DNA of 61,109 bases from Candidatus Eiseniibacteriota bacterium (GTDB lineage Bacteria > Arandabacterota > Arandabacteria > Arandabacterales > Arandabacteraceae): positions 1-61,109 of the forward strand of contig JBDRNT010000045.1 of NCBI GenBank assembly GCA_043810925.1, read 5' to 3'. Below the pieces are notes generated by a model. The model saw nothing but the letters and a program-made list of their open reading frames with translations, was not told the DNA's origin and searched no databases. This document shows positions 1 through 61,109 of the stretch, in pieces. Numbering within the stretch: position 1 is the first letter of the stretch; each line of letters opens with the position of its first letter. The translations under genes and the position numbers were made by a program.

Positions 1-129
1 TGCAGTGAGGCACTGACACCAAAACCTGCGAAGTCCCGGCAATGGCTGGACGCTGATCACTCAGTTATAAGGGGTGAGATCACCCCACCCCGAGGGCGGC
101 GTATGCCCTATTGACAGGTGCCTCTTAAT

Positions 130-160
130 GGGTGACCCCACGGGGTTGTGACCCCACGGG
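130..160 (-). repeat. Tandem CCGTGGGGTCA copies (GGGGTCA dispersed repeat family)
   Basis: gtgaccccacggg occurs twice immediately after the stop codon at 161; same core as 12101-12141, 13083-13108, 24311-24447 and 61086-61109. Confidence 0.6.
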
Positions 161-1900
161 TTACTCGAGACGCAAGACGGCCATGCGGTCGGAGTCGAAA
201 CGTACGGGCGGCTGAAAGGCTGAGGCCGCATCGAGCCTGCGGTGCCATCTCATGAAGTTAAACCCCCACCTGGGATCATCATCGCTCTTAACACCGAGGG
301 CGGCCAGAGGGATGGCAAGTTCGACGATCCAGCGATCCTCGAGGACCTGTGTTGCGACTTCAAGCGGCGCATCCCACTCGGGATGGAGCACCCATGTTCC
401 AAACGGGCAAATCTCTATCATCTGATCGAAGATCGTCCCGATCGGATTCACATAGACCTGGTAGAAGACCTGCGACCCTCTCACAGGTTCAAGCAGTATG
501 CTGAAATTGTCATCGTCCCTTATGAAACCGTCACGGTCCTCGACGCCGGCCGAGATCTCCGCCATCACGTTATCCATACATTCGATTCCGACATAGAGAT
601 TATCCCGGTCATAACACATCTTGAGGAAAGTCGAATCCCCGGACGAAGGCTCTCCTCTCCACCCGAAGAACTCGCTAACAGCTCCGGAGCTCCCCCAGAT
701 CGCTTCGTTGAGAAGACCATCCAGCTGCGGTGACTCCTCTGTGTGATGGGCCGAAGCCACCCTTCTAAGCAGAAGCGGCTCCTCGACCGGGATAGTGCTG
801 TCATCATCATGCGGCACGTTGAGCCTGAGTACCGGCACGGGGAAGACCTGTCCATCATTCGTAGCAAACGCAGTCAGCATCCCCACCTCACCGGGTGGCA
901 CTTCCACGTAGTCCTGTGCGGGCTCCACGCTCCACCCACCGCGGGAAACCCAGGTCGCCGTGTCTCTCAAGGTCACGTGAGAACGATTCTCTATGGATAC
1001 AGTCACCTTGTTTATCCCCAGAGCATTCAGCTGGTCCACTTCGATTTCACTCATACTCACGGAACCCTGCTCAATCCCGACAAGTGCCATGACGTCGTCA
1101 ACGGTCACTACTTCGACCGGTTCCATGAAGTCGGGTTCCACCACCCCGACCGTCAGGCTATCCCCAACGATCCTGGCAAGAAGATATGCATAGAACGAAC
1201 CCATCTGCCTCCCGCCACGCGGCAGCGAGCCCCCGGAGCTCGATACGCTGAAATACCTGATGCCGTCACGCTCGGTATAGAAATGGCGGTGGTAATGCCC
1301 TGTAAAGACGGCACTTACGCCGTAGCGTTTGAAGAGTTCATGAAAGAAGTTGGGTCTACCCGAGGTGAAGTCCTCACACCAGAAAGGCTTGTGATAGAAT
1401 ACGAAGACGTTATCGAAGTCGGATCCAGTCTTGAGCACACCCTCAAGCCACTTGAGTCTTTCAGCCGGCAGCCCCTGGGCGGTGTATTGGGTCGATACGT
1501 CAATAATGACAAAAAGACTACCCTTATAGTTGAATGCCTTGTCCCGGCTTCCGAATCTCCTCTCGTAGATCGCCCTGCTCTGGTCATCCCATATGTCATG
1601 GTTACCGGGTGTGAGGTGGTACTTGACTCCCGTTGCATTCAGAAGTTCCAAAACATAGTCCCACTCGGTCTCGATCTCCACTGAATCAGTCTCATAACCC
1701 TCGATGTGATCGCCCACTGTGATCATGAAGTCGGGACTCAGGAATGCGACCTCGTCAAGCACCTGCTCGTAAACACCGGGAACGGCTCCACCGGTACGAT
1801 CTCCCAGCACCACGAAGGTGAAACTCGAGGCGGCCTGGACCGTCGTATTCACCACCATGATCAACCCGATAAGAATCAGTGTTTTCCATTGATTTTTCAT
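161..1900 (-). CDS. Secreted calcineurin-like metallophosphoesterase with C-terminal CBM9/DOMON-like sugar-binding domain
   Basis: Motifs GD, VGDH, PGNHD, HKP and GHYH; N-terminal signal peptide; C-terminal LDGLLNE..W, YDRDNLYVG and WIVELAIP. Start moved to ATG 1900, which has a GGAGG RBS. Confidence 0.8.
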   Translation of the reverse strand: MKNQWKTLILIGLIMVVNTTVQAASSFTFVVLGDRTGGAVPGVYEQVLDEVAFLSPDFMITVGDHIEGYETDSVEIETEWDYVLELLNATGVKYHLTPGNHDIWDDQSRAIYERRFGSRDKAFNYKGSLFVIIDVSTQYTAQGLPAERLKWLEGVLKTGSDFDNVFVFYHKPFWCEDFTSGRPNFFHELFKRYGVSAVFTGHYHRHFYTERDGIRYFSVSSSGGSLPRGGRQMGSFYAYLLARIVGDSLTVGVVEPDFMEPVEVVTVDDVMALVGIEQGSVSMSEIEVDQLNALGINKVTVSIENRSHVTLRDTATWVSRGGWSVEPAQDYVEVPPGEVGMLTAFATNDGQVFPVPVLRLNVPHDDDSTIPVEEPLLLRRVASAHHTEESPQLDGLLNEAIWGSSGAVSEFFGWRGEPSSGDSTFLKMCYDRDNLYVGIECMDNVMAEISAGVEDRDGFIRDDDNFSILLEPVRGSQVFYQVYVNPIGTIFDQMIEICPFGTWVLHPEWDAPLEVATQVLEDRWIVELAIPLAALGVKSDDDPRWGFNFMRWHRRLDAASAFQPPVRFDSDRMAVLRLE

Positions 1901-2047
1901 GATTTCCTCCCGCCTCGCCCCGCCAAACCGGGGCATATTTAGTCCTTGCGCCCGTTTATGCTGTATGCTAATGTTCATGGGATTGAATTTCCACAGGATT
2001 CTCGATAGCGTACTGAATAACTCAGGCCGGAAACGGGGGGCACTGGC

Positions 2048-2380
2048 GTGAAATTCTGGAGAAAACCGCTCGATTCAGACACCATTAAACCTCCTCGCGG
2101 CAAGATCCATGTCATCAAGGAACTCTGCAAGGGTTGCTCGTTCTGCGTGGAATATTGTCCGAAGGATGTCCTCGAACTCTCGGAAGAGTTCAACAAGAAG
2201 GGCTACCATCCTCCCGTCGCAGCAAAAGAGGAAGATTGCGTGGCCTGTGGCCTGTGCGAACTCATATGTCCCGAGTTTGCAATATTCGCCGAGATTGTGG
2301 AAGAGGACGGCGACAAGAAACCCCTCGATAAGTCCGCTGAAAAGCCCCAAGAGAAAACCACTGAAAAATCGGAGGTTTAG
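2048..2380 (+). CDS. korD: 2-oxoacid:ferredoxin oxidoreductase delta subunit (2x[4Fe-4S] ferredoxin)
   Basis: CKGCSFCVEYCP and CVACGLCELICP; first gene of the operon. Confidence 0.88.
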   Translation: MKFWRKPLDSDTIKPPRGKIHVIKELCKGCSFCVEYCPKDVLELSEEFNKKGYHPPVAAKEEDCVACGLCELICPEFAIFAEIVEEDGDKKPLDKSAEKPQEKTTEKSEV

Positions 2381-2383
2381 GAA

Positions 2384-3538
2384 TTGCCGGAAGATAGACG
2401 TGTGCTTACGGGCGAACATTTCATGACTGGAGATCATGCCGCCGCCGAAGGTGGCATGGCAGCCGGTTGCATGTTTTTTGCCGGCTATCCGATCACACCC
2501 TCGACCGAGATCGCGGAAAGAATGTCGGCAAGGCTGCCGCAGGTCGGCGGCATCTACATTCAGATGGAGGACGAACTCGCATCGATGAATGCCATTCTCG
2601 GTGCTGCATGGGGCGGCTGGAAATCGATGACATGCACCTCGGGTCCGGGCTTCAGCCTTATGATGGAAAACCTCGGCCTGGGTATCGTGCTTGAGACCCC
2701 TACCGTTCTTGTGAACATCCAGCGTGGCGGTCCCTCGACCGGGCTTCCCACACTCGTCGGCCAGGCCGACATGATGCAGGCAAAGTGGGGCTCTCACGGT
2801 GATTATGAGATAATCGCACTGTGTCCCAACTCGCCGCAGGAGGTTTTCGATCTTACGGTCAAGGCGTTCAATCTTGCAGAGCAGTATCGCATGCCGGTAC
2901 TGGTGATGGGCGATGAGAGCGTCGGTCATATGAGCGAGAAGGTCGTTATCCCTCCGGCGGACAAGCTCAATATCTACCCGAGAAGATACACAAAGAAGAA
3001 ACCGGGCCAATACAAGCCTTATGAATGGGGTAAGGACAATGTCCCCGACATGGTCAAAGCCGGAGACGGTTACAGGTTCCATGTGACGGGGCTTACGCAC
3101 GATGAGAGAGGCTATCCCATCATCGATGCCAAGACCCAGGAGTGGATGGTCAGACATCTGATCGATAAGATCCAGAAGAACAAGGACAAGATCATTGAGG
3201 TTGAGGAGCTCAATATGGATGATGCCGATGTCGTGATAGTCTCCTATGGCATTTCATCCCGAGTCTCATACCGTGCGATGGATCTCGCTCGAGCCGAAGG
3301 TCTCAAGGTCGGGATGCTTAGACTGATCACGGCGTGGCCTTTCTGTGAGGAGAAAATAAAGGAACTTGCCGGGCGAGTGAAGGCATTGGTCACCGTGGAG
3401 ATAAACTACGGCCAGATGTCGCTTGAGGTCGAAAGATGTGCAGCAGGGAAGGCCGCCACGTATCTCGTGCCCCATGGCGGAGGCGATATCCACGACCCTG
3501 CCGATATACTCGAGGTACTTAAGGAGGCAGCCAAATGA
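2384..3538 (+). CDS. korA: 2-oxoacid:ferredoxin oxidoreductase alpha subunit
   Basis: FAGYPITPSTE, QMEDE, TSGPGFSLM, QRGGPSTGLPT; TTG start. Confidence 0.93.
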   Translation: MPEDRRVLTGEHFMTGDHAAAEGGMAAGCMFFAGYPITPSTEIAERMSARLPQVGGIYIQMEDELASMNAILGAAWGGWKSMTCTSGPGFSLMMENLGLGIVLETPTVLVNIQRGGPSTGLPTLVGQADMMQAKWGSHGDYEIIALCPNSPQEVFDLTVKAFNLAEQYRMPVLVMGDESVGHMSEKVVIPPADKLNIYPRRYTKKKPGQYKPYEWGKDNVPDMVKAGDGYRFHVTGLTHDERGYPIIDAKTQEWMVRHLIDKIQKNKDKIIEVEELNMDDADVVIVSYGISSRVSYRAMDLARAEGLKVGMLRLITAWPFCEEKIKELAGRVKALVTVEINYGQMSLEVERCAAGKAATYLVPHGGGDIHDPADILEVLKEAAK

Positions 3539-4404
3539 AGAAGCCTGCGAAAGGAACACCGACTGCTGTTGAATCACTTCAGAGCCATCCGATGGCGGAC
3601 CTGCTTCGCATGGACAGGATGCCGCACATCTGGTGCTCAAGCTGCGGGCTTGGCTCAACGCTTACCTGCTTCATAATGGCTGTCAGGGAATCGGGGGTGG
3701 CTGAGGAGAACGTTGCCGTGGTCTCGGGTATTGGTTGCACCGGCCGTGTCGCCGGTTACCTGAACCTGGACTCATTCCATACCACGCATGGCAGGGCCAT
3801 CCCGTTTGCGACGGGTCTTGCGCTGTCGAATCCAGACCTCCGGGTTGTTGTCTATTCGGGTGACGGGGATCTCGTCGCAATCGGCGGTAACCATTTCATA
3901 CACTCTGCACGCCGGAACATGGACTTGCTTGTGGTCTGCGTCAACAACTTCACTTACGGGATGACCGGTGGCCAGGCGGGCCCGACGACACCAATCGCCG
4001 CGAAGGCCGCTACCGCGCCTTACGGTAGTTACGAGTTCCCCTTCAACCTCCCGGCACTTGCAGCCGCAAGCGGGGCGACCTATGTCGCTCGCTGGACGGC
4101 ACTTCACTTAAGAAGGCTTAAGAACGCAATGGCGGAGGCCCTTGTGAAGCGAGGGTTCAGGTTCATCGAAATCATATGCCCATGCCCGACTGCTTTCGCG
4201 CACAAGAACAGGCTGGGCTCCGGGCTTGATCTTATGAAGTACTACCATGACAGTAGCGTTATCCAGCACGGTGCAGATCCACGGGATGTCGACATCCCGC
4301 TGCAGGGCAGGATAATCGTCGGAAAGTTCGTGGATATTGAGAAACCCACCTACAGGGAATTCCTCACGGACAACCTCTCGAAGATCGTAGGAGGCAAGAA
4401 ATGA
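3535..4404 (+). CDS. korB: 2-oxoacid:ferredoxin oxidoreductase beta subunit (TPP-binding)
   Basis: WCSSCG, SGIGC, HGRAIP, GDGD...NN TPP motif, YGMTGGQ. Confidence 0.93.
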   Translation: MKKPAKGTPTAVESLQSHPMADLLRMDRMPHIWCSSCGLGSTLTCFIMAVRESGVAEENVAVVSGIGCTGRVAGYLNLDSFHTTHGRAIPFATGLALSNPDLRVVVYSGDGDLVAIGGNHFIHSARRNMDLLVVCVNNFTYGMTGGQAGPTTPIAAKAATAPYGSYEFPFNLPALAAASGATYVARWTALHLRRLKNAMAEALVKRGFRFIEIICPCPTAFAHKNRLGSGLDLMKYYHDSSVIQHGADPRDVDIPLQGRIIVGKFVDIEKPTYREFLTDNLSKIVGGKK

Positions 4405-4988
4405 AAAAAGGCGCTGCCCCTTTACGAGACGAAGTGCGGTTCACGGGTTTTGGCGGCCAGGGAATGGTTGTGATGGGTTACATCCTGGGAAGGGCCGCAG
4501 CCGTTTATGATGGCAAGAGCGCTACCATGACCCAGTCCTACGGTCCTGAGGCAAGGGGCGGGGCATCAAGCACGCAGGTGGTCATTGCCGACGATAAGAT
4601 CCACTATCCATATGTGATTGAGCCCAATGTGCTCGTCGGGATGTCCCAGGAAGGCTACGACAAGCATAGAACCCACCTTAGAGACGATGGATTCCTTCTT
4701 TACGATGAGGATCTCGTCACGCTTTCGCCGGATGAGAAGGCCAAGAAGATATTCAAGATCCCTGCCACACGGCTCGCCGAGGAATTGGGCAGGAAGATTG
4801 TCGCCAACATCGTGATGCTCGGCTTCTTCTCCGCGCTCACGGGTATGGTCAACGATGAAGCGATCCGTAAGGCAATAGCCGACGCGGTACCCAAGGGAAC
4901 GACCGAGCTCAACATAAGCGCATATGAAAAGGGCAGAAGTCACGCACTCAGTCTCATGGAAGGAACAGGATCCAAGACCAAGAAGTGA
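4401..4988 (+). CDS. korC: 2-oxoacid:ferredoxin oxidoreductase gamma subunit
   Basis: GFGGQG, SYGPEARGGAS, NIVMLG. Confidence 0.93.
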   Translation: MKKGAAPLRDEVRFTGFGGQGMVVMGYILGRAAAVYDGKSATMTQSYGPEARGGASSTQVVIADDKIHYPYVIEPNVLVGMSQEGYDKHRTHLRDDGFLLYDEDLVTLSPDEKAKKIFKIPATRLAEELGRKIVANIVMLGFFSALTGMVNDEAIRKAIADAVPKGTTELNISAYEKGRSHALSLMEGTGSKTKK

Positions 4989-5005
4989 TCTTTGGAGGGA
5001 AACGG

Positions 5006-8000
5006 ATGGTGGCTAAGGAAGAAAGACAAAACAACCCGGTGGCGGACTGCCCGGCACCCGGAACCGGAAAGGGCATACTCGTAATCGGTGGTGGTGTCGC
5101 CGGCATCCGGGCGGCACTCGACCTTACGCGTGCAGGTGCACAGGTCTATCTCGTGGAGAAGACCCCGTCGGTAGGCGGCAGGATGGCACAGCTCGACAAA
5201 ACACTGCCCACAAACGACTGCTCGATATGCATCCTCTCCCCCCTTCTGGTCGAAGCCTTGAGAAACCCCAACATCAGGCTCATGACCTACAGTGAGGTTG
5301 TCGGTCTCGAGGGCACACCCGGATCCTACCGTGCCAAGGTCTTGAGGAAAGCCAGATACGTTTCAGAAGATACGTGCGTGGGCTGCGGGGTTTGTTCGAA
5401 GCCGTGCCCGGTCTCAGTACCCAACGAGTTCGAGATGGGTCTGGGTGACAGAAAGGCGATTTACGTCCCGTTCCAGCAGGCGGCCCCGCTGGTTTACACT
5501 GTTGACACCGAGAGCTGTCTCAACTTCAAGAACGGCAAGTTCGAGCAGGTTTGTGATAAGTGTGTGTCCAAGTGCCCGCGTGGTGCGATAAGTTTTGACA
5601 TCAAGGAAGAGATCGTCGAGATCAATGTCGCTGCGGTGCTTGTGGCGACAGGTTTTGATGAGATGAATCCACGCCCATTGAGGAACTTAAGCTACGGCGA
5701 CATACCGGACGTCCTCACGGGGATGGAGTTTGAGAGGATGCTCAACGCCTCAGGCCCTACGACCGGCCACGTGCTCAAGCGTTCGGACGGTGAAATCCCT
5801 GATTCGATCGCTTTTGTACAGTGTGTCGGCTCAAGAGACGAGCGATACAACTCGTTCTGCTCAAGAGTGTGTTGTGTCTACTCCGTCAAGCAGTGCATTG
5901 TCGCCAAGGATCACGAACCCAGGGTCAAGAACTTCCACTACTTCTACCGTGACATGCGAGCATATGGCAGAGGTTTTGAGGAGTTCTACTTGAGGGGCAA
6001 GAACGAGACAGGCATAAACTACATAAGGTCCTCCCCATCGAGCATACAGAAGAGCGGAAGCGGACGGATCGCCGTACACTACGAGGACCCTCTAACCGCC
6101 CGGCCAGCATCCATCGATGTCGACATGGTTATCCTGTCGTGTGCGATGATACCGAGCGCGGGAACCGAGGATCTGGCCAAGGCCCTCGGAATCGAGGTTG
6201 GTGCAGACGGCTATTTCAAGATCGCGGATCCGCTCAGCGATCCCCTGACCTCAACGAGAGAAGGCGTGCTCGTGTGCGGTTGCGCTTCCGGGCCGAAGGA
6301 CATCCCGGACTCCGTGGCCCAGGCATCGGCTGCATGTGCCAAGGCGCTGGCATACCTTGGAGACAACAAGGTTGTTGTCGAGGAGGCGCCGCTTCCCGAA
6401 CATGATCCGGATGAGGAACCGCGGATCGGTGTTTTCATCTGCCACTGCGGGCTCAATATCGCCGGCGTTGTCGACAGCAAAGGCGTGGCGAAGTATGCGA
6501 AGACGCTGCCCGGGGTCGCTTACGCGACCGACAACCTTTATACATGTTCGGACGATACTCAGAAAAAGATTTATGACCTCATAAAGAAAAAGAACTTGAA
6601 CAGGGTCGTCGTGGCTGCCTGCACGCCGAGGACGCACGAGCCGATATTCCGCCAGACATGCGCCGAGGCCGGCGTCAATCCCTACCTCTTCGAGATGGCG
6701 AACATAAGGGATCAATGCTCGTGGGTTCACGCCGATGTGCCTGAGGACGCTACGGAAAAGGCAAAGGACCTCGTCAGAATGGCGGTATCGAGAGCCAAGC
6801 TTCTTAGAGCGCTTCCTCGAAAGACGGTCGAGGTCGAAAAGTCCGCGCTTGTGATAGGCGGCGGAATATCGGGCATCCAGTGCGCCATCGATACGGCCCG
6901 GCAGGGTATCAAGACCTATCTCGTTGAGAAGGAGGCGTCGCTCGGTGGTCAGCTCAACAGTCTCGATCACCTCTTCCCCTCCAACCAGAGTGCAAGCGAA
7001 TTGCTTGATGCCAAGCTTGACGATCTTAAAAAAGCCGGTGTCGAGGTGATGACCTCCGCCGAGATTGAGGCGGTAGACGGCTTTGTCGGAAACTTCGAGG
7101 TCAAGGTCGGCGGGCGGGATCTCAAGATCGGCGCCCTTGTGCTGGCCACCGGCGGACAGATACTCGATCCGGAAGGCAGGCTGGGTTACGGCAAGTTTAA
7201 GAACGTGATCACATCGAATGATTTCGAGAAGGTGCTTAAGGAAACTGAGACCTTTGACGGAGATAAGCAGATCGTATTCATCCAGTGCGTCGGCTCAAGG
7301 CAGACAGAGGGTTATACGGGCTGCTCGCGTTATTGCTGTCACGTAAGTCTCAAGCAGGCCGGTGCGGCAATAAGGAAAGGTGCGAAGGCCGCAATCATCC
7401 ATAGAGATGTTCGAGCCTTCACCCGCAGTGGAGAGGCCCTCTACCGGGACGCCAGGCGTGACGGGGTGCACTTCTTAAGAAGACCCGATGACCGCGAGGT
7501 CGAAGTCCAGGGTAACGGAACGGCAGAGAGCGTGTCCGTGTACGACCAGACACTCCTTTCGGATGTCAAACTCGATTGCGATCTTATCGTTCTGGCTGTA
7601 CCGCTCGTGGCATCAGAGACTGCGGCTCCGCTCGCGGAGATGCTTCGCATCCCGATGGGGCCGGATGGGTTCTATCTTGAAAAACACGTCAAACTCGGCC
7701 CCCTTGAGACCAACACCGAGGGCATATTCCTCTGCGGATGCTCGCAGTATCCGAAGGACATTCCAGACTCGCTTGCCCAGGCCTCCGGCGTGGCAGCAAA
7801 GGTCGGGGCGCTCCTTTCGAAGGGCTTTGTCAATCTCGATCCCACGACTGCGACCGTTCGAAGAGAGCTCTGCAGGGCTTGCGGGACCTGCGTTGATATC
7901 TGTGAATATAACGCCCCCAATATGGTGGAAAAGGACGGAGAAACCTACGTTGAGATAAATGAGGCACTTTGTAAAGGGTGCGGGACCTGTGCTTCACATT

Positions 8001-8086
8001 GTCCGACAGGTGCAATTGTCGCAAGGCATTTCACCGACGGACAGGTTGAAGCAATGATCGACATCTTATTTTCGGAGCAGACCTAA
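5006..8086 (+). CDS. hdrA: Large HdrA-like FAD/Fe-S protein with two FAD-binding modules
   Basis: GGGVAG and GGGISG FAD motifs; DKTLPTNDCSIC; QCVGSR..CSRVCC; internal RIGVFICHCG domain; ferredoxin motifs. Start at ATG 5006 (GGAGG RBS). Confidence 0.9.
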   Translation: MVAKEERQNNPVADCPAPGTGKGILVIGGGVAGIRAALDLTRAGAQVYLVEKTPSVGGRMAQLDKTLPTNDCSICILSPLLVEALRNPNIRLMTYSEVVGLEGTPGSYRAKVLRKARYVSEDTCVGCGVCSKPCPVSVPNEFEMGLGDRKAIYVPFQQAAPLVYTVDTESCLNFKNGKFEQVCDKCVSKCPRGAISFDIKEEIVEINVAAVLVATGFDEMNPRPLRNLSYGDIPDVLTGMEFERMLNASGPTTGHVLKRSDGEIPDSIAFVQCVGSRDERYNSFCSRVCCVYSVKQCIVAKDHEPRVKNFHYFYRDMRAYGRGFEEFYLRGKNETGINYIRSSPSSIQKSGSGRIAVHYEDPLTARPASIDVDMVILSCAMIPSAGTEDLAKALGIEVGADGYFKIADPLSDPLTSTREGVLVCGCASGPKDIPDSVAQASAACAKALAYLGDNKVVVEEAPLPEHDPDEEPRIGVFICHCGLNIAGVVDSKGVAKYAKTLPGVAYATDNLYTCSDDTQKKIYDLIKKKNLNRVVVAACTPRTHEPIFRQTCAEAGVNPYLFEMANIRDQCSWVHADVPEDATEKAKDLVRMAVSRAKLLRALPRKTVEVEKSALVIGGGISGIQCAIDTARQGIKTYLVEKEASLGGQLNSLDHLFPSNQSASELLDAKLDDLKKAGVEVMTSAEIEAVDGFVGNFEVKVGGRDLKIGALVLATGGQILDPEGRLGYGKFKNVITSNDFEKVLKETETFDGDKQIVFIQCVGSRQTEGYTGCSRYCCHVSLKQAGAAIRKGAKAAIIHRDVRAFTRSGEALYRDARRDGVHFLRRPDDREVEVQGNGTAESVSVYDQTLLSDVKLDCDLIVLAVPLVASETAAPLAEMLRIPMGPDGFYLEKHVKLGPLETNTEGIFLCGCSQYPKDIPDSLAQASGVAAKVGALLSKGFVNLDPTTATVRRELCRACGTCVDICEYNAPNMVEKDGETYVEINEALCKGCGTCASHCPTGAIVARHFTDGQVEAMIDILFSEQT

Positions 8087-8502
8087 TGGCAGATTTCGAA
8101 CCAAGAATCGTTGCATTCGCCTGTAACTGGTGCAGCTATGCCGGCGCCGATCTGGCCGGTGTCTCGAGGCTTCAGTATCCCCCGAACATCAGGACGATCA
8201 GGGTGATGTGCTCGGGCAGAGTAACCCCCGGCTGGATCCTGAGGGCATTCGAGCATGGGGCGGACGGTGTCTACGTCTCCGGCTGCCACATAGGCGATTG
8301 CCATTATGCCTTTGGAAACAGGATGGCAGAGAAACAAGTAGCCATGGCTAAGAAGTTGGTTGAACAACTCGGTCTTGAGCCTGACAGACTTCATCTGGAG
8401 TGGGTATCCGCCTCGGAAGGTCAGAAGTTTGCAGACTCAGTAACCGGCTTCGTAGAAAGGATCAAGAGCCTTGGAGAAAGCCCAATCCGAAGAAAAGATT
8501 AA
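8086..8502 (+). CDS. mvhD: MvhD/FlpD [2Fe-2S] subunit
   Basis: [35 protein letters not shown]. Confidence 0.93.
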   Translation: MADFEPRIVAFACNWCSYAGADLAGVSRLQYPPNIRTIRVMCSGRVTPGWILRAFEHGADGVYVSGCHIGDCHYAFGNRMAEKQVAMAKKLVEQLGLEPDRLHLEWVSASEGQKFADSVTGFVERIKSLGESPIRRKD

Positions 8503-9643
8503 GAAGCTGATCCAGGAGACAGGGGCGTACCTCTGTATGGATTGCAGCAAGTGTACGGGTAGCTGCCCCATCGGGAGGGTCGGCGCCACCTACTCCCCGC
8601 GATCGGTGGTGCAACACATAGTACTCAACGGGGGCGGACTCACCGAGGACCACATCTGGCGTTGTCTCACCTGCGGGCTCTGCCATGAGCGCTGCCCCGC
8701 GGATGTCAAGTACCCTGAGTTTATCAGCCGTCTAAGGGAAGATGCGATCGCAAGAGGCGTTGAGCCCCAGGGCACGCACCAGGGTACGATCAAAGAACTG
8801 ATGAGAATACTCGCTAAAGATAATCTCAAGCAGAGCAAGATGGACTGGCTTCCCGATTGGGTTGAACTCATCGACGGCGGGAAGTCCAAGGAATCCAGCG
8901 GTGATATATACTTCGTAGGGTGTGCGCCCTACTTCGATACTATATTCGCTGATTTCAAACTCGATCTTGTCGGTACGCACACGGCCGGTCTTGAGCTCTT
9001 GAAGTCATGCGGCGTCACACCCGCTGTGCTTGCGAACGAGCGTTGCTGCGGGCATGATGCGCTGTGGTCGGGAGACAAAGATCTTTTCCTTAAGCTTGCC
9101 GGGGCCAACCTGGAAATCTTCAAGGATGCCGGGGCCAAACGGGTGTTTGTGTCGTGCCCTGAGGGTTACCACACCTTCACAACAGCGTATCCTGAGCACC
9201 TCGGCGACACAGGGATTGAATTCGTAAACACGATCCAGTTCCTTGCCGGCGAGATGAAGCCGGGTATCCAGGGGAATGGCACATCCAGTGTCACGTATCA
9301 TGACTCGTGCAGGATGGGACGGTTCTCAGGTATCTATGACGAGCCGCGGGCACTGCTGGGTCTCGTCGAGGGGGTCGAACTTAAGGAGATGGAGTTCACG
9401 CGAGATAGCGCCCCGTGTTGCGGGAGCAATCTCTGGATAAATTGTGACCAGATTTCAAGGAAGATGCAGGTCGACATGCTTAATGAAGCCGGTAAGACAG
9501 GTGCCGACATCGTGCTCACATCCTGTGACAAGTGTCGAATCCACCTTGCCTGCGCCCAGATGGAGATGGGAAATGTCAAAGCAAAGATCGAGATGGATAA
9601 TGTTTTGAAATTCCTATATAGAAAGGCGGTGAGGAAGCCTTGA
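8471..9643 (+). CDS. HdrD-like Fe-S oxidoreductase (ferredoxin plus two CCG domains)
   Basis: [42 protein letters not shown]. Confidence 0.88.
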
Positions 9644-12096
9644 GCAGCACGAGAATCGGCGTCTTTGTTTGTCATTGTGGTATGAACATCGCCGGCAGCG
9701 TCGATTGCGACGCGGTCACCGAGTACGCAAAGACCCTTCCAAACGTGGTAGCAGCCGTAGCCAACAGGTACACGTGCTCGGATCCCGGACAGGAAGAGAT
9801 CAAGAAGGGAATAGCCGAGCATAATCTCAACCGGGTCGTTGTGGCCTCGTGTACACCCAGGCTGCATGAGCCTACGTTCAGGAAGGCCGTCGAAGAAGCT
9901 GGGCTCAACCCTTACCTTCTCGAGATGGCCAATATCCGCGAGCACTGTAGCTGGGTGCATCTCCACGACAAGAAGGGTGCCACCGAGAAGGCAAAGGATC
10001 TTGTCAAGATGGCGGTGGCGAGGGCCGCGGGGCTCGAGGAGCAGACCGAGACGACTGTGCCTGTCACGGCCAAGGCCCTGGTGATCGGAGCCGGGGTAGC
10101 GGGCATTCAGGCATCGCTTGACCTTGCCGAAAACGGTTACCAGGTCTACCTGGTCGAGAAGGAGCCGTCGATCGGCGGGATAATGGCCCAGATCGACAAG
10201 ACCTATCCGACCATGGACTGCTCCATATGAATTCTCGGGCCCAAGATGACGGATGTCGGTCGACATCCGAAGGTTGAACTGCTGGCCTACAGCGAAGTAA
10301 CGAAGGTTACCGGTTACGTCGGGAACTTCAAGGTCACCGTCCACCGCAAGGCGAGGTTTGTTGATGAGAAGGAATGCACCGCCTGCGGAGACTGTGTTGA
10401 GGTTTGCCCGGTCACAAAGCCCAACGAATTCGAGATGGGACTCGCGACACGGAAGGCGATCTACAGTCCCTTCCCCCAGGCGATACCGCCTGCATACGTC
10501 ATAAACGCTGAGGACTGCCTCGGTCATATGCCGCTGGCCTGCGAGAAGTGTGCCCAGGCCTGCGAGAAGCACTGCATCAATTATGACCAGGAGGATGAGG
10601 ACGTCGAGCTCGAGGTCGGAGTGATCATTGTGGCGACGGGCATGAAGGTCTTCGATCCCACCATACTTACCGAGTACGGTTACTCGAAGTATCCCAATGT
10701 CATTACAAGCATGGAGTTTGAAAGGCTGATTAACGCGGGCGGTCCGACCGGCGGAGAACTTGTGCGGTTGGACACCCGTGAGCACCCCAAGAAGGTGGCA
10801 TTCCTCCAGTGTATCGGATCGAGATCTGAGAAAAGGGGACACCCATATTGCAGCAATGTCTGCTGTATGAACAGCGTCAAGGACACGATCCTCATCAAGG
10901 AGCACTGGCCGGAAATCGATGTCGGGGTTTATTACATCGACATCCGTGCCTTCGGCAAGGGATTTGAGGATCTCTACAAGAGAAGCAAGGCCCACGGTGT
11001 CAGATACCTGCGAGGTCTGCCGGGGGAGATAAGGCTAAACGAAGACGGCATGCTCGATCTCTATGTTGAGAACGTGGAGACGGGGAAGACCGAGAAGCAT
11101 TCTTATGACATGGTGGTTCTCTCAGTCGGACTCGAGCCTCCCGATAAACTCGATGAGATGAGGCAGATGCTCAACCTCTCGAAGACTGCCGACGGCTTTC
11201 TGCTCGAGGCACATCCCAAACTCGAGCCTGTGGATGCACCCACGCGTGGGATTTACTTCGCCGGGTGTTCCGAGGCACCGAAGGACATAAAGGACTCGGT
11301 GACACAGGCCTCGGGTGCTGTTGCACGAGCCGGCAGCCTGATGTGTAAGGGCGAGATCACGGTAGAGGCCATTACCTCAAGGATCATCGAGGAGAAGTGC
11401 AAGATGTGCGGCATCTGTGCCAAGGTGTGCCCCTACAATGCGATCCAGTTCGATAAGGCGTCGAAGCAGCCGCCCAAGGTAATTGAAGCTGCGTGTGCCG
11501 GGTGTGGGTGCTGCGGGGCCGAGTGCCCGTTCGATGCGATCGTCATGAGACATTTCACCGACGAGCAGATCATCGCCCAGATAGATGCGATGCTTGACGA
11601 GAACCCCATGGACAAGGTCGTGGTGTTCGCCTGTAACTGGTGCTCATACGCAGGGGCTGACTTCGCGGGGGTGTCGAGACTCCAGCAGCCGGCGAGTCCG
11701 CGCTTGATCAGGACTATGTGTAGCGCCAGGGTCAGCACGAAGTTCATTCTGCACGCGTTTAAGAAGGGCGCACCGGTTGTACTTGTCTCAGGCTGCCACT
11801 TCGGTGACTGTCACTACATCGATGCCAACCACTGGACCAAGAAGCGGGTCGATAAACTCAGGGACCAGCTCGTCAAGTGGGGCATCAGGGGTGAAAGACT
11901 TCCGCTTTACTGGATCAGTGCCGCCGAAGGTCAGCGCTTCCAGAAGGTGATGGAAGAGATGGAAGAGCTGAGAAAGACGGTCACTGTCGAGGAGGTCGAA
12001 GAAACCAAACGGATCCTGGCCGAGCAGGAAGCCAAGAAGGCTGCTAAGAAGAAGGCGAAGAAGCCGGACAAAGAGGCCAAAGCGGCCACCGACTAA
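9640..12096 (+). CDS. hdrA: Selenocysteine-containing HdrA fused to C-terminal MvhD (UGA at 10228-10230 read as Sec)
   Basis: ORFs 9640..10230 and 10246..12096 are in frame across a single [21 protein letters not shown] aligns with DKTLPTNDCSI-C-ILSPLL of the upstream paralogue. SECIS-like hairpin follows; C-terminal [12 protein letters not shown] marks the MvhD domain. Confidence 0.9.
10250..10269 (+). promoter_or_regulatory. Bacterial SECIS element
   Basis: CGGATGTC-GGTC-GACATCCG: perfect 8-bp stem with a GGUC apical loop beginning 27 nt after the UGA. Confidence 0.8.
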
Positions 12097-12100
12097 CTTC

Positions 12101-12141
12101 CCCTGGGGTCACCCCTGGGGTCAGGTCTTGAAATTAAGCGT
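12101..12141 (+). repeat. GGGGTCA-family repeat; left arm of a 26-bp inverted pair
   Basis: TGGGGTCAGGTCTTGAAATTAAGCGT at 12116-12141 is the exact reverse complement of 13083-13108; preceded by a short duplication CCCTGGGGTCA. Confidence 0.85.
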
Positions 12142-12171
12142 CGCCACTTTGGTGGCGGCGCTGTTTGTTTT
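12138..12171 (+). terminator. Probable intrinsic terminator of the kor-hdr operon
   Basis: GCGTCGCCAC-TTTG-GTGGCGGCGC stem followed by TGTTTGTTTT. Confidence 0.6.
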
Positions 12172-12224
12172 GAAGCCTTGGGTGCTGTGTCATCGCAACG
12201 TGATTTCGGGGTAACTTGCGGCTC

Positions 12225-13034
12225 TCAGATCTTCTCGATGTCCTTCTCGCGGATCCAGCCGATGTCACCCGTTGATAGCTCCACTTCGACCCAGATGCCG
12301 CTTTTTGCCCTGAGGCTGACCTCCACCCCATCGGGAAGCCTGGCGAGCTCATCGAATGCCGTACCCGGGCCGGACATAAACTCGGCCTTGTCGGCTGTAA
12401 CGACGCCATCCGAACCACTGCTGAATCTCGAAACGCCATAGCGCGCTAACCCGAGGGCGCCGACCGTCACAACGAGAAGCACAACCAGGATGCGAAGGTT
12501 CTTCTTGCGAAGACCGCCTTTTAGCATCAGGCCGGACACAAAGCATATGGTTGTGAGGTAGTAGCCCACATAAAAGACCAGTGTAAGTTCCCTCGGCGAT
12601 GCAATGCGCAACGGAAGTAAGGCGACACCACCCAGATCGTATGATGCGGTCGTGTCCCTGAACCCTACAACCGACCGTACAAGACTGAGGTTGGTCTTAA
12701 TGTCTGAATCCCTCGGTGAGAGCATCCCACCACGTCTGTAGCTCGCAACCGCCCTGCCGACGAGACCCTGTTTGTAATAACAATTGCCCAGATTGTAATA
12801 GACCTCGGCACTCTTCACTCCCCGTGCGACCAGTGACTCAAAGTGCCCGGCCGCAAGATCAAAGTCACCCTGCTCATAGAGGTCGCACCCGTCATTGAAT
12901 ACTGCGTTGATATCCCCCAGCGGGGCCGCCGCCCAGGCCACGCCGGTCATCAGCAGGCACACAAGGGCTACCATCAGGCATAGCCCCAGGTATCCGCTGG
13001 CGCAGCCCTTTGGACCGCAAGCGAATGTCTTCAT
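12225..13034 (-). CDS. batE: BatE-like TPR + TM + SH3b protein (start uncertain: 13124, 13034 or later)
   Basis: YYNLGNCYYKQG TPR, two TM helices, C-terminal SGPG...W..V.L..G..GWI SH3 domain; last gene of the Bat operon. Confidence 0.8.
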   Translation of the reverse strand: MKTFACGPKGCASGYLGLCLMVALVCLLMTGVAWAAAPLGDINAVFNDGCDLYEQGDFDLAAGHFESLVARGVKSAEVYYNLGNCYYKQGLVGRAVASYRRGGMLSPRDSDIKTNLSLVRSVVGFRDTTASYDLGGVALLPLRIASPRELTLVFYVGYYLTTICFVSGLMLKGGLRKKNLRILVVLLVVTVGALGLARYGVSRFSSGSDGVVTADKAEFMSGPGTAFDELARLPDGVEVSLRAKSGIWVEVELSTGDIGWIREKDIEKI

Positions 13035-13082
13035 TCTGAGCAAGGTGGACCGAAAGGCGAGCCAGCCGGGCCCACACCCAAA

Positions 13083-13108
13083 ACGCTTAATTTCAAGACC
13101 TGACCCCA
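13083..13108 (-). repeat. GGGGTCA-family repeat; right arm of the 26-bp inverted pair
   Basis: Exact reverse complement of 12116-12141; lies 6 nt after the batD stop. Confidence 0.85.
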
Positions 13109-13114
13109 AGGTGG

Positions 13115-14893
13115 TTACTTCCATTCTTTGTCCACCATGCTGAAGATGCTCCTTGCCTTCTCGAGAATCTGCTCCAACTCCGCGCGATCAGGGCTTACCG
13201 GTGAAAACCTGATGCGGTCCAGATCACCGAACAGTCGACCGATCTCCGTACGGCGTTCGGGTGAGACCCGGGCCATCGAGCCGACAAACGCCTCATCCAC
13301 AACCGATTCGCCTACACCTGTTCTCGCGGCGATATACTTCCTTATGGCTCTTCCGACGCAGCCTGATGCATCTGCCGTCCGTGCCTCTTTCGCAAGCAGA
13401 CGCTCAGCGGCCTTAAGCTCCCCAACCAGGACCCTGAAGGCCCTTCGGGCACCGGCCCGTCCTGAACCTGCGGCACGTCTTCTCTGAATGCTTATCACGA
13501 TACCGGCCAGCGCGATCAGGACCGGAAGATACTTGATCAGCATGCCTGTGGCTCCACCGGATGAGAGTGTAAGGTCATCTCTGTCAATTGCAACGCGCTT
13601 CACATACCTTATGTCCTGACGCGCTATCCTGGTCTCCAGACCCGACTCGTTAAGCTGGCCGGCAACCGACTCGTCGGCCGGAAGCACTTCGACCCTGACC
13701 GGTTCGGCCGTTGTTACCACGTAGCTCGCCTTCTCGGGATCGAAGTAGGAAAAATCAAAACCTTCCAGTGTGTAGTTTCCCGGTCGCTGCGGCACGAGCA
13801 CAAGATCGAATATCTTCTCACCGCCGACAACCTGTCCATCGGCGTTGATCACTTCCCTCGCCTTAGGAGCGAATACTCGAAAATCCCTTATCTCAGGCAG
13901 AGGAATCTCACCGATCGACTTGAGGTTGCCCCGACCTCGCACCCTGATGGACAACGTCAGCGATTCACCGACCCTGACCTCCTGGGCACTCGCAGTTGCA
14001 GAGAGACTGAACTTCCCCACGGCCCCGGTGAAATCAGCCGGTCTGCCCTGACGCGGAAGTGGGAGTACTTCGATTTCGATGGGCGTGGTTTGGGCAGCTC
14101 CCTCCCTCCGTCCGAATGCGCCGAAAGGATCCCGGCCAAAGAGGCTGAACGGATCACGCGAGAACGGATCGAGTTCACGCACCTCGAAGCGCACACCAGC
14201 CTCGCCTATCGTGAACTTCCCGCTGGAAATCGGGAAGAAGGCCGTACGCCTGGTCAAAACATAGTACTGGGTGCCGCGTATGGTCTCGATTTCCGGACCG
14301 GTCTCCCCCATGTCCTCAAACCAGAAACCCGTATGATCCGGAGGGATATACTGTGTCCCGCTCAGCAGCCGCACCCTGTAGGCAAACTTGACTGTATACG
14401 TGATCTGCTGGCCGACATACGCCTTGCTCTTATCCACCGAGGCGGTGAGAAGTACGAGATCCTCATCCGACTGAGCACCCGCCTGCCCTGACTGTGAGGG
14501 GGCGCGTCCCTTGGTCACGGTCACCCGGACCGATCCGGTTTCATATGTCTGATTGTCAGAAGCGACAGTGAACGGACCCAGTTCATACTCGCCTTGCTTG
14601 AGGGCAACAAGCGTGTACTGAAGATTCAGGGAACGGGTCATCTTCATGTTGACGATGCTGATATTGCGGGAGGTCGAGGTGTTGACTACACGAAAGCCAT
14701 CGATATTGCCGAGGTCGGGCTCGGAGACCTTATCCCCGCCAAAAACAGATATCGTGAGCGTAAGGGGCTCCCCCACTCCGACGGCCCTTCTGTCAACCGA
14801 GGCCTCTGCCCGGAAATCCTCGGCCGACGGAACACCCGCCAGTGCGAGCACACCCGTAAGCCAGAGACCCACCAGGACCCTTGTACGACTCAT
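13115..14893 (-). CDS. batD: BatD family protein
   Basis: Signal peptide, repeated Ig-like BatD domains (AYVGQQITY, FTGAVGKF, GRGNL), C-terminal TM; operon context. Confidence 0.85.
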   Translation of the reverse strand: MSRTRVLVGLWLTGVLALAGVPSAEDFRAEASVDRRAVGVGEPLTLTISVFGGDKVSEPDLGNIDGFRVVNTSTSRNISIVNMKMTRSLNLQYTLVALKQGEYELGPFTVASDNQTYETGSVRVTVTKGRAPSQSGQAGAQSDEDLVLLTASVDKSKAYVGQQITYTVKFAYRVRLLSGTQYIPPDHTGFWFEDMGETGPEIETIRGTQYYVLTRRTAFFPISSGKFTIGEAGVRFEVRELDPFSRDPFSLFGRDPFGAFGRREGAAQTTPIEIEVLPLPRQGRPADFTGAVGKFSLSATASAQEVRVGESLTLSIRVRGRGNLKSIGEIPLPEIRDFRVFAPKAREVINADGQVVGGEKIFDLVLVPQRPGNYTLEGFDFSYFDPEKASYVVTTAEPVRVEVLPADESVAGQLNESGLETRIARQDIRYVKRVAIDRDDLTLSSGGATGMLIKYLPVLIALAGIVISIQRRRAAGSGRAGARRAFRVLVGELKAAERLLAKEARTADASGCVGRAIRKYIAARTGVGESVVDEAFVGSMARVSPERRTEIGRLFGDLDRIRFSPVSPDRAELEQILEKARSIFSMVDKEWK

Positions 14894-14898
14894 ATGGA

Positions 14899-15666
14899 TT
14901 ACCAGTCCTTACCCGTGATACGCTTCCTCTTCGCCGCTTTCTTGAGCATCTCCTCCTGTGTATCCTTGTCACTTGCCTCTATTGCCGCAAGTATTCTCTC
15001 GAGATCCTCAGGACTTATCTCGCCCGGATCAGGCTGAGGCTGGCTCTCCCCCGGTTGCTCGCGGTTCTCGGCTTGCTCGTCTTCACCCTGCCGGCTCTTG
15101 TCCTGGTCCTGCTCGTCTTCACCCTGATCCTGTTGCTCCTGTTGCTCCTTCTCCTTGGCCAGCTCATCGTCCTGCTTATCCTCAGGTTGCTCCTTCTTGT
15201 CCTGCTGTTGCTCGCTGTCCTGTTCTTGCTGCTCCATCATCCTGATGGCGTACTCGAGGTTGTACTTGGCATCTTCATCATCAGGGTCGATTAGAAGGGA
15301 TCTCTTGTAGGCCTCGGCCGCACCCTTGAGATCGCCGCTCTTAAACATCGAGTTACCCAGGTTGTAGTAGCTCATGGCGGCGATGCTATCCGCGGGAGAG
15401 GCCGATGAGTTAAGAAACTCGCGTGCTCCCTCCGGGAACTTGCCAAGCCTGTAAAGAGCGTCCCCGGCATTGAAGTGAGGTACCGACTGCAGGGAGTCGA
15501 GTCTTTCAGCCGCAAGATATCGGTCCAGGGCTTGCTGGTGCTCACCATCGTCGTAGTGCCGATTGCCCTTGCTGATCGTTCCATGCATCCTGTCCGTCAG
15601 GGTAACTGCCTGAGATGAACTTGCGAGCACCACGATAACACCTAACGCCATGATATATCTACGCAC
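14899..15666 (-). CDS. batC: BatC-like TPR protein with Q/E/D-rich linker
   Basis: YYNLGNS, DEDAKYNLE, acidic Gln-rich region, C-terminal KDW. Confidence 0.85.
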   Translation of the reverse strand: MRRYIMALGVIVVLASSSQAVTLTDRMHGTISKGNRHYDDGEHQQALDRYLAAERLDSLQSVPHFNAGDALYRLGKFPEGAREFLNSSASPADSIAAMSYYNLGNSMFKSGDLKGAAEAYKRSLLIDPDDEDAKYNLEYAIRMMEQQEQDSEQQQDKKEQPEDKQDDELAKEKEQQEQQDQGEDEQDQDKSRQGEDEQAENREQPGESQPQPDPGEISPEDLERILAAIEASDKDTQEEMLKKAAKRKRITGKDW

Positions 15667-16666
15667 GTCTCACCTTGTCCCCTATGAACCCCTCTATGGC
15701 CAGCAACATGAAGCAGAGCACAAGTGGTATCTGGAACAGCTCAGCATAGTCCTCATACGTCCGCTGCTCGAGTACACCTTTCTCGATTTCTTCTATTGAG
15801 CGCGCCAGCTTCGCGATTTCCTTATCCCCCAGGCCAAGCGTGTAGCTGTCACCACCGGTAGTCCTTGCGATCCGTTTAAGGAGGGCTGTGTCCAACTTCG
15901 AAACGACCACCTCATCGCTCTCATCCCGTTTGTAGGAGGTAACCGTGCCACCGCCGTCCCTGACGGGTATCGGTTCGCCCGCAGGCGTCCCCACGCCCAG
16001 AGTATAGATCCTGACCCCGTCTGACTGTGCCATCTTAATTGCATCCTCAATCTGGCGGCCATGGTCCTCCCCGTCCGTGATCAGCACTATGGCCTTGCCC
16101 CTCCCACTGCTGCTCTTGAGTGCAACAAGGGACTCCGTGATCGCGCTTCCGATGTTTGTCCCCTGTTCGGGTACCACGCCGGGGTTCAGAAAATCCACAA
16201 ACATGGCCAGTGCACCACTGTCAATCGTGAGCGGGCAGTGGATGAAACCTTCCCCGGCAAACCCGACGAGCGCAAAGCGGTCCTCACCCAGGCGTGAAAT
16301 CAAGGTCCTCACGGCCCGCTTGGCGACCTCCAGTCTGTTGGGGCTCACATCCTCAGCATACATGCTCACGGACACATCCAGCGCTATAACCACATCCGCA
16401 CCCTCGCGCTTGATGATCCTCGTGCCTCTGCCAAGCCTCGGCATAGCCCATGCGAGGATCAGGAGAACAAGCGCAATAACCATAAGCACGCGTTTGACGA
16501 TCCTTCTTCTCGGGGAATACCCCCTCACAACCTTGGAGAAGATACCTGAATCGGCAAACCTCGCCATCGCCCGTTTCGTTGAGATGATTTCATAAACGAA
16601 GAGCACGGCCCCTGCCGCTGCGGCTAAGATGAAGTAAAGTGCCAGTGGATTTCCCGTCTGCATCAC
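15659..16666 (-). CDS. batB: BatB-like VWA domain protein
   Basis: DVSVSM MIDAS motif, PNRLE, ITDGEDH. Confidence 0.88.
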   Translation of the reverse strand: MMQTGNPLALYFILAAAAGAVLFVYEIISTKRAMARFADSGIFSKVVRGYSPRRRIVKRVLMVIALVLLILAWAMPRLGRGTRIIKREGADVVIALDVSVSMYAEDVSPNRLEVAKRAVRTLISRLGEDRFALVGFAGEGFIHCPLTIDSGALAMFVDFLNPGVVPEQGTNIGSAITESLVALKSSSGRGKAIVLITDGEDHGRQIEDAIKMAQSDGVRIYTLGVGTPAGEPIPVRDGGGTVTSYKRDESDEVVVSKLDTALLKRIARTTGGDSYTLGLGDKEIAKLARSIEEIEKGVLEQRTYEDYAELFQIPLVLCFMLLAIEGFIGDKVRRA

Positions 16667-16675
16667 AATGTCCCC

Positions 16676-17680
16676 TTAGGGTATCTTTCTCCATACGGTG
16701 CTCAGGAGAATTATCTCCATAAACACCGCCAGAACCCCGAACGGCAAGACGTACTTGGCCAGCTCCTTCCTGTGTTTGAAGTGCTTGACCTCAAAGGCCG
16801 TCTTCTCCATTTCAAGGATCTTCTTGTAGATCTCCTCGAGTGCCTTCTCATCCGTCGCCCTGTAATATCTCCCGTCGGTGATCTTTGCTATCTCTTTCAG
16901 CGTATCCTCATCGAGTTCGGTCATGTAGATGCTGCCGTCCCGGTTTCTTGCGTAAACCATCGTCCCGTCACGTGTCGGAACCGGTACGGGCGCGCCCCCC
17001 TCCTTCCCGACACCCACGGTATAGATTCTGATCCCGGCAGCCTTCGCGAGCGAGGCCCCGGTACGCGGGTCTATCTCACCCCTGTTGTTGACACCGTCAG
17101 TGAGGAGGATAATGACCTTGCTCTTGGCATCGGAGTCCTTGAGCCGCGCGACACAGTTGGCCAGCGCGAGACCGATAGCCGTACCGTCCTCTATCATCCC
17201 GATCTCCACGTCCTCAAGCATGGTCTTAAGGACCCCGTGATCAAGCGTAAGCGGACACCTCGTAAAACTCCTGGATGCAAAAACAACCAGCCCCGCACGG
17301 TCGTTCGCTATGAGCGAGATGAAGTCGGATACGACCTGCTTTGCCACGTAGATCCTGTTCTTAGGCTTAAAATCCTCAGCGCGCATGCTCCCCGAGATAT
17401 CCAGTCCAAGCATGATGTCTATGCCTTCGGCCTTGATCGTCTCAAAGCCCTTCTCGAGTTGAGGCCTTGCCAGAGCAAGGGCAATAAGGACGAGAGCTGC
17501 GACACGCAGCGCAAAGAGCGTACCGCGGTAGCCGCGCCTGACCCGGAGTCTGCCCCCGAATGACTTGAGATCCGAGTAACGTACTGCGGCATACCGCCGG
17601 GAAGCCTCCTTGAAGGTATACCTGTAAAGAAGCGGCAAAGCAGCCAGAATGAACAGAAAGAGCGGGTTTTCAAATCTCAT
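16676..17680 (-). CDS. batA: BatA-like VWA domain protein
   Basis: ALARPQ, DISGSM, DGTAIG, LLTDGVNN. Confidence 0.9.
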   Translation of the reverse strand: MRFENPLFLFILAALPLLYRYTFKEASRRYAAVRYSDLKSFGGRLRVRRGYRGTLFALRVAALVLIALALARPQLEKGFETIKAEGIDIMLGLDISGSMRAEDFKPKNRIYVAKQVVSDFISLIANDRAGLVVFASRSFTRCPLTLDHGVLKTMLEDVEIGMIEDGTAIGLALANCVARLKDSDAKSKVIILLTDGVNNRGEIDPRTGASLAKAAGIRIYTVGVGKEGGAPVPVPTRDGTMVYARNRDGSIYMTELDEDTLKEIAKITDGRYYRATDEKALEEIYKKILEMEKTAFEVKHFKHRKELAKYVLPFGVLAVFMEIILLSTVWRKIP

Positions 17681-17682
17681 AT

Positions 17683-18747
17683 CTATCCTGACTCCGCTTC
17701 CCGGTGCTTTCCAACGGGGCTCCCCGTGAGTCTCACGACTTCTCTTGCCCTCGTAAGCAGTGAAGCGACGGCCTCACGTGCGGGCGTGAGCTTCGCGAAC
17801 TTAACGAGGTCCCCTTCCTCAAGCACGTCCCTGATTGCGTCAACGCCCTCCTGTGCTACCGCTATCTCTGAGAGTGCACTCAGGGTATAGGATGTGGGGG
17901 ACTCCATCGCCAGCACTTCGAACTTGCGCTCGAGGTATCTTCGTACGGTCTCGGATACGAGTGTGTAATGGTCCTTTATCATGCCGCGCTCAATGAGGTC
18001 CAAGACTTCGATTCTCTTGAGTTCCTTCAGTGCGGCCTCTTCTGGAACAAGATGGGGCTCGCTAACCTCTATGTCGAGGTCCAGAGCAACTTCCTTGCGT
18101 CGCAAGAGTCCCAACAGATTGAGAAAAGCCAGAAAGAGCTTTACGAGCGGCCCTGTGATCCTTACCCAGACGGTCCGGAGTGCGGCTTCAATCTCGTGCT
18201 TTCGTTTAACGGAAAGAAGCACGCTTACGGCCGTGCCGGCTGCGAGTCCTACCAGAAGAGCATAACTGAGGATCAGGTCCTTCCATCTCCTCGGGACCGC
18301 GATCGGATCCTTTATGTCCCTTATCTCAGCGGCGTCATCGGGAAGGATGCTCGCAACCTCGATCTCGACCGGTGATGTTTCTGCCTTGAGGGTCTCTCCG
18401 TCCGGTGCCAGGTACACAACCGCCACGGGCGGCACCGTCTGGGGGCCCAGTTCAAAAACGGTGAGCAACAGCGATATTCTCCGTGTGAACCGGTCACCCA
18501 CCTTCGATGCCACACCCTCACGGACGTCTCTCACCACGAAACCGCCGAGCCTGTCACCTATTGCGAGGGGCTTGACATCGACGCCATCCTCCCAGTCGAG
18601 GTCAAGATGGAGGTTGAAGGTGTCCCCCACCGCAACGATCTTCCGCTCGACACCCGCCTCGACCGAGAGGGGCTCCTCCCCGGCGGCACGCAGGCCACCC
18701 GGAACGAGCAGTAAGACAAGCAGTAAACAGACTCTCAGTACCGCCAT
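17683..18747 (-). CDS. Bat-operon membrane protein (Ig-like domain + TM + helical domain)
   Basis: Signal peptide, IRDIKDP before the TM, VRRYLE and DLVKFAK motifs; lies between DUF58 and batA. Confidence 0.75.
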   Translation of the reverse strand: MAVLRVCLLLVLLLVPGGLRAAGEEPLSVEAGVERKIVAVGDTFNLHLDLDWEDGVDVKPLAIGDRLGGFVVRDVREGVASKVGDRFTRRISLLLTVFELGPQTVPPVAVVYLAPDGETLKAETSPVEIEVASILPDDAAEIRDIKDPIAVPRRWKDLILSYALLVGLAAGTAVSVLLSVKRKHEIEAALRTVWVRITGPLVKLFLAFLNLLGLLRRKEVALDLDIEVSEPHLVPEEAALKELKRIEVLDLIERGMIKDHYTLVSETVRRYLERKFEVLAMESPTSYTLSALSEIAVAQEGVDAIRDVLEEGDLVKFAKLTPAREAVASLLTRAREVVRLTGSPVGKHREAESG

Positions 18748-19622
18748 TTCAGCCTTCGCTGCCTTTCCTGAAAGAACCTGATCAGCGGTTCAACATAGTC
18801 CGCGTCGGTACGCAGATTTATCTGGTCGACCCTGGCACGGCTCAAGATCGCCTGTCTGGATTCGGCCGCCTCCGCCGCAGCCTCGCGGAATGCGTCAGCA
18901 CCCTTTCTCCCCCGGAAGTCGAGCACGGTTCTCTCCCCGGTCTCACCATCTTCCACCTCAATCAATCCGACCGCAGGAATCTCGATCTCCTTTGGATCTA
19001 CGATGGTGAGCGCGACGACATCATGCTTCCTGTTGGCAACGGTTACCGCGGGTTCGTAGCCGGAATCCCTGAAATCGGATATGCAGAACATCACGCTGTG
19101 CCGCTTGATGACTCTCATCGCGTACTCGAGCGCTTTCGAGATATTTGTGCCCTTCGATTTCGGTTCGAAGTGAAGAATTTCCCTTATGATCCTGAGGACA
19201 TGCTTGCTCCCCTTGCGCGGGGGTACGAAGGTCTCTATCTCATCGGTAAAGATGAGCAGTCCCACCTTGTCGTTGTTCCTTATCGCGGCAAAAGCCAGGA
19301 CTGCACCGACTTCGGCGGCGAGCTCACGCTTGAGCCTGAGTTTCGTCCCGAAATCAAAGGAACCGCTGGCGTCGACAACGATGAGAACGGTGAGTTCCCT
19401 TTCCTCGACGTATTTCTTAACGTGGAGCCATCCGGTTCTTGCGGTCACATTCCAGTCGATTGTCCGTATGTCATCGCCCGGTTGGTATTCCCTGACCTCA
19501 TCGAATTCCATCCCGCGGCCCTTGAAGATACTCTCATACCTGCCGGCGAACGTGTCACGGACGATCGATCTCGTCGTGATCTCTATTCGTCTTACCTTCT
19601 GGAGTATTTCTCTCGGTATCAA
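18735..19622 (-). CDS. DUF58 domain protein
   Basis: GMEFDEVREYQPGDDIRTIDWNVTAR. Confidence 0.92.
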   Translation of the reverse strand: MIPREILQKVRRIEITTRSIVRDTFAGRYESIFKGRGMEFDEVREYQPGDDIRTIDWNVTARTGWLHVKKYVEERELTVLIVVDASGSFDFGTKLRLKRELAAEVGAVLAFAAIRNNDKVGLLIFTDEIETFVPPRKGSKHVLRIIREILHFEPKSKGTNISKALEYAMRVIKRHSVMFCISDFRDSGYEPAVTVANRKHDVVALTIVDPKEIEIPAVGLIEVEDGETGERTVLDFRGRKGADAFREAAAEAAESRQAILSRARVDQINLRTDADYVEPLIRFFQERQRRLKWRY

Positions 19623-19633
19623 AGCCGCCTCAC

Positions 19634-20623
19634 CTACGGTATCTCTACGGTCTCGAACAGCCTCGTTATGATGTCCTCAGGCTTTACGTCCTCGGCCTCG
19701 GCTTCATACGACGGGATGATCCTGTGCCTCAGGACCTCCATTCCAATGGCCCTCACGTCCTCGGGCGTGACATAGCCCCGGCCCCGCAGGAACGCATAAG
19801 CCTTGGAGGCGAGCGTGAGGTATATGCTCGCGCGCGGAGATGCTCCATAGTCAATCAGCGATTCGAGATCACCGAGACCGAACTCAGATGGTTTCCTCGT
19901 GGCCATCACGATGTCAACTACATAGTTCTCGATTTTCTCATCGACGTAGATATCGTATATCGTCTTGCGGGCATTGATGATGCTTTCCGGCGTCGTCACA
20001 GCCTGTGCACCGGGCACGTCACCCTTGGTCATCCTGCGCAGGATCTCGAGCTCATCTTCCCTTCCCGGGTAGTCGATCACGACCTTGAGCATGAACCTGT
20101 CGACCTGCGCTTCGGGCAGTGGGTACGTTCCTTCCTGCTCGATCGGATTCTGGGTCGCCATAACGAGGAAAGGCTCCTCGAGCGGGAAGGTGGTGTCCCC
20201 AATCGTCACCTGCCGCTCCTGCATGGATTCAAGCAAGGCGCTCTGCACCTTCGCGGGGGCCCGGTTTATCTCGTCGGCGAGAATCAGATTGGCAAAGATC
20301 GGACCTTTTCGCACCTTAAAGCAGCTCTCTTTCTGATCGTATATCAGCGTTCCTGTCAGGTCCGCCGGCAGAAGATCGGGTGTGAACTGGATGCGCTGAA
20401 ACCTGGTCCGGATAGTATCCGAGAGTGTCTTGACCGCAAGCGTCTTCGCCAGACCGGGAACACCTTCGATGAGGACATGGCCCTGGCAGAGCAGGGCGAC
20501 GAGCAGCCGCTCGATCATGTGCTTCTGGCCGACTATGACTTTTTCAATCTGGTCGAGCATGTCGCCGACGAATGCGCTTTCCTTTCGTATGCGCTCGTTG
20601 AGCGCGAGAATATCAAGTTCCAT
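19634..20623 (-). CDS. moxR: MoxR family AAA+ ATPase
   Basis: EGVPGLAKT, RIQFTPDLLPAD, DEINRAPAKVQSALLE, ATQNPIEQEGTYPLPEAQ. Confidence 0.95.
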   Translation of the reverse strand: MELDILALNERIRKESAFVGDMLDQIEKVIVGQKHMIERLLVALLCQGHVLIEGVPGLAKTLAVKTLSDTIRTRFQRIQFTPDLLPADLTGTLIYDQKESCFKVRKGPIFANLILADEINRAPAKVQSALLESMQERQVTIGDTTFPLEEPFLVMATQNPIEQEGTYPLPEAQVDRFMLKVVIDYPGREDELEILRRMTKGDVPGAQAVTTPESIINARKTIYDIYVDEKIENYVVDIVMATRKPSEFGLGDLESLIDYGASPRASIYLTLASKAYAFLRGRGYVTPEDVRAIGMEVLRHRIIPSYEAEAEDVKPEDIITRLFETVEIP

Positions 20624-20703
20624 ACGGATCTCCTTTCATTGCAGATTTCATAGGCCTTTTAACACCTTCAATTCCACACGGTTCCCCACAAAAAAGACGA
20701 AAT

Positions 20704-21591
20704 CTACCCGAGTATCCGCTGGGCCTCGAGCAGCGTCGTTGAGTGTATGTCGACGTCATCGGTCACTTTGCTGGCGTAACCGCCGGCGAGCACCACACAG
20801 ACGGGTATGCGGCGCTTATTGCACTCTTCAAATACGAATATGTCTCTATTTTTAAGGCCTTGTTTGGTCAGTGCCAACCCGCCGAGCATATCGCCTGCAA
20901 AGGGATCGGCCCCCGCAAGGTAGAAGACTATCTCCGGCCGGTGGCGCTTAAGGATCTCACTGACCACATTGAGCCGGTCGAGATAGTTCCCGTCATCCGT
21001 GCCGTCGGCCAGACCTATGTCAAGATCGCTTCGTTCCTTGGACGGGTAGTTATTCTCCTGGTGGATAGAGAAGGTGAAGACATCCGGATTCTGCGCGAAG
21101 ATGACCGCGGTTCCGTTACCCTGATGGAGGTCACAGTCGATCACACACACCCTCTCAACCGCACCATCCGATCTGAGCCTCTCGATCGCGACACATACGT
21201 CGTTGACATAACAGAAACCCTCGGCATGGTCGGGATAGGCATGGTGGAACCCGCCCCCGATATGGAGGCCCGGGCCGCCGCTGAGAGCGTGGCGGGCGGC
21301 TTCGATGGTCCCCCCCGCCGCCATGATGTAAGCGTCGGCGATCTCACGTGTGAGCGCCAACTCCGATGTCACCGTGCGGTGGGTAACGCGGAGATTGATA
21401 AGATCGTCGACATACTCAGGTGTGTGCACAAGGAGGAGGTCGTCCCGTCCGGCGGGCCGGGGTCGCATGAAATCGGCCTCGGTTGCCGCTCCCTGCGTGA
21501 TAAGCCGGTCCTTGATCAGCCTGTATTTCTCAACCGGAAAGACATGACCGAAGAGATCGACCTCATAAGCTTCCGACCATACGAGTCTCAT
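20704..21591 (-). CDS. Histone deacetylase-family protein
   Basis: HVFPVEKY, GGGFHHA, GFC, DCDLHQGNGT, GADPF..D, GGY. Start moved to just after the LysE stop. Confidence 0.9.
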   Translation of the reverse strand: MRLVWSEAYEVDLFGHVFPVEKYRLIKDRLITQGAATEADFMRPRPAGRDDLLLVHTPEYVDDLINLRVTHRTVTSELALTREIADAYIMAAGGTIEAARHALSGGPGLHIGGGFHHAYPDHAEGFCYVNDVCVAIERLRSDGAVERVCVIDCDLHQGNGTAVIFAQNPDVFTFSIHQENNYPSKERSDLDIGLADGTDDGNYLDRLNVVSEILKRHRPEIVFYLAGADPFAGDMLGGLALTKQGLKNRDIFVFEECNKRRIPVCVVLAGGYASKVTDDVDIHSTTLLEAQRILG

Positions 21592-21593
21592 GC

Positions 21594-22238
21594 TCAACTC
21601 CCGATTCCGGCGGCATACTTGATAAAGAGTATTCCCACAACCACAAGAAAGCCACCGCACACCCCAAACGTGATCTTGTACCACAAACCGCGGCTGTAAC
21701 TCAACCCGAGTGACACAAGACAGGATACGATCGTGTACCAAACGAAATCCGATAGTACGTGACCGGTGATAAATGCCACGATCCCTATGTGCCCGAGGGA
21801 TGAAGAGGCGACGAGAAGTGTCGCACCGATACTGCCCCACCAGCCGAACCAGTAGGGGTTTGAGAGCGTGGCCGACATGCCGAGCAATATGGGTGTCCTG
21901 TTGCTGCCAATCTCCTTACCCGTCTCCTCGGCGATTACCTCATCGAGCGATCGCACCCGGTAAAGCATGTTGATGCCCATTGCTATGAGAAACAGCCCGC
22001 CGACTATGGCAACTATGGTCTTCACGCGTGGGTCGTCTAAGAAAGCTGAGACACCGAGGATCAGGGCCACCGTGATACCGATCTCGGCAATACCGTGGCC
22101 GAGGGTGACCAGTGGCCCCGCGCGCGCACCGCGTCTGCCGGCTTCCTTTATGGTAACCGTAAGAACCGGGCCGGGTACGAGTGCACCGGAGAACCCTATG
22201 AGAAACGATGTCCAGAAGATCGCGAGGAAACCCAGCAA
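21594..22238 (-). CDS. LysE family translocator
   Basis: GFSGALVPGP, LSNPYWFGWW; multiple TM helices. Confidence 0.88.
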   Translation of the reverse strand: MLGFLAIFWTSFLIGFSGALVPGPVLTVTIKEAGRRGARAGPLVTLGHGIAEIGITVALILGVSAFLDDPRVKTIVAIVGGLFLIAMGINMLYRVRSLDEVIAEETGKEIGSNRTPILLGMSATLSNPYWFGWWGSIGATLLVASSSLGHIGIVAFITGHVLSDFVWYTIVSCLVSLGLSYSRGLWYKITFGVCGGFLVVVGILFIKYAAGIGS

Positions 22239-22241
22239 TGG

Positions 22242-23900
22242 TTACACCCTGCCCGAACGTATTATTTCGATCAGCAGCCAGATGCCCACGACCGCGGCAA
22301 ACCCGAAACCTGCAATCCCGAGCCAGCGATATGGGAACACGTCACCGCCCAGCACGAGAATCAGAGAAGACGCCACCACGAGGGCGGCAACTATGAGGCT
22401 GAAGGAAATGCGGCTGCTCGATCTCTCCAGTTCATTCGTCAGTTTCTCAAGTCCGAGGTGCTCGAACTCTATCTTGAGTCTTCCATCCTTGGCAAGCGTC
22501 ATGACACGCGCGAGGTCTCCCGGGATCCCCGACAGTGCAGAGACTATCTCCCCGAAACTCCTGCCACCGCCGAGAATCGATGAGAACAAACGCCGTCTGC
22601 TCAAGAGTCTCGTCACATATGGTTTCGCCTCCGCCATCATGTTGAAACCGAGATCAAGCGCACGACCCACCTCCTCGTAGGTCGACAGGGCCTTGCCGAG
22701 AAGCATGAATTCCGTCTTGATCTTTATCCTGTACCGCCGCATGAACGAGACAAACTCGGTGAAAACCTCTTTGATATTGAGATCGCCGAGATCCCTTGTG
22801 CCGTACTTGTCCAGAAACAGCATCACATCTTCAAGCACATCCCGACGTTCAACATCCCTGGGTATGATATTGAGTTTCTCCATGGCCGCAAGCAGTCTCT
22901 CACCGTCTCTACGGACAGCTGCGATCAGGAATTCAGCAAGGTCGTCGATCTCCTTCCGGGTAAGTCTGCCGACGATACCGAAATCGACCGGGGCGATCCT
23001 CCCATCGGGCATGACGAAGAGGTTGCCGGGATGGGGATCGGCATGAAACAGACCGTCTTCGAATACCTGCTTAAGGACTGCCCTTGCACCCGCACGTGCG
23101 ACATCAGGAACATCGACATCGGCCCGTGTCAGCCGGTCGACGTCCGAGATCTTTATACCGTCAATGAACTCCGTAGTCAGAACCCTTGATGTAGAGAGCT
23201 GCCTGAACACGCCCGAGATGTACACGGCGGGCTCATCCTCGAAGTTGCGTTTGAAAACCACGAGGTTGGCCGCCTCAGTTGTGAAATCGGTCTCCCTCCG
23301 CGAGGTTCTTTCAAACTCACTCACGATTCCCGAAGGATCGTACGGGCGGGATTCCGGGACGTAGGTCTCAAGCAGGCCCGCGAGATCCTTGAGTATCATT
23401 ATGTCGAGATCCAGTGTCTCTCTCACCCCGGGACGCTGGACCTTGACACAGACCTTCTCCCCGGTCAGAAGCACCGCCTTGTGGACCTGCGCAATCGAGG
23501 CAGACGCGAAGGGCTCTCGCTCGAATTCCCTGAAGACCTCTGAAGGGTCGCCGCCGAGTTCATCACGGATGATCTTCTGTACGTCTTCAAAGGGAAACGG
23601 GCTCACCCGATCCTGTAACCTGGCAAGTGCGATGCCATACTCCGGCGGCAGGAGATACGATCGCATGCTCAGGGTCTGTCCGAACTTGATGAAGGTGGGT
23701 CCGAGTTCTTCTATGGCAAGTACAAGCCGCTCGGGACCTGTCGCCTGGGTCCCCAGACGCTTTGTCAGTATCCCTTTGACATGAAGCGGCAGATGGATGC
23801 GCCCGAGCACTTCATCAAAGCCGTACTTGGCGAGCACCAGCGTGATATGACGGAAGCGAGCTATGCTCCTCAGCTTCCGCTGTATTCTAAGGGTAGGCAA
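22242..23900 (-). CDS. AarF/ABC1/UbiB family atypical kinase
   Basis: LGPTFIKFGQ, ASASIAQVH, VKVQRPG, FHADPHPGN, DFG; C-terminal TMs. Confidence 0.92.
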   Translation of the reverse strand: MPTLRIQRKLRSIARFRHITLVLAKYGFDEVLGRIHLPLHVKGILTKRLGTQATGPERLVLAIEELGPTFIKFGQTLSMRSYLLPPEYGIALARLQDRVSPFPFEDVQKIIRDELGGDPSEVFREFEREPFASASIAQVHKAVLLTGEKVCVKVQRPGVRETLDLDIMILKDLAGLLETYVPESRPYDPSGIVSEFERTSRRETDFTTEAANLVVFKRNFEDEPAVYISGVFRQLSTSRVLTTEFIDGIKISDVDRLTRADVDVPDVARAGARAVLKQVFEDGLFHADPHPGNLFVMPDGRIAPVDFGIVGRLTRKEIDDLAEFLIAAVRRDGERLLAAMEKLNIIPRDVERRDVLEDVMLFLDKYGTRDLGDLNIKEVFTEFVSFMRRYRIKIKTEFMLLGKALSTYEEVGRALDLGFNMMAEAKPYVTRLLSRRRLFSSILGGGRSFGEIVSALSGIPGDLARVMTLAKDGRLKIEFEHLGLEKLTNELERSSSRISFSLIVAALVVASSLILVLGGDVFPYRWLGIAGFGFAAVVGIWLLIEIIRSGRV

Positions 23901-23911
23901 CTGCGGCCGCC

Positions 23912-24232
23912 TTACTTCTTGGGTTTGGCCTTCTTTGGTGCCTCGATCTTGTCAAGCCGCGCAGCCAGTCCCTTGACCTCTGCTTCGAGCTTCTTAAGAT
24001 CGTCTCCCAAACGGAGCTTCTGGCTGACCGCTTCCACGCGTTCGTCGACCATCTTCCTGATGTCGGCGGCAGCAGCCTGCGCTTTGTGATGAAGTTCCTC
24101 TATGGCCTTGGACCTGTCGGCACTGGCGATCTCACCGCGCTTTATCAGATCTTCAACGGCCTCTTCGACCTTTTCCCTGGTGAGGCTGGCCACACCAACA
24201 CCGAAGAGCATGATGTTCTTGATCACTGACAT
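23912..24232 (-). CDS. Phasin-like coiled-coil protein
   Basis: GVGVASLTREKVE..V.DLIKRGEI; sits directly upstream of the ABC1 kinase, a common pairing. Confidence 0.75.
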   Translation of the reverse strand: MSVIKNIMLFGVGVASLTREKVEEAVEDLIKRGEIASADRSKAIEELHHKAQAAAADIRKMVDERVEAVSQKLRLGDDLKKLEAEVKGLAARLDKIEAPKKAKPKK

Positions 24233-24310
24233 CTCATCAACCTCCTTGCAAGAGCCTTCGCAGATCTCTCTGTTGTCAATCTACTCCAACCTCCCCCTCT
24301 TTTCAAGCAA

Positions 24311-24447
24311 AACAACTGGGGTCAAACCTGGGGTCAGGCTTTGAATTCTGGTATTTTGGGGGGCGGAGGCGGGTGGTAGGCGCGGTGACGAAACTGCCCT
24401 GAATTCCAGAATTCAAAGCCTGACCCCAGGTTGTGACCCCAGTTGTT
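24311..24447. repeat. REPIN/MITE-like element: ~41-bp inverted arms around a 54-bp spacer
   Basis: 24311-24351 (AACAACTGGGGTCA-AACCTGGGGTCAGGCTTTGAATTCTGG) is the reverse complement of 24406-24447 apart from one extra base. Confidence 0.88.
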
Positions 24448-24474
24448 GACATCGGGGGGGCGGGGTGCTAAAGT
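24446..24474 (+). promoter_or_regulatory. Sigma70-type promoter of the carboxylase operon
   Basis: TTGACA-N17-TAAAGT. Confidence 0.65.
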
Positions 24475-24575
24475 CCTACTCAGTGGGCTATGTGCCTGAT
24501 AGTGGGGCCCGGGACGTATGCCAGCAGTCCCGGGTTCAGTAATGCCGGATAGGCAACCCGGGACCAGAGGGTATA

Positions 24576-25940
24576 GTGTTTAGATCTGTTCTAATAGCCA
24601 ATCGCGGTGAAATAGCGCTTAGAGTGATAAGGGCGTGCAAGGAAGCCGGAATCAGAACGGTGGCCATCTGCTCGGAAGCCGATCGCACCTCCCCACACCT
24701 CGATCACGCCGATGAGGTTGTGTGCATTGGAGGGTCACGCAGCGCGGAGAGCTATCTTAATATGGAGGCCATTATTCAGGCGGCCATCCAGTACGACTGC
24801 CAGGCGCTTCACCCCGGCTACGGCTTCCTCGCGGAGAATCCGCTCTTCTCGGACCTATGCACACAGAGCAAGGTTACGTTCATCGGCCCCCCTCCCCACG
24901 CAATTCGTCTGATGGGAGACAAGGCTAGGGCAAGGGCGACTATGACGAGCCTCGGGCTCGATCCCATCCCCGGCTCTGAAGGTACGCTGAGAGATTTGGA
25001 TCATGCGAGGGAGGCAGTGTCTCAAATCGGCTGCCCGGTCCTGCTTAAGGCAAGCGCGGGTGGCGGCGGAAAAGGAATGAGAGTGGTCGAGAAGGAAGGC
25101 GATCTTGAGCATGCATTCAGTGAGGCCTCACTTGAGGCCGACAAGGCATTCGCCAACCCGGCACTTTACATGGAGAAATACATAACACGCGGCAGGCACA
25201 TCGAGTTTCAGATCCTTGCCGATGTCTTCGGCAACGCGGTACATCTCGGTGAAAGGGAGTGTTCGGTTCAGCGAAACCACCAGAAGCTGGTCGAGGAGTC
25301 CCCCTCACCTGTAATCGATGAGACTACGCGCAGAGACCTCGGTAAGAAGGTCGCCGAGGCGGTCGCGGCAATAGGCTATGTGAACGCCGGCACGGTCGAG
25401 TTCCTGAGGGATTCGGACGGCAATCTCTATTTCATGGAGATGAATACGAGGCTTCAGGTCGAACATCCGGTTACCGAGATGGTGACCGGTTTCGATATCG
25501 TGGCCGAGCAGCTCAGGATAGCCGCCAACTGCCCGCTGAGTATTACTCAGGAGGATATCGAGCTGAAGGGACATGCTATCGAGGTAAGGATAAACGCGGA
25601 AGATCCGGACCGGGCCTTCAAGCCCGATCCCGGCAGGATCACTGCATTCGAGCCCCCTGAGTTGGACTCGGTGAGGATCGACACGCACATCACGCAGGGT
25701 TACACCATACCTCCGTTTTATGATTCCCTGATCTGCAAGTTGATTGGCCATGGCAAGAACAGAAACGCGGCAATAAAGACCGTCATACATGCACTTGAAA
25801 ACTTCAAGATAGAAGGCGTGAAGACGACTGTACCCATTCATATCGAAATACTGTCGGCCGGTGACTTCAAGAAGGGCACCTACGACACGGGTTTCATACC
25901 TGACTTACTGGCAAAGAAGGGGCAGGCAGATAATGGCTAA
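24576..25940 (+). CDS. accC: Biotin carboxylase
   Basis: [49 protein letters not shown]. Confidence 0.95.
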
Positions 25941-27666
25941 GGTTCTGTTACAGCCCATAGGTACGCAGCTCGATTCCTTCATGGCGGAAGAAGACAGCCG
26001 GGCCAATAGAGCGGCCATGGAAGAACTGGAGCAAGCGCTTGAACTCAAGCGGGAGGAAGTCAGGAACGGATGGGGTGAAGAGTATGTGGAGCGCGTCCAC
26101 AAGAAGGGTAAGCTCACGACCTGGGAGCGTCTCGACCTCTTGAAAGACCCCGGAACCGAGATTCTCCCCATCGGTTCATTCGTCAACTACGGCAGAGAGT
26201 TCGGCGAGGGCAGGCAGAAGAAGAAATGCCCGGGAGCCGGCGTGGTAACGGCGTTCGTTAAGGTTGAGACCCGCTACACGATGGTCATCGCGAATGATAA
26301 CACGGTTGCATCGGGGGCATGGTGGCCTCTTACACCGGAGAAGATCGAGCGGGCCCAGCACATAGCGAGGCGCCTCCGGATACCTGTGATCTACCTGGTT
26401 GATTGCAGCGGTCTCTATCTTCCCGAGCAAAGCAGGTCCTTCCCCGGACCGACGGGTGCTGGCCATATCTTCACGCAGAACAGTCTCCTCAGTGCGACGG
26501 GTGTACCTCAGATCGCGGCGGTGTTCGGTGACTGCATCGCCGGCGGCGGTTACATGCCGATCATCAGCGACCGGGTATACATGACGGAACAGGCTTACAT
26601 GGTAATCGCGGGCGCCGCTCTGATAAAGGGAGGCAAGTCTCAGAACATAACCTCGCTGACCATAGGCGGGGCGGACATCCATGTTCACATTTCAAACTGC
26701 GCCGATTTCAGAGGACCGGACGATCAGGCCGTACTCAGGATGATCCGGCGCGATGTCTCGATGCTTCCCACCTCCGGTGCCGAGTACTACAAGTACGGCG
26801 GCGACACCAGCGAGCCGGGGTACGATACGAACCAGCTGAAGTGCATCTTCCCCAGTGACTACAGGATGTCCTACGACACGAGACAGGTTATCGCCCGCCT
26901 GGTGGACTCAAGTCTCTTCTGGGAGATCCTGCCGGGCAAGGGCGAAGAGATGATCACCGGCATCGCCAAGATCGGAGGTCTCTATGTCGGGATCATCGCC
27001 AACAACCAGTACCTGATCGGACACACCGAGTATCCCGACCAGAAGCGGCCCGGCGGCATACTCTACAGGGAAGGTATCGCCAAGATATCCCAGTTCTCAA
27101 GGACCTGTAACGACGACGGCATCCCGATCGTCTGGCTCCAGGACATATCCGGTTTTGACATAGGGGCCGAGGCCGAGAAGGAAGGCCTGCTGGGTTACGG
27201 ATCGAACCTGATCTACACCAACTCGACCAACACTGTTCCGATGATCACCGTGCTCCTCAGAAAGTCATCGGGGGCGGGCTACTACGCAATGTCAAGCATC
27301 GCCTACGATCCGGTGATCCAGCTCTCGACACCGATCACGCGGCTTGCGGTGATGGAAGGCCGGACCCTTGCAATCGGTGCATTCAGAACCAAACTCGATG
27401 ACAATTTCGAGATCGTCCGGACAACCGACGAGGAGTATGAGAAGATCAAGCAGGGCATGCAGCGCGTCGAGGACCGGATAACGCAGGATATGGATCCGGT
27501 TAAGTCCGCATCCATAATGGATACGGACGAGGTCGTCTACATGCACGAGCTCCGGCGATACCTGAGGGCGGTGACCGAAATGTGTTACCAGTCCATAGGC
27601 TACAGAAGGGTCAAGAACCCGAGGATCTGGTCGGTACACGACCTCCATGCGATGACGGACTTCTAG
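25933..27666 (+). CDS. Acyl-CoA carboxylase carboxyltransferase subunit (MCC-beta-like)
   Basis: [48 protein letters not shown]. Start at ATG 25933 overlaps the end of accC. Confidence 0.88.
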
Positions 27667-27679
27667 AGCGAGGACTTAG

Positions 27680-28321
27680 ATGCAGTCCAAGGATGTTGAA
27701 ATTCTAAGACTGGTCGGCCGGCCCAAGAAGTGTATGGTGAAGGAAAACACCGGCTCCGATGGCTCCTTTGAAGTGCTCTCACCCGGTGTCGGGTTCTTTG
27801 ACTGGCCCCCCGCGGTCGGCACCTTTGTGACACCGGGGTCATTTGTGGGCTATCTCACAGTCCTCAGGCGTTACTTCCATCTTGTGATACCGGAGGGACA
27901 CCGTGGTGTTGTGACGCATCTCAATGTCACGACCAGGAAGCAGCGTGTAGAATACGGCGAGCCCCTCTTCACGGTCAGCCCCGGGGCCGGGACGGGCCTG
28001 GGTGGTGAATTTCTGAGGACGGATGCTGAGCCGGAAACCGCAGAGGACGGGGTACCCGAGGGTATGTTCGGTGTCAGATCCCCGACCGACGGGATATTCT
28101 ACCGCAGGGCAAATCCTCAATCACCTGCTTACGTGGAGACGGACTCACAGGTGTCTGAGGGAAGCGTTCTGGCTCTGGTGGAAGTGATGAAGTGCTTCAA
28201 CCCTATTGTCTATCCCGGCGAACCGGAGTTTCCTGCTCAGGCCAGGATCGTGCGTGCGATTCCCCAGGACACCACTGAGGTCAAACACGGGGATCTCCTC
28301 TTCATAGTGGAACCCGCTTGA
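27680..28321 (+). CDS. Biotin carboxyl carrier protein with two biotinyl-like domains
   Basis: First domain SPGVG..VEYGEPLF lacks the MK motif; second domain SPTDGIFY..EVMK..VKHGDLLF retains it. Confidence 0.82.
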   Translation: MQSKDVEILRLVGRPKKCMVKENTGSDGSFEVLSPGVGFFDWPPAVGTFVTPGSFVGYLTVLRRYFHLVIPEGHRGVVTHLNVTTRKQRVEYGEPLFTVSPGAGTGLGGEFLRTDAEPETAEDGVPEGMFGVRSPTDGIFYRRANPQSPAYVETDSQVSEGSVLALVEVMKCFNPIVYPGEPEFPAQARIVRAIPQDTTEVKHGDLLFIVEPA

Positions 28322-28331
28322 CCCCTGAGAG

Positions 28332-29624
28332 TTATCTCACGTAGGGTAAGGATCGCAGTGATCTCCCATCCGCATCCCGGGCCTTCTCAAGCGCTTCAAG
28401 CAGAGGACGCAGATAAGCCTCAGAGTAGCGGGTCGCCTGGTAGACCTCATGGAGGTTGTCGTCTCCGCTGCGGTTGACTACCATTTCCCAGACGACCTCG
28501 TTCGACCGGTTGACCTCGAACAGGCGGCTCCAGGCCGTCTTCTTCCGGAGCACGCGGCGCCGGAAGATGTCAAAGAACCTTGCTACCGCATTTGGGGGGC
28601 GGCAACTCGACTGGCAGACAAAGACATTCCCATTGGAGAGCGGCTGCGAGCCGCTGGTATAACCGCTGAAGAATCCGGGCTCTCGCGATCCGCGGTCACT
28701 GTATTCCCAGACGATCTCGTCCGACAACGGGGCAAGCTCAATTACTCTCGAGTAACCGCGTTGGGTTCCGTTATCGAATATGAGGATGTTACCGTTCTTC
28801 ATCATAACGGGATTGTGCTGACCGTCCAGATCTCCCGGGCCCCATGCCCACGCTATCTCACCGGATTCCTTGTCGATCACGCCGATCGTGTTGAAGTTGG
28901 GATAACTGATGAGGATGTTACCCGCCCGGAACCGAGAGTCCTCGGTGGCGCTTGCGTTTTCCGGCATCACCCGGCATGTGTTGCTGTGCGCCCAGTCGAG
29001 CACACCGTCCCTGCGGCGCGCCGGATTCTCTTCAAGTGGAAACGATATACCCAGAAGTCCGGTGAGTTCATCGAGGTGGTCCTCTCCCCGCCACGTCCAC
29101 ACGGCTTCCTTCCCGGTGGTCACCTCGACTATCCCGGGACACCGCACATCCCCCGTGCCAATGGCAGGCACCGGTTTGTCTTCTATGTAGTGAATGAGGA
29201 TATTGCCGCTGGGAAGAAGATCGAAATCGTGATCCGCCCACGACTTGTAGTACCAGATGATGTTGCCGAAGGGATCCGTCTCACGCAGACCGGCCCTCTC
29301 CTTAAAAGAACGGTCACGTGTCTTATAAAGCAGGTTCCCGTTCGGTTTGAGTTTGGCCAGCTGGACTGAACCCATCACATGCCACCGGTGTACGAGTTTG
29401 CCGTCGCTATCGACCAGGTAGATCCCACTCGGCTCCGTCAGCTCCTGGCCGATGTCATCGATCGTAAATGTGAAGAGCGTATGTCCTCCGTGGGCTTTTC
29501 CTTCAACGTTGATCCGAACATCGAACATCGGATAGTGATATGCCCTGTAGAGGACCGACACCGCAAGGATTGCGGCCACAACCAGGATAAGCCCTATGAT
29601 CACCGTGTTCCGACTTCCTGTCAC
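28332..29624 (-). CDS. Arylsulfotransferase (ASST)-like beta-propeller protein
   Basis: N-terminal anchor; DHDF, DWAHSN, GQHNP, IFDNG motifs. Confidence 0.8.
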   Translation of the reverse strand: MTGSRNTVIIGLILVVAAILAVSVLYRAYHYPMFDVRINVEGKAHGGHTLFTFTIDDIGQELTEPSGIYLVDSDGKLVHRWHVMGSVQLAKLKPNGNLLYKTRDRSFKERAGLRETDPFGNIIWYYKSWADHDFDLLPSGNILIHYIEDKPVPAIGTGDVRCPGIVEVTTGKEAVWTWRGEDHLDELTGLLGISFPLEENPARRRDGVLDWAHSNTCRVMPENASATEDSRFRAGNILISYPNFNTIGVIDKESGEIAWAWGPGDLDGQHNPVMMKNGNILIFDNGTQRGYSRVIELAPLSDEIVWEYSDRGSREPGFFSGYTSGSQPLSNGNVFVCQSSCRPPNAVARFFDIFRRRVLRKKTAWSRLFEVNRSNEVVWEMVVNRSGDDNLHEVYQATRYSEAYLRPLLEALEKARDADGRSLRSLPYVR

Positions 29625-31138
29625 TCGAACACCTCCGTGATACTGTAAAACTTGTACAGATGATCGTTATCCACAAACGCGTAGATCTCATCACTCATTA
29701 GCTCGAGGTCCTGCCCGAAGTAGAGATTGAGGACGACACGAAATGAGTTCACAGGTGATATCGAAGAGTAGAGCACGCTGTCGGGCGCACCGGGAAGGTA
29801 ATAGGCGTTGAGTATTCGCATCTTCTGCTTAAGCTCTTCAGGCGTTGCATCAGTCCATTTGAAACGATACGCGTCCTCTTTGTAGCGCTGCGGAAACGGA
29901 CCCTCATCCGATTGCAGGACTATCACCGGAGGACGCTTTGAGCGCGCGATGAGGATATCGATCAACTCCATAACCCGCTTGTTGGTGTAGACCAGTTGGT
30001 CTATGTAACCATCCCGCTCGCTTCGCGTAAGACTCTCTTTCTCCGTGATGAAACCGCCGTCTCTGTCGAACACGTAAGGCGAGTGCGGTACGAGCATATG
30101 TGCGAACACGAACGTGGGCTCATCGATGTCGGCCATCTCCGCGAGTCTATCGAACTTGTAGCGAATCCGCTTCCACTGTTGCCTGCGGCTGTCGAGGATT
30201 CCAAGTCGGGTACCGATAGGCTGGAATGCGGTTGTTTCATAAAGCACCGTGGCGAACTCCGACAGCCAGTAGTAATTGACATTCACATCGGCGTACTTGT
30301 TCCGGGTCGTAGGCTCCCACCAGTCACCGAAGTGATAGAACATGTAACCCCTCGTCTTCAGGAAACGCCACAGTTTGTAGTCCTGGAGAAGCGTGAAGAG
30401 CGGCATCCAGTCGGAGCAATCCTCCCCCACCCTCTCAGTGAGGTAGTTGATGTACTCCATGTTAAGTGACGATGCAAGCGAATGGGCAGTCTTGAGATAG
30501 TTGGCCTTGCTCTCCGTTGCCACATAGAAGCCTTTGTCGAGGAGATAGTCCATGAAGCCGCTGTTGTCGAAATCGTAGTATTCACTGAGACTGGCGACCC
30601 CGCCGTATCGATCCAGGATTATGTAGTAGATATCCGGTAGCGGACCTTTTTCCCCCGGCCCCGGGGTATGGTAGTCCACGCCGGGCGCAATCGTGTCGCG
30701 CGACCATGCGGTATCCCGCCTGACTGTATAGACACCTATATCAACAATAGAAATCACGACCAGCGAGATCGCCACCACATTCATGAAATCAGTCAGACCC
30801 TTGAGCGGCCGGCGCGTTCTCAGGGTCAAGTAGAGGATCACGACAAAGAGCACGGCCCAGAAAAGCAGCATATATCTGTGTCTCACGCCACTGGTCATAC
30901 TGTGGAAACGACCGTAGGAGAAAAAGAGCACCACGAAAGTCGAGACGATGATACCCGCCCTGATCCTGTTTCTCATGATCGCCTGGAGGACCAGAAAGAT
31001 CAGGGCCACAGCCAGACCTATCACCGCCAAGGGTACGACTATTTCGCCGAGTGACATGCTCTTCTTGTTATGGGAAAAGAGGAAGAGTACCTGGAAGATG
31101 CCCAACAGGAATGGATGGACGACGATGGTCTTCTTCAA
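29621..31138 (-). CDS. Membrane sulfatase-like hydrolase/transferase (NoeB-like)
   Basis: Five N-terminal TMs; PDIYYIILDRY, FVFAHMLVPHSPY, QSDEG, ILNAYY, SPVNSFR. Confidence 0.75.
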   Translation of the reverse strand: MKKTIVVHPFLLGIFQVLFLFSHNKKSMSLGEIVVPLAVIGLAVALIFLVLQAIMRNRIRAGIIVSTFVVLFFSYGRFHSMTSGVRHRYMLLFWAVLFVVILYLTLRTRRPLKGLTDFMNVVAISLVVISIVDIGVYTVRRDTAWSRDTIAPGVDYHTPGPGEKGPLPDIYYIILDRYGGVASLSEYYDFDNSGFMDYLLDKGFYVATESKANYLKTAHSLASSLNMEYINYLTERVGEDCSDWMPLFTLLQDYKLWRFLKTRGYMFYHFGDWWEPTTRNKYADVNVNYYWLSEFATVLYETTAFQPIGTRLGILDSRRQQWKRIRYKFDRLAEMADIDEPTFVFAHMLVPHSPYVFDRDGGFITEKESLTRSERDGYIDQLVYTNKRVMELIDILIARSKRPPVIVLQSDEGPFPQRYKEDAYRFKWTDATPEELKQKMRILNAYYLPGAPDSVLYSSISPVNSFRVVLNLYFGQDLELMSDEIYAFVDNDHLYKFYSITEVFE

Positions 31139-32532
31139 GATTCAGCTCCTGCTCTCTTCATCAGGTAGAGAGTCCGCTCGGAGTCCTTTATCCGGACACG
31201 CTCTTTTATCGTGAATCTCTTTTCGAACTCATGCTCGAAAGCTTCCTCGGTGTAATCCGTGAAGATGTCCTCTCTCACCACGAGGAGCCGTTTGACCTGT
31301 GAGTCGGTCTTGGGCACGTACTCGATGATGAGAGACCTGCAGATCTCGCTCAGGAACCGGGCAATCATGGTGAACGGCAGGTTGTTCGAAATCGCAAGGT
31401 GATGAACCAGGGCAAGGGCAAGCACCGCGTCGACCGGTCCCCTCTCGATAAGGGACATTCGTTCGTCGTTGCTCCACCCCACACCGGGACTCGGATTGGC
31501 CAGGTCAAGCAGAAGCGGCAGCAGGTGGTTCTCGCCCCGCTTCACGCATTCCAGATAGTTCTTCTCCACGGCTGACGGATCCACATCAAAGGAAATGGTC
31601 GGGATCTGCTTGTCAGATGCGATTCGGCTGAATACACCCACGTTCCCACCAAGATCCCACACACCAGCCGGCTTGACGCTGTCCAGGAATTCACCTACGG
31701 TCTCTTGCTTGTGCCGGAAACCATCGCGAGTGTAGTTGGTGTCATTGTAGTAGTCCGCCCACTCGGTGCCCTGAGCCCGCCACTTCAGTTTCCTGACGGC
31801 CGATTCAAGGCTGCTTATCACGCCGAGGAATGAGACGCGCCGCATCTTGTACCGGCGCTTGCCTACAGATTTGTCGGAGAAGTAACTCTGGCTCTTCGAA
31901 TGAAGATGGAGATGCGACAGGAGCGAGAAATTGAGCCGTGTTCGAAACGGCAGAAGCGTGCTTGCCATGTCCAGAGGGACTCCGTCTATGTAGACACGCA
32001 GCAGCTGATTGAGCCTGATATCGGTGTAGGCCATGAGCGCGAGCGGTGCGAGAAAGTGCTGGCAGAACTGACGATAGGCGACCCAGGGCTCCCCTTCGCG
32101 GTACTTCTCGAAGGACAGCGTGTCGATGAATACGGGTTTACCCTTATGGAACTGGATGTTATATGCACTCGCATCTTTTAGTGACATACCGAAATCGAAC
32201 GCGGTCTTCTGGATTTCAAGCGTCGTAAGAGCCGCTTGCTTGAGCTGCGTGAAGCACCACTCATATGGATAGGAAATGAAAGATATTTTCTCCGGCTGAA
32301 TGATCTTGTAGGCGCCCTTCCCTCTCTCCGGGGTGACGTCAGATTCACAGTGGGGAACCATCAGTCCCCGGTCGATCAGAGCCTGGTACAGTCCAGACTG
32401 CATCAGATGATCGTAGTCGTCTTTGTAGAGTGTATTTACCTGCCGAAAGAGCTTGCCGTCCCGAGTGAAAAGAAACCCGCTGGGGTCCCGAAAGGAACCC
32501 GGTATGCTGCCGTTACTCGGCGTCTTTTTCAT
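31135..32532 (-). CDS. NoeA-like SAM-dependent methyltransferase
   Basis: GSFRDPSG, SYPYEW, LKDASAYN, QFCQHFLAPL, WDLGGNVG, LALVHHLAI. Confidence 0.82.
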   Translation of the reverse strand: MKKTPSNGSIPGSFRDPSGFLFTRDGKLFRQVNTLYKDDYDHLMQSGLYQALIDRGLMVPHCESDVTPERGKGAYKIIQPEKISFISYPYEWCFTQLKQAALTTLEIQKTAFDFGMSLKDASAYNIQFHKGKPVFIDTLSFEKYREGEPWVAYRQFCQHFLAPLALMAYTDIRLNQLLRVYIDGVPLDMASTLLPFRTRLNFSLLSHLHLHSKSQSYFSDKSVGKRRYKMRRVSFLGVISSLESAVRKLKWRAQGTEWADYYNDTNYTRDGFRHKQETVGEFLDSVKPAGVWDLGGNVGVFSRIASDKQIPTISFDVDPSAVEKNYLECVKRGENHLLPLLLDLANPSPGVGWSNDERMSLIERGPVDAVLALALVHHLAISNNLPFTMIARFLSEICRSLIIEYVPKTDSQVKRLLVVREDIFTDYTEEAFEHEFEKRFTIKERVRIKDSERTLYLMKRAGAES

Positions 32533-32752
32533 TCTTCTTGCGTCGTGAAAGTCGATTGCTCAAAGAGGACCAGATCTTCTTCCAGTAGAACCTGATTGCA
32601 AAGGCCGCGCCGATGAGGACCCCGATAAGCAGCTGGAGCACGTAACTGCCGGTTCCGGGGTCCAGGTAAGCATAAGAGGGCGTGGAGAACACCAGGCTGC
32701 CGGCATAGGCAAGGAAACCTGCAGCAACAACGCGCCTGACACACTTAACCAT
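32513..32752 (-). CDS. Small membrane protein with AYLDPGTGS motif
   Basis: Signal-like N-terminus, YAYLDPGTGS, TM helix, basic tail; GAGG RBS; overlaps the methyltransferase start. Confidence 0.75.
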   Translation of the reverse strand: MVKCVRRVVAAGFLAYAGSLVFSTPSYAYLDPGTGSYVLQLLIGVLIGAAFAIRFYWKKIWSSLSNRLSRRKKNEKDAE

Positions 32753-32939
32753 CTGACCTCACTTCCGGTTCGATCGGCTGCGGATCAACAGCAGATCCGG
32801 AGGCAAGGTCCTCTTGCCAACGGAATTGTCAGTTGCATCCGCTGCCGTTGCCGCCGGCGCGAAGCGTCCGGCTGCAACTTCTTGATTCTACAACCCCGCG
32901 GGTGGATTCCGCAACTCCTTTGATCAGATCGTCTGCGCC

Positions 32940-33893
32940 TTAAGCGAGTGCGCCACCACACGAAGAGCCCTGACCCGCGGTGCACCCGAAGCAGTGATCA
33001 CCCGTCACGACTCTTCGCTGCGCGAGTCCCGGAAGATTGAAATGCTCTATATGATCCGGCGCGCCGTGATCAATCGCGAGCCCCAGCGCAAGATTGAAAT
33101 CGCAGTCAAAGAGTCTGCCATCCCAACCTATGCTCAGCTGGTGCCTGCACATCAGTCCCTTGACCGTGCCGGGATTGAATGATTCCCGGAGTAACTCCAC
33201 ATACCGGTCGAGCTGACCCTGCTCCTTGAGCATTCCACCGAACCGCCCGATGGGCATGTTGGCGATCGTAAGCAGATTGGAGAATACTATTCCGAAGCGC
33301 TCTCCCAGCTCGCGTCTGTAGTCCGCCTCAAGATCCGCCTGGTCCGGCGGCAGAACCGGTCCGGCGGGGTTATAAACGAGATTGAGCACGAGACCGGGCT
33401 CGACCCCATAGCCAAGAGCGTTAAGCAGCTTTATCGCAGAGATGCTCTTCGTATATGCACCTTCGCCGCGCTGCGCACAGACGTTTTCCTCAAGATAGCA
33501 CGGCATCGAGCCTACAAGCTGTACGCTGCTTTCCTTGAGGAACTCCGGGATCGCCTCAAGCCCGGGCTCGAGAAGCACTGTCAGGTTGGTCCTGACCTGG
33601 ACCGTGTGACCATCCATGCGAAGGGCTCTGACGAACTGTATGAAGTGATTGTTGAGCTCAGGTGACCCCCCGGTCAGATCGACGAGCCTGGGTTTCACCT
33701 TCCCCGCCACGTCGATGATCCGCTCCATTACCGGCCAGGACATCATCTCATCCCGGCGAGGCCCGGCATTCACATGGCAATGGACGCACTCCTGGTTGCA
33801 CTTAAGTCCGAGGTTGGCCTGGATTACCTCGATATCACTTGCGTGTAGACCCTCTGCACCCACGCGTGCAAGCCGGTCCTCGAAGGCATTCAT
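32940..33893 (-). CDS. arsS: ArsS-like radical SAM protein (arsenosugar-biosynthesis family, DUF3641 C-terminus)
   Basis: CNQECVHC, DLTGGSPE, SMPCY, LMCR, DCDFN, HCFGCTAGQGSSCGG. Confidence 0.85.
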   Translation of the reverse strand: MNAFEDRLARVGAEGLHASDIEVIQANLGLKCNQECVHCHVNAGPRRDEMMSWPVMERIIDVAGKVKPRLVDLTGGSPELNNHFIQFVRALRMDGHTVQVRTNLTVLLEPGLEAIPEFLKESSVQLVGSMPCYLEENVCAQRGEGAYTKSISAIKLLNALGYGVEPGLVLNLVYNPAGPVLPPDQADLEADYRRELGERFGIVFSNLLTIANMPIGRFGGMLKEQGQLDRYVELLRESFNPGTVKGLMCRHQLSIGWDGRLFDCDFNLALGLAIDHGAPDHIEHFNLPGLAQRRVVTGDHCFGCTAGQGSSCGGALA

Positions 33894-33997
33894 AACGACC
33901 CTCCAGTATCATGTGTCTAGTATCACAGCAGGATTTGGCCGTCAATCACTAAACAACGGCTCTTTAGCCGAAGGCCGGCGTCAGTCCGACATGCTGG

Positions 33998-34026
33998 TTG
34001 ACAGGCGTCCCCCGAAATGGTAGATA
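33998..34026 (+). promoter_or_regulatory. Sigma70-type promoter
   Basis: TTGACA-N17-TAGATA with TG extension. Confidence 0.5.
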
Positions 34027-34068
34027 TGTGGGATCGGAGAGGACGTTTCGAATCAGTTGGGAGATGGT

Positions 34069-35058
34069 ATGAAAACAGGTCTGGCTATAAAGGTAGCGTT
34101 GCGTTCCGCGGCGAACCTGCTTGCGAAGAAGCCTCTCTGCGTCTCTTTCGAGGTCACCTATTCCTGTCCGGCGACGTGTCGTCACTGTAACAGGGGCGGG
34201 CTCAAGAAGGAAGATGGCCTCATGAGCCCTGAGGACTACCGGCGTCTCTCCCACGAACTCAGCATCAGCACGTGCCAACTCTCCGGTGGCGAGCCTCTCA
34301 CCCGTGAGGACCTCGAAGACATCGTCCGGGCCGTGAAACGGCCAAGCGGGCTGCCGATGCTGATATGTGTGAGCAACTGGTGGTTGATGACCGAGGAGCG
34401 CTATGTCTCCCTGAATGAAGCCGGAGTGGACATCTTCTCGGTGTCGCTTGACTTCCCCGATAAGAGACACGACGATTTCCGGCAGATCAAGGGGCACTAT
34501 GACAAACTGAACGACCTCATCCCCCGTATGGCCAGGAAGTACGGGAAGAATAACATCGTTCTCAATGCCGCGCTCACCCATGCCAACTTCTCAGAGATCC
34601 CCGGACTCGTTGAACAGGCGGAGACGTGGGGCGTAAAGATAGCCTTCAGCGCCTATTGTGTCCTGCGTACGGGTGACAGCGGGTACTGTATAACCGACAA
34701 GCGGGATCTCGAACTGCTCAGAGAACACATAGCCTACTTGGTGGAGCACAAGAAGCATTCAGACACAGTCTTAAGCTCCAGCCATCTTCTGAAGAACACG
34801 CTCCGCTTTTTTGAGGACGGCGGCAATTTCCCCGGCTGCAAGGCGGGAGAGCGATTTCTGATCATCCGCCCCGATGGGGTGATGAACGCATGTTCATTCT
34901 TCCCCGAGCATGAGTACAAAACCCAGAAAGAGGCCCGTGAAAGATTCGACATACGCAACACCTGCACCGAGTGCTATGTGGCGATCAGGTCCTCGACGGA
35001 ACGATCCCTCGTAAGACTCTTCCGCGATAGTGTGGAAGGCTATAAGCAGATCCACTAA
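34069..35058 (+). CDS. Radical SAM protein with C-terminal SPASM/Twitch-like domain
   Basis: CPATCRHC, SGGEP, SVSLD, CKAG..IRPDG..AC, CTEC. Confidence 0.85.
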   Translation: MKTGLAIKVALRSAANLLAKKPLCVSFEVTYSCPATCRHCNRGGLKKEDGLMSPEDYRRLSHELSISTCQLSGGEPLTREDLEDIVRAVKRPSGLPMLICVSNWWLMTEERYVSLNEAGVDIFSVSLDFPDKRHDDFRQIKGHYDKLNDLIPRMARKYGKNNIVLNAALTHANFSEIPGLVEQAETWGVKIAFSAYCVLRTGDSGYCITDKRDLELLREHIAYLVEHKKHSDTVLSSSHLLKNTLRFFEDGGNFPGCKAGERFLIIRPDGVMNACSFFPEHEYKTQKEARERFDIRNTCTECYVAIRSSTERSLVRLFRDSVEGYKQIH

Positions 35059-35101
35059 AGGCCGTCGGGCATTGAACCCCGACGCTACCATCACAAACTT
35101 C

Positions 35102-35252
35102 CATCGCGAGCAAAGCGCTCTGTCATCGCGGGCTAAGCGCTCTGTCATCGCGAGCAAAGCGTTCTGTCATCGCGGGCAAAGCGCTCTGTCATCGCGAGCA
35201 AAGCGTGGCGATCTATAGAGATTGCCGCGTCGCCAACGCTCCTCGCAATGAC
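35102..35252. repeat. 22-bp tandem repeat (4 full + 1 partial) running into a GTCATCGCGAG...CTCGCAATGAC palindromic element
   Basis: Unit CATCGCG(A/G)GCAAAGCGCTCTGT at 35102, 35124, 35146, 35168 and 35190; inverted ends 35188-35198 and 35242-35252; lies between convergent genes. Confidence 0.88.
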
Positions 35253-35275
35253 CGGGGTGCAACGGCTCGGTCTCG

Positions 35276-36286
35276 CTATTTCTCCTCAAGGAGGTATAGC
35301 TGCCACAGGTCGTGGCTGCTTGTGTGGAGGAATGGTGCCATTGCGAGTTGACCGGTCTTGCCTATGCTTTTTTCAAGGAACTTCAGCTCGGTGAGTCTTG
35401 CCTTTGTCTCGGGGTCGGCGGGGACGCGGAATCCTGCCTCCCTCATCAGCAGAATCCCCTTTGCCCGGACCGCCAGTTCAAGGTGAACCCTCAAGAAGCA
35501 CAACATATCGGCCACAATCTCTCCCGGAAATCTGGCTTGGAGAGAGGTAAGATACTCCCCTATGCGCGTTGTCGAAATCGTCCCCGTGGTGACATAGCTC
35601 AGCAGCTGTACATCGGAATCCAGCCCCACCTCCAGCCAGTTCCGAAGGATTCTCTCACTCTGAGTGAAGGTGATCACGACAAGCACCGGAAGGACTATCA
35701 GCTGGGCGATCGTGTAAACGTGGGGAAGCAGGAAAAAGTGGTTGAAGAATGAATGGATCGCTATTGCGATCAGGAGCCCGGGCAGAAACACATGAAATCC
35801 TCCCCGGGCATAACGGTCTGACCGGTTCTTGGCGAGCACCGCAAAGATCGCCGTGGTGCCGCCGTGCATCACGGCCGTGCCGAAACCACGGATGATCCAG
35901 GCAAGTATATTGGCCTCCTCAAGCGAGCGAAGGTAGTAGATATTCTCGATGACCGCAAAGCCCGCCCCGACAGCAAAGCCGCAGATCGCGGCGTCCACCA
36001 TGAACCCGAGCCGTTTTCTGCTGATCAAGTATATCAGGGGTACCGCCTTGAGCAGTTCTTCAAGAACAGGGGCAAGGTATCTCGAGAACGTCTGGATCTC
36101 CATGCCGCAAACCCTTTGGATCGGTCCGTTGAGAAACATCAGCACCACGGCCGCCACACACCCGATCAGTATGGTTTGAACGATCATGCGGACACTGACC
36201 AGCTTGAAACTGTCCAGAAAGACAAGACCCGCAAGAAATGCGAATACCGGCGGCAGGCTGACGCAGATTCTCAGTAGGTCTATCAC
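35276..36286 (-). CDS. prsW: PrsW family intramembrane metalloprotease with C-terminal extension
   Basis: APVLEELLK, FAVIEN, TAVMH and IHSFFN motifs; multiple TMs. Confidence 0.88.
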   Translation of the reverse strand: MIDLLRICVSLPPVFAFLAGLVFLDSFKLVSVRMIVQTILIGCVAAVVLMFLNGPIQRVCGMEIQTFSRYLAPVLEELLKAVPLIYLISRKRLGFMVDAAICGFAVGAGFAVIENIYYLRSLEEANILAWIIRGFGTAVMHGGTTAIFAVLAKNRSDRYARGGFHVFLPGLLIAIAIHSFFNHFFLLPHVYTIAQLIVLPVLVVITFTQSERILRNWLEVGLDSDVQLLSYVTTGTISTTRIGEYLTSLQARFPGEIVADMLCFLRVHLELAVRAKGILLMREAGFRVPADPETKARLTELKFLEKSIGKTGQLAMAPFLHTSSHDLWQLYLLEEK

Positions 36287-39231
36287 AGTATCTTCAGCGA
36301 GACCATGAACTCATCCGAAAGCTTCCGGTCGCGCTCCATGGCGGCGGCATAGCCGAATGACAGAGTCGAATTGAGAAGTGAAAAGGTGACAAGTCTGAAA
36401 TCAATCTGACCGCCGACGTTTATCAGTTCTCTCCGGCATACGTCACAGTCGGGATTGGTCATTATCCCCGATGAGAACAGCGCGAGTCTTGCCCACCTGA
36501 AGTATGCGCTTGTCAGACCCAGCCGCTTGAACCTGACGGGCGGAAGCAGCAACTCCATCATCAGTTTGCCGTAGTTCTTCCCGCCGACTGCGTTGAGTTC
36601 AGCGCCCGGGAAACTGTAGTAGTCCCTGTAACGCTTGATCTCACGGCGGTCGACCCAGTTGTTTCCGAAACCGCCGAAATAGAAGTTTCCGAACGGGCTC
36701 TCCCCATCCCCGAATGAATGTCCTGCAGAACTCCTCAACCAGAGCGCCCAATGATCAGCCGGGAGGAGAAAGCCGTAATCGAGTGTCGCATACACCCGGG
36801 GGAAATGCTCGGAGTTGACGTAGACATCATTGGCCTCGAGTTGGGCCTTTACGCCTTTCTCGTAGTCGACCGCACCGAGGGTCGCAGCCACATCCTCATA
36901 ACCGAGCGCGGCCACATATGACATCGATTTGTCATAGGACGCCGCCACATTCTGGTAATCAGGCAACCGTTCAAGTCCGGCGTAGCCTGAAACACCTATT
37001 GAAAGATCAAGCTTCCTGGGCTCCTCCCACAGGAGCGTCCTGTGGTATCCAACAGAAGCGCAATGCCCTTTCAAGCTCGTTTTCGTAGGACCGAAGAGGT
37101 CGTAGAAGTCGGCATTGTTGTACGCGTAGTTGACATTCCAGTTCCAGTAGCTGTACGCGAAGCCTACATGCAACCTCTCTTCTTCGGGTAGTTCGTCGAC
37201 CGGCGTGTATGTACCTGTCAGATGAGTATTGCTGATTCCCAGCATGTCCTCGAAGTTGAACCGCATGCCGACAGCAGCATAGTCCTTGTAACCCTCCACA
37301 ACGGGATAAGCAGACACCAGCTCGCCTTCAGGCGGCAGGTGATAGTCCCCTGAATCCGTTATCAGTGAATCGACATCACCCGGCCCTTCTCCCGTCAGAC
37401 TCCATGTGGTCACGACGGGGTGGTTGTCAACTACCTCCTGGCCCAGGTACCTGATTGCGGCCGCCCTCTCAATCGGCTCACTTGATATCATGCCGGGGAC
37501 AAATCCCTGTCCCGTGTACTGGAAGACGACCAGTGAATCATCCGATACCGGCAGGGGTCTGAAGAAGCCGGTCTCGCAGTTGCTGACCAGGTCCATGTCC
37601 ATCTCCCGGAGGTCATAGCGGTATATGTTTGACACGCCGCTATAGTAAGAAGAACCATAGAGAAAGTTTCCGTCGGGGGAGAACACGAAATTAGCCGGTG
37701 TACTGTTCTCAAAGTCAAACAGGACATCGTATGACCCGCCACCGCTCAGGAGCAGATCCGTATCCATCCTTATCAGCTCCAGATGCAACCCGCTGACATC
37801 CGTCAGCGCGCCGGTCACGTACCGGCCGTCGGGTGAGATGTCGATATCGAAGATGTCCTTGCCATAGGTGAAGGAATAGACATGATTCCACTCTTCGTAA
37901 GGATACGGGATACGGACTATGGTCGATAAGCCATTGTAGTGGCGGACTCCCCAGATCGACTTGTCTGACCGGTTGAAAGTCAGATCACCTGTCCTGACGT
38001 CTTTGATCAGGAGCCTGGTTTCACCGGTCTCGACATCGACCGCGACTAAGTCCCGCCAGCCGGCGTTGTCCGTCGTAAAAAACAACGTGCCGGACTCCGG
38101 GTCGTACGCCAGTGATGTGACATAGTAAAGTGCCGCGCCCCGGACATCGCACACCTTCTTTAGTCTGCCCGTGTCAATATCCAGGGCAGCGATATGCGCT
38201 GTCTCACCGGGATATAGAAGAGCAGCATAGATTTTTCTGTCCTTGGGGTTGTAGTAGCCCCGGGAAACCGACCCGAGCGCGTGCGGTGACAGCGGGCGAA
38301 ACGCAGTTGTGGGATATGACCGGATCCTTTCGAGGTTAGCCTCCTGCCACTGGTGTTCCCACTTAACCCATCTTGACCATTCGTCGGAGAGCGAAACACC
38401 ATATACCTTTTTGAACTGAGAACTGAAGTAGCGTTTGCTGTCATCAGTACGTGTAACCCACTTGATCAAGTTCTCCGGACCGTGTTCAAGCGCGAGGTAG
38501 CTGTAGAAGCGGGTTCCGTAAAGATAAGAGTTCGCGCCGACCTGAAAATCCGACGCCGTACCCTCTGACTCCAGTCCCACGGCGTTGTAGATGTAGTTCC
38601 CATCCCGGATCTTCGTGCGGAAGACCATCTCATCGTACGCGCCGAGGGAACGACCGAGCCCGCCTGCCATCCACGTTTCCATAAAGACGGCGATCCCTTC
38701 GTGATACCACCGGGGGCAGTACCATCTTGGAACGGTCAAGTAGCTGTAAAGCATGGAAATGGGATCTTGTGCAGTAGCCGACACCTTACCAAAGAAGATC
38801 GACCGAAAGAAGTTGTCGGTACCTGATGCCTTGTCGCTGCAGACGACATGGACCATCTCGTGGTTCATGAGCCAGTTCATCCGCTCATTGGCCGGTCGTG
38901 TCTCGTAGACATAGCTGAAGGGCGCTATATTGAGGGCCATACGATTTCTGGGGACCGCACCCGTCCCCCCGGTCCCGTAGTCCCAGAAGTCTTGAAGCAG
39001 GATAGTAACCTTCTCGTGCGAGTCATAGTCAAAGAAGGCCCGATGGTACGCAAGGGAACGCTCATAGCAGTTGACAACGTGCGGGGTCATGTACTCGAGG
39101 GCCTTCCCGGCATATATCAGATTGAGGTTTTCGGTTTCGAGTCTATAGAGCTGCCCAAATAGAGCCTGTGGTATGAGGATGAGGATCAAACCAGCGGATA
39201 TGCATATTCCCGGCAACGTTCGGATAGTCAT
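36283..39231 (-). CDS. Outer-membrane protein: HExxH (peptidase MA-like) domain + beta-propeller + probable beta-barrel
   Basis: Signal peptide; NHEMVH and PRWYHEGIA; propeller repeats (ISPDG, FSPDG); C-terminal amphipathic beta-strands with FYFGGF. Start moved to ATG 39231. Confidence 0.75.
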   Translation of the reverse strand: MTIRTLPGICISAGLILILIPQALFGQLYRLETENLNLIYAGKALEYMTPHVVNCYERSLAYHRAFFDYDSHEKVTILLQDFWDYGTGGTGAVPRNRMALNIAPFSYVYETRPANERMNWLMNHEMVHVVCSDKASGTDNFFRSIFFGKVSATAQDPISMLYSYLTVPRWYCPRWYHEGIAVFMETWMAGGLGRSLGAYDEMVFRTKIRDGNYIYNAVGLESEGTASDFQVGANSYLYGTRFYSYLALEHGPENLIKWVTRTDDSKRYFSSQFKKVYGVSLSDEWSRWVKWEHQWQEANLERIRSYPTTAFRPLSPHALGSVSRGYYNPKDRKIYAALLYPGETAHIAALDIDTGRLKKVCDVRGAALYYVTSLAYDPESGTLFFTTDNAGWRDLVAVDVETGETRLLIKDVRTGDLTFNRSDKSIWGVRHYNGLSTIVRIPYPYEEWNHVYSFTYGKDIFDIDISPDGRYVTGALTDVSGLHLELIRMDTDLLLSGGGSYDVLFDFENSTPANFVFSPDGNFLYGSSYYSGVSNIYRYDLREMDMDLVSNCETGFFRPLPVSDDSLVVFQYTGQGFVPGMISSEPIERAAAIRYLGQEVVDNHPVVTTWSLTGEGPGDVDSLITDSGDYHLPPEGELVSAYPVVEGYKDYAAVGMRFNFEDMLGISNTHLTGTYTPVDELPEEERLHVGFAYSYWNWNVNYAYNNADFYDLFGPTKTSLKGHCASVGYHRTLLWEEPRKLDLSIGVSGYAGLERLPDYQNVAASYDKSMSYVAALGYEDVAATLGAVDYEKGVKAQLEANDVYVNSEHFPRVYATLDYGFLLPADHWALWLRSSAGHSFGDGESPFGNFYFGGFGNNWVDRREIKRYRDYYSFPGAELNAVGGKNYGKLMMELLLPPVRFKRLGLTSAYFRWARLALFSSGIMTNPDCDVCRRELINVGGQIDFRLVTFSLLNSTLSFGYAAAMERDRKLSDEFMVSLKIL

Positions 39232-39320
39232 ACGCTTACCACCCCCGGTCAGGATACCACAGACGCACGAGGTTCTCACAGCATGTTGCCACACCTCGGA
39301 ACCTATCCCACCGATTATAA

Positions 39321-39355
39321 GTGGAGATACCACACTCATCGTGTGGTATCTCCGC
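39321..39355 (-). terminator. Hairpin/terminator downstream of the repeat-protein gene
   Basis: GGAGATACCACAC-TCATC-GTGTGGTATCTCC perfect 13-bp stem; followed by TTATAAT on the minus strand. Confidence 0.6.
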
Positions 39356-39399
39356 GCTTGGATCGTTGTCAGATCTACTCGATCCGTCTCACGACGATC

Positions 39400-40836
39400 C
39401 TACGGGCCGACTTTCGCGATGAACTTCGCCCGCATATCGGGGTCTCTCATCACCCCGACGAAGTTGGGATCAGCCATAAGACCCGCACACCCAGGCTCAG
39501 CCATGAGCGTCATCAGCTTCGGATCGCCAAAGAGCTTCTGAAATCTCCACGGACGATCACCGAGCGCTGCAACGAAGTCCGCATCTGCGAAAAGCTTCTG
39601 AAATCTCCACGGACGATCATTCAGTATCGTCACCAGGTTCTGATCGGCAAAGAGCTTCTGAAATCTCCATGGACGATCAGCCAGCACCGCAGTCATTTGA
39701 TCACCGGCGAAGAGTCTCTGCCATTTGAATGGCCGGTCAGCCAGATCAGCCGCGAAGTCCGCATTGGCAAATAACTTCTGGAACTTCCACGGACGGTCAT
39801 TCAGCACCGCCATGAAGTCCGCGTCGGCAAACAGCTTCTGGAACCTCCACGGACGGTCACCAAGAGCAGCAACGAAGTCAGCGTCAGCAAAGAGCTTCTG
39901 AAATCTCCATGGACGATCAGCCAGCACAGCGACCACGTTAGGATCGGCAAACAACCTCTGGAACCTCCACGGACGGTCATTAAGCACCGTCTGGAAGTGC
40001 GCGTTGTCAAAGAGCTGCTGCCACTTCCACGGGCGATCCCCGAGCTCCGCCTCGAACTTGGGATCGGAAAACTGCTTCTGCCACCGCCCCGGGCGGTCGG
40101 CCAGCACTTTCATGACCATCGGCTCGGCCAGAATAGCGACGATATCCGGATCCGCAAACAGAGCGGAAATCTCTCCATCGGCGAAGAGATCCGCTATTTC
40201 GGGATCCGCAAGAACAGCTGCTATCTCGGCCTCGCCGAGGATCTCTCCTATTTCCGGATCGCCGAACAGGACTGCTACTTCCGGATCGGCAAAGAGCTTC
40301 TCCCATCTCCATGGCCGGTCGGCCAGCACTTCCATCACATCCGCATCGGCAAAGAGCTTCTGCCACCTCCACGGACGATCAGCCAGCACCTCCATCAACT
40401 CGGGGTCACCAAAGACGGCTGCAACGTCTGCCTCAGCAAGGATAGTGCCTAACTCCGGGTCACCCAGGAGAGCCGCCATCTCGGCATCGGCAAACAGCAT
40501 TTGCCACTTCCATGGACGGTCAGCCAGTCCATCAGTGAAGTTCGGATCGGCCATGACTGCCTGAAACGCCGGGTCACCCAGCAGGGTCTGAACGTCATCA
40601 CGCTGAAGCAGCGCGTGGAATTCAGCATCCTCAAGGATGACATCCGCGTCCGCCATCTGTTCGGCACGGTACTTCTCGGCTTTCTCGACGCCACCGATTG
40701 TCGCCTTAACATCCTCGGTGGGCGCCTCCCTCTGAACCCGTGCGACGACCAGGATGACAACCACGACCACCACCGCCACACCGATTATCACAGCCCAACG
40801 TCCGTGCTTACTCGGCCTGCCGGAATTCTCCGTCAT
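39400..40836 (-). CDS. Membrane-anchored helical repeat protein (9-aa DP-type and 11-aa DRPWRFQKLFA units)
   Basis: Single N-terminal TM; 13 DRP-[WFG]-[RK]-[WF] motifs; uninterrupted frame across a 60-bp DNA periodicity. Confidence 0.85.
   Translation of the reverse strand: MTENSGRPSKHGRWAVIIGVAVVVVVVILVVARVQREAPTEDVKATIGGVEKAEKYRAEQMADADVILEDAEFHALLQRDDVQTLLGDPAFQAVMADPNFTDGLADRPWKWQMLFADAEMAALLGDPELGTILAEADVAAVFGDPELMEVLADRPWRWQKLFADADVMEVLADRPWRWEKLFADPEVAVLFGDPEIGEILGEAEIAAVLADPEIADLFADGEISALFADPDIVAILAEPMVMKVLADRPGRWQKQFSDPKFEAELGDRPWKWQQLFDNAHFQTVLNDRPWRFQRLFADPNVVAVLADRPWRFQKLFADADFVAALGDRPWRFQKLFADADFMAVLNDRPWKFQKLFANADFAADLADRPFKWQRLFAGDQMTAVLADRPWRFQKLFADQNLVTILNDRPWRFQKLFADADFVAALGDRPWRFQKLFGDPKLMTLMAEPGCAGLMADPNFVGVMRDPDMRAKFIAKVGP
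39527..40110 (-). repeat. Coding tandem repeat, 60-bp period, about 10 copies
   Basis: AGCTTCTGAAATCTCCACGGACGATCA-like core recurs every 60 bp with mostly synonymous variation. Confidence 0.9.
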
Positions 40837-40914
40837 CTCGATCCCCCCCTTTCCTTTCTAAGGTTCGTTTGACGATCCATTCTCCTACCTCCTCTTCTTC
40901 CTCCACACCCTAAT

Positions 40915-40939
40915 TACAGAACAGAGTCCAAAATGTTGG
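40915..40939 (-). promoter_or_regulatory. Putative ECF-sigma promoter of the repeat-protein gene
   Basis: CCAAC-N16-TGTA; same motif and spacing as 42326-42350. Confidence 0.6.
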
Positions 40940-40950
40940 AGCCAAAACCA

Positions 40951-41781
40951 TCATTTCCTCCCGTTTTCCCCCGGTTTTTCCTCACCGGTCCGCGTCTCGG
41001 GCTCCGGTCCTACATCAAATCTGTGGCTCAGGATAGTCTCACCCGAGACCATTATCTTGAAATCGACGGGTATGGCCGAAGCCGTCTGCGTGACGAAAGC
41101 CAGCATGAACTCCACTGCCCCGGACCCCGATACACTGACACAGCCGTCGTCAGTCTCAAGGCCAATCTCCCCGTAGGCCAGAGGTCTCAGACCGCTGAAA
41201 CCCATCTGGGCAGGATCGTACAGTAGCAGCACTTCAAACGCGTCCGTGCTCTCGAGTATCACCTTGAACCTCAAGAGGTCCTCAAACCGCAACAGGTTTA
41301 CGCTTCCCGTAGCCTCCGGCATGTCGACCGGCACCCGTTCTACCGGCGCGAAGCGCGACTCTTCGCTGATGCCGATCGTACCGTACATCTCTCTAACGTC
41401 GGAGCCGTACCTTCCCCCGGGAGCGGTCAGGAACACGGAATAAACCACCAGGCCCACGACCATCCCGAGGGCGAATGCGTACGCCAGCCGCGGTTTGAGG
41501 CCTACTTGTCTTGCCTTTAGCAGGAATCGCATCACGGGCCGGCCGCCCCTGGCCCGGTGTCTATTGAAATCCAGCGAATTCATTATGCTCTGCTTGAGGT
41601 GCCCGGGCGGCTCGACGTCACTGACTTGCCTGAGCAGATTGGAGGTTTGAAGGACCTCTCTATAGAGTTTCTGCGCACCCGGGGTCTTTCGCATGTACTG
41701 ATAGAGCGCTTCTCTTTCGTCCGGACTTATGGTCCCGGCCATCTCCTTGTCTATCAGCTCGATGTACTCTTGCTCATTCAT
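40951..41781 (-). CDS. Transmembrane anti-sigma factor
   Basis: Overlaps the sigma stop; N-terminal anti-sigma-like helices lacking HxxxCxxC; VEPP..LK; one TM; periplasmic beta domain. Confidence 0.78.
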   Translation of the reverse strand: MNEQEYIELIDKEMAGTISPDEREALYQYMRKTPGAQKLYREVLQTSNLLRQVSDVEPPGHLKQSIMNSLDFNRHRARGGRPVMRFLLKARQVGLKPRLAYAFALGMVVGLVVYSVFLTAPGGRYGSDVREMYGTIGISEESRFAPVERVPVDMPEATGSVNLLRFEDLLRFKVILESTDAFEVLLLYDPAQMGFSGLRPLAYGEIGLETDDGCVSVSGSGAVEFMLAFVTQTASAIPVDFKIMVSGETILSHRFDVGPEPETRTGEEKPGENGRK

Positions 41782-42319
41782 TTCCGATTATCCCTCGGGC
41801 CACCAGCACCTTCCTCAGAAGCTGCCTGCCTGTAAACAGTCTGGATTTGACCGTCTTCTCCGGGATCTCAAGAATGTCACTCATCTCCTTGTAGGAGAGG
41901 TTCCTGAAATGCTTGAGCACAACGACGGTGCGGTAGGTGGGGTCGAGCTCCATCAAGGCCTCCCCCATCTTGCGGCTCAACTCAGTATCGCTGTATGCCT
42001 CGTCCGGCGCCTTGCCCTTCGAAACCATGTCCGCGGTCAACTCGGTCATGCGCTTGCGCTGGTTGATGTGATTGAGCGCCTCGTTGATCGCTATCCGGTA
42101 GAGCCAGCTGAAGAACCGGTACTTGGGATCAAACGAATCCATTTTCTCGTAACTCTTGATGAAAACGACCTGGGTGATGTCCTCCGCCGTGTCATAGTCG
42201 TTGACCATCCTGTACGCCACGTTGAACACCACCTTCTGGTATCGATTCACAAGTTCTTCGAATGCTTGCTCAATACCCTCCAAGCATTCCCTTACCAGGT
42301 CCTTATCGTTGCGTTCCAT
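41774..42319 (-). CDS. ECF RNA polymerase sigma factor (SigW/RpoE-like)
   Basis: AFEELVNRYQ, AEDITQ, FFSWLYRIAIN, LSYKEMSDIL..P..TVKSRL. Confidence 0.93.
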   Translation of the reverse strand: MERNDKDLVRECLEGIEQAFEELVNRYQKVVFNVAYRMVNDYDTAEDITQVVFIKSYEKMDSFDPKYRFFSWLYRIAINEALNHINQRKRMTELTADMVSKGKAPDEAYSDTELSRKMGEALMELDPTYRTVVVLKHFRNLSYKEMSDILEIPEKTVKSRLFTGRQLLRKVLVARGIIGNE

Positions 42320-42325
42320 ATGAAG

Positions 42326-42350
42326 TACATTGCAGGACTCGAGAAGTTGG
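42326..42350 (-). promoter_or_regulatory. Putative autoregulatory ECF promoter (leaderless transcript)
   Basis: CCAAC-N16-TGTA ends 6 nt before the sigma ATG; no SD visible. Confidence 0.6.
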
Positions 42351-42477
42351 CGATTTTCTGCAGCCAGAGTCCCTGCCGCGAAACCTCCTGCCCTTAGGGG
42401 CGTGCTTCCATTGCCCCCCGTCCCGGGCACCACGCACTACGGCCCTCCGTGCCAGGGCGCCCACTCTGCTAATCTTA

Positions 42478-42762
42478 CTACTCGATCTCGAAGATCATGT
42501 CGAAGCCCGCATATTGGAAGACTTCTCGGATATGCTTATTCATATTCTTCAGTCTGAGCTGATGACCGGCCTCACTCAGTCGCTTCTGTGTGCTCAGGAG
42601 CACACTCAGGCCGCCACTGGAGATGTATTCAAGATTCTCGAAATCCACCACTGAACTCTTGCTGATCTTTTCAAACTCAGCCTGCGCTTTCTCCACCTGC
42701 GCGGCATCAAATCGCCCTGACATCACAACCACATCACCCTCGCGAAGTTCTACGCTAAACAT
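42478..42762 (-). CDS. STAS-domain anti-sigma antagonist (RsbV/SpoIIAA-like)
   Basis: SGRFD, DFENLEYISSGGL with the phospho-acceptor Ser, VFQYAGF. Confidence 0.9.
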   Translation of the reverse strand: MFSVELREGDVVVMSGRFDAAQVEKAQAEFEKISKSSVVDFENLEYISSGGLSVLLSTQKRLSEAGHQLRLKNMNKHIREVFQYAGFDMIFEIE

Positions 42763-43171
42763 TTACGTTCCCCAGATCCTTTACCAACGTGATCTTGCTC
42801 TGCCTGTCGTTGTATTCGTATTTGACCCCATCTATCATTCGCTTGACCAGGTGGACCCCCAGGCGGCCGATCGGACGCTCACTAAGCGGCCGGCCGGTGT
42901 CGTACTCCTGAGCCTCTGTGATATCGAACGGTTCGACGTCGAAGTCCGTCAGAGACACCGTCAGGCTTTCACCGGCTTTCTCAAGACCGATCAGGATATC
43001 GCTGCCACCCCCAACATTGTGTCTTACCATATTAACGAAAAGCTCTTCAATTGCAAGGCTGACTTTGAACATGTCTGTCTCGGAAATACCATTCTCAGTC
43101 CCAAATTCAGATATAAAGGGGAAAATGTCGTCAAGTGCATCCACTTTCCTGTTAAAGCGCTTCTCGATCAT
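42755..43171 (-). CDS. RsbW-like HATPase anti-sigma/serine kinase
   Basis: LAIEELFVNMVRH N-box, IGRLGVHLV G2-like box; TGATG coupling with the upstream phosphatase. Confidence 0.85.
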   Translation of the reverse strand: MIEKRFNRKVDALDDIFPFISEFGTENGISETDMFKVSLAIEELFVNMVRHNVGGGSDILIGLEKAGESLTVSLTDFDVEPFDITEAQEYDTGRPLSERPIGRLGVHLVKRMIDGVKYEYNDRQSKITLVKDLGNVNV

Positions 43172-44475
43172 CAATTGCACCGCTTTACCACGACGGCCGT
43201 CATGTCGTCCATCTGCGGCAGCTCGCCTGCATGCTGCTGGACTGCTTCTACAATCCTCTCGACCAGGCGTTCTGCAGTATCCCCGGAATTGGCCGTGACC
43301 AGTTCGGCTAACCGAGTTTCTCCGAAGAGCTGCTCTTGCCTGTCGATCGCCTCGGTGATTCCATCTGAATACACAAGCAGTATGTCTCCCATATCAAGCG
43401 TGACCCTGCCTGCCGTGTAGATTGCCTTACCCATACAACCAAGGGCGACTCCGCCCACTTCCAGCCGCCTCGGTTCTTTACCCGCCCTGAACAGGAATGG
43501 CGGGTTGTGACCGGCATTGGAATAGTGCAGATCATGGGCCTTGCTGTCGAGCATGGCATAGAAGAGAGTCACAAACCGATCCAGGTTCATGCCCGTCAGC
43601 AGATGCTCATTCGACCGTCCGAGACAGTCCTCCGGGCAAAGACCTTGCAAGACATACCCCCTGAGCGCTGCCTGTATGTTCGCAACCAGCAGGGCCGCAG
43701 GCATACCTTTGCCCGAGACGTCTCCAAGACAGACACCAAGGCGCGCCCCCTCCCGCGGGATGAAGTCGAAATAGTCGCCTCCCACATCCTTGGCGGGGAT
43801 ACTCCTGCCCCAGATATCATAGCCCGGGATGTCAGGTGCACCCTGGGGAAGCAAGCCCACCTGTATCTTGTAGGCAATCTTCATTTCCTTCTGCATGACC
43901 TTGAGGGCCTGCTCATCCTCATACAGACGGGCGCTCTCGATGACCTGTGCCGACTCGGTCCCGATTATGCTCAACAGCCGCTTGTCCGCATCGGTGAAGC
44001 CTTCTTCAGTTCGTTTGTTGAAGACATTGAGTGAGCCGATCATCCGACCCTTGAAAAGCAGGGGGACACTCAAAACCGAGCGGATAGGCTGGTCTTTGGT
44101 GCGATCGACCTTGAAGCGTTCGTCGTTCTCAAGGTCATTTGAGAGCAGGGGTTTCTTGTATTTAAGAAGCCATCCTATGAGCTGGGTATCGAGGCGAAAC
44201 GGCAACGTCGTCTCGGTGATATCCGCCCGCCGGATCATAGTCTGAAAGGGTTTCTCCTCATTCTTGGGATCGAGCAGCATCACAGCACCCTGCTCGGCTT
44301 TGATGTGCTTGATGGACTTCTTAACGATCAGCTCCATGATCCTGTCGACCGACCAAGCCGCGCTGATCGCCCTGGTAATATCGTTGAGAATCGTGAGTTC
44401 CTCAAGCGACACCCTGAGCCGCCGGTTCTCCTCTTCGAGTTTCTTCAGGTAACTGTCGCTCCTGGTGTCGACCAT
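43171..44475 (-). CDS. GAF-domain SpoIIE/RsbU-type PP2C phosphatase
   Basis: GAF (SVLSVPL..FTDAD); VGGDYFD, GDVSGKG, NAGHNPP, YSDGITEA, DDMT. Confidence 0.93.
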   Translation of the reverse strand: MVDTRSDSYLKKLEEENRRLRVSLEELTILNDITRAISAAWSVDRIMELIVKKSIKHIKAEQGAVMLLDPKNEEKPFQTMIRRADITETTLPFRLDTQLIGWLLKYKKPLLSNDLENDERFKVDRTKDQPIRSVLSVPLLFKGRMIGSLNVFNKRTEEGFTDADKRLLSIIGTESAQVIESARLYEDEQALKVMQKEMKIAYKIQVGLLPQGAPDIPGYDIWGRSIPAKDVGGDYFDFIPREGARLGVCLGDVSGKGMPAALLVANIQAALRGYVLQGLCPEDCLGRSNEHLLTGMNLDRFVTLFYAMLDSKAHDLHYSNAGHNPPFLFRAGKEPRRLEVGGVALGCMGKAIYTAGRVTLDMGDILLVYSDGITEAIDRQEQLFGETRLAELVTANSGDTAERLVERIVEAVQQHAGELPQMDDMTAVVVKRCN

Positions 44476-44684
44476 GGCTAGCGATCCTCCGGACTCGAGT
44501 CAGATTCCAGGTGCACCACGACCACTGGCCGTGGAATGTATCGTGCGCACGGGGGGCGTACGCAGCAGCCCTTAAGCAGCATGATACACTCTTCGAGAGG
44601 TGCTCCCAGGGGTCAATCCTCCCTTACGCTTTGCTTCCGCCATCGCTGTAATGATTATATGACACCGGCTGCCACCCGGTCAAA

Positions 44685-44784
44685 AGATAATTCGGTGACG
44701 GTTTGCCAATTTCTTGGGTTCGCCAGTCAGGGGGATAGTCCGGTGAGATAATCCGGTGACAGTCTACTGATTTCCTGGGTTCGC
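44685..44784 (+). repeat. AATYCGGTGACA-family repeat: two imperfect 39-bp direct copies
   Basis: AGATAATTCGGTGACGGTTTGCCAATTTCTTGGGTTCGC versus AGATAATCCGGTGACAGTCTACTGATTTCCTGGGTTCGC. Confidence 0.75.
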
Positions 44785-44918
44785 GGTTCCGGCTTCTTTA
44801 GCCCGGTGAAGCACCGGGGATCAGTCAACCATCACCGATGGAATGCATTGACTTCATGGGTGTGACTTGTTACTGATAGAATTCATTGTGACGTCGCAGC
44901 CCTGATGCAGGTGGATAA

Positions 44919-45368
44919 ATGGTTTTCAGAGAGATCACAGACACTGATGTGCCCGCGCTCTTCGTAGTACGTGTGGCAACCCGTGAGAATACGCTTTTTC
45001 TCGAGGAGCTTCACAATCTCGGAATAACCGAGGAGTCGGTACGCGAAATGCTCGTGACTTCGCACCGTGGTTGGCTGTGTGAGGATAGGGGCAGGGTAGT
45101 TGGGTTCACAATGGGTAATCGCGAGACCGGCGAGATGTGGGTGATAGCCGTACTGCCGGAATACGAAGGCAGAGGTATCGGTGCAGGATTGCTCACGCTC
45201 GTCGAAGAATGGCTCTGGTCGGCCGGTTGGGACGAGATCTGGCTTACGACGGACACCGACCCCGCGCTTCGCGCCTACGGCTTCTATATGAAGCAGGGCT
45301 GGCAGGACTCGAAGATCAAAGATGACCTCAGGTACATGACAAAGAAGAACCCGCACATAATTCGGTGA
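44919..45368 (+). CDS. GNAT family N-acetyltransferase
   Basis: AVLPEYEGRGIGAGLL, AYGFY..QGW. Confidence 0.9.
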   Translation: MVFREITDTDVPALFVVRVATRENTLFLEELHNLGITEESVREMLVTSHRGWLCEDRGRVVGFTMGNRETGEMWVIAVLPEYEGRGIGAGLLTLVEEWLWSAGWDEIWLTTDTDPALRAYGFYMKQGWQDSKIKDDLRYMTKKNPHIIR

Positions 45369-45396
45369 CACACAATTCGGTGACAGTTTAGTAATT
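45358..45396 (+). repeat. AATTCGGTGACA tandem pair supplying the GNAT stop codon
   Basis: TAATTCGGTGACA-CAC-AATTCGGTGACAGTTTAGTAATT. Confidence 0.75.
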
Positions 45397-45672
45397 ACAG
45401 ACGGCTCAGGCTATATGTCGGGCACAGCGACCGATGCTACACGGACCACGTGACGCCCCCCGGATTTTGTGCTTTTCCCGGCAGAAAACCCCGCGACACT
45501 GATGCAAAGATTGAATATAGTATTGGCGAGGCCTGTAACAGGCCGAACTCCCCTGTGTAGCCGGTAAGCTCCCCTGTCACCGGTTTGGTTTCCCGTGTAA
45601 CGCCGGTCCGTCGCTGCCGCGACCGACGGATGTACCCCTGCATGACCTGTATGAGAGGTAGGCTCGTAGCAG

Positions 45673-47496
45673 ATGAAGACATCGAGCAGGTCGTTGCTCT
45701 TGCTTCTTGCATGTATCTGCCTGACGGTCTCGTGCCGAACGGGAAACAGGCAGCCAAACCTTGTGCTGATTGGGATCGATACCCTCAGGCGGGATCACCT
45801 GGGTTGCTACGGGTATCACAGAGTGACCAGTCCAAACATAGACCGGCTTGCGAGCGAAGGCGTGCTTTTCGAGGATGCGGTGAGTCAGTCACCCTGGACA
45901 CTTCCATCCTTCGCCACAGTTTTCACATCACTCTATCCGACCCAGCACGGCGCAGGCTTCATGGGAGCAGGTGCCGGTCACTTCGGACACAGCATGCGGA
46001 CTTCCTTCCCTCCCCTGGCAATGATACTGCTCAAACAGGGCTACTCGACGGGGGCCATCATAAACGGACCGGCCCTCTCGCCTGAGTACGGTGTCGATAG
46101 AGGCTTCGAATCCTACGAAGGAACACCGGGCTGGAAGGATAGACCGGCAGATGCGGTAACACGAGAGGCGCTTAGGTGGATAGACGATCACAAGGATGGA
46201 CCTTTCTTCATGTTCGTGCACTACTTCGATCCACACATTCCATACTCACCACCCGCGCCCTATGACACGCTCTTCGATCCGCGTTACAGCGGCAGAGTGA
46301 GCAAGGGCTTTGACCGTGACACCTACGCCTGTGCCAGGCGGGCCCTTTCGCTCAAGGGTGATCCCCGTGCAGAGGCGGATTGGAATCACCTCAGGGCTCT
46401 TTACGATGGTGAGATAGCATTCACCGACGAGGCCGTGGGACAGCTGCTCAGGGGCCTTACGGATCACGGACTGAAATCGAACACGCTCATCGTCCTTCTC
46501 AGCGATCATGGTGAGGAGTTCTTCGATCACGGCGGCTTTGAGCACGGGCACACGCTCTTCGACGAACTGATAAAGGTTCCGCTCATATTCTCCCTCCCCG
46601 GAGTTGTCCCCGAGAAAGCGAGAGTCACCGGCCAAGCCAGACTGGTGGACGTGCTGCCGACCGTTCTTGAGCTCATGGGTATCAAGCCCGGGACCCATTT
46701 CGAGGGTACCAGCTTGAGACCGTTGATTGCAGGCAATCAGAACCCGGACGATTCGAAGGAAACTCTGCTTCCTCAGACGTTTGCATACTCTGAATCAATC
46801 CTCTACGGTACGGAGAAGAAGAGTGTGACTGTCCATCCATGGAAATTGATATGTGACACCGTGACCGGCGAGAAGATGCTCTACAATCTGAGGCGTGATC
46901 CCTACGAGCAGGTGAACGCGATCGCCACGCATCCCGGGACGCGCAGGGTACTTGAGGAAGTGCTATTCCGGACCGTCTGCGGTATCTCAGAAACCTGGTA
47001 CGTCGAGATGGCCGGTGAAGATCACACCTTCGACATAGCCCTTTCGCTGCCTTCAGGGCGAAGTGCCGGCGAGTTCGAGATCTGCGGGGTGTTTGACAGA
47101 GACGGGCACCTCGTTGACTCTGAAGAGCTCGGACTCGAGCGCACTCAAACCCCTCAAGAGCATGGCCTCACGCTCACCGGGATCAACACAGATGGGGCAC
47201 TCACCATGGCACTTAAGATCGAGCCCGAGAGCGCTCTCCTCGGATTCGATATAAGGATCGACGGTGCGACCGCGCCGGAAAGGACATACCTTGGAAGTGG
47301 TCTCACGAATCCGGGCGTCATGCCGTTTAAGCAGAACAAGACCCGTCGGGAACTATCCAAGGGGGAACCGACCACAAGACCGCTGCCACCCTACATTGTG
47401 ATCTGGCGCTCCGAGAGCGGACGTCAGGTCGATACGCCGGTCAATCTCGCAGATGACACCAAGAAAAGGCTCAAAGCCCTCGGCTACATCCAGTAG
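45673..47496 (+). CDS. Sulfatase-family lipoprotein
   Basis: Lipobox-like VSC; IDTLRRDHL, SPWTLPS, HYFDPH, SDHGEEF..HG, LKALGYI. Confidence 0.85.
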   Translation: MKTSSRSLLLLLACICLTVSCRTGNRQPNLVLIGIDTLRRDHLGCYGYHRVTSPNIDRLASEGVLFEDAVSQSPWTLPSFATVFTSLYPTQHGAGFMGAGAGHFGHSMRTSFPPLAMILLKQGYSTGAIINGPALSPEYGVDRGFESYEGTPGWKDRPADAVTREALRWIDDHKDGPFFMFVHYFDPHIPYSPPAPYDTLFDPRYSGRVSKGFDRDTYACARRALSLKGDPRAEADWNHLRALYDGEIAFTDEAVGQLLRGLTDHGLKSNTLIVLLSDHGEEFFDHGGFEHGHTLFDELIKVPLIFSLPGVVPEKARVTGQARLVDVLPTVLELMGIKPGTHFEGTSLRPLIAGNQNPDDSKETLLPQTFAYSESILYGTEKKSVTVHPWKLICDTVTGEKMLYNLRRDPYEQVNAIATHPGTRRVLEEVLFRTVCGISETWYVEMAGEDHTFDIALSLPSGRSAGEFEICGVFDRDGHLVDSEELGLERTQTPQEHGLTLTGINTDGALTMALKIEPESALLGFDIRIDGATAPERTYLGSGLTNPGVMPFKQNKTRRELSKGEPTTRPLPPYIVIWRSESGRQVDTPVNLADDTKKRLKALGYIQ

Positions 47497-47544
47497 ATCA
47501 GCAGTGAAGAGTCTATTGAACCCGTATGTACTCGGCGTACGCCA

Positions 47545-47607
47545 GGTTGACGCCTCGCCTCACAGGCCGCGAGGTACGAGCGGTCCTTGTGCAGACGCTT
47601 GCTATAT
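47545..47607 (-). mobile_element. Degenerate attC site
   Basis: Minus strand ATATAGC..CGTCTgCACAaGGaCCGC..GCGGCCTGTGAGGCG..GTCAACC: hairpin with extrahelical bases; both R boxes deviate from consensus. Confidence 0.6.
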
Positions 47608-48048
47608 CCGTTTAGTCAATTGGTCAGCAACCGCTTGATTCAGCACATTCCGGACCTCGATGAGTGCTTTGTACTTTGACTCTATCTTCTCTATATTTCG
47701 AGACAGAATAGCCTTAAGTAAGTCGCCTTCCATTTCAGCAACATCGATTCTTTCATAATAGTCCATAGTCTCTTTAAGGTGTGCGATAACAATCTTGCCC
47801 GTCAAGACTGGGTGGTTGTTCGTTACATTCGCATCCTCAAATCTTGTTCCATGTTCAAGCTCAACTTCCAAGCCTTTTCGGAAAGCCTTGAGGGGAATAT
47901 TCATTTCTTTGGTATTCACAATATTGAGAATCGTGGATGCCTCTTCCTCCGAAACGGTTGGATCCGTGATTTTGGACCAGTCTCGCAAGCCGATTTCGTT
48001 GCAGACTCTTTTTACCTCGTCAGCAGTCACATACTCCGGCAGTTGCAT
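47602..48048 (-). CDS. DUF5661-like protein (gene cassette)
   Basis: GLEVELEHG..NVTN..TGKIVIAHLKE..DYY; lower GC than the flanks. Confidence 0.75.
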   Translation of the reverse strand: MQLPEYVTADEVKRVCNEIGLRDWSKITDPTVSEEEASTILNIVNTKEMNIPLKAFRKGLEVELEHGTRFEDANVTNNHPVLTGKIVIAHLKETMDYYERIDVAEMEGDLLKAILSRNIEKIESKYKALIEVRNVLNQAVADQLTKRI

Positions 48049-48069
48049 GTCTCTCTCCTTCCATGATTG

Positions 48070-48127
48070 ATCCAACGTTGGCATCAGCCCCTGGCTTTTC
48101 GCGTCGGATGCTTTAGCCTGGTCGGGC
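48070..48127 (-). mobile_element. Degenerate attC site
   Basis: Minus strand GCCCGAC...GGCTGATGCCAAC-GTTGGAT directly before the next RBS; left arm eroded. Confidence 0.5.
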
Positions 48128-48186
48128 AGCTTTCCTTTTCATGAATTCCTTGCTGTTACCAGAACTTGGTAGAATCATTTTCTTGT

Positions 48187-48579
48187 TTATCCCTTTTCCA
48201 CCATGACTTCTTTCAGCCAATCAAGAGCATCATCTTCTTGTAAGAAAATCTTATGGCCTATTCCAAGATTGTGCGTAACGGTTTCAAAGAATTTATATTC
48301 CTCTTCTTGTTGCCCAGAGGTTATCAGTATCGCTGTCTTGACAGCCCGTGTTTTTTGGAATACGGCAAGCTTTCTTGGTAGATAGAACCAATCGGCAAAA
48401 GACGCCTTCACTCTTGCCTGCCTGACATCACACAGAATATTGTACTGATTTTCCGCAGCTGTTGTTCTTGCTTGAGTGATAATCCTCTCGCCAACATCCT
48501 TTGCGATTTCACCATGAACAATCAAACGCACTATGCACCGTTCTTTATCCAAAGTGATTGCGTATTGTTTATCACTCAT
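48187..48579 (-). CDS. Hypothetical protein, STAS/SEC14 (SpoIIAA-like) fold (gene cassette)
   Basis: ILCDVR, KTAIL, KIF..EDDALDWL; AT-rich. Confidence 0.7.
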   Translation of the reverse strand: MSDKQYAITLDKERCIVRLIVHGEIAKDVGERIITQARTTAAENQYNILCDVRQARVKASFADWFYLPRKLAVFQKTRAVKTAILITSGQQEEEYKFFETVTHNLGIGHKIFLQEDDALDWLKEVMVEKG

Positions 48580-48669
48580 CTCTTTCTCCAATGTTTTCTA
48601 AGTCAACCTGAACTGTCTTGCTTAAATGCAGTTGGACAATTGTTCATTGGAAGTTCCTGTGTTCTTGGC

Positions 48670-48765
48670 GCCAAACGGCGTGAATCAGCGGTGAGCAAGG
48701 CGGCGAGGCTCTTGCTCTGTCAGAGCCGTGACGCCGAGCATGACCGCTGAATGCACATGTTCGCT
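48670..48765 (-). mobile_element. attC site
   Basis: Minus strand AGCGAAC..TCAGCGGT..CGGCG..GGCTCT/AGAGCC..CGCCG..ACCGCTGA..GTTTGGC; R'' CAGCGAAC is complementary to GTTCGCTG at the cassette start (49043-49050). Confidence 0.7.
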
Positions 48766-48768
48766 GCA

Positions 48769-49026
48769 TCATTCTTTCGGTTCCTCCGGAAGGTTCTCCA
48801 GATTCCGCACGAACCGCTCCAGGTTGAATACTCGCTTGTTCTTCATGATGTCCCAAACTTCTATACAGACTGCTTGGCCGATGTATAGCCTCGCGTCCTC
48901 CTCGGAAATTCCCTGTGATGTCAGGCGGTTGAGCGTCTCCCGAGTCTCAGGAGGATCATTGTTTGCGATCTGGTTGTCGACCACCTCCATGAACGCGGCT
49001 TTCAGGTACGGATTCGTCTCGTCCAT
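48769..49026 (-). CDS. Small hypothetical protein (gene cassette)
   Basis: EVVDNQI..NDPPETRETL.RL; bounded by GTTCGCTG and an attC. Confidence 0.75.
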   Translation of the reverse strand: MDETNPYLKAAFMEVVDNQIANNDPPETRETLNRLTSQGISEEDARLYIGQAVCIEVWDIMKNKRVFNLERFVRNLENLPEEPKE

Positions 49027-49230
49027 TTCATCGTCTCTGTTTCAGCGAACTACCGATTACCGCAGAATCAGGCGGTTGTCAATGCAATTGCTCACGGCCT
49101 GAGTGTCAGGCTGTCTCAGGCTAGCTCCGTCTCTCCCGGTTGGGTGCGCTGTCTGCGTAGGAGACCGGACAGGCGATGCAGGAATCGTGCGAGCCGTTCC
49201 GACTCATCGGCCTCCGGGCGGCAGCCGGTA

Positions 49231-49623
49231 TCACTTTTCCCTTCTGTACACAACAGTCAAATCGGAGATTTCGAAGCCCAGCCTCCGGAAGAACCCTATG
49301 TTATCAGGGTCCGCCCTCAATACATAAGTGACCTTGTCACTGCTGCTCAGAATCGCCTTGATCAACCGTCTTCCGATACCTCGCCCCCTGTACTCTTCAT
49401 CCACAACAACGTTGTTGATTTGACCATTGAAAGCATGGTCTGTCATACACCTCGCAAACCCTATCATTCGTTTCCTGTCCCATGCAGTGACAACAATATT
49501 CGAATTTTCGATCATTGCCTGAACCCTTGCCTGATCAGTCTTATCAGCCCAACCGGCCTGCCGGAACAGGCTTACGAGTTGACTGATATCAGGGAACTCA
49601 TCAGTCGAGATTTCGATGTCCAT
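49231..49623 (-). CDS. GNAT family N-acetyltransferase
   Basis: IGFAR, VVDEEYRGRGIGRRL, GFFRRLGF. Confidence 0.9.
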   Translation of the reverse strand: MDIEISTDEFPDISQLVSLFRQAGWADKTDQARVQAMIENSNIVVTAWDRKRMIGFARCMTDHAFNGQINNVVVDEEYRGRGIGRRLIKAILSSSDKVTYVLRADPDNIGFFRRLGFEISDLTVVYRREK

Positions 49624-49799
49624 CTGTCCCCTCTTCTGCTCCGCTGACTGTCCACTCCCTTAGCAGGGACCCACACTGCTCGCCAAGTTACCGGGGATTC
49701 AGGCATCTGTCAACGTGTTTGCCGACGGGGGGCGACGGCCATGTGACGGAGGTGCCTCAGCCGGCACCCCAGTAGCATAAAACAGGGGTCTCATGCTGA

Positions 49800-49828
49800 T
49801 TTACAAACCCCTCCAAATGTGTTAAAAT
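49800..49828 (+). promoter_or_regulatory. Sigma70-type promoter
   Basis: TTTACA-N17-TAAAAT with TG extension; AGGAG RBS downstream. Confidence 0.6.
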
Positions 49829-49865
49829 AGAGAGTGTACAGCATATCTAACAGAAGGAGAAGAGT

Positions 49866-52800
49866 ATGAAAACCAGTCTTTGGGCGGCGACTTTCGGTCT
49901 TGTTGTCATTGCTATCCTCACCCTCCCTTACACGCTCGGAAGCGCGACATCCGAGGCTTGGACGGCCCCGGAAACGGCCGTACCGGGACTCGAGATCTCA
50001 GGCGATCCCGCGGTCTGGCAGCGTGAGCACGTAAAAGCCCTTGATCCCGTCTATGACGGAGCCTCGGGCCGTAGAGGCAAGGGTGATCTCATGGGGTTTT
50101 ACTTCGATCAGGAGACCGACAGGCTATCGATGCGTGTCAATCTCTTCCGGCCGCCTGGTGTGTTCGAATCGGACCCGCTGCTCGCCGAGGGAATCGAGGC
50201 CTATGTACTGATGGACTATATGCCCGGCGGGACGACGGCACTTCCGGGTGATGTCACTGGGACTGCGCCCTTTGCGTGGGACCGGGCGGTCGAGCTGGTG
50301 GAGAGCGATGGCCGACTTGTGGCCCGCGTGCTCGACTCCGGTCTGGCCCAGGAAGAGACACAGCGGCTCCGGCGTGTGATCGGTTCCCGGCGTTGGGGAA
50401 CAATGGAGACCAGCCTTTGGCTGCCGGGTGGTTTTAAAAGAGCTGTCGCCGCCGCTTCCGGCGAGAGTGAGAACCGCTACGGAGCAGTAGCCGCGCAGGC
50501 GGCTGAGGCCGAGGCCACTCCGATCAAATTCTACGTGTTCACGGCTTCCGACGGGGCGGTTCTCGATGAGATCACAGCAACCAACTCGCCGACGAGTAAC
50601 ACGCATAACGTCGCCTTTGCCCAGCATCTCAACCAGGGACTCACCTACACCACGGTCTTTAGAGGCGAGCGGGAGGAGCTGGCTTCTTACGACGGCGATC
50701 CCAATAACCCCGACGACGGTGCGGACGAACTGCTGGCCGCGCATGACTACTACAACCTCCCGCTTAACTGGCACCAGGGCGGGCTCCTGATATCGGCCGC
50801 CGAGTGGCACGACCCCACCTTTAACGACTGGATAGCAGCGGGGGTTACCGCCGGTAGATACGAAATTCTGACATCGGCTCTGGGCCAGCAAATCATGCCC
50901 TTCATCCGTGATGAGATAAACGGTAAGTCGGTCGATGTCGAAAACGACATGATCCTGACCCACTACAGCTACGTACCGCGCGTGGCCTGGGTACCAGAGC
51001 GGGTGTGGGTCGAAAACCCCGACCTTGACGGTAACGGAATAACCGCCTCCGCCAATGTGATCGACTACATCGGTGATGACTTCACGGACAACGGCGTGTG
51101 GGCCGTCATCCTCGACGACTATGTGCACTGTGGCTACAACAACAACGCGTTCAACGATCATCACATCTACACTTATAACTCGGTCAAGATTCTGCCCCTT
51201 GATAACGACTTTGTGGGCCAGGTCAACTGGAGTGCAGGTGATGCCTGGAATACGATCCTGGCGGGCACCTCGGATGAGATCATACTCTATGCGAACGATG
51301 CCGAGGTGGCGGCCGAGGTTTCTCAGGGTGCCGTAAACCCTGATGCGCTCAATAACTACATCTGGCTGCTGCAGCAATGTAGTGGAAACACCAGTGTCGG
51401 AGTCTGGAAACTCACGGACGTGCTCATGGACGCCGGCTTCACGACCCAGGCTCTCACGCTCCAGAACGGGACCTACGGCCTCCTGGGCGAGTTTTATGGC
51501 TATGGCGGAGGCAACAACCAGTGGTACGGGGACTGGGCAGGTTACGCCGGGGACTCCAACCTCGACGGCCACATTCCCAAGTGGGACTACGGGACCCAGT
51601 GGAATTTCACACTCACCAAGATTCTGAGTGTACCCGACAACAACCTGCGCGAAATGGCCTGGTATGTTCTTATGACCAACCTGCACGAGACGGGCTGGCA
51701 TGACGAGGGCGAGATATCAGGCTGGGCGCACCATTACAGCAACCACATGCGTTCGGGTAATGCTCATGCCGAGGCCGCACGCTGGGCCGGCGGCCTCTAT
51801 GCCGATACGACGGGAGCCTACACATCCGACTTCGATGACGACGGTGTGGATGAACTCGTCATGTTTAACGACCGCCTGCTCGCCGTCTTTGATGCGATCG
51901 GCGGCAAGCTCCAGTGGCTCTTCTGTAAGGGCGTGGATTATGACTACAGTGTTGTCTCCAATGACAACGCCTACTGGCCCGACACCGACGGCGATTACAA
52001 CGAAACAAATCACGTGGCCGTGCTTTCAGATGTGAGTGTGGCCGGGATCGACCGCGAGCATGAACTCTATACCCTTGAGGTAACGACTGCATCGGGAGGC
52101 ACAGTTGAGGCCCGGGCGGTCCATGCGGCCGTGACCAAGACGATTTCCCTCACCTATGGTGATTCCTATCTCAAGGTGCAGTACATGGCCGGCGGGGATC
52201 GTGTCTATGTCAAGAACGGCTTCTGCCCCGATAACCTCGATCTTACGTGGTCGGGTAAATCGCTCGAGCGTGTCTGGGACCCAGACGGTGGTGGTTACTT
52301 CGGACAGAAGAACACCAATACCGATGCCACAGCGGCGATCATCGTCGGAAGCGGAGGGGCGACACACAATCTTCAGTTCTCGGCCACACTGCTTGAGGGC
52401 GACGAGTTTTACGGTGACAGCCCCTTCGAGGTCTATGTCTACGGCGGCTACACAAGCCCTTCCGATACCAGCGGTAACATCGCCGAACTGATGGCGCTTC
52501 GTGACAGTCTTGTCGACCGGATCGCGCCGTCACCGCTCAGCGGTACGCATTACTCGGCCAACGATCATCTCATAATATATTTCGATGAAGCGATCGATGC
52601 ATCGAGCGTGGTTGTAACGGGGTTTGCATTTGATGATGACGATGACGGCATCGCGGATGTGACCATGACCACATCGGATTCGCTGGTGACCACCGGCTTC
52701 AGTAAAGGTCTCGGGTTTGATCTGAGTACTGCGACGGCGACCGCTATTGAAGCCTTGACGGGCCCAATCGAACTTCTGCTTGCGGCCTCATCGGTTGAGG

Positions 52801-53885
52801 ACGCCTCAGGAAACGGTAATGACCTGGTCACCAACGTAGACGACGTACCGATCAATATCGCGCCCGTCACGAAGATACAGATCGACGGCTGGCTTACCGA
52901 TACCGACTGGGAGTGTCCGCGGCTCAGGCTTGAGGACTGGTGGGATTCGGCCTGGAACGGCTCGGGACCGGGAGATACGAATGAGATCAATATAGTCTAC
53001 GCTGACTGGGACTCGACCTATCTCTATCTCGGCATCCGCGGTCATGTAAAGGGCAACTCCTGGGTCCTTTATCTCGACACCGACGTTGACGGTCCCGACG
53101 GGTTCACCGATCTTACTGCTATCGACCATTGGGAACGTGGCGCCACATTCAGCGCGACCGGCTTCAAGGTTGACTACGAGATGGGAGCATACCAGCACCA
53201 GGGAGGCTCTGACGGCCAGTCCATGTGGCGGCTCTTAAGTGATACCACCAGCGAGGACATACGCTCGCAGATCGTCATGAGTTTCGATCCGCAACATGTC
53301 TATGGCTACGACGGTGGAAGCGAGATCGCGATCCCATGGGACGTGCTCTACGGTCTGGGACCGGGGCTCGTACCGCCGAACACCAGGATAGGTGTCGTTG
53401 CATCCGTATGCTGGGACCCCGAGCCCAGCGGAGAGCTTGGCGGCGACTCGGCACCCAACAACGTGTCGGCTGTGCTTCCTGCTGTCGACAACTTCAGCGA
53501 GGTCGAGGTTGATGGTGACGGCGACGGCGTCCCCGATCCATGCCCGTGCTGTGAGGCAGGGGTTACACCGGGTGACAGACCGGACAGGACCCGGGTCTTA
53601 AGCGCCTATCCCAGCCCCGCTCGATCAGAGGCACGCGTGCCGATGGTACTTGGAACGCCATCGGCGGGTGGGAAGCAGCTTTACGATGTTCGGGCCGAAG
53701 TCTTCGACATAAGAGGTCGCAGCGTCAGTGTCGCTCTGACGGGTAGTCTACCCTCAGGAAGGCATATCATAGGTTGGGACGGCCATACTGCATCGGGGCC
53801 GGCCGCCGGAGCGGGCATCTATTTCATGCAGGTAACCGTGGACGGCAGGGTCGCCGGAACAGTAAAGATCGTTCGGATTCCGTAA
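49866..53885 (+). CDS. Large secreted GH57-like glycoside hydrolase with C-terminal sugar-binding-like and FlgD-Ig-like domains
   Basis: Signal peptide; QHLNQ, AWVPERVW (nucleophile Glu), YANDAE (acid/base); C-terminal AYPSP..VFDIRGR..WDG...GIYF. Confidence 0.72.
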   Translation: MKTSLWAATFGLVVIAILTLPYTLGSATSEAWTAPETAVPGLEISGDPAVWQREHVKALDPVYDGASGRRGKGDLMGFYFDQETDRLSMRVNLFRPPGVFESDPLLAEGIEAYVLMDYMPGGTTALPGDVTGTAPFAWDRAVELVESDGRLVARVLDSGLAQEETQRLRRVIGSRRWGTMETSLWLPGGFKRAVAAASGESENRYGAVAAQAAEAEATPIKFYVFTASDGAVLDEITATNSPTSNTHNVAFAQHLNQGLTYTTVFRGEREELASYDGDPNNPDDGADELLAAHDYYNLPLNWHQGGLLISAAEWHDPTFNDWIAAGVTAGRYEILTSALGQQIMPFIRDEINGKSVDVENDMILTHYSYVPRVAWVPERVWVENPDLDGNGITASANVIDYIGDDFTDNGVWAVILDDYVHCGYNNNAFNDHHIYTYNSVKILPLDNDFVGQVNWSAGDAWNTILAGTSDEIILYANDAEVAAEVSQGAVNPDALNNYIWLLQQCSGNTSVGVWKLTDVLMDAGFTTQALTLQNGTYGLLGEFYGYGGGNNQWYGDWAGYAGDSNLDGHIPKWDYGTQWNFTLTKILSVPDNNLREMAWYVLMTNLHETGWHDEGEISGWAHHYSNHMRSGNAHAEAARWAGGLYADTTGAYTSDFDDDGVDELVMFNDRLLAVFDAIGGKLQWLFCKGVDYDYSVVSNDNAYWPDTDGDYNETNHVAVLSDVSVAGIDREHELYTLEVTTASGGTVEARAVHAAVTKTISLTYGDSYLKVQYMAGGDRVYVKNGFCPDNLDLTWSGKSLERVWDPDGGGYFGQKNTNTDATAAIIVGSGGATHNLQFSATLLEGDEFYGDSPFEVYVYGGYTSPSDTSGNIAELMALRDSLVDRIAPSPLSGTHYSANDHLIIYFDEAIDASSVVVTGFAFDDDDDGIADVTMTTSDSLVTTGFSKGLGFDLSTATATAIEALTGPIELLLAASSVEDASGNGNDLVTNVDDVPINIAPVTKIQIDGWLTDTDWECPRLRLEDWWDSAWNGSGPGDTNEINIVYADWDSTYLYLGIRGHVKGNSWVLYLDTDVDGPDGFTDLTAIDHWERGATFSATGFKVDYEMGAYQHQGGSDGQSMWRLLSDTTSEDIRSQIVMSFDPQHVYGYDGGSEIAIPWDVLYGLGPGLVPPNTRIGVVASVCWDPEPSGELGGDSAPNNVSAVLPAVDNFSEVEVDGDGDGVPDPCPCCEAGVTPGDRPDRTRVLSAYPSPARSEARVPMVLGTPSAGGKQLYDVRAEVFDIRGRSVSVALTGSLPSGRHIIGWDGHTASGPAAGAGIYFMQVTVDGRVAGTVKIVRIP

Positions 53886-53891
53886 CGCCTC

Positions 53892-54377
53892 TCACTCACT
53901 GAAGCGGGTGTCTGACTTCTGATCGAGGGCCTCCTGGGTCTTGCCCTCGAGCCAGCCGATCTTAACGCCCTCGGTTGCGTCGAACTCGCGCACGCAGGGT
54001 TTGATATCAAGAAGCGGCGTACCGTCGAGCATATCCACATCTGCAACGTATACCCTGTTACCATCCACGCGCTTTAGCCTCACAACGGAGATGCCGATCG
54101 GGTTGGGCCTCCTGGGCGCCCGTGTTGAGAAGAGACCACGCTTGACCGTATCGAGAAAGGGCACAACCTTGAGCGAATATCCGCTCGATCTATGCAGGTG
54201 GTAAATGAGGAATATGTGTGAGAAACCTTCAAGATCACTGAGCGCTTCCTTGTAACGGGGCTCCACCTCCACCCAGCCCTCAATCCCTTTCGCACCGGCC
54301 GGCTGGATCGGCATTCCCTCAAGTGTCTCAAAAGGTGTGTGGATTAGACCTATGGGCTCGTAGACTATCTTTTCCAT
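53892..54377 (-). CDS. tsaA: tRNA (t6A37-N6)-methyltransferase TrmO/TsaA
   Basis: PIGLIHTPF, GLFSTRAPRRPNPIG, DMLDGTPLLDIKP. Confidence 0.92.
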   Translation of the reverse strand: MEKIVYEPIGLIHTPFETLEGMPIQPAGAKGIEGWVEVEPRYKEALSDLEGFSHIFLIYHLHRSSGYSLKVVPFLDTVKRGLFSTRAPRRPNPIGISVVRLKRVDGNRVYVADVDMLDGTPLLDIKPCVREFDATEGVKIGWLEGKTQEALDQKSDTRFSE

Positions 54378-54421
54378 ACTCAGCCCTTCACGGCAGCTTC
54401 ACAACCGGCACCAGGCGCTCT

Positions 54422-55276
54422 TTACGTACGCGATTTGAGGATCGCGGATATGTCGGGTTCAGGCCTAGCCTCTGAAAGCACGAGTCCGCGGAGTAATTTT
54501 TCGTCGAATGCAGGCTTGTCGACCTTGTAAAAGAGGCCTATCGGGATCTTACCCTCTCCCTTTCCGTCCCACTCCCTTGCCTTCGCGTGGGCGGCTTCGA
54601 GGTTACCGGCATCGTGGTCTTCCATCTCATAGACGTTCTTGTTGTAGAACTGGTAAGTGTTGAAGAAAGTGAAGCAGGGCTGGAGCACATCGATAAAGGC
54701 GAAGCCCTTGTGAAGTGCCGCCTGCTTCATGAGATCGGCAAGATGATCCGCTTTCACGGAATAGCCCCTCGCAACAAACGTAGCACCCGCGGCAAGCATG
54801 AGCTCAAGCGGGTTGATCGGCTCCTCCAGACTTCCCCTGGGAGTAGATCGTCCCGGGAAACCCAGCGGACTCGTGGGTGTGAACTGACCGGTGGTGAGTC
54901 CATAGACCCTGTTGTTGTGAATGATCATGGTAACATCGATGTTACGCTTGGCCGACATCAAGAGATGTGCGAGCCCTTCACCGTAGCCGTCACCGTCCCC
55001 CGCAAAGCCGATCACCGTGAGATGCCTATTGGCCAGCTTCACTCCCGTTATCGTGGGCGGAACCCGGCCGTGGATCGAGTAGAAGGTGTTGACATTGACA
55101 TAGTCCGCGATCTTGGCGTGACAGCCGATCCCGGAGGCCAGGACGATGTTCTCTGGGGGCAGGCCTCCCTCGACAAGCCCCGTGAGTGCCTTCTTCACGC
55201 TGGAGAGGATCCCGAAATTACCGCAACCCTTGCACCAGGTGTTTGCTGCGTAGGTATCCAGTTTGATCTCGGTCAT
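54422..55276 (-). CDS. 2-oxoacid:ferredoxin oxidoreductase beta subunit
   Basis: WCKGCGN, SGIGC, GDGDGY, YGLTTGQ. Confidence 0.92.
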   Translation of the reverse strand: MTEIKLDTYAANTWCKGCGNFGILSSVKKALTGLVEGGLPPENIVLASGIGCHAKIADYVNVNTFYSIHGRVPPTITGVKLANRHLTVIGFAGDGDGYGEGLAHLLMSAKRNIDVTMIIHNNRVYGLTTGQFTPTSPLGFPGRSTPRGSLEEPINPLELMLAAGATFVARGYSVKADHLADLMKQAALHKGFAFIDVLQPCFTFFNTYQFYNKNVYEMEDHDAGNLEAAHAKAREWDGKGEGKIPIGLFYKVDKPAFDEKLLRGLVLSEARPEPDISAILKSRT

Positions 55277-56928
55277 TTCGTCACCTCCTCTACCCTCGTA
55301 CGGAGCCCGTCTATGGTGAAAGGCCGCCCGTCATACTTAAGTATCATCTCGTCAACCATAACACCGTTACATGCCAGGAGTCGCGCGAGTGAACCGGTCG
55401 CATTGACCTCGACACCGATCAGGTTCTTGGCTCCCTTAAGAGCTTCCTTCAAGGCGTTCACCGGGAAGGGTTCCATCACAAGCGGCTGGACCACCCTGAG
55501 ACCCATCGCTTCAGCCACCTCGATACAGGCTCCCTTGGTCGATCCCCAGGTTACAAGTGCCGTGGGGGACTTCTTATCACCATAGACCTTGACGGCTTCC
55601 ATGTTGTCGACTTCACGTTTGAGATACGGCAGCTTGCTGAGCCTCTTCTCATACATGCCGGCAATTCCCGCCGGCTCTTCGGTAGTGATACCGTAGGCGT
55701 CATGTTCGTAGCTTGTTCCCTTGACCACTGCCCCCGGATTCCCGGGAAAGGCAAGCGGCGAGATGCCGTCCTCGGCTGCAAGATATCTCTTGTAGTCACC
55801 CTCACCGTCCCACAACGTGGCTTCCTCCCGACTTACCTCATCACCCTTGCTTTCGAAGGAGTAAGTGCTCTCACTCAGGTTCTTATCGGTTATCACAAGC
55901 GCGGGGATCTGATGCTTCCAGGCCGTGTTCATTGCAAGTCCTGTAAGCAGGAATGCCTCATCGGGGTCACCCGGCGCAACGACGAAGCGAACGAACTCGC
56001 CGTGGCCCGCGTTCAGGATGAAGCCAAGATCGCCTTGCATGGTGTATGTCGGAACACCGGTGCTTGGTCCCGGCCGCTGTGAGACTATGAAGACCACGGG
56101 AGTCTCACTCTGGCCGCACAGACTTAAGCCCTCTACCATGAGGGCAAAGCCCCCACCTGAAGATCCCACCATCGTCCGTGCTCCCGCATAGGCCCCGCCT
56201 ATGGCACTTATCGCGGCGGCTATCTCGTTTTCGGGATGATACGTCACAAGACCCAGCTCTTCCTCATACTGTGCAAGGAAGTGGAGCACACTCGATGCCG
56301 GAGTCATGGGGTAGGCGATATAGAGACCAAGCCCCGCCCTGGCGGCTCCCAGGGCAATCGCCTCGTTACCCTGAATGAGCGGGAGAGGCTCGGAAGATGT
56401 CCTCTCCAGATGGAACCTCGGCTCGCCCGCCGCCTTGTAGCTGGCCTCCCCGATCTTAAGATTGAGATCGGTCTGCTTCTTGACTCCGCCTTCGATCACA
56501 CCCCTGACTGTTTCCCAGTCAAGGCCCAGGATCTTGCCCGTAGCAGCCAGGGCGGCGATGTTCCTCATGATGGGCTTCCCGCCCGCCTGCTTCACGAGAC
56601 TCGAAAAAGCCGTACCCACGCCGTCGGCATCGACCTCGTCGGAGTCATAGACCACGATGCCGTCTGGCCTGAGATGCGGCATATGCTTCACTACGGTCTC
56701 TTGATTGAGGGCCACGATGATATCGAGATCATCATTTCGGGCCAGTATCTTGCTCTCGCTTGCCCGGACGATGCTGAAGTTGTGCCCACCGCGGATGAGT
56801 GAAGGATAGTCGTCCCAGAAGTATATGCGGTATCCAAGGCTCGCCAGCATGCCGGCAACGAGACTTCCGACCTGGCGTATTCCGTCGCCTGCCTGACCAC
56901 CTACCAAAATGGAGCACTCTTGCATCAT
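55273..56928 (-). CDS. 2-oxoacid:ferredoxin oxidoreductase fused gamma-alpha subunit
   Basis: GGQAGDG, YPSLIRGGHN, YPMTPAS, ENEI, QRPGPSTGVPT. Confidence 0.92.
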   Translation of the reverse strand: MMQECSILVGGQAGDGIRQVGSLVAGMLASLGYRIYFWDDYPSLIRGGHNFSIVRASESKILARNDDLDIIVALNQETVVKHMPHLRPDGIVVYDSDEVDADGVGTAFSSLVKQAGGKPIMRNIAALAATGKILGLDWETVRGVIEGGVKKQTDLNLKIGEASYKAAGEPRFHLERTSSEPLPLIQGNEAIALGAARAGLGLYIAYPMTPASSVLHFLAQYEEELGLVTYHPENEIAAAISAIGGAYAGARTMVGSSGGGFALMVEGLSLCGQSETPVVFIVSQRPGPSTGVPTYTMQGDLGFILNAGHGEFVRFVVAPGDPDEAFLLTGLAMNTAWKHQIPALVITDKNLSESTYSFESKGDEVSREEATLWDGEGDYKRYLAAEDGISPLAFPGNPGAVVKGTSYEHDAYGITTEEPAGIAGMYEKRLSKLPYLKREVDNMEAVKVYGDKKSPTALVTWGSTKGACIEVAEAMGLRVVQPLVMEPFPVNALKEALKGAKNLIGVEVNATGSLARLLACNGVMVDEMILKYDGRPFTIDGLRTRVEEVTK

Positions 56929-56979
56929 TCCCTCCCGGACTCACAGATTGAGGTTTCGGCCTCCCCGTCTAAAGCGGCT

Positions 56980-57438
56980 TTAGAGCTGGGCTATGATCTC
57001 CTCGATGTCCGGCCGCTCCGGTATGGGGTAGATCTTCTTGAACTTCACCTTGCCCGTATCGTCGAGTATGAGAACGGCACGCTTGCTGGTGCCGTGTTCA
57101 TCTCTGAAAATGCCATATTCGATGGCAACTGCACCATGGGGCCAGAAGTCGGAAAGAAGCCGGATTTTCTCCACACCCATGCTTTCAGCCCAGGCCTTCT
57201 TACAGGGCGTGCTGTCAACGCTTATGCCAAGGGCCACGGCGTTGAGCTTGTCCATCCTGTCCGCACTCGCCTCAAGGTCTTTCATCTGCTGAGTGCAGAC
57301 CCCCGTCCAGGCGAGCGGATGAAACCCGAGCACGACCTGCTTGCCTTTAAGCCCGCTTAAGGTGACGTCGTTGCCGTGGTGGTCCTTGAGCGTGAAGTCC
57401 GGGGCGGTATCACCGACATTGGTTTCCTTTTGTGGCAT
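56980..57438 (-). CDS. Peroxiredoxin (AhpE-like)
   Basis: APDFTL, FHPLAWTGVC, LLSDFWPHG. Confidence 0.9.
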   Translation of the reverse strand: MPQKETNVGDTAPDFTLKDHHGNDVTLSGLKGKQVVLGFHPLAWTGVCTQQMKDLEASADRMDKLNAVALGISVDSTPCKKAWAESMGVEKIRLLSDFWPHGAVAIEYGIFRDEHGTSKRAVLILDDTGKVKFKKIYPIPERPDIEEIIAQL

Positions 57439-57511
57439 TGTCTACCTCCTCCAAGGTTTGAAGATCTATCAGAATTAGATGCAGCTTAAGCCTTTAGCGT
57501 TACAGAGCCGG

Positions 57512-58309
57512 TTAGTCCACCCACCTGGGCTTTCGCTTCTCCAGGAAAGCGGTCATGCCCTCCTGGGCCTCATCACCCGATCTGAGTTCAGCTATTACAC
57601 GCGCTGTGTATTCCTTGGCTTCCGCAAGTGACATGAATGAGATCTTGTTGAGAAGGTCCTTGCTCACCGCAAGAGCATGCGGGCCGCTTGTGACGAGGTT
57701 CGAGACCTTCTCTTCAACCCGCTTTGAGAGATTGGAATGCGTGACGACGTCGTTTACAAGCCCGACTGCTTTCGCCTGGTCGGCGGATATCCGTTCGCCG
57801 GTCAGGAACAGTTCACGGCATGCGGTCTCGCCGACCTTCTTAAGAACATACGGGCCGATGCACGCAGGAACTAGCCCGATCTTGACCTCGCTCATGCTGA
57901 ATTCAGCCCTGTGGGATGCGATCGCAATGTCACAGGCGGCAACCAGACCGTTGCTCCCTCCGATCGAGGCACCGTTTACTCTCGCTATCGTGGGCTTCGG
58001 GAGATTGTAGAGCTTGAACATCAGCTCGGCAAGTTCAAGCGCGTCGCTCATGTTCTCCTCGTAGGTGAAGCCCTTCATCTTCTTCATCCAGTTGAGGTCG
58101 GCTCCCGCGCAGAAGGCCTTGCCGCTGCCGGTAAGCACTACCACCCGGACGGCCTCATCCTTTTCGACTGCATCAAGCGCCCGGATCAGCTCTTCAATCA
58201 TCACCTCATTGAAGGCGTTTCGAACCTCAGGACGGTTGAGTGTAATCCTCGCCACCTTGTTTTCAGACTTGACCTCGATAGTCCGAAATGCAGTGCTCAC
58301 CTCTCTCAC
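57512..58309 (-). CDS. Enoyl-CoA hydratase, methylglutaconyl-CoA hydratase (LiuC)-like
   Basis: LNRPEVRNAFN, FCAGADLNWM, SEVKIGLVPA, AFLEKRKP.W. Confidence 0.85.
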   Translation of the reverse strand: MREVSTAFRTIEVKSENKVARITLNRPEVRNAFNEVMIEELIRALDAVEKDEAVRVVVLTGSGKAFCAGADLNWMKKMKGFTYEENMSDALELAELMFKLYNLPKPTIARVNGASIGGSNGLVAACDIAIASHRAEFSMSEVKIGLVPACIGPYVLKKVGETACRELFLTGERISADQAKAVGLVNDVVTHSNLSKRVEEKVSNLVTSGPHALAVSKDLLNKISFMSLAEAKEYTARVIAELRSGDEAQEGMTAFLEKRKPRWVD

Positions 58310-58318
58310 TCCCTCTTT

Positions 58319-58714
58319 TTAAGCCGCAGGCACCGCCTTGTAACCGTAGTTGATGATGCCCGCCTCGCCCTCCTGCTTGACCTTTCTGAATTCTATCTTA
58401 ACAGGCATGCCTGTCTTGATTTTGTCAGGCAGGCAATCGACTATCTGGCACTGGATTATGACCCCGTCATCGAGTTTGACCACACCGACAGCGAAAGGGG
58501 CTTCGTCACGGAACTCGGTCGGAGCGACTCGAATGATCGTGAAGGTCTGCACCTTGCCCGTCTTCGCAAGCGTGACATCTTCGAACTCCCGCTTGCCGCA
58601 CCCAGCACAGATGAGCCTCGGGGGAAACCAGACGGTTCCACAGCTCTTGCATTTCGAAGCTTCATACCTGTAGCGCTGAGGTATCTCTCTCCAGTATCTT
58701 GCTGACGTCGACAT
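58319..58714 (-). CDS. DUF35 Zn-ribbon/OB-fold scaffold protein
   Basis: CKSCG..FPPR..CAGC, I.YGYK. Confidence 0.9.
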   Translation of the reverse strand: MSTSARYWREIPQRYRYEASKCKSCGTVWFPPRLICAGCGKREFEDVTLAKTGKVQTFTIIRVAPTEFRDEAPFAVGVVKLDDGVIIQCQIVDCLPDKIKTGMPVKIEFRKVKQEGEAGIINYGYKAVPAA

Positions 58715-59878
58715 CTACGCTACCTCCAGAATGTGGACAACCGAACTGGCACAAGTACCACCCATGTTCTGTGCAAGACCGCGCTTGGCATCCTTGACCT
58801 GTCGCTCACCTGATTCGCCTCTGAGCTGCTCGGTTATCTCGCAAATCTGGGCGACACCGGTAGCCCCCACGGGATGGCCCTTGGACTTGAGTCCGCCACT
58901 TGTATTTATCGGAATTCTGCCGCCGATCGCCGTCTCGCCCTTCTCTGATGCGGGACCGCCCTTGCCTTTCTCGACAAAGCCCAGGGCCTCGATGGCGCAG
59001 ATCTCGGCAATAGTGAAGCAGTCATGTACCTCTGCAAGGTCTATGTCAGAGGGCTTGACCCCCGCCATCTTGTATGCCTTCTCGGCAGCGATCTCAGCGG
59101 CCGCAAGATGAGTGATGTCTTTTCGCTGGTGCAGGGCAATCGTATCGGTCGCCTGGCCTGAGCCGCTCACACGTACGAAGGGCTTCTTGGAAATCTTCCT
59201 CGCCATCTCAAGTGGGCACAGGATAACCGCCGCGGCCCCGTCGGTGATCGGGGAGCAATCGAGAATGGTCAGCGGATCGGCGACCATGACCGCATTGGCT
59301 ACCTTATCCACCGTCAACTTCATCCGGTACTGGGCGTTGGGATTCTTCGAACCATTGTCGTGGTTCTTGACCGACACCTCGGATAGCTGCTTCCTCGTCG
59401 TACCGTACTTCTCCATGTGAGCTCTTGCCATCATGGCATAGAGGCCCGGGAAGGTGACACCGTTATAGCCTTCATATTCCTGGTCGGCAGCCGTGGAAAG
59501 CGCATAGGTCGCGCCACCGCCGTCGACATCCGTCATCTTCTCGACACCGCCGACGAGTACGATCTCACTCATACCGGAGGCGACCTCGATAAGACCCTGT
59601 CTAAAGGCGATTCCACCCGATGCGCATGCCGACTCAACCCTTGTTGCGGGAATGGGACATACACCCAGATAGTCGGCCATCAGAGCACCGAGATGCTCCT
59701 GCCCGGCAAAGAGCCCGGAGGACATACATCCGACATACATGGAGTCGATCCTGTCGACCCCGGCATCATCAATAGCATTGAGGGCCGCCTCGACGAACAC
59801 GGCCCGCAGGGACTTGTCCCACAACTCGCCCCACTTCATCATGCCTACGCCGATAACTGCTACATCTACCATGATCAT
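58715..59878 (-). CDS. Archaeal-type acetoacetyl-CoA thiolase
   Basis: [38 protein letters not shown]. Confidence 0.9.
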
Positions 59879-59902
59879 TGCTCCTCAATCAGTGTTTTCA
59901 GC

Positions 59903-60949
59903 CTATTCACCCATTCTTATCTTTCCACGGAACTTAGCATAAGTGCCGTAGTCAAGTTGGATCGTCTCTCTATCCAGATAGTCAGTCGTCTTCAGGGCAA
60001 GATCCTGAACCTTGCCTATCCGGTCCGTGACCCTGTAAATGAAGCCGTCGCTTCCCGCCCCCGAACCGTAGGACACCATGAATATCAGCTGGCCGGGCTT
60101 GGCAACATCGAGCACCGCCGTAAGTCCCATCGGGGAGGAGCCGGAATAGGTGTTACCCAGTCTCGGGCAAAGGAGCCCGGTTTCTATCTGCTCCGGCTTA
60201 AATCCAAGCTGCCTGCCGACTGTTGTCGGGAACTTGCCGTTCGGCTGATGGAAAACAGCGTAAGCGAAATCCTCAGGCTTGGTGCCCGAGATGTCCAGCA
60301 GCGCCGTCGCGGCACCGGTTACGTGCTTGAAGTATGCGGGCATACCGGTGAACCGGCCTGCATGGCGCGGGTAATGCATGTATTCTCTCCGCCAGAAGTC
60401 GGGCGTATCGGTCATATACGAAAAAGTGTGCTCGACCTCGGCGACGGTATCGTTCTTACCGAAAATGAAGGCCGCAGCTCCCGCTGACGCTGAATACTCA
60501 AGTGCATCACCGGGTGCGCCCTGCGAAGTGTCTGCCCCGATACCGAGGGCATACTCCATCTTACCGGCCTCGACGAGACTCAGAGCGACGAACATGCCTT
60601 CTGTGCCGGCCTTGCATGCGAACTCGAAATCGGCACAGTGGATATTGGGAGTCGCCCCGATGGCTTCAGCAACCACCGTACCGCTCGGCTTCACGGCATA
60701 GGGATGTGATTCGGAACCCACGTAGATGGCCCCGATCTTCTTAGGGTCAATTCCTGCCCGCATGATGGCATTCCTTGAAGCCTCAACCGACATGGTAATG
60801 ACGTCCTGATCAGGCGCGGGTACTGACTTTTGCTTCAGCATTAAGCCGCGCTTGTAGCTGGGGGCATCTGCACCCCAGACCTTGGCTATCTCCTCAACTT
60901 TGATCCGGTATATGGGCGCGTAGGCCCCGTATCCGACGATTCCTGCCAT
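59903..60949 (-). CDS. Archaeal-type HMG-CoA synthase
   Basis: GSESHPYAVKP, EFACKAGT, FHQPNGKFP, GNTYSG, SYGSGAGSD; GGAGG RBS before ATG 60949. Confidence 0.93.
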   Translation of the reverse strand: MAGIVGYGAYAPIYRIKVEEIAKVWGADAPSYKRGLMLKQKSVPAPDQDVITMSVEASRNAIMRAGIDPKKIGAIYVGSESHPYAVKPSGTVVAEAIGATPNIHCADFEFACKAGTEGMFVALSLVEAGKMEYALGIGADTSQGAPGDALEYSASAGAAAFIFGKNDTVAEVEHTFSYMTDTPDFWRREYMHYPRHAGRFTGMPAYFKHVTGAATALLDISGTKPEDFAYAVFHQPNGKFPTTVGRQLGFKPEQIETGLLCPRLGNTYSGSSPMGLTAVLDVAKPGQLIFMVSYGSGAGSDGFIYRVTDRIGKVQDLALKTTDYLDRETIQLDYGTYAKFRGKIRMGE

Positions 60950-61045
60950 ACCAACCTCCCTCAAGAAACGACAACTTTTGCACAGATTTGAATACAAACA
61001 GATACCAGCGGGTCTCAAAACTCCGAGATACTAAGAGACTAAGGA

Positions 61046-61074
61046 ATACTACTATTTGCCGGTTAAAGAGTCAA
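61046..61074 (-). promoter_or_regulatory. Sigma70-type promoter of the HMG-CoA synthase operon
   Basis: TTGACT-N17-TAGTAT. Confidence 0.6.
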
Positions 61075-61085
61075 CCCTTGGAAAA

Positions 61086-61109
61086 CCGTGGGGTCAGGCT
61101 TTGAATTCT
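61086..61109 (+). repeat. GGGGTCA-family repeat truncated at the window end
   Basis: 61089-61109 is identical to 24329-24349. Confidence 0.85.

Follow-up and report, generated by a model that had tools for sequence, protein, structure and literature searches.

Genes, promoters and hairpin of the locus

The window, the whole stretch of 61,109 nucleotides that was analysed, carries eight co-oriented open reading frames, all on the minus strand and spanning positions 35276 to 44475 (Table 1). This agrees with the gene number and orientation given in the original prediction, and the GAF+SpoIIE, HATPase_c_2, STAS_2, Sigma70_r2+r4_2 and PrsW-protease matches of the window proteins all lie above the Pfam cut-offs. 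The overlapping start and stop codons described there are present at four gene junctions (PP2C/RsbW, RsbW/STAS, ECF/anti-sigma and OMP/PrsW), and each cassette gene is single-copy in the window's genome. The ECF gene most likely starts at ATG 42319 (181 aa), 3 nt past the -10 box, and not at GTG 42433. The gene for the outer-membrane (OM) protein, OMP, most likely starts at ATG 39228 (981 aa), because a longer frame would overrun the hairpin that follows the repeat-protein (REP) gene.

Table 1. Features of the cassette, listed in the direction of transcription
Feature	Position	Strand	Remarks
PP2C promoter candidate, sigma-70-like, TTGACC-N18-TATAAT	44654..44683	-	upstream of PP2C gene; pattern match only
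GAF-PP2C phosphatase, RsbU/SpoIIE-type	43171..44475	-	Pfam GAF_2 + SpoIIE; variable cassette member
RsbW-like GHKL kinase	42755..43180	-	HATPase_c_2 E 8e-15; start GTG 43180 or ATG 43171
STAS anti-anti-sigma-like protein	42478..42762	-	STAS_2 E 2e-12; ISSxG serine motif conserved
ECF-type candidate autoregulatory promoter CAAC-N17-GTA	42323..42349	-	motif found de novo; leaderless or nearly so
ECF sigma factor, 181 aa	41774..42319	-	Sigma70_r2 + r4_2 (Pfam); best NCBIfam match SigW, under cut-off
Single-pass anti-sigma	40951..41781	-	N-terminal helical domain, TM 102-120, G-T-I residues 134-136 (nt 41374-41382)
ECF-type promoter no. 2, before REP gene	40912..40938	-	best score in genome
Repeat protein (REP)	39400..40836	-	TM 14-32, conserved leader residues 45-67, then 9- and 11-residue repeats
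Perfect hairpin, 13 bp, between REP and OM gene	39323..39353	-	attenuator or mRNA stabiliser
OM protein	36283..39228	-	signal peptide, predicted gluzincin-type peptidase, beta-propeller, 16-strand Omp85-like barrel
PrsW-family intramembrane protease	35276..36286	-	PF13367 E 1.9e-21; helical C-terminal domain about 210-336

The element CAAC-N17-GTA preceded the ECF gene in 46 of 54 loci and REP in 35 of 63 (the remaining 28 REP genes lacked the exact core); it was nearly absent before OMP (1/87), PrsW (1/85) and RsbW (1/36), and the sequence ahead of RsbW yielded no conserved bipartite motif. An in-frame ATG lies immediately 3' of the -10 box in 33 of the 46 ECF promoters, which are thus mostly leaderless. 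In the window's genome the ECF promoter scored second only to the REP promoter. We regard this element as a candidate target promoter of the sigma factor, one that would be autoregulatory. The best hairpin after REP beat all 10 shuffles in 53 of 57 homologous loci, against 7 of 57 for a control inside the OM coding sequence. The earlier suggestion that REP is the main output is consistent with these predicted features: an ECF-type promoter of its own, a strong Shine-Dalgarno sequence and the 3' hairpin.

Two other promoter matches in the same genome (C68, score 17.6; C145, score 14.8) are near or within the range of a reversed-sequence control, whose maximum was 16.3, and serve as leads only. 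In some relatives the same promoter is also found before genes for secreted, FlgD-Ig-tagged proteins and before a CHASE2-PP2C operon.

Conservation and natural splits of the cassette

We surveyed gene neighbourhoods in 110 loci anchored on the OM protein and found the gene set kept across several diderm phyla, mostly in uncultured bacteria. PrsW was downstream of the OM gene in 79/83 loci, the REP leader upstream of it in 58/61 and the ECF gene upstream in 46/52; RsbW was co-oriented upstream in 32/44 and STAS was found in 34/44, with one or the other absent from 6/44. Wide co-occurrence in other genomes had been predicted and was far above chance, and an assembly of common signalling genes by chance was rejected. 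The inclusion of GAF-PP2C in the set did not hold up: in only 3 of 28 loci was there a co-oriented PP2C gene in the 7 kb before the OM gene, and in 19 of 28 there was one at any position. The phosphatase is a loose, variable part, and we rejected it as a fixed one. Within these loci we found no further tightly recurring gene family and no recurring modifying enzyme or importer. Ser/Thr kinase motifs were seen in 19/110 loci, a count without a proper control and probably background.

Natural splits show that the cassette consists of two modules, RsbW-STAS-ECF-anti-sigma-PrsW and REP-OMP. In one genome that is 96% complete (G022) the regulatory module is contiguous, and no OMP or REP match was found there; in another (G047) the two modules lie at separate loci, REP-OMP having an ECF promoter to itself. 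OMP was present in 9 of the 18 genomes of the class, and all nine carried PrsW of this type. At three rearranged loci (L086, L089 and L108, the first two being near-copies) PrsW is still beside RsbW and STAS. One incomplete assembly (G048) contained REP and OMP with no PrsW match, and at locus L077 no PrsW was found within 8 kb downstream. The literature searched yielded no description of this cassette, which is widespread but unstudied, mostly in uncultured two-membrane bacteria.

Component proteins and their nearest known counterparts

The ECF protein reached the NCBIfam cut-off for the ECF superfamily and scored 138.3 bits against the SigW equivalog, whose cut-off of 209 it did not reach. 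A term search of Casas-Pastor et al. 2021, as far as its text and supplement were covered, gave no numbered ECF group with this gene context; the ECF19 subgroups, in the portion of the source that concerns them, have STAS beside the ECF gene together with a soluble anti-sigma, a different context (PMC7826278). The anti-sigma encoded in +1 to the ECF gene is a single-pass protein that matches an NCBIfam anti-sigma model weakly (E 1.8e-7, under cut-off), and its periplasmic domain had no Pfam match in the three homologues tested. RsiW has a His/Cys zinc motif; unlike RsiW, the anti-sigma domain here has none.

The PP2C metal-binding motifs are present and the STAS serine motif is conserved, so that, by sequence, an active phosphatase and a phospho-acceptor are predicted. 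In an alignment the RsbW kinase retained the N and G2 boxes and varied in G1; judged against the consensus of kinase ATP-binding boxes, the G1 glycine is substituted in the window protein and in many homologues. The PP2C, STAS and GHKL kinase trio resembles the RsbU/RsbV/RsbW partner switch, but no SigB-type sigma lies beside it: the sole adjoining sigma is the ECF with its own membrane anti-sigma, and the phosphatase is interchangeable.

PrsW scored 76.9 bits against PF13367 (cut-off 23.5) and 37.7 bits against the equivalog NF033739, whose threshold of 225 it did not reach. The motifs of the family are EExxK, FxxxE, H and HxxxD/N (PMC12943098), and the corresponding residues here (E76 E77 K80, F110 E114, H141, H178 N182) were invariant in 47/47 homologues. 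The nearest fold to the predicted model is APH-1 (Z 13.9, rmsd 5.2, 197 aligned). The helical C-terminal domain is conserved and probably cytoplasmic; neither Atlas nor fold search assigned it a clear family, and a weak search of 448 candidates found no longer fusion that would tie it to the switch. PrsW had been assigned a part in sigma release, and this stands in that its catalytic motifs are intact and it remains beside the ECF and anti-sigma genes, even where OMP and REP were not found.

These features recall SigW-RsiW-PrsW-RasP regulated intramembrane proteolysis of Bacillus subtilis, as outlined in part of PMC10202637: an ECF with a single-pass anti-sigma in +1, a PrsW with all four catalytic motifs, an autoregulatory AAC/GTA-type promoter, and SigW as the best NCBIfam match of the sigma. 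A site-2-protease-like ORF is present in the genome by motif match. Unlike the SigW system, the hosts are diderm, PrsW lies in the operon and has an extra conserved C-terminal domain, scores stay below the cut-offs for the SigW and PrsW equivalogs, the juxtamembrane motif occurs in a second protein, RsbW/STAS are linked, and the regulon in this genome appears very small. An "envelope stress" role for the cassette would be by analogy to SigW.

The OM protein was modelled as a signal helix, a helical HExxH domain (low confidence across residues 80-170), a propeller at about 306-586 and a barrel of 16 strands by DSSP count, in which strand 11 is followed by a long loop. Its catalytic-type residues are H123 E124 H127 and E177, and the HExxH and downstream Glu were invariant in 47/47 homologues; Peptidase_MA_2 matched 7 of 23 members (best E 5e-5). 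The N-terminal domain thus fits peptidase clan MA (gluzincin) and is a predicted peptidase. The modelled propeller aligned with TolB (Z 22-23, rmsd about 3, about 240 aligned). Such propeller matches dominated the fold searches run with the whole protein, which therefore bear little on the barrel and peptidase folds. Omp85_2 matched 4/23 members (best E 3.7e-4), and profile and sequence searches with the barrel gave no match to PF01103, to the genome's 7 Omp85 barrels or to PDB sequences. A paralogue in the genome has Peptidase_MA_2, PD40 and Omp85 over cut-off, and a profile comparison linked the two proteins over peptidase and propeller (probability 97.3%, 500 columns). Among 8000 candidates we counted 4468 OM homologues.

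In the sections of Heinz and Lithgow 2014 (PMC4104836) that treat it, the WD40-Omp85 subfamily has a propeller before a 16-strand barrel, and the model shares with it a periplasmic TolB-like propeller, the strand number and the long loop after strand 11; the Metallo-Omp85 class of the same source uses a different domain, PF00149. Unlike WD40-Omp85 proteins and those with Peptidase_MA_2 + PD40 + Omp85, the OM protein has a barrel without a PF01103 match, no POTRA domains in Pfam scans or the model, and an adjoining dedicated partner gene, REP. In type Vb two-partner secretion, by definition, the transporter has POTRA domains and the cargo has a TPS domain. Pfam scans and the model showed neither here, and the working mode may be similar.

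Behind the REP leader (consensus [G/A]TIGG..KY...Q....DV.L), 13 repeats of the window's REP carry DRP[W/F/G]. The leader profile gathered 1630 clusters at 50% identity; among 135 homologues examined, 62 were without strong periodicity and 41 of the 73 periodic ones had period 9. No toxin domain was found in REP, and its identification as a leucine-rich-repeat effector was rejected, those matches reflecting a coincidental 20-residue period. A predicted complex of REP 8-89, the OM N-half and PrsW (median 0.38, against 0.51 for an OM-replaced control) is evidence neither way.

The anti-sigma and REP have in common a G-T-hydrophobic motif about 10-16 residues past the membrane helix. We found it in 36/38 anti-sigmas, a count that is partly circular, and in 68/68 REPs, a circular one since the profile was built around the motif; the window's REP has A in place of G. 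Control counts were 34/176 windows elsewhere in anti-sigmas and 51 of the genome's 575 single-TM proteins. The anti-sigma of G022 retains the motif although no REP or OMP match was found there, so the motif's reader is probably neither of these. In 15 of 110 loci the anti-sigma domain is fused to REP, the internal Shine-Dalgarno sequence being kept in 14 of them. Mapped on a quick OM-protein tree, the fusion state changed 8 times, at least 6 of which are forced, which suggests that the domain was fused to REP repeatedly.

Proposed mechanism and alternatives

We favour, with a probability of roughly 0.55, a reading in which PrsW would cut a shared site in the anti-sigma and REP, releasing sigma and the REP ectodomain, with the OM protein handling REP and not serving as an obligatory sensor. 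The anti-sigma would hold the ECF at the inner membrane until PrsW made the site-1 cut, immediately outside the membrane at the G-T-hydrophobic motif or close to it, and a site-2 protease completed the release; the freed sigma would then amplify its own expression from the leaderless promoter and drive REP to higher levels than the OM protein and PrsW. RsbW/STAS, reset by any of several interchangeable PP2C phosphatases, would tune release from the cytoplasm, most likely via PrsW's conserved C-terminal domain. REP would be inserted in the inner membrane through its uncleaved anchor. Because REP carries the anti-sigma's motif, we propose that PrsW would also be its leader peptidase, freeing the repeat ectodomain, and because the two proteins share the site, REP could feed back on sigma release; in the fused proteins a single cut would do both jobs. 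The peptidase-propeller-barrel protein would be REP's dedicated handler, binding the freed leader and then trimming, turning over or exporting the repeats. The gene set, motifs, promoter, hairpin, fusion and module splits are observed; we infer every cleavage and every binding step, as well as what the switch acts on, what stimulates the cassette and what becomes of REP. PrsW-dependent polymorphic-toxin export (part of Zhang et al. 2012, PMC3482391) offers a computational precedent for PrsW processing secreted constant-N/variable-C cargo, with PrsW fused to the toxin; here PrsW has a gene of its own and a helical repeat would be the cargo.

REP could instead remain anchored and unreleased, as a GerD- or STI1-like oligomeric rod of helices or a holdase, buffering hydrophobic peptides or reaching across the periplasm. 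The shared motif would then serve oligomerisation or docking to the anti-sigma or PrsW, and the OM peptidase would do no more than turn REP over. We think this unlikely. STI1-HOP_DP matches the window's REP above cut-off (72.7 bits), homologues give weak STI1 and GerD matches (GerD under cut-off), Atlas returned STI1/UBQLN-labelled look-alikes at 0.91-0.92, the repeats are alanine/leucine-rich with period 9, and most complete ectodomains measure about 240-500 aa. The repeats nevertheless match a variety of unrelated Pfam families, the Atlas model is of poor quality (pTM 0.27), the motif is kept in an anti-sigma where REP was not found, and at loci L018 and L026 the leader sits on non-repeat bodies. 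GerD is a trimeric superhelical rope, according to part of PMC11841064; REP resembles it and STI1/DP repeats in its tandem short N-capped amphipathic helices, but it has a TM anchor and lacks a lipoprotein cysteine, its leader is unique and its repeats are hypervariable.

The OM protein had originally been cast as a receptor required upstream of sigma release, and a version in which an outside cue makes it clip the REP or anti-sigma ectodomain first, licensing PrsW, agrees with its invariant active site and with the fused loci, where the REP ectodomain is the sole periplasmic domain of the anti-sigma and its trimming could be the trigger. The requirement was not borne out by G022, with its whole regulatory module and no OMP or REP match, or by G047, with its separate modules, and the ECF promoters and the hairpin all come before the OM gene; we consider this role improbable. 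Quite improbable, too, is that REP is a multi-core peptide precursor freed by PrsW and cut by the OM peptidase to 9-11-mers exported via the barrel, peptides that would serve as signals (or weapons) specific to the strain and would switch the cassette on again, in the manner of quorum sensing. A constant leader with hypervariable tandem repeats and positive autoregulation would suit it, as would the embedded DRPW[K/R] that recurs in relatives (once in L134, many times in L136 and L137), the repeated RRWEIGQV of L020 and the FlgD-Ig-tagged and CHASE2-PP2C genes behind the same promoter. Most REPs, however, lack a distinctive aromatic/cysteine core (few sequences are listed, of 135 examined), nearly half have no strong periodicity, and the loci hold no recurring modifying enzyme or importer.

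A bolder form of the preferred reading, release of both sigma and the REP ectodomain by PrsW, is unlikely as a whole. The cassette would be a new protein-release pathway tied to a transcriptional switch of its own, with PrsW the dedicated leader peptidase for a cargo of hypervariable tandem repeats, a peptidase-barrel derived from Omp85 exporting this cargo or dicing it into strain-specific peptides, the shared anti-sigma site coupling processing to sigma activation, and the STAS phospho-switch gating the protease from the cytoplasm. If true, this would be a system for quorum or kin signalling, or for secretion, in uncultured diderm phyla. Substrate recognition and activation of PrsW are poorly defined, and the PrsW systems named in the cited literature are Gram-positive; here two unrelated proteins of one operon indicate a short candidate recognition site, testable by point mutants. 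For peptidase-propeller-Omp85 proteins, an uncharacterised class, the cassette also supplies a candidate substrate, and it points to a possible way for a partner switch to control an intramembrane protease instead of a sigma. With over 4000 OM homologues and 1630 REP clusters, none functionally named, one experiment could annotate a conserved system in many little-studied phyla.

Conservation of the cassette

All eight predicted ORFs were confirmed as co-oriented on the minus strand, with overlapping start and stop codons at four junctions as described, and together they form a real, conserved and apparently undescribed cassette. Pfam and NCBIfam named the GAF-PP2C, RsbW-like kinase, STAS, ECF sigma and PrsW products and recognized the anti-sigma weakly; neither held a fitting family for the transmembrane (TM)-anchored repeat protein (REP) or the peptidase-propeller-barrel outer membrane (OM) protein. 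Every cassette gene is single-copy in the window's genome.

Using the OM protein as query, we collected 32 genome loci and 78 metagenome loci, the latter from the best 80 of 576 confirmed; these 110 loci form 96 clusters at 90% identity and are not fully independent. Search profiles were made from the first 32 loci, and linkage was counted only where enough flank was present. This gene-neighborhood search, suggested with the original prediction, found that the cassette genes recur across loci from Bacteroidota, Ignavibacteriaceae, Chlorobiaceae, Calditrichia, Ca. Eisenbacteria and Acidobacteriota, with additional OM protein matches in KSB1, Latescibacteria and Gemmatimonadota. PrsW lies directly downstream of the OM protein gene in 79/83 loci and the REP leader upstream of it in 58/61, the three lacking a leader match being L001 (frameshifted gene), L009 (N-masked gene) and L029. 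Upstream we also found the ECF sigma (46/52), the anti-sigma N-domain (44/52) and C-domain (31/52), and co-oriented STAS (34/44) and RsbW (32/44); ignoring orientation, 38 of 44 loci had RsbW or STAS. Of 28 loci, 19 had PP2C in any position and 3 had it co-oriented and no more than 7 kb 5' of the OM gene. Beyond these, no gene family recurs tightly in the loci. Ser/Thr kinase genes, often in tandem, lie near the cassette in 19/110 loci (counted without a background control), and response regulators lie directly 3' of PrsW in several.

Features in the window and at related loci
Feature	Location	Observation
ECF sigma gene	42319	most likely start, relocated
OM protein gene	39228	most likely start, relocated
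Tandem repeats	~35100-35210	22-nt unit repeated imperfectly about five times, with short palindromes, in the gap where the radical-SAM gene and PrsW converge; probably small intergenic repeat or bidirectional terminator
Secreted 1339-aa protein	49866-53885	matches to glycosyl hydrolase 57 and FlgD-Ig, both weak
Sulfatase-like membrane gene and overlapping 465-aa gene	29621-32532	465-aa product methyltransferase-like by eye, no Pfam match
Close relative	L001:3852-5252	short deletion and frameshift in REP leader, remaining cassette intact; assembly error or pseudogene
REP leader on other, non-repeat helical body	L018:1-1822; L026:8713-9588	two such genes in tandem in L018
Distant OM protein paralogue, 1016 aa	L154:1691-4741 (G000:C71, own genome)	Peptidase_MA_2, PD40 and Omp85; directly 3' of gene TamB-like by eye
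Tandem secreted Reg_prop-repeat proteins, ~1040-1120 aa	L182 (G007:C23:36000-50974); L159/L184 (G022:C8)	C-terminal FlgD-Ig domain; cassette promoter motif at three sites in L182

A shared juxtamembrane motif and the partner switch

The REP N-terminus consists of a TM segment, a Pro-rich linker and GTIG[GA]..KY...Q[IM]...DV.L, and the leader profile matches 1630 clusters at 50% identity. The anti-sigma, otherwise unrelated to REP, carries G[TSA][IVML] in 36/38 sequences, some 10-16 residues C-terminal to its TM, and REP carries it at a like distance in 68/68, after removal of 2 of 70 rows whose TM was broken, counts that are circular for REP and partly so for the anti-sigma, the match between the two not being built in. 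As background, the motif occurred in 34/176 windows of these anti-sigmas and in 51/575 of the genome's single-TM proteins. The catalytic residues of PrsW are all invariant, and PrsW is the best candidate for a reader of the shared motif.

At 15/110 loci the anti-sigma N-domain is joined in frame to REP, with a Shine-Dalgarno before the internal Met in 14 and an internal promoter in 2; a long N-terminal extension is present in 36 of 141 representative REPs. When mapped onto a 47-sequence quick tree of the OM protein, the 11 fused rows required 8 changes, at least 6 of them forced by well-supported branches. The TM, motif and ectodomain of REP can thus substitute for those of the anti-sigma, as would be expected if one protease reads both.

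The PP2C and STAS motifs are intact, the G1 box of the kinase is atypical, and the switch genes sit 5' of the ECF promoter and are not part of the feedback loop. The C-terminal domain of PrsW is helical and invariant at 13 positions from residue 200 onward, gave no clear match in a fold search and, by our positive-inside reading, would be cytoplasmic. At rearranged loci PrsW still adjoins RsbW and STAS. The likeliest switch target would be this C-terminal domain; alternatively, STAS may bind the anti-sigma domain or RsbW the sigma.

Promoter, output and OM protein

Unbiased enumeration recovered CAAC-N17-GTA in 34 of 64 sequences lying 5' of REP (shuffled maximum 8-9). Excluding duplicates and N-containing stretches, the exact core precedes ECF in 46/54, REP in 35/63, OM protein in 1/87, PrsW in 1/85 and RsbW in 1/36 regions. 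An in-frame ATG directly follows the -10 box in 33 of 46 motif-bearing ECF cases (52 examined), so the ECF mRNA would be leaderless. The two cassette sites are the top two matrix scores in the 3.85-Mb genome. Small regulons are common for ECFs: by the prediction in PMC7776599, 47.8% of them control no more than three promoters.

REP has a strong Shine-Dalgarno, and a hairpin 3' of it outscores all shuffles in 53/57 loci versus 7/57 in the coding control; with its own promoter, these features suggest that REP is probably produced in larger amounts than OM protein and PrsW. The motif is also found in relatives upstream of secreted propeller-FlgD-Ig proteins, with four similar, probably duplicated sites in one genome (G007). 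At L183 and L185 (G007 and G011) it lies upstream of a secreted TPR-bearing protein and CHASE2-PP2C operon, which could possibly close a sigma-to-switch loop at loci without adjacent PP2C, in these two related genomes. At L007 it precedes a C39-peptidase-BNR-FlgD-Ig gene (score 22.4), whose homologue by eye in the window's genome scores only 14.8.

REP repeats are Ala/Leu-rich, have a 9-residue period in 41 of the 73 sequences that were periodic (135 examined), and differ wholly from lineage to lineage; those in the window contain DRPW[KR][WF]Q, a motif seen again in relatives. Resemblance to STI1 and GerD is weak and scattered, and the repeats may serve as structure, as a sponge or as peptide cores. 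One REP homologue, P0219, looks more peptide-core-like than any other seen, with two Cys-rich inserts among the repeats.

The OM protein model (pLDDT 73, pTM 0.72) predicts a peptidase domain, a TolB-like propeller (Z 22-23) and a barrel with 16 strands by our count. HExxH is invariant in homologues, as is the third ligand. For the N-terminal half, a paralogue carrying Peptidase_MA_2, PD40 and Omp85 had a match probability of 97.3%, the barrel alone gave only faint matches to Omp85 profiles, and we call the protein diverged WD40-Omp85-like. Its peptidase would be periplasmic given Omp85 topology.

Regulatory and output modules

A comparison of 18 genomes from the class showed this PrsW clade in 10, the OM protein in 9 and the REP leader in 8, with PrsW present in all 9 OM-protein-bearing genomes. 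In one 96% complete genome (G022), RsbW, STAS, ECF, anti-sigma and PrsW are contiguous, neither REP nor OM protein was found, and the anti-sigma keeps the shared motif; in another (G047), the regulatory run and REP-OM protein occupy separate loci. These arrangements tie PrsW to the sigma and switch, and the OM protein to REP. An incomplete assembly with REP and OM protein and no PrsW match (G048) counts against this modular reading, as does the fact that G022 is the sole genome of its kind here.

Full-text literature searches, covering few subscription papers, yielded no paper on this gene combination. The regulatory half would work like SigW-RsiW-PrsW, although it is not an orthologous system; the REP-OM protein half, for which we found no characterised counterpart, carries the novelty.
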